Positions 1 through 20,769 of a DNA stretch of 20,769 nt are shown in pieces. Positions within the stretch are counted from its first letter, which is position 1. Every line of letters starts with the position of its first letter. Under the pieces are notes generated by a model that searched no databases, was not told where the DNA came from, and saw only the letters and a list, made by a program, of their open reading frames with translations. Source of the DNA: Candidatus Peribacteria bacterium (lineage in GTDB: Bacteria; Patescibacteriota; Gracilibacteria; Peribacterales; Peribacteraceae); contig JBEPVF010000019.1 in assembly GCA_041691135.1 (NCBI GenBank), positions 1 to 20,769 of the forward strand. The letters run 5' to 3'. The translations under genes were made by a program, and so were the position numbers.

Positions 1-35
1 AGTGTCCAACCAAAACGGCCGCTCCGCTAGTAATT

Positions 36-55
36 AGATCGTGAACAGGCTCTAA
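36..55. mobile_element. Possible IS5-like terminal inverted repeat (element would lie left of the window)
   Basis: The reverse complement reads TTA-GAGCCTGTTCACGATCT, which resembles from memory IS5-family ends with a TAA/TA target. No transposase or second end is visible. Confidence 0.25.
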
Positions 56-96
56 AAGCGCCATCCGACTGCAGCTCGTCAACCCCAATCAACCTA

Positions 97-157
97 CGTC
101 ATCTCGACCGGAGACTCGCAGCTTTATCGCGTGGCGGAGTGGAGAGATCCCTGTATT
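97..157. repeat. CGTC-tagged REP-like palindromic repeat
   Basis: CGTCATCTCGACCGGAG...CGGAGTGGAGAGATCCCTGTATT; ATCTC..CC and GG..GAGAT can pair. It resembles dispersed CGTC-type REP families. Single copy in the window. Confidence 0.55.
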
Positions 158-192
158 GCATTTGCATTTTGCCTTGCCTTTGCCTTGGCCCT
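156..192. repeat. Degenerate TTGCMT hexamer tandem repeat
   Basis: ttgcat ttgcat t ttgcct tgcctt tgcctt ggccct, directly after the REP-like element. Confidence 0.6.
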
Positions 193-384
193 CTCTCAGG
201 ATGCCCACAAAAGGGGCTTTAGCCCGTGGGGTATGCCGTTTTCAAATCTCTCATCACTCGTCCAGAGTGCCCCACCTAAAAAAAATCCCTCAAAAACCTT
301 AGCAAAAAGCCTTGTCAAGCCCTAAACCCACATAAATCAAACAAAACAAAAGACATAGACATTGCAGATTAGTTTCTCTCCAAT

Positions 385-393
385 TGCTAAACT
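385..393 (+). promoter_or_regulatory. Possible extended -10 promoter (TGcTAAACT)
   Basis: TGn+TAAACT match in an AT-rich region. No credible coding gene lies downstream on this strand. Confidence 0.3.
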
Positions 394-439
394 AGAAGCA
401 GTGAATAAAACTAAAAAGCCCAGCGACAATCGTTGGACC

Positions 440-534
440 TAACTCATTGATAAGTAATGCTTTGCCTGTAAAATATCTATAATCAAGACTTTGCAAATAA
501 AGCATTTGCAATGAAGACTTTGCACGTAAAGTCC
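440..534. repeat. Phased array of about three degenerate 29-bp units
   Basis: Units begin TAA at 440, 469, 498 and 527. The motif AA(TG/GA)CTTTGC recurs at 456, 485 and 514, an exact 29-bp period. Confidence 0.65.
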
Positions 535-550
535 AGGGGGGAGGGGTACC

Positions 551-1954
551 TCAGCGCCAGGCGCCGCCACGCGGCTCACGCTTCAGATATCGCCCACGTC
601 CCGGCTTGCCCAGAAACTTTCCGCCCTCAACGATCAACTCGCCCGCCGAGAACACCTGTCGGGCATTACCCTTCACCCGATACCCCTCAAACATCGAGTA
701 ATCGCAGCGCATGTTGTGGGTCGCGGCGCTGATCGTAAGTTCGACCTTCGGGTCCCATATCACGATGTCCGCATCGCTGCCCGGCGCAATCGTCCCCTTC
801 TTCGGATACATCCCGAAGATGCGCGCCGGAGCTGTGGCCGTGATCTCGACAAACCGGTTCAGCGACAGCTTGCCCGAGTTGACACCATGATGATGTATCA
901 ACTGCATCCGGTGCTCGATCCCCGGTCCGCCGTTGGGAATCTTGGTAAAGTCGTCGATCCCCAGCACCTTCTGGTCGGCAAAACAGAAAGGGCAGTGGTC
1001 GGTCGAAACCACCTGCAGATGGTCATGCTTCAGGCCGTCCCATAGTTTGGCCTGATGTTTTTTCTCGCGCAGCGGGGGAGTGAAGACGTACTTCGCATCC
1101 TCGAAGGAGCCGGAACTCATATTGTCTTCAATGGAAAGCAGCAGATACTGCGGACAAGTCTCGGCAAACGCCGGAACCCCGCGATCGCGGGCCTCGCGAA
1201 CCTGGTTCAACGCGTCTTCCGAAGAGAGATGCACGATGTAAACCGGTGCTCCGGCGATCTCGGCCATGGCAATCGCCCGCTGCACCGCTTCGGCCTCGGC
1301 CAGCGTTGGCCGCGTAAGCGCATGGTAGATCGGCGCAGTCTTGCCCTCGGCCAGCGCCTGCTGCACCAGCACGTCGATCACGCTGCCGTTTTCAGCATGC
1401 ATGCAGACCAGCGCGCCATTCTTCGCCGTCTGCCGCAGCGCCTTGAAGATGGTCGCATCATCGGCCATCAGCACATTCGGATAAGCCATGAAAAGCTTGA
1501 AACTGGCCACGCCCTCGCGCACCATGCTGTCCATGTCGTCGAGACCAGCCTTGCCCTCATCGCTGCCAAGATCGGTGACGATCATGTGCAGGCCATAGTC
1601 GATGCAGGCCTTGCCCTCTGCCTTCTTCCACCACAGGTCGAGCGCGTCGCGCATCTTCGTCCCTTTGGCCTGGATGGCGAAGTCGACAATCGTAGTCGTT
1701 CCACCGATCGCCGCAGCGCGAGTGCCAGTCTCAAAATCGTCGCTCGACATGGTCCCGCCGAACGGCATGTCAAGATGCGTATGCGCATCGATGCCGCCGG
1801 GAAGCACCAGCATTCCCGCCGCATCGACAATGGTATGACCTGCCGCTGCAATCCCCGAGCGCACTTCTTTGATGACTTCGCCTTCTACCAACACATCGGC
1901 AGCAAAGGTTTTTTCAGCGGTGACAACCGTTCCATCCTGAATCAGCAAACCCAT
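551..1954 (-). CDS. hydA: Dihydropyrimidinase (D-hydantoinase), 467 aa
   Basis: Amidohydrolase motifs IDAHTH, FKLFMAY (carboxylated Lys), HAEN, VHLS and STDHCPF. Start reassigned to ATG at 1954 (MGLLIQDG), which overlaps the preA stop (TGATG) and follows GGAGAG. Confidence 0.93.
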   Translation of the reverse strand: MGLLIQDGTVVTAEKTFAADVLVEGEVIKEVRSGIAAAGHTIVDAAGMLVLPGGIDAHTHLDMPFGGTMSSDDFETGTRAAAIGGTTTIVDFAIQAKGTKMRDALDLWWKKAEGKACIDYGLHMIVTDLGSDEGKAGLDDMDSMVREGVASFKLFMAYPNVLMADDATIFKALRQTAKNGALVCMHAENGSVIDVLVQQALAEGKTAPIYHALTRPTLAEAEAVQRAIAMAEIAGAPVYIVHLSSEDALNQVREARDRGVPAFAETCPQYLLLSIEDNMSSGSFEDAKYVFTPPLREKKHQAKLWDGLKHDHLQVVSTDHCPFCFADQKVLGIDDFTKIPNGGPGIEHRMQLIHHHGVNSGKLSLNRFVEITATAPARIFGMYPKKGTIAPGSDADIVIWDPKVELTISAATHNMRCDYSMFEGYRVKGNARQVFSAGELIVEGGKFLGKPGRGRYLKREPRGGAWR

Positions 1955-3369
1955 CAGCAACTCTCTCCGGTGAGACACGCAGCAGTGCGTTCTTCCCACG
2001 TCTCCGCAGGCAGATGAGTCTTGACCTCGACCATCGTGATGCACGCGTCGACAGGGCAAACCAGCGAGCACAGATTGCAGCCGACGCACTCCGTCTCGTC
2101 CACACGAGGAATGCGAGCAAGAGGAGTTGCATAAGATTTACGAGCCAAGTTGCCATCGAGCTTCGGAATCGGAGTGACTGTAATGCTGCTTCGACTTGCC
2201 GCTTCCACTTCAGACGGCTTTGCATGCACCTCGATAGGACCATTGACTTGCCCGCTCACGCGGTCGACATGGATACACTGATGCGCTCCATCCCAACATG
2301 CTGTGTAGCAAAGCCCGCAGCCAATGCACTTCGCCTCATCGATGTGCGCGACGACCTTGTAGTTGAGGTTCAGGTCCTTCCATTCGGTCACCTTCGGCAG
2401 GCTGAGCCCGCGAAAGTCTTCGATGGAGTGAAAGCCCTTCTCGCACATCCAGTTCTCAAGGCCGTCGATCATGTCCTCGACGATGCGATATCCGTGGTGC
2501 ATGACCGCTGTACAGACCTGCACCGCTCCAGAACCGAGGAGAATGAACTCCGCAGCATCTTTCCACGTAGCGATGCCGCCGACTCCAGAGATAGGCAGCA
2601 TCGCCTCCGGATCGCTCATCACCTGCTGCACCATATTGAGCGCAATCGGCTTCACCGCTGGTCCGCTATAACCGCCATGCGAGGATCTGCCATCAACATT
2701 CGGCTGCGGCATCAACGTATCCAGATCGATGCTCGTGATGGAGTTGATGGTGTTGATGGCAGCGAGCGCATCGGCGCCCCCACGTTTCGCCGCTCGCGCC
2801 ACCTCGCGAATGTCGGTGATATTGGGTGTCAGCTTGACGATGACCGGAGTTCTGGCCTTCTCCTTCACCCAAGCCGTAATCATCTCTGCATATTCCGGCA
2901 CCTGGCCCACTGCCGAACCCATACCGCGCTCGCTCATGCCATGAGGACAACCGAAGTTCAACTCCAGTCCATCGGCGCCAGCATCCTCCGCCTGCTGCAC
3001 AACTACGTGCCACGCCTCGCGTGTTGACTCGACCATCAAAGAGGCGATGAGCGCTTGCTTCGGATAACGCTTCTTCACCTCTGCAAATTCCCGCAAATTC
3101 ACATCAAGCGGTCGGTCACTGATCAGCTCAATATTGCTGAAGCCCATCATGCGCTGGCCATTCCAGTTGATCGACGAATAGCGCGAAGAGGTATTTGTCA
3201 CCTGCGCGCCCATCGTCTTCCACACTGCGCCTCCCCATCCTGCATCGAAGGCCCGCATAATCTGCTCGCCGGTGTTGGTCGGCGGCGCGGAGGCCAGCCA
3301 GAATGGATTTGGCGACTCGATGCCAGCAAAGGTTACGGAGAGATGCGGTTTCACGCTGTACTTAGACAT
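1954..3369 (-). CDS. preA: NAD-dependent dihydropyrimidine dehydrogenase, FMN/Fe-S subunit
   Basis: NPFWLASAPPT, LNFGCPHG catalytic Cys loop, GGYSGPAVKP, and two C-terminal ferredoxin motifs (CIGCGLC, CVGCNLCSLVCP). Confidence 0.93.
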   Translation of the reverse strand: MSKYSVKPHLSVTFAGIESPNPFWLASAPPTNTGEQIMRAFDAGWGGAVWKTMGAQVTNTSSRYSSINWNGQRMMGFSNIELISDRPLDVNLREFAEVKKRYPKQALIASLMVESTREAWHVVVQQAEDAGADGLELNFGCPHGMSERGMGSAVGQVPEYAEMITAWVKEKARTPVIVKLTPNITDIREVARAAKRGGADALAAINTINSITSIDLDTLMPQPNVDGRSSHGGYSGPAVKPIALNMVQQVMSDPEAMLPISGVGGIATWKDAAEFILLGSGAVQVCTAVMHHGYRIVEDMIDGLENWMCEKGFHSIEDFRGLSLPKVTEWKDLNLNYKVVAHIDEAKCIGCGLCYTACWDGAHQCIHVDRVSGQVNGPIEVHAKPSEVEAASRSSITVTPIPKLDGNLARKSYATPLARIPRVDETECVGCNLCSLVCPVDACITMVEVKTHLPAETWEERTAACLTGESC

Positions 3370-4690
3370 ATGCCGCCTCTAGCAGACGAGCGATAGCAAC
3401 ACCAGCGCGCTTGCCGTCTGCCACTGCATCTACTACTTCGCGTCCACCATTGACACAATCGCCACCAGAAAAATATTTCGGATTCGTTGTCTGCCCGGTT
3501 GAGCGATCCACGACGACTCGCCCTCGTTCCAACTGCACGTCGCGGCATTGGGACAGGAGCTCAAGCATAGGTGACTGGCCAATCGCAGGAATCACCATGT
3601 TGCATTCCAGATAGAAGGTTGAACCTTCGACAGGTTTGAGTGAGCCATCGGATCCAATCTCCATGCACAAACATTCAACGGAGGTAATGCCAGCAACGGA
3701 GGAATGAATCGCCATCAGTTGCGTCAACCAAAGAAAGTGAATGCCTTCCTGCAATGCTTGTCGATATTCAAAGTCGAACGCAGAGATATGTTCTCTGTTG
3801 CGCCGGTAGAGAATCGAAACGTTCTTCGCTCCAAGCCGCTTCGCTGCGTTGGCCGCATCAATGGCGGTGTTGCCTGCGCCAACTATGACTACATCGCCCG
3901 CAATCTGAGAGGTCTTTCCCATCTTGTAGTCTTCGATGAATTGCAGAGCGTCGATAACGCCGGGATGAGATTCGCCCGGAATAGATAGCCGATGCATTGC
4001 GCCAAGGCCTACGCCGATGAAGATCATGGCGAACTCGGCTTCGAGTTGAGCGAGTGAGCTCTCGCCGGAAACTTCGACGCCAAACCGGAACTCTACGCCC
4101 AGCTCCTTGATCAGCTCAATCTCGCCAAGGCTATCTGTCAGTGGTAGCTTGTACTCCGCGATTCCATAGGTATTCAAACCGCCGGGTAGAGGACGCTTGT
4201 CAAAGATAGTTACTTGGAAACCTCGCTGCTGCAACTCTGTCGCTGCTGCTAATGATGCCGGGCCAGCGCCTATGCAGGCAATCTTTTCAGGCCGATTCTC
4301 GTCCGACTTTCGCGATAGCTTGCCGCCCTGTGCATGGAAGCTATCCATTGCAAATCGCTGGAGCCGCCCAATATCAATCGGCTGTTCGTTGAAGCCATGC
4401 ATCACGCAAGCACCCTCGCAGAGCACCTCTACAGGGCATACACGGGCGCAACTGGCTCCAAGAACATTTGCATCAAGAATGCCAAGCGCTGCGCCATGCA
4501 GGTTGCCGCTGGCAATCTTCTTAATAAACTTTGGCACATCGATATGGGTAGGACAGGCGCTGGTACAGGGAGCGTTGAAGCAATTCAGGCAGCGGTTCGA
4601 CTCAACCACTGCAGCCTGCGCCTCGAACGGCGGATGCAGGTCCCCAAACCTCTCTGCGATCTCTGGCTTCTGCTGGAGTAACTCCTGCAT
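3362..4690 (-). CDS. preT: Dihydropyrimidine dehydrogenase FAD/NAD(P) subunit (GltD-like)
   Basis: CLNCFNAPCTSACP and CARVCPVEVLC Fe-S motifs; GAGPAS and GAGNTAID Rossmann motifs; 8-bp overlap with preA. Confidence 0.9.
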   Translation of the reverse strand: MQELLQQKPEIAERFGDLHPPFEAQAAVVESNRCLNCFNAPCTSACPTHIDVPKFIKKIASGNLHGAALGILDANVLGASCARVCPVEVLCEGACVMHGFNEQPIDIGRLQRFAMDSFHAQGGKLSRKSDENRPEKIACIGAGPASLAAATELQQRGFQVTIFDKRPLPGGLNTYGIAEYKLPLTDSLGEIELIKELGVEFRFGVEVSGESSLAQLEAEFAMIFIGVGLGAMHRLSIPGESHPGVIDALQFIEDYKMGKTSQIAGDVVIVGAGNTAIDAANAAKRLGAKNVSILYRRNREHISAFDFEYRQALQEGIHFLWLTQLMAIHSSVAGITSVECLCMEIGSDGSLKPVEGSTFYLECNMVIPAIGQSPMLELLSQCRDVQLERGRVVVDRSTGQTTNPKYFSGGDCVNGGREVVDAVADGKRAGVAIARLLEAAYV

Positions 4691-4744
4691 CGATACTTAC
4701 CTCGGGATAAACAAAATCGTCGTCAAGAACAAGAGAGAAGGGAA

Positions 4745-5614
4745 CTACGGCTTAACTAGGTCGCCGTACATTTCTGGTCTGCGATCGCGGTAGAACTGCC
4801 ACGTCTTTCGTACTTCGGCAACCTGATCGAGATCGAGATCGGCGGTAAGCACCTCGTCTTTGTCACGCGAGGCCTCGGAAAATATCTGGCCGCGTGGATT
4901 GCAGAAGTAGCTCTGCCCGAAGAACTCGCCGATGTTCCATGGAGCTTCTGTGCCAACTCGGTTGATTGCGCCAACGAAGTATCCGTTCGCTGCCGCATGC
5001 GCCGGTTGCTCCAACTTCCACAGATATTCGCTCAGCCCCGCGACGGTCGCAGAGGGATTAAAAACAATGTCAGCGCCATTCAATCCCAGCGCACGTGCGC
5101 CTTCTGGAAAGTGGCGGTCGTAGCAGAGATAGACGCCAATCTTGCAGAAGCCCAGGTCGAAGACAGGGAATCCAAGATTGCCCGGACGAAAATAAAACTT
5201 CTCCCAGAAGCCAGGATCAAGATGCGGGAGATGCGACTTGCGGTACTTACCGAGATATTTTCCCTGGCTATCGATCACTGCAGCCGTGTTGTAGTACACG
5301 CCTGTGCCTTCCATCTCGTAAATCGGAACGATGATGGCGACCTGTAACTGCTTCGCCAGATCCTGCATGAGCTTTATGGTTGGGCCATTGGGCACAGCTT
5401 CCGCCATGTCATACCAGCGTGTGGACTGTTCCGCGCAGAAGTACGGTCCATAGAAGAGTTCCTGAAGGCAAACTATCTGTGAACCTTCAGCAGCGGCCTG
5501 CCCAATGAGGGGAATATGCTTGTCGATCATGGCCTGTTTAATCTCGGCCAACGATCTTCCTTCATGAGGAACGCTTGTAGTCTGAATCAGGGAACAACGA
5601 ACGATACGCGACAT
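4745..5614 (-). CDS. Nitrilase-family C-N hydrolase, probable beta-ureidopropionase (N-carbamoyl-beta-alanine amidohydrolase)
   Basis: Glu-Lys-Cys triad (LQELF, YRKSHLP, CYDRHFPE), plus FWEKFYFRPGNLG and FYRDRRPE. First gene of the pyrimidine operon. Confidence 0.88.
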   Translation of the reverse strand: MSRIVRCSLIQTTSVPHEGRSLAEIKQAMIDKHIPLIGQAAAEGSQIVCLQELFYGPYFCAEQSTRWYDMAEAVPNGPTIKLMQDLAKQLQVAIIVPIYEMEGTGVYYNTAAVIDSQGKYLGKYRKSHLPHLDPGFWEKFYFRPGNLGFPVFDLGFCKIGVYLCYDRHFPEGARALGLNGADIVFNPSATVAGLSEYLWKLEQPAHAAANGYFVGAINRVGTEAPWNIGEFFGQSYFCNPRGQIFSEASRDKDEVLTADLDLDQVAEVRKTWQFYRDRRPEMYGDLVKP

Positions 5615-5742
5615 TCTGGTAAATCCTTCCGTGGATTCCGCCTCCGACGAGAGTGCAGATCCGTAGCAAAATCACATTGCCAAGAGCCCTAGAGATATGT
5701 CGGGTCGCTCGCTCGAGTTCACCTGGTTCAGATCTCATGTTT

Positions 5743-5776
5743 GCATCTTGCGGTCCAAGTTGAATACGCAAGATGC
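5743..5776. promoter_or_regulatory. Inverted repeat upstream of the pyrimidine operon (candidate operator or leader hairpin)
   Basis: GCATCTTGCG-N14-CGCAAGATGC with perfect 10-bp arms. Confidence 0.45.
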
Positions 5777-5803
5777 TTACACAACCCATTTTACGCCATT
5801 CGC

Positions 5804-5838
5804 AAAAGAATAGCCGACTCCCCGGAGAGTCGGCTATT
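5804..5838 (-). terminator. Intrinsic terminator after the glnA-like gene
   Basis: 12-bp stem AATAGCCGACTC/GAGTCGGCTATT followed by CTTTT on the - strand. Confidence 0.75.
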
Positions 5839-5872
5839 GCGCAACCAAAAGAGGCAAAGGTTGCAGCTTCGG

Positions 5873-7303
5873 TTAGAACTGGCCCCAAAGAAGCTGGTTG
5901 TAGACATCGTGATGAAACTGCACCTCAGGCGCCTTTACAATTGTGCCCAGCAGGTGAGGGCAGCGGTCCGCGGATGCCTGCTTCAGGTCGGCATAGCGGG
6001 CCTTAACATCTTTACCCAATAACTCAGTCGTCCACTTGGAGTCGCGGAAGCCTTCGAGCGCGGTGTAGATGTTGTCCGGCAGGTAGCGCTCTGCCTGGCG
6101 CAGATTTTTGATCTTCGCCGTATCGCCGTGAAGCCCGCTCTTGAAGACCGAATACAGGACCATGTAGGGGTTCGCATCCGGGCCTACGGAACGCACCTCA
6201 ACGCGCGCGCTCTTTTCATTGCCGATGGGGATGCGCACCATGGAGCCGCGATCCGTCGCCGAAGCCTTGATCTGGTTGGGTGCCTCGAAGTGTGGATCGA
6301 GCCGGCGGTACGAGTTGACGCTCGCATTAAGGAGCAGGCAGATGTCATTGCCGTGCGTCAAAATTCGATCCACGAACTGCCATGCAAACTTCGATATCTT
6401 CTCCTCGCCCTTCGCATCCCAGAAGAGGTTCTTCTTGTTCTTCGTGATGGAGATGTTCGTGTGCATACCGCTGCCGTTAACGCCGACCACAGGCTTCGGC
6501 AGGAAACTCGCAGTCATGCCCATCTGCGTCGCAATTTGTCGACAGATCAGCTTGTAAAGTTGAATCTGATCGGCTGCTGCGACCACCTCTCCGTAGCTAT
6601 AGTTGATCTCAAACTGCGACGGCGCAACCTCGGGATGGTCCTTCTCGTTTTCAAAGCCCATCGCACGTTGCACTTCGGCTGCAGTGTCGATGAAGGTACG
6701 CAAAGGATCGCCGGGGAGCGAGTGATAGTAGCCGCCGGTATTCACATACTGGAAGTCGCCCGTGTCGTGGAAGCAACGCTCCGCGTCGGTTCCTTCAAAT
6801 AAAAAGCCTTCGATCTCGTTCGCCGCATTGAGCGTGTAGCCATGCTCTGCATGCAACTTATTTGAGAACTGCTTCAACAATCCGCGGATGTCGGCGCTGT
6901 AGGGAGCGCCGCCTTTGTCGATGACTTCGCCAAAGACGAGCACTTTGCCTGCGCCGAAGACATCGGACGGAGCCCAATAAAAGGCGCTCCAGTCAAGGGC
7001 CAAACGCAGGTCGCTCTCGCGCTGAGCGGTAAAGCCACGAATCGATGATCCATCGAAGGTCAAATTGTCCCAGCTTTTAAGCAGGAACTTTTTGTCGTAA
7101 TCCAGCATGTGAAGCCGACCCTCGAGGTCGCTGAACAGAACGGTTACGGCCTTGATGCCCGGAGTATCCGTCAGGTATTTGAGTCGAGCCTCCTGGATGA
7201 CATCAGCGGCTACACGGTTGCGTCGTTGCTCTTTGGCCTCAAGATTGAGCTCTTCCAATTCTGAATAGGAAAGCTCAAGAAAATTTCGCAATACAGTTGG
7301 CAT
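5873..7303 (-). CDS. glnA: Glutamine synthetase family protein (GSI-like), 476 aa
   Basis: FDGSSI, ANEIEGF, HPEVAPSQFE, FLPKP..NGSGMHTN, NSYRRL, EAP and RVEVRS..DANPY. Start reassigned to ATG at 7303, which has a GAAGGAG RBS. True GS versus gamma-glutamylating paralog is not resolved. Confidence 0.85.
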   Translation of the reverse strand: MPTVLRNFLELSYSELEELNLEAKEQRRNRVAADVIQEARLKYLTDTPGIKAVTVLFSDLEGRLHMLDYDKKFLLKSWDNLTFDGSSIRGFTAQRESDLRLALDWSAFYWAPSDVFGAGKVLVFGEVIDKGGAPYSADIRGLLKQFSNKLHAEHGYTLNAANEIEGFLFEGTDAERCFHDTGDFQYVNTGGYYHSLPGDPLRTFIDTAAEVQRAMGFENEKDHPEVAPSQFEINYSYGEVVAAADQIQLYKLICRQIATQMGMTASFLPKPVVGVNGSGMHTNISITKNKKNLFWDAKGEEKISKFAWQFVDRILTHGNDICLLLNASVNSYRRLDPHFEAPNQIKASATDRGSMVRIPIGNEKSARVEVRSVGPDANPYMVLYSVFKSGLHGDTAKIKNLRQAERYLPDNIYTALEGFRDSKWTTELLGKDVKARYADLKQASADRCPHLLGTIVKAPEVQFHHDVYNQLLWGQF

Positions 7304-7352
7304 AACGCTCCTTCGTTGTAAATAGGTATCGGTGAATAAGGTCAAAAATCGC

Positions 7353-8582
7353 TTATCTCTTTGGCCCGAAGAAGGCAACTACGCCAAGCTCCAAGGTAGA
7401 CTGCGCATTCACGAGACGGCTGCCCTTTACGAAATACGGTTGGTCGGAGTCATCGCGGCGGAATTCAAGCCTTGCCAGAAGGCCTTCCGGCATCTTGTAT
7501 TCTCCGGTGAGGGTAAATTCGTTGACATTTTGTACTGTCCCGGTTTCTAAGCCCGACTCATCTTTGAAGTATTCAAAGCGAGGGGTGAAGGCAACTTTGC
7601 TTGTGGCCTGATAATGCAAAGCCGCGGCGATACCCTGCCAATGAGACAGATCGGTAGTTTGATACTGCAGGCTCGAAGCTTCGCTATCGATGACGCCTGC
7701 ATTCCGGTTCTGGCCGTAGTCGTAGTTGATATACGCGCTGACCTTTGGAGTGGGAGTCAGTAACAAGGTGGTATCGAGAAGGTTGCGATATCCCTTGTTG
7801 GTCTTGCTGTTCTCGGGGCCGACATAGTAGTTCGTGCTCAACGTGTACTTCGGCTTGGTGTAGACCCCGGTAAGCCCGATTGTTTTGCCGCTGTTATTGT
7901 CGCTGAAGTTATTCCACCCGTTCACAACCTGAACGCCACCGGTGAAGCTCTTGGTCAGTGGCATAGAGGTGCGAAGTCCGACATGGTAGTAGGGAATCGC
8001 CAGCGAGAACAGCAGAGAACGCGAGTAGTTCCAGTTGTCTTTGGTCTCAATTACTTCTGCGCCAGCCGAGGTCACAAACTCACCGAAGTCAGCCTCAAAA
8101 CCCTTGCCCTTGGTGGGTTTCCAACTCACGAACGCCTGCTCCAGATGCTTGAAGTTAGGTTCGGTGCTCAGGATTTGGTTGAAAGCTTTACCAAACCCAA
8201 GATCGATCCGGAATCCGACGGGATCGGGATCGTGAGACATCGTCAGCTTGGCCATATTCAAGCTAAAGGTATTGGCATCATAGTCAAAGTTGCGAAGCTG
8301 ATTGCCGTTGGTGCTGTCGGGTGGATGATTTGCATTGAAGTTGTAATAGCCATCCACAAGGCCGCTGAAGTCGATTCCGCCAACGCTCCAGACAGATGGT
8401 GCGGAAGCGGCTGGCGCTGCCGCCGGTGCAGCCGCTGGTGCGGTGCTTGTGCTTGGCGCTGCAGCGGGTGGCGATGCGTCCTGTGCCTGGGTGTGCTGCG
8501 TGGTTAGAAGTGCTCCGGCGCAACACGCCAAGGCCGCGATCATGGTTCTCGTAAGTGCAGTCTTCCTCTTTGATTGAGCCAT
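7353..8582 (-). CDS. Outer-membrane beta-barrel porin (putative beta-barrel porin-2/OmpL-like)
   Basis: Signal peptide (..TQA|QD), Pro/Ala linker, FSGLVDGYYNFN, GAEVIETKDNWNYSRS, amphipathic beta-strands, RLEFRRD near the C-terminus. Confidence 0.8.
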   Translation of the reverse strand: MAQSKRKTALTRTMIAALACCAGALLTTQHTQAQDASPPAAAPSTSTAPAAAPAAAPAASAPSVWSVGGIDFSGLVDGYYNFNANHPPDSTNGNQLRNFDYDANTFSLNMAKLTMSHDPDPVGFRIDLGFGKAFNQILSTEPNFKHLEQAFVSWKPTKGKGFEADFGEFVTSAGAEVIETKDNWNYSRSLLFSLAIPYYHVGLRTSMPLTKSFTGGVQVVNGWNNFSDNNSGKTIGLTGVYTKPKYTLSTNYYVGPENSKTNKGYRNLLDTTLLLTPTPKVSAYINYDYGQNRNAGVIDSEASSLQYQTTDLSHWQGIAAALHYQATSKVAFTPRFEYFKDESGLETGTVQNVNEFTLTGEYKMPEGLLARLEFRRDDSDQPYFVKGSRLVNAQSTLELGVVAFFGPKR

Positions 8583-8772
8583 CGTTCGGTGTCCTCTCTC
8601 TTGTTAGGTGCTGTGATGGTAAAGCGCAAATAATAGGAAGTCCGTATGGAAACCGTTAAGAAGTCATAAGCATGCTGGCGCAAATCCCAGCGGTGACTGA
8701 TGGCCCTCATCCTGCCAGAGTGTGAGTCTGAGCAGGTTGCTAAGTGTGTGTAAGTTGGGTATAGCACGCAGA

Positions 8773-8794
8773 TTTCGGCATTCTTTCGGCATTC
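8773..8794. promoter_or_regulatory. Perfect 11-bp direct repeat in the divergent porin/amt promoter region
   Basis: TTTCGGCATTC twice in tandem (8773-8783, 8784-8794). Confidence 0.45.
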
Positions 8795-9077
8795 TTCGCG
8801 AATCAACGCATTCGATATGGCACATCAAAAAAAGCTATCGTGATGGCCGAATACTCTGCCTTTATCCCTGCATCGGTCGCAAAAAATAATGCTGTCCATA
8901 GAAAAAAGTTCTTCTGCGAATGAGCGCTTGATGCTCGGCAACGGGCTGTGTACGGTACAGCTACCGCAACGTAACCAGGGATCGCAAAATCAGGCAGTTG
9001 GGCTCCAGGCGCCTTCCAGGTCTTAGCGATACGTGTCTCAATAGCGTCATCTACTTTCCAGTAAAGGAGTTCTCTGA

Positions 9078-10643
9078 ATGTCACAAACAGTGAACCAGGC
9101 AGTAAGACTATCCTTCCCGCAGAAGATCAGCCGACTCGGCGAACGTCTGCATGAGGCTCAGTGGCGTCGTTACGGCATGGTTATGCTCGCCGGTAAGGTA
9201 CTTGGTGTTGCGGCTGTTATGCTGGTCGCCACCTTTATCACTGAGCTTTGCTTTACTAACGTGTTGGCAGCCGATTCACCCGTAAAGGCAGCTGACATCG
9301 TCAACCCGGTCAACACGATGTGGACGCTGGTTGCCGCCTTCCTCGTTTTCGGAATGCAGGTCGGCTTCACCATGCTTGAGGCTGGCTTCTGTCGATCGCG
9401 AGAGACAGTCAACGTGCTGATGGAGTGCGTCGTCGATACCTGTCTCTGCGGCCTGCTGTTCTATGCCATCGGGTTTGCGTTCATGTTTAGCCATGGCAAC
9501 GGGTTCATCGGCTATCACTGGTTCTTTTTGAAGGACATCCCAGCGACTTACGAGTCGACCGGCGTCAGCTTCCTGGCCTTCTGGATCTTCCAGTTTGCCT
9601 TCGCCGATACCTGCTCCACCATTACCTCTGGAGCCATGATCGGACGTACGGGATTTGTCGGCGATCTGCTCTACAGTCTCGGTGTCTCCGGTTTCATCTA
9701 TCCCATCATTGGCCACTGGGCATGGGGTCCTGACGGCTTTCTCGCGACCATGGGAAGCACTGGTTTCTTTCTTCCCACGCTCGGACAAAGCTTTCACGAC
9801 TTCGCCGGCTCAACCGTCGTTCATACGATTGGCGGCATGGTCGCTCTTGCCGGCGCAATCGTTCTTGGTCCGCGTCTCGGTCGTAAGTTCAAGCGTGACG
9901 GTGGTGGACCCATGCTGCCGCACGACCTTACGATTGCTGCATCGGGTGGTCTGTTGCTTTGGTTTGGCTGGTATGGATTCAATCCTGGTAGCACGCTCTC
10001 AGCCATGGATTTCGAGGGCATCGGCCGGATCTCTGCGAACACCACGCTCGCAGCCTGCGCCGCTGGCCTTACTGCGATGACGTTTGCATACCTCATGAGC
10101 AAAAAGTGGGACATCAGCTTCACGGTCAATGGCTTCCTCGCGGGATTGGTGGCAATTACCTGCCCGTGCTATTGGGTTAGTCCGACCGGATCAATCATCC
10201 TTGGCGGTATCGCTGGCGTTATCGTCGTGCTGGGTGTGGAGCTGCTCGAATGGCTGCGCATCGACGATCCTATCGGCGCCGTTCCGGTTCATGGAATGTG
10301 CGGCATATGGGGTACTCTATCGCTCGGCTTCTTTGCTGTAGGGAAGTACGGTGCTACCGGCCCACTTGCTCCGGACAACAGTGCTCCTCTGAGGGGACTC
10401 TTCTATGGCGGTGGCTTGACGTTGCTCAAGGCGCAGTTCATTGGGAGTGCAATCATCACCGTTTCCACTTTTGCGGTTGCGATGCTGGTCATGTGGCTGG
10501 TGAATCTGACAGGCACGCTGCGCGTCTCCAAGGAGGGAGAGCTCTACGGTATTGATCTGCACGAGCATGGAATCTCCGCTTATCCGGAATACGTCATCAC
10601 GGCCCTTGGCTCACCTTCCGGCATGACCCACACGGAACACTAG
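9078..10643 (+). CDS. amtB: Ammonium transporter (Amt family)
   Basis: DFAGSTVVH and AVPVHG twin-His sites, WFGWYGFNPGS, C-terminal LRVS..E..G.D..EHG..AY, multiple TM helices, AAGGAG RBS. Confidence 0.95.
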   Translation: MSQTVNQAVRLSFPQKISRLGERLHEAQWRRYGMVMLAGKVLGVAAVMLVATFITELCFTNVLAADSPVKAADIVNPVNTMWTLVAAFLVFGMQVGFTMLEAGFCRSRETVNVLMECVVDTCLCGLLFYAIGFAFMFSHGNGFIGYHWFFLKDIPATYESTGVSFLAFWIFQFAFADTCSTITSGAMIGRTGFVGDLLYSLGVSGFIYPIIGHWAWGPDGFLATMGSTGFFLPTLGQSFHDFAGSTVVHTIGGMVALAGAIVLGPRLGRKFKRDGGGPMLPHDLTIAASGGLLLWFGWYGFNPGSTLSAMDFEGIGRISANTTLAACAAGLTAMTFAYLMSKKWDISFTVNGFLAGLVAITCPCYWVSPTGSIILGGIAGVIVVLGVELLEWLRIDDPIGAVPVHGMCGIWGTLSLGFFAVGKYGATGPLAPDNSAPLRGLFYGGGLTLLKAQFIGSAIITVSTFAVAMLVMWLVNLTGTLRVSKEGELYGIDLHEHGISAYPEYVITALGSPSGMTHTEH

Positions 10644-10650
10644 CCTGCGG

Positions 10651-10679
10651 GAGGAATGGCCGAGCGTTGGCCATTCCTC
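10651..10679 (+). terminator. Hairpin between amt and PII (possible partial terminator or stabiliser)
   Basis: 11-bp stem GAGGAATGGCC/GGCCATTCCTC followed by a pyrimidine-rich tail without a clean U-run. Confidence 0.45.
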
Positions 10680-10743
10680 GCGTCTTCCTCTTCCTTTGAA
10701 GGTAAAGCTCACATTCAACCCGATGAATCGATGCGAGGATAGT

Positions 10744-11082
10744 ATGACAAAAATAGAGGCGATTGTAAGGCCAAACAGATTCGACGCGATAAAGGAAGCA
10801 CTCTCGGACCTTGGTGTCGAGGGCATGACGGTAGGCGAAGTTCGCGGACACGGCAGGCAGAAGGGGCATACCGAGACTTATCGTGGTCGAGAGTATGAAG
10901 TCAGTCTGATTCCCAAACTGCGAATTGAAATCGTTGTTGCAGACGAGCGTGTCGAGCCAATCATCGAAGCCATCGTAAAACATGGTGCGACGGGAGAAAT
11001 CGGCGATGGAAAGATATTCCTCTTCAAAGCCGAAGACGCGATTCGCATAAGAAACCAGGAGCGCGGAGAACGGGCCTTGTAG
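10744..11082 (+). CDS. glnK: Nitrogen regulatory PII protein, 112 aa
   Basis: MTKIEAIVRP, RGHGRQKG, T-loop YRGREY (Tyr51), TGEIGDGKIF and RIR. Start at 10744 follows GAGGA. Called glnK because it is linked to amt. Confidence 0.92.
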   Translation: MTKIEAIVRPNRFDAIKEALSDLGVEGMTVGEVRGHGRQKGHTETYRGREYEVSLIPKLRIEIVVADERVEPIIEAIVKHGATGEIGDGKIFLFKAEDAIRIRNQERGERAL

Positions 11083-11104
11083 AAAGCCCCTTTACCTAAA
11101 AGAT

Positions 11105-11141
11105 AAAAGCCCGCATCGAGCGATAAACTCGGCGGGCTTTT
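11105..11141. terminator. Bidirectional intrinsic terminator between PII and LysR
   Basis: AAAAGCCCGC..CGAG/CTCG.GCGGGCTTTT with A and T tails on both sides, between convergent genes. Confidence 0.8.
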
Positions 11142-11166
11142 CTTACGTTTTCAAAATGGGAACGGC

Positions 11167-12078
11167 TTACTCTACCGGAAGCCCAGCAGATCCCGGTCCT
11201 CCGACATCGCGTGTGGCAATCTCCAGAAATGCTTTCGTGGCTCGCGTCATCGATTTCTCCTTGAGATAGACAATTCCCAGGTCCCGCGTCAGGCGCAGCG
11301 ATTCAATCCTTACAATCTCCAGGGTGCCGTGCTTGATCTCGTCCGCGATGTTGGTGCTGGGCAGGAAGCCGATGCCGAGCCCGGCTAAGATGAAGCGCTT
11401 CATAAGCTCTCCGCTCTCTACCTCCATCACGGTCTTGGGCTGAACATCCTGCATTCCGAAGATGTTAAGGATCAGCTCGCGTTGCCGTCCCTGCTTAGGC
11501 AGCAGAAAAGGGAACTTCACAATGTCCTTCACGACGACATTCTTTGCGGAGCGCAACGGATGCTCTTTGGGAACTGCAAGCACCAGCTCATCGCGATGGA
11601 TCGTCTCCACCGCAAAGCGCGAATCTTTCACTGGAAGGGAAACGACTCCGAAATCAATCTCCCGGTTTGCAAGCAGTTCGAGAGTGCGTACTCTCTCTGC
11701 TCGAATAATCTTCAGCGCAACCTTTGGATAATGTTTCTTGAACTCCACGAACACATCCGGCAGAACATACAGGCTGGTGGACTCCTGCGCGCTGATCCCA
11801 ACCTCTCCTCGCGGAGACCTTAGCTGCTCCGCCACCATCATCATCATGTGCCGCTGGCAATCGAGAGCGTGCTCGGCGAACGGCTCAAACACACGACCCG
11901 CCGCAGTAAAGGTAACCTTGCCCCCTTTGCGGTCGAACAGTGTCTCTCCTATCTCGCGCTCCAGCGAGCGAATCTGTGCAGAGACCGCTGGCTGCGTAAT
12001 CCGCAGCTTCTCGGCGGCCTTGGAAAAACTCTTTTGCCGCTGTACCTCGACGAATGTCTTCAGCTGTTCAAAGTCCAT
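11167..12078 (-). CDS. LysR-family transcriptional regulator (CysL/CbbR-like), 303 aa
   Basis: MDFEQLKTF..SFSKAAEKL.ITQPAVSAQIRSLE HTH followed by a substrate-binding domain. Start reassigned to 12078, which has a GGGGGA RBS. Confidence 0.92.
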   Translation of the reverse strand: MDFEQLKTFVEVQRQKSFSKAAEKLRITQPAVSAQIRSLEREIGETLFDRKGGKVTFTAAGRVFEPFAEHALDCQRHMMMMVAEQLRSPRGEVGISAQESTSLYVLPDVFVEFKKHYPKVALKIIRAERVRTLELLANREIDFGVVSLPVKDSRFAVETIHRDELVLAVPKEHPLRSAKNVVVKDIVKFPFLLPKQGRQRELILNIFGMQDVQPKTVMEVESGELMKRFILAGLGIGFLPSTNIADEIKHGTLEIVRIESLRLTRDLGIVYLKEKSMTRATKAFLEIATRDVGGPGSAGLPVE

Positions 12079-12089
12079 GATGAATCCCC

Positions 12090-12629
12090 CTAATCCACCG
12101 TCACCAGCGTAATCTTGGTAACGTTTCTCACCCACCGCATCGGCTTCTTATCGCCGCTCGCTACCAGTTTGATCGATCCATCTTCTCCGAGGCCGCTGCC
12201 ATTCATGGCTGTAGCCACAATCACATCGCCGTTGTGTATCTCGCCTTCAACCTCTGCCGCGGAGTACAGCACAAAGTAATGATCCGTCCCTTCGACACGC
12301 AGGTAACTACGCAGGATGCGCCTCTGTGTCGTCTTGTCCAGCGCCACGCCATACTTCGCCAGCAGATCGCTTAACTCCACTCCGGTATAGCTCTCATCCA
12401 TCTTCGTATGTGGATTGTGGACGGTGACCGTCTTCTGCGGCATCGCCTGCAGATCAGCTACGGAGAGCGTGGTCGCCTTACCTTCTACAACAAGTGTCAG
12501 GCTCGTCGATAGCGCGGCTTTGCCATGGGCATGTTCCGGCATCTCCTGTCCCCGTGCCGGAAACCCGCTCAGACAGGCGCTCAAAACCATCGCCACCGTC
12601 AAATAGCCAGCAAACCGAATTGCTCTCAT
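12090..12629 (-). CDS. Exported protein resembling the oxidoreductase molybdopterin-binding domain
   Basis: N-terminal signal (possible LSAC lipobox). LSVADLQAMP, YTGVELSDLL, GTDHY and MRWVRNVTKI match sulfite-oxidase/MsrP-like small-domain patterns. Confidence 0.65.
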   Translation of the reverse strand: MRAIRFAGYLTVAMVLSACLSGFPARGQEMPEHAHGKAALSTSLTLVVEGKATTLSVADLQAMPQKTVTVHNPHTKMDESYTGVELSDLLAKYGVALDKTTQRRILRSYLRVEGTDHYFVLYSAAEVEGEIHNGDVIVATAMNGSGLGEDGSIKLVASGDKKPMRWVRNVTKITLVTVD

Positions 12630-12635
12630 TAACTC

Positions 12636-12641
12636 ATCCTA
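12636..12641 (-). promoter_or_regulatory. -10 box TAGGAT, 6 nt before the ATG at 12629
   Basis: The - strand reads TAGGAT-GAGTTA-ATG. Confidence 0.4.
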
Positions 12642-12742
12642 TCCTGTACGGTCAAGGACTTCAGACGGACCGACGCAGAAGTTGTAATTTCGGTCGCGAG
12701 CCAGCAGATTTTCTCGTCGAGCAAAGCTCTTCTGACACAAGT

Positions 12743-12748
12743 TATACT
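12743..12748 (+). promoter_or_regulatory. -10 box TATACT, 6 nt before the nuoI ATG (leaderless type)
   Basis: TATACT-GGAAGC-ATG, with no convincing SD. Confidence 0.55.
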
Positions 12749-12754
12749 GGAAGC

Positions 12755-13258
12755 ATGTCCAAAGTACGCGCCGCCGCAGCCATAGCCAAGGGAATGAGCA
12801 TCACCCTCAAGGAGATGTTCCAGCCGACCGAAGTTGAAAACTACCCTGACGGCAAAGGCCCAATGCGAGGGGCCAAGTTTCAAGAGCGTTTCCGCGGCAA
12901 GCACCAGCTTCAGCGCGACGAGAACGGCCTCGAAAAGTGTGTCGCATGTTTTCTCTGCGCGGCAGCTTGCCCGTCGAACTGTATCTATATTGAGGCTGCC
13001 GATAACACCGAGTCCGTCCGCATCTCTTCCGCGGAGCGCTACGCCAAGGTCTACAACATCGACTACAACCGCTGCATCTTCTGCGGCTACTGTGTCGAGG
13101 CTTGCCCGACCGACGCCATCACCCATGGCCACGGCTTCGAGCTTGCCAGCCTCAACGCCACGAATCTGGTCATGCGTAAAGAAGATCTGCTTGTTCCGAC
13201 CCCCAAGCTGCCGGACGCTGTTCGCTCCGAAAAGGACGAAGCCGAAGTGCTTGCCTAG
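12755..13258 (+). CDS. nuoI: NADH-quinone oxidoreductase subunit I, 167 aa
   Basis: ERFRGKH, CVACFLCAAACP, YNIDYNRCIFCGYCVEACPTDAI and KEDLL. Start reassigned to ATG at 12755. Confidence 0.9.
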   Translation: MSKVRAAAAIAKGMSITLKEMFQPTEVENYPDGKGPMRGAKFQERFRGKHQLQRDENGLEKCVACFLCAAACPSNCIYIEAADNTESVRISSAERYAKVYNIDYNRCIFCGYCVEACPTDAITHGHGFELASLNATNLVMRKEDLLVPTPKLPDAVRSEKDEAEVLA

Positions 13259-13296
13259 ATAGCGTCAGCAATTAAATACGAAAGCATTGTTTATGA

Positions 13297-13342
13297 AAGA
13301 GTTAGGCCCAACATCCCTCGTTGGGCCTAACTCTTGTTTGTT
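13297..13342 (+). terminator. Hairpin terminator after nuoI, part of a dispersed repeat
   Basis: Perfect 16-bp stem AAGAGTTAGGCCCAAC/GTTGGGCCTAACTCTT with a 7-nt loop, followed by GTTTGTT. Confidence 0.75.
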
Positions 13343-13444
13343 GGAAGGTATGTTGCAGCGCTGGGGTGGCGGGACAGCAATTAGTCCGTAGAAGAAGACG
13401 CACGGCTACAATAGCAATAGGGGCAAGAACAAAGCAAAGCAATC

Positions 13445-13819
13445 ATGGACCCACTCACAGACAATAAACAAGCGATTCTTCACATCTGTCGGCGCGAGAT
13501 GCTACGTCCGTTACGCGATCAAATTCTTCGCATCTCGGGTTTCGATGTAGATTCCACTCTCAGCCATACCGAGGGGATGTCCATGTTCTGGGCGCGGCCT
13601 TACGATCTTGTCCTGATCGATGTTGAAGGGGAATCGGGAATTGCCGAAGCGGAACATCTGTGCTCTGAGATCAAGACCGCTCAGCGTGGCCAGTTGATCG
13701 CCTTCGTCTGCAACTGGCGCGTCGCCATTCTTACCGACTGCCCCGACGAGATCGTTCGCACGGAGTTCGATCCTGCAGCCTTTGTCGAAGGTGTCCGTGA
13801 CATCGTTCCAAAGCATTAG
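13445..13819 (+). CDS. Stand-alone atypical CheY-like receiver-domain protein
   Basis: beta/alpha pattern ILHI..LRDQILRISGFDV..YDLVLID. The acidic pocket is replaced by CRR. Confidence 0.7.
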   Translation: MDPLTDNKQAILHICRREMLRPLRDQILRISGFDVDSTLSHTEGMSMFWARPYDLVLIDVEGESGIAEAEHLCSEIKTAQRGQLIAFVCNWRVAILTDCPDEIVRTEFDPAAFVEGVRDIVPKH

Positions 13820-13961
13820 CTGTGCCAACTCGCATCGTAGGCACGCAAGAAAATGCAGACGCAGCTTGATGAAACGCATCTAGTTACCAGCAGACATACT
13901 TGCAGCAGCACTCGTGTTGTGCTAAAAGTTAACTATTCCAGTTTGCTTTCGGGCAAATTTG

Positions 13962-14069
13962 AATTTCATGCAGAGTGGTTGAGGGACGAGCCCTGTGACA
14001 CCACGACAACCGGACAGAACAAAGGCGTACCGGTGTCAACTCTCTCCTGGAAACAGGGAACATGAGATT
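13962..14069 (+). ncRNA. SAM-I (S-box) riboswitch
   Basis: P1 AATTTCATG/CATGAGATT; AGAG..GAGGGA..GCCC..GA kink-turn P2; P3 GACAACC/GGTGTC; P4 CCTG-GAAA-CAGG. Order and spacing match the SAM-I consensus. Confidence 0.88.
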
Positions 14070-14187
14070 AGGAGCACGCAGCCAAAATGTTAGGTTGCAC
14101 CCCATTTCACCTTCCTGGGCCGTTCGCGGCATCCCCAAAAAGAGAGCACGTCGCAGGTTCTAAACTCCTCCTCTCGGAGAGAGCGTA

Positions 14188-15477
14188 ATGAACTATTCCT
14201 GTACGGCGTATGAGCTGAAATGCAACGAGTGCGGAAAGCGGTTTGGCAACCAGCCCCTGTCCGCATGCCCCGATTGCCTGGCCCCCCTTGAAGTGGCCTA
14301 CGATCTGGAAGCAGCACGCGGTGTCTTTACCCGCGAAGCCATCGCAGCAGGTCCACCCAGCATCTGGCGCTACGCCGCTCTCCTGCCCATTCCCGCAGGC
14401 TACCAGCCCGACCTTCCTGTCGGCTTCACGCCTCTCATCAAGGCCAATAATCTCGGCAAGCGCATCGGCGCTACGAATCTCTATATCAAGAACGATGCCG
14501 TCTGCTTCCCGACCCTCAGTTTCAAGGACCGTGTCGTCTCTGTAGCTTTGGCAAATGCCCAGCGCTTCGGCTTTGATACCGTTGGCTGCTCATCCACCGG
14601 CAACCTGGCCAACTCGGTCGCCGCACAGGCCGCTCGTCTTGGCATCAAGGCTTGCATCCTCGTTCCGGCTGAACTCGAAGCCGCGAAGATCCTCAACACC
14701 CAGGTCTATGGCGCTCGTCTGGTCCGTATCGACGGCAACTACGACCACGTCAACCGTCTCTGCAGCCAGATTGCCGACGAGTACAACTGGGGCTTCGTCA
14801 ACGTCAATCTCCGCCCTTACTACGCCGAAGGCTCCAAGACGGTAGGCTACGAGATCGCTGAGAAGCTGGGCTGGCGTTTGCCCGACAACGTGATCGTTCC
14901 CATGGCAGGCGGCTCGCTCATCCGCAAGATCCGCAAGGCCTTCCAGGAACTCATCTACCTTGGTCTTGTAGAAGAGAAGCATGTCCGCTTCTTTGGCGCC
15001 CAGGCCACTGGCTGCTCGCCCATCTCCCAGGCCGTCAAGCTGGGGAATGACTTCATTGAACCTCAGCGGCCCAACACTATCGCTCGTTCCCTTGCGATCG
15101 GCAACCCTGCCGATGGTCCCGCCGCCTCGCAGATGATTCGGGCTACGGGAGGCTGGGCTGAAGATGTCTCCGATGTAGAACTCGTATCCGGTATGCAGGA
15201 GCTTGCAGAGACCGAAGGCATCTTCACGGAGACCGCCGGAGGCGTTACCACTGCCGTCACGGCTCGTCTCTACGCTCACGGACGGATCTCCCCCGACGAA
15301 CTCACTGTTGCCTGCATCACTGGCAACGGTCTTAAAACGACTGACGCGCTGTCCGGACACTATCGGGAAGAACGCGCCGTTCGCCCCCGTCTGGCTGACT
15401 TCGAGGCCTATCTGCGGGAGCTGGATGGCGCTGCCGAACCTGAACTGGCTGCCGTTGGAGGTACTCATGGCAATTAA
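14188..15477 (+). CDS. thrC: Threonine-synthase-like PLP enzyme with N-terminal zinc ribbon
   Basis: CNEC..CPDC, PTLSFKDR (PLP Lys), SSTGNLA, EGSKT and ITGNGLK. The actual substrate is uncertain (see findings). Confidence 0.8.
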   Translation: MNYSCTAYELKCNECGKRFGNQPLSACPDCLAPLEVAYDLEAARGVFTREAIAAGPPSIWRYAALLPIPAGYQPDLPVGFTPLIKANNLGKRIGATNLYIKNDAVCFPTLSFKDRVVSVALANAQRFGFDTVGCSSTGNLANSVAAQAARLGIKACILVPAELEAAKILNTQVYGARLVRIDGNYDHVNRLCSQIADEYNWGFVNVNLRPYYAEGSKTVGYEIAEKLGWRLPDNVIVPMAGGSLIRKIRKAFQELIYLGLVEEKHVRFFGAQATGCSPISQAVKLGNDFIEPQRPNTIARSLAIGNPADGPAASQMIRATGGWAEDVSDVELVSGMQELAETEGIFTETAGGVTTAVTARLYAHGRISPDELTVACITGNGLKTTDALSGHYREERAVRPRLADFEAYLRELDGAAEPELAAVGGTHGN

Positions 15478-15748
15478 AGTAACTCTTCCCGCTGCTTTCA
15501 CCCGCCATACCGATGGCCGCAAACAGTTCGACTCCGCTGCGGAGAATCTGCCCGCTCTCATCGCTGATATCGACCAGACGTTTCCCGCCCTGGGAACCCA
15601 GATCAAAGGCGATGACGGCAAGCTCCGCCGCTTCATCAACATTTATGTCAACGACGAGGATATTCGCTTCCTCGGCGGCGAGACCTACTCGTTTCAGGAT
15701 GGCGATGAGGTAATGCTGATTCCTTCGATTGCCGGTGGCACCGTCTAA
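15467..15748 (+). CDS. MoaD/ThiS/CysO-type ubiquitin-like sulfur carrier, 93 aa
   Basis: LRRFINIYVNDEDIRF..DGDEVMLIPSIAGG-TV. GGAGG RBS; overlaps the thrC end by 11 bp. Confidence 0.9.
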   Translation: MAIKVTLPAAFTRHTDGRKQFDSAAENLPALIADIDQTFPALGTQIKGDDGKLRRFINIYVNDEDIRFLGGETYSFQDGDEVMLIPSIAGGTV

Positions 15749-15768
15749 ACGATCTAACGCCATGCTAA

Positions 15769-15811
15769 AAGACATAGGGTGGCCAGAAGACTTCTGGCCA
15801 CCCTATGTCTT
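15769..15811. terminator. 43-bp near-perfect palindrome after the thrC-carrier operon
   Basis: 21-bp arms AAGACATAGGGTGGCCAGAAG / CTTCTGGCCACCCTATGTCTT with a 1-nt centre. Confidence 0.65.
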
Positions 15812-15938
15812 CTATGTCAAAAATAGCCCATGTCACATTCATTCGCTGTCGATACAACGGATAAGACTATTCATGGCTCTTATCACGTGTAACCTTCGCG
15901 CCTGACGCGATACATCGAAGAAGAAAGAAGGACTATCA

Positions 15939-16088
15939 ATGTTTCTGATATTGGCCGTGGTGCTGATCATTCTATGGCTGGGCGGATTTTTCGTCCTGCA
16001 TATAAGCAGCTTCCTGATTCACCTGCTTATCATTTTCGCTGTCATCTCTTTCATCATGCACTTTGTGACTGGAAAGCGATCAGCCTGA
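15939..16088 (+). CDS. Small membrane protein, 49 aa (lmo0937/DUF5670-like)
   Basis: Hand translation MFLILAVVLIILWLGGFFVLHISSFLIHLLIIFAVISFIMHFVTGKRSA, with AAGGA RBS. LWL.G..IHLL..A is typical of the family. Below the ORF-track cutoff. Confidence 0.8.
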   Translation: MFLILAVVLIILWLGGFFVLHISSFLIHLLIIFAVISFIMHFVTGKRSA

Positions 16089-16110
16089 CCTGCATTCTTT
16101 AGCCATAAAA

Positions 16111-16143
16111 TTGAAGGCCGAGCCAGTTAGGCTCGGCCTTCAA
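16111..16143. terminator. Hairpin between the convergent small gene and lon
   Basis: 14-bp stem TTGAAGGCCGAGCC/GGCTCGGCCTTCAA, with TTTT following on the - strand. Confidence 0.75.
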
Positions 16144-16161
16144 ATATTGCTTGGCATGTTC

Positions 16162-18585
16162 TTATTGGTGAGCGATCGGTTGCGCTGTATCGATGCTCGG
16201 CGGTGGTACAGGAGTCAGACCGCTTGGAGTTTCTTCTCGCAGTTCAGGCAGCTTCTCTTCAAGCGCTATCTGGAGCACCTGATCCATCTCCTCTACGAAA
16301 TGGAGCTTCATAGAAGTCTTCAAAAGCTCCGGCAGTTCGGCCAGATCTTTTCGGTTGTCTTCTGGAAGAATTGCCTCAAAGATGCCTGCGCGATGTGCCG
16401 CGAGCAGCTTCTCTTTGAGTCCGCCAATAGGAAGTACCTTGCCGCGTAGTGTAATCTCTCCGGTCATGGCGATATCGCGACGCACCTTGATCTTGGTCAG
16501 CGCACTGGCCAAGCCGGTAGCGAGAGTGATGCCCGCCGATGGCCCGTCCTTGGGAATAGCTCCTTCCGGCACATGGACGTGAATGTCGACGTTCCGATAG
16601 AAGTCCTTTGGCAATCCAAGATGATTTGCCCGCGACCGTATGTAACTCAACGCGGCCTGGGCCGACTCCTGCATCACATCGCCAAGCTGTCCGGTGGCAG
16701 TCATTTTGCCTTTACCATCCAGCACTTGTACTTCGGTCTGCAGAATAGTGCCGCCCATCTCGGTCCAGGCAAGGCCTGTTACCAGGCCAACTTCGCTCTT
16801 TTCGTGGACTTGAGAATCGCGGAACTTTGCCACGCCCAGAATCTCGCCGATATTCTCCCCGGTTACGGTCTCCTGATGCTTGGCCCCATTCTTCACAACG
16901 CGCCGCGCAATCTTGCGGCACACATTGCCGATCTCGCGCTCGAGATTTCGTACGCCAGCTTCACGCGTGTATCCACGAATGATCTGCCGCAGAGCATCAT
17001 CTTCAAAGGTGGCTTGGTTCTCAGCTAAGCCTGTACCTTCGCGTTGCTTCTTGACCAGATATTGCTTGGCGATCTCCAGCTTTTCGAGTTCGGTATAACC
17101 GTGCAGCCGCAAAATCTCCATACGGTCCTGCAACGGGCCGGGAATCGTGTGCAAGACATTTGCAGTTGCGACGAAGAGCACCTGCGAGAGGTCATACTCT
17201 ACGTCGAGATAGTGGTCCTGAAATGAGGAATTTTGCTCGGGGTCCAAAACCTCAAGCAGGGCGCTGGCCGGATCGCCCCTGAAGTCCGAAGCCATCTTGT
17301 CGATCTCATCCAGCATGAATACCGGATTCTTCGTACCAGCCTTTTTCATCGACTGGATAATCTGACCAGGCAAGGCGCCGATGTAAGTACGGCGGTGGCC
17401 TCGGATCTCAGCTTCATCCCTTACTCCACCAAGCGACATGCGCACAAACTTGCGACCTGTTGCCTTGGCAATCGACATTCCAAGAGAAGTCTTGCCTACG
17501 CCGGGAGGCCCGACAAAGCACAGGATAGAACCCTTCGGATTCTTGACCAACTGCCGCACAGCCAGAAATTCGAGAATCCGTTCCTTGATTTTCTCTAAGC
17601 CATAATGATCTTCATTGAGAATTTGCTCGGCGTGTTCGATCGAGCGAATCTCCTTCGATCGCTTCTTCCACGGCACTGCCAACAGCCAGTCAAGATAGTT
17701 GCGCGAGACGGTGGACTCAGCCGACATCGGCGGCATGGCCTCAAGCTTCTTCAACTCCAGAAGAGATTTCTCGAGGACATCCTTCGGCATGCCAGCCGCT
17801 TCAATCTTCTTCTTCAGCTCATCGAACTCGGACTTTTCTCCGCGACCAAGTTCTTTCTGAATCGCCTTGATCTTCTCGTTGAGGTAGTACTCTTTCTGTG
17901 CCTTTTCCATCTGTCTCTTGACGCGAGACTGGATGGTGCGGTCCATGTTCAACTTCTCGATGGCAAGATCGAGGACGTCCGCGACTCGCGATAGACGCAT
18001 CTCCGGGTCGAACACCTCTAACAACTGCTGCTTCTCTTCGATGGACAGTTGCAGGTTTGCTGCAATCGTATCCGCCAGCTTCGCCGGCTCATCGGCACGG
18101 ACGCTTGCGGCCATAGTTTCGTAGTTCAAGGATTGTTGCAGCTTCACATACTGCTCAAACAGGGTATGGACCCGCTGCATCAATTGTTCCACCTGAGGGG
18201 TCAGTTCGAGGTGCGTCTGTCCGGTTCGCACGGTTGCAACCAAAAATCCATCATTATCGTTGATGGCCGTCGCTCGCGCCCGCTCTATTCCTTCTACGAG
18301 TACCTTGATGTTTCCATCAGGCATCTTGACGCTCTGAACGATATTGCCGATGGTGCCCGTCTCGTAGATATCATCGATGTTCGGCTCATCGATGGAAGCG
18401 TCGTGCTGGGTCGCCAGAAAGATCTTCCGGTCGCCCGACAATGCCTCTTCGAGCGCCCGCACGCTGGATTCGCGACCCACGACAAACGGAGTCATCATGT
18501 GCGGGAAGATGACCATGTCGCGAATGGGCATCATGGGCAGTTTGCGTACTTCGCCGTTCAACGTCTCTTTGGTTGGATTAGTCAT
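16162..18585 (-). CDS. lon: ATP-dependent Lon protease
   Basis: [22 protein letters not shown] (Ser) and GGLKEK (Lys). Start placed at 18585 by AGGGAG spacing (18588 is the alternative). Confidence 0.97.
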
Positions 18586-18770
18586 CATGCTCCCTATTAG
18601 ACGTCCGCCCGCGCGCAACGGTGCAAGCGCGCCACAGGCTTTGAGTGATTGTAAATGGCCGCGGATTGGAGAATGAATTGCCTCCGAAAAATGGAAAGGT
18701 ACACATCACCCATTTTCCCGAAAACAGACCTCAAACGGAGTGCTGGAGATAGTGGACCTCGTTTGAAGCC

Positions 18771-20057
<1,287 letters not shown>

Positions 20058-20172
20058 AAGTACGGCAACTCCTGGTAATCTGTGCAAAAGGTATAAACAG
20101 AAGTTTACACCTGATTTATCCTGCAAACCGTAGCTGGAGGTGCCGGACGCTATACATCGAATTGGGGATAAA

Positions 20173-20208
20173 GCAAGGAAGCCCGGACCAATGGCCCGGG
20201 CTCGCTTG
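20173..20208 (-). terminator. Imperfect hairpin between clpP and clpX
   Basis: GCAAG..AGCCCGG/CCGGGCT..CTTGC with a short TTT tail on the - strand. Confidence 0.4.
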
Positions 20209-20221
20209 CGTCCAAATTCAG

Positions 20222-20769
20222 TTAGGTTCGCGGTCTATCGATAATGTCGTCGATGATTCCGTATTCCTTCGACTGCGCCGCGGTCATAATAAAGTCCCGC
20301 TCCACATCGCGCTCGATTCGTTCCAGCGTCTGGCCGGTGCTGGCGCTCATCAGCTTATTCGTAATCTCCCGAATACGCAGAATCTCCCGAGCATGAATAT
20401 CGATATCGGTGGCCTGTCCACTCAGCCCACCCATCGATGGCTGGTGAATCAGGATTCGCGAGTTTGGCAGGGCAAACCGCTTGCCCTTTTTGCCGGCCAT
20501 CAGCAGGAAAGCGCCCATGCTGGCTGCCTGACCAATGCAGAACGTCACAACATCGTTCTTGATGTACTGCATGGTGTCGTAGATGGCGAGCCCCGCAGTG
20601 ATCGATCCGCCCGGAGAGTTGATATAGAGCTGAATGTCCTTCTCCGGGTCCTCGCCGCTCAGAAACAGCATTTGCGCAATGATCACATTCGCAATGTTGT
20701 CATCGATCGGTGTGCCCAGAAAAATGATGTTGTCGCGCAGCAGACGGCTGTAGATGTCGTAGGCGCGTT
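20222..20769 (-). CDS. clpP: Clp protease proteolytic subunit (5' end outside the window)
   Basis: The frame is open to the window edge ([18 protein letters not shown]); YINSPGG, GQAASMG (Ser) and ILIHQP (His). Confidence 0.97.

Follow-up and report, generated by a model that had tools for sequence, protein, structure and literature searches.

A SAM-I riboswitch-linked metM-metO-like operon on an Edaphobacter-like contig, most likely a mislabelled member of a known homocysteine pathway

In Mycobacterium tuberculosis, the CysM/CysO/Mec/MoeZ system transfers sulfur from a carrier thiocarboxylate to a fold-type II PLP enzyme, which performs a beta-replacement on O-phosphoserine. A related principle was reportedly described for Wolinella succinogenes by Krishnamoorthy and Begley in 2011, where HcyS, HcyD, HcyF and MetY are said to form a protein-thiocarboxylate methionine pathway and a JAB-type protease to trim the carrier C-terminus. 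For Streptomyces albulus, MetM and MetO have been reported to convert O-phospho-L-homoserine to homocysteine together with Mec and MoeZ (Hasebe, Adachi, Maruyama, Hamano 2024, Appl Environ Microbiol 90:e01247-24), as far as this route is set out in PMC12172450, PMC13759103, bioRxiv 10.1101/2024.10.14.618325 and bioRxiv 10.64898/2026.09.15.751699. According to these descriptions, MetM (UniProt A0A059WBP2 in PMC13759103) uses O-phospho-L-homoserine as its substrate, MetO (A0A059W7F4) is the sulfur carrier, and Mec and MoeZ are the accessory enzymes, which is reflected in the literature name 'MetO-thiocarboxylate-dependent' homocysteine synthase. The S. albulus metM gene is annotated as a threonine synthase and is preceded by a SAM riboswitch in the account given in PMC12172450, and the citing papers put MetM at 51.6% identity to a cyanobacterial homologue from Microcystis and at 33% to Bacillus subtilis ThrC. 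The same body of sources indicates that the pathway has already been incorporated into GapMind, whose authors remark that the family is often misannotated as threonine synthase.

The window, i.e. the whole stretch of 20,769 nucleotides that was analysed, contains a locus of closely similar architecture (Table 1). The original prediction had described a SAM riboswitch followed by an overlapping pair of thrC-like and MoaD/CysO-like genes, and all three elements were recovered where it had placed them. We interpret the locus as a metM-metO operon comprising two genes, which stems from an acidobacterium close to Edaphobacter, is repressed by a SAM-I riboswitch and makes homocysteine, a reading to which we assign a probability of roughly 0.88; it is thus most likely a mislabelled, ordinary member of a known pathway. 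The chemistry of this predicted homocysteine synthase is taken from the literature, while the present analysis identifies the elements, shows that they are conserved and that the enzyme gene is a distinct paralogue, and locates accessory genes in related genomes.

Table 1 Features of the putative metM-metO operon and supporting evidence (positions refer to the window).
Feature	Position	Strand	Evidence
SAM-I riboswitch aptamer (RF00162)	13963..14068	+	cmscan 69.8 bits, E 1e-14, model positions 1-108 of 108
Expression platform	14069..14187	+	read from sequence
metM-like gene, ThrC-fold PLP enzyme, 429 aa	14188..15477	+	PALP PF00291 4e-66; TIGR00260 272.9 bits
metO-like gene, ThiS/MoaD-fold sulfur carrier, 93 aa	15467..15748	+	ThiS PF02597 44 bits (cut-off 22.5)
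Perfect 19-nt inverted repeat, 3' of the carrier stop	15771..15809	+	arms 15771-15789 / 15791-15809, exact reverse complements

The aptamer, which scores well above the RF00162 gathering score of 44.4, is the sole Rfam match in the whole window and is almost invariant across seven Acidobacteriaceae relatives (alignment A2). Downstream of it, a pyrimidine-rich anti-Shine-Dalgarno stretch (CTCCTCCTCTC, 14165-14175) directly adjoins the Shine-Dalgarno sequence (GGAGAGAG, 14176-14183), which itself ends 4 nt upstream of the metM-like ATG, and a hairpin containing the Shine-Dalgarno sequence was predicted in all folds tried. A terminator scan detected no intrinsic-terminator-like site between aptamer and start codon. 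Control by the riboswitch is probably translational, with the ribosome-binding site predicted to be hidden at high SAM; simple folding singled out no switching helix and gave a z-score of only −1.61 for the whole leader. The leader also harbors a 33-codon upstream open reading frame (14087-14188) that overlaps the metM start as TAATG. Its interpretation as a conserved coding leader peptide was rejected, as the homologous DNA in two of the related loci (L083 and L015) runs in other frames.

The enzyme belongs to the ThrC subfamily. Threonine synthase models topped its NCBIfam matches, CysK/CysM models were absent among the best 25 of 41, and the nearest solved structures were matched with an E value of 2.7e-45. 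The cut-off of the thrC equivalog TIGR00260 (167.1 bits) was clearly passed; thrB-linked thrC paralogues scored 277-292 bits with the same model, and in the complete Granulicella chromosome G031 the MetM-like protein and the true ThrC both reached about 277 bits. The TIGR00260 score hence cannot tell MetM-like proteins from true ThrC. Alignment A1 shows no variation in the PLP-lysine motif SFKDR (K113), and five residues distinguish the clade, with R209, A240, T349, G352 and T384 in the window enzyme in place of N, G, P, A and D in canonical ThrC. An N-terminal CxxC...CxxC ribbon was also considered as a marker of MetM and was discarded, since canonical Acidobacteriota ThrCs carry the same zinc ribbon. 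In a tree built by quick search only, a branch with SH-aLRT 83 grouped 82 MetM-like rows and five thrB-linked ThrCs were separate (99), with the window enzyme placed within the MetM-like clade.

In PLSDB, the best match was a riboswitch-linked homologue from the actinomycete Nonomuraea with 53.8% identity; all other rows among the best 30 listed showed at most 36% identity, and none of three matched Streptomyces records was among them. All of the best 120 matches to the Nonomuraea homologue originate from Streptosporangiales, and a cluster look-up of 10 representatives gave Micromonosporaceae as the only names. No Streptomyces homologue appeared among the matches listed, namely the best 120 to the window enzyme, the best 120 to the Nonomuraea homologue and the best 30 PLSDB rows. 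The predicted orthology to S. albulus MetM/MetO was judged from the architecture and from the Nonomuraea protein as an actinomycete proxy.

The carrier gene starts at an ATG (15467) within the enzyme gene, creating an 11-nt overlap (15467-15477). Besides ThiS, its product matches MoaD/SAMP1/Urm1-type models below their cut-offs. P86, A89, G90 and G91 are invariant among 24 carrier sequences, and the C-terminus reads ...IAGG-TV, with two residues (TV) beyond the Gly-Gly. Such extensions are common in the family, as 37 of 71 carrier homologues have 1-11 extra residues after the GG, and in one Acidobacteriaceae subclade a Cys-rich tail (...CCSYCGQEECxCG) following the Gly-Gly is conserved. One related locus (L037) encodes an in-frame fusion of the carrier with a homoserine kinase (TIGR00191, 215 bits, cut-off 168), which hints at the four-carbon O-phosphohomoserine as the substrate. 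The inverted repeat behind the carrier gene was not listed by the terminator scan because no T-run follows it; it probably marks the end of transcription.

The original prediction had further suggested modelling the enzyme-carrier complex. Folding MetM with residues 1-91 of MetO gave a score of 0.48 against 0.00 for the best of three controls, a weak pass. Of 157 solved complexes, 116 passed at this mark, as did 2 of 215 mismatched pairs; passes at a score of 0.60 or below comprise just 18 of the 157 solved complexes and both passing mismatched pairs. The runs shared at least 66% of their contacts, with a partner pLDDT of at least 82. Taken as a prediction, the model lends weak support to an interaction of MetM and MetO.

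Comparison of 80 related loci from Acidobacteriota, Planctomycetota, Nitrospirota, Verrucomicrobiota, Chloroflexota, Actinomycetota and others revealed that this arrangement is widespread. A SAM-I riboswitch lies just upstream of the enzyme gene in 57 loci, with 23 lacking one at the Rfam threshold, and a MetO-like reading frame lies just downstream in 70; both features occur together in 50, and the Nonomuraea locus shows the identical order of riboswitch, enzyme and carrier. In 10 loci, the first search revealed no carrier next to the enzyme gene; in one of these the contig stops at the gene, in another the locus end truncates the carrier, and in a third the carrier lies 1.4 kb downstream.

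The origin of the contig bears on any search of its assembly. The enzyme is 98% identical to a 'threonine synthase' of Edaphobacter dinghuensis, and all of its best 120 source-named matches stem from Acidobacteriota, chiefly Edaphobacter. The contig is Acidobacteriaceae (Edaphobacter-like) DNA that was mis-binned into a small-genome MAG (G000). Searches of that assembly for a second thrC and for further ThiS genes recovered only the window's own genes, and they say little because the contig is foreign to it. Left uncorrected, the mis-binned contig would falsely credit a reduced organism with a threonine/methionine biosynthetic gene and with ClpX and Lon proteases.

The genome survey proposed in the original prediction, covering a second thrC, MoeZ and a JAB protease, and metA/metX/metB/metY, was consequently read from relatives, namely five Acidobacteriota genomes that carry the locus and are distinct from the window's own source genome. 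All five contain a MetM-like gene 70-94% identical to that of the window as well as a separate second thrC adjoining thrB, which is 30-34% identical to the MetM-like gene. The position beside thrB, our operational proxy for the housekeeping thrC, was thus occupied by the other paralogue in every genome and by the MetM-like copy in none. Together with the retention of riboswitch and carrier across phyla, this distinct paralogy supports the suspicion that the thrC label is a misannotation. MoeZ and JAB types were likewise found in all five genomes, where a Prok-JAB match adjoins a ThiF match; in G031 and G032, the clusters were confirmed by Pfam as PALP (cysM-like), Prok-JAB, ThiS and ThiF+rhodanese (MoeZ-type). 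Conventional methionine genes were searched for in G031: no strong PF01053 (MetB/C/Y/Z) match was present (best E 5.9e-10), no MetA match was obtained with a model whose NCBIfam cut-off was reached by just 1 of 14 control genomes, and a weak MetX-like match of 103 bits is ambiguous, the MetX cut-off having been reached by none of the 14. Because neither a strong PF01053 match nor a MetA match was found, this Granulicella may depend on the operon alone to form homocysteine.

In the proposed mechanism, a JAB/Mec-type peptidase would trim the tail of MetO and expose its Gly-Gly end, which a MoeZ-type enzyme with ThiF and rhodanese domains would adenylate and convert to the thiocarboxylate, both enzymes presumably being encoded elsewhere in the genome. 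PLP-dependent MetM would then act on O-phosphohomoserine supplied by homoserine kinase, such that phosphate is lost and the carrier sulfur is joined to the gamma carbon. Release would yield homocysteine, which methionine synthase would turn into methionine, and abundant SAM would switch the operon off through the riboswitch, probably via the masked ribosome-binding site. The gamma-replacement on O-phosphohomoserine by a carrier thiocarboxylate that had been predicted for the locus agrees with the published MetM/MetO reaction, as far as the sources describe it, and the comparative data are consistent with it.

Cysteine from O-phosphoserine had been offered as the other possible outcome, and the pair would in that case make cysteine or another sulfur compound as a ThrC-fold analogue of mycobacterial CysM/CysO. 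The carrier does resemble CysO and MoaD, and SAM-I riboswitches also regulate cysteine and sulfur genes. The N-terminal half of the enzyme also shows remote similarity to the cysteate synthase model TIGR03844, which could be taken in the same sense, but the 47 bits obtained are far under the cut-off of 325. This branch is the less likely one because the relatives hold a separate cysM-mec-cysO-moeZ cluster, seen in G031 and G032 as a dedicated set; the homoserine kinase fusion and the activity published for the family, homocysteine synthesis in the available accounts, also speak against it, and we regard it as very unlikely. A true second threonine synthase, or a threonine synthase/deaminase, beside a functionally unrelated carrier would fit the TIGR00260 score and the name 'threonine synthase', which every named homologue among the matches listed bears. 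It would also fit the Microcystis homologue, which is described in PMC12172450 as having threonine synthase and deaminase activities in vitro and as not raising methionine in vivo, and membership of the MetM clade is by itself no proof of activity. Yet a SAM riboswitch would make no sense as a regulator of threonine synthesis, the carrier overlaps the enzyme gene and stands next to it in most loci, a separate thrC-thrB pair is kept in the relatives, and the database names come from automatic annotation, whose error in this family the GapMind authors are cited as noting. A threonine synthase is accordingly highly improbable here.

The least probable explanation in our assessment is that the enzyme makes homocysteine from free sulfide in the cell, with MetO being dispensable or fulfilling a different function, for instance in regulation or protection as a partner. 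The loci without an adjacent carrier in the first search and the weak complex prediction would be compatible with such a role, whereas the translational coupling of carrier to enzyme, their wide co-inheritance and the thiocarboxylate-dependent name under which the enzyme appears in the literature argue for the carrier as sulfur donor. Within the preferred reading of a metM-metO operon, a bolder extension can be formulated. Acidobacteriota MetO would usually be a pro-protein with a capped GG, and removal of the tail, or metal or redox chemistry of the tail, would provide a second, post-translational control of methionine formation on top of the riboswitch; a single MoeZ/Mec pair would serve both CysO and MetO, and the operon would be the only homocysteine route in genomes such as G031. 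We consider this combination speculative and rather unlikely.

The original prediction had ranked the locus as a candidate for an uncharacterised pathway, a view that does not hold: according to the sources cited above, the pathway has been in print since 2024 and GapMind already includes it, so that no new question is opened. The main value of the finding lies in annotation and metabolic reconstruction. As every named homologue among the matches listed is called 'threonine synthase', methionine prototrophy would go unnoticed by automated reconstructions in Acidobacteriota, the phylum whose genomes were examined for this annotation gap, and the same gap possibly exists in the other phyla that carry the operon.

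In comparison with the described systems, the locus resembles S. albulus MetM/MetO in that a SAM riboswitch precedes a PLP enzyme annotated as thrC, next to which a small carrier is encoded; related genomes also have MoeZ- and JAB/Mec-type genes elsewhere together with a separate true thrC. It differs in its phylum, being Acidobacteriota and Edaphobacter-like, and its carrier ends in GG-TV, whereas that of the actinomycete Nonomuraea terminates exactly at GG. With CysM/CysO of M. tuberculosis it has in common a ThiS/MoaD-fold carrier, a fold-type II PLP enzyme, an O-phospho amino acid and the same E1 (ThiF+rhodanese) and JAB types; in contrast, the enzyme is of the ThrC rather than the CysK/CysM subfamily, the operon is SAM-controlled, and a gamma-replacement on O-phosphohomoserine is expected instead of the beta-replacement on O-phosphoserine. 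The HcyS system of W. succinogenes reportedly likewise uses the thiocarboxylate of a ubiquitin-like carrier as sulfur donor for homocysteine, but with an O-acetylhomoserine sulfhydrylase of fold type I (PF01053), where the enzyme studied here has the ThrC fold and is predicted to act on a phospho-ester. Finally, the fold, the PLP-lysine motif and the expected O-phosphohomoserine substrate are those of canonical ThrC (e.g. Thermus thermophilus, PDB 1UIM), from which the enzyme is set apart by its low identity to thrB-linked ThrCs, its five clade positions, its partners and its regulation.

The riboswitch, the thrC-like gene and the sulfur carrier gene of the original prediction are all present with correct coordinates, as confirmed by Rfam, Pfam and NCBIfam, and the SAM-I aptamer is the sole Rfam match across the window. 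The metM-like start codon lies 119 nt 3' of the aptamer, and the metO-like ATG sits within the final codons of the metM-like ORF. The deduced carrier, which ends in ...IPSIAGG-TV, also matches the MoaD, SAMP1 and Urm1 models with scores under their cut-offs. None of the genes flanking the pair has a link to sulfur metabolism. Further upstream, the minus strand (window 1954-5614) carries genes resembling reductive pyrimidine catabolism, namely PydA/PreA-like and PreT-like dihydropyrimidine dehydrogenase subunits, a CN-hydrolase and an amidohydrolase, which adjoin glnA, a porin gene, amtB and glnB.

Features of the metM-metO locus in the window and of related loci (L-numbers)
Feature	Location	Strand	Details
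SAM-I riboswitch aptamer	13963-14068	+	Rfam 69.8 bits (gathering score 44.4), E 1e-14, full-length
metM-like ORF, 429 aa	14188-15477	+	Pfam PALP 4e-66; NCBIfam thrC TIGR00260 272.9 bits (cut-off 167.1)
metO-like ORF, 93 aa	15467-15748	+	Pfam ThiS 44 bits (cut-off 22.5)
Perfect inverted repeat	15771-15809		19-nt arms; 3' of metO-like ORF
Upstream flank			LysR regulator, ferredoxin-like protein, small CheY-like ORF
Downstream flank			DUF5670, Lon, ClpX, ClpP
MetO carrier with conserved Cys-rich tail after the Gly-Gly (...CCSYCGQEECxCG)	L017:3750-4121, L019:3674-4048, L020:3753-4073, L022:1345-1743, L024:3753-4076, L025:3753-4121		One Acidobacteriaceae subclade
MetO-like carrier + homoserine kinase, in-frame fusion	L037:3767-5077		TIGR00191 215 bits (cut-off 168); MAG labelled Limnocylindrales
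Carrier-NIL fusions	L065:3757-4269, L068:4105-4635, L091:3770-4282		ThiS + PF09383
cysM-like cluster	L143 = G031:C1:3714500-3724000; L144 = G032:C89:1-13500		

The carrier-dependent formation of homocysteine that had been proposed for this locus corresponds, as relayed by citing papers, to the MetM/MetO route from O-phosphohomoserine in S. albulus (Hasebe et al. 2024, Appl Environ Microbiol 90:e01247-24); the proposal therefore describes a known pathway, already published and already in GapMind according to these sources, and the claim of an uncharacterised pathway has to be withdrawn. According to PMC12172450, a SAM riboswitch lies upstream of S. albulus metM, MetM homologues are spread among cyanobacteria, and the Microcystis homologue is adjoined by a metO-like sulfur-carrier gene. 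An identity of 33% between B. subtilis ThrC and MetM is given in a 2026 preprint (bioRxiv 10.64898/2026.09.15.751699). Architecture and a Nonomuraea homologue, taken as a proxy for the Streptomyces protein, support the assignment of the window locus as a mis-annotated member of the MetM/MetO system.

The homologue, from the actinomycete Nonomuraea gerenzanensis, was retrieved from PLSDB at 53.8% identity, all others among the matches listed being at most 36% identical and annotated thrC. Its locus has the same order of SAM-I riboswitch (68.7 bits), enzyme and 91-aa carrier, the latter ending in ...AVAGG. Scanning one genome per species, the best 80 loci (53-94% identity) were mostly from Acidobacteriota, with Planctomycetota, Nitrospirota, Verrucomicrobiota, Chloroflexota, Actinomycetota, Methylomirabilota and others also represented. 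A SAM-I riboswitch stood immediately 5' in 57 (Rfam) and a MetO-like ORF immediately 3' of the enzyme gene in 70 of them, i.e. 50 loci had both features, 20 the carrier alone, 7 the riboswitch alone and 3 neither. Some misses are technical: L035 stops at the gene, the L087 carrier is truncated at the locus end and that of L072 lies 1.4 kb downstream, and less than 200 nt of upstream sequence is available in L022, L064 and L076. One Acidobacteriota MAG locus without a SAM-I match, L089, has a SAM-II-type match (RF00521, 37.5 bits, cut-off 36; L089:1219-1292) 1.2 kb upstream of its MetM-like gene and may be under another SAM riboswitch class.

Five Acidobacteriota genomes in which the locus occurs were searched, among them the complete Granulicella chromosome G031 and the Edaphobacter MAG G032. 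Besides a MetM-like gene 70-94% identical to that of the window, every one of them encodes one or more additional thrC copies that score above cut-off but are just 30-34% identical. The second thrC raised by the original prediction exists in all five relatives as a separate gene adjoining a thrB match; in G033, this thrB match is under cut-off and broken by three stop codons. A quick maximum-likelihood tree (98 rows) was built after the removal of five loci duplicating genes already present and of matches below 300 residues. In it, the 82 MetM-like rows, the window and Nonomuraea among them, were set apart by a branch whose SH-aLRT support was 83 (98 when one long-branch representative is counted in), and the five thrB-linked ThrCs formed their own group (99). 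TIGR00260 is blind to this split, with both paralogues of G031 scoring about 277 bits, which explains the uniform database label 'threonine synthase'. At least 93% of MetM-like rows conserve R209, A240, T349, G352 and T384, versus N, G, P, A and D in canonical ThrC; an N-terminal CxxC...CxxC ribbon is common to both groups. A sequence search of the PDB returned no MetM structure, the closest chains being ordinary ThrCs. Counting against the MetM/MetO reading are the threonine synthase/deaminase activities reported for the Microcystis family member, together with a reported lack of increase in methionine, the quarter of related loci without a detectable SAM-I riboswitch, and the fact that the evidence on accessory genes comes from relatives.

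The DNA itself appears to be foreign to its assembly (G000; 1.74 Mb, 35 contigs), of which the window is one whole contig. For the enzyme, identity reaches 98% with a protein of Edaphobacter dinghuensis and 97% with an E. paludis protein, and the window, together with the flanks of the operon, is syntenic at 78-80% nucleotide identity with loci from Edaphobacter and Acidobacteriaceae MAGs. Its tetranucleotide correlation with the assembly mean is 0.87, versus 0.97 and 0.96 for the similar-sized contigs C16 and C18; C17 (0.86) and C20 (0.77) are further outliers, and deviant profiles were also seen for C6 and C15. Among 30 relatives of the assembly (0.7-1.6 Mb), 23 gave no thrC match and two gave one above cut-off, and an orthologue of the window ClpX was found in none of 20, where just weak AAA-domain matches (E 3e-8 or worse) occurred. 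We concluded that the contig looks like Edaphobacter-like DNA mis-binned in a reduced-genome MAG. Therefore, the failure of the assembly search to find a second thrC or other ThiS gene is uninformative on the true host.

A terminator scan detected no terminator-like site between the aptamer and the metM-like start codon, and all folds tried predicted base pairing between a pyrimidine-rich segment (14165-14175) and the Shine-Dalgarno sequence (14176-14183). This segment is conserved in the closest relatives, the remaining leader being variable with indels. From this we infer that SAM would repress metM-metO at the level of translation through a putative alternative helix. A uORF of 33 codons (14087-14188) lies behind AGGAG, its TAA stop overlapping the metM ATG (TAATG); it is probably no coding leader because the homologous DNA of the closest relatives, L083 and L015, is read in other frames.

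Physical contact between enzyme and carrier, also part of the original prediction, was addressed by fold prediction of MetM with MetO residues 1-91 using a separate alignment for each. The score of 0.48, against 0.00 for the best of three controls, lends weak support and falls short of proving binding; contact agreement between runs was at least 66% and partner pLDDT at least 82. Of 157 solved complexes, 116 attained this mark, as did 2 of 215 mismatched pairs; scores up to 0.60 comprised only 18 of the 157 solved complexes plus both passing mismatches. The predicted contact is a small addition.

Among 71 carriers, 22 terminate exactly at GG, 37 have 1-11 residues beyond it, as does the window with TV, and 12 have longer tails (six Cys-rich, three NIL-domain fusions, one homoserine kinase fusion, two other). 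Such frequent extensions fit the need for Mec in MetO maturation stated in the literature. No Pfam domain was found in the Cys-rich tails of L017, L019 and L022; this tail might bind metal or act as a persulfide relay. The window's operon contains no NIL gene. The kinase fusion links a MetO-like carrier to the enzyme making O-phosphohomoserine, although a MAG sequencing error that erased a stop codon is a possible origin.

With regard to alternative homocysteine routes, the Granulicella chromosome has no MetA match, no strong PF01053 match (best E 5.9e-10) and a weak, partial MetX-like match (103 bits), whereas G034, another Acidobacteriota genome, has a metA-PF01053 pair besides metM-metO. 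In some of these genomes, then, homocysteine may be formed solely through the operon, which in others may be redundant. The accessory genes anticipated for the carrier, MoeZ and a JAB protease, have counterparts in all five Acidobacteriota genomes, where a Prok-JAB match adjoins a ThiF match; in G031 and G032, the ThiF gene was resolved by Pfam as ThiF+rhodanese, and both genes belong to cysM-like clusters. An activating enzyme and a peptidase hence exist in the relatives and probably serve both carriers. Near the G032 cluster, a PF01053 enzyme is encoded along with a tetrapyrrole methylase. The two clusters, conserved between Granulicella and Edaphobacter, run in the order PALP (cysM-like), Prok-JAB, ThiS and ThiF+rhodanese and so resemble the mycobacterial CysM/Mec/CysO/MoeZ system in layout.
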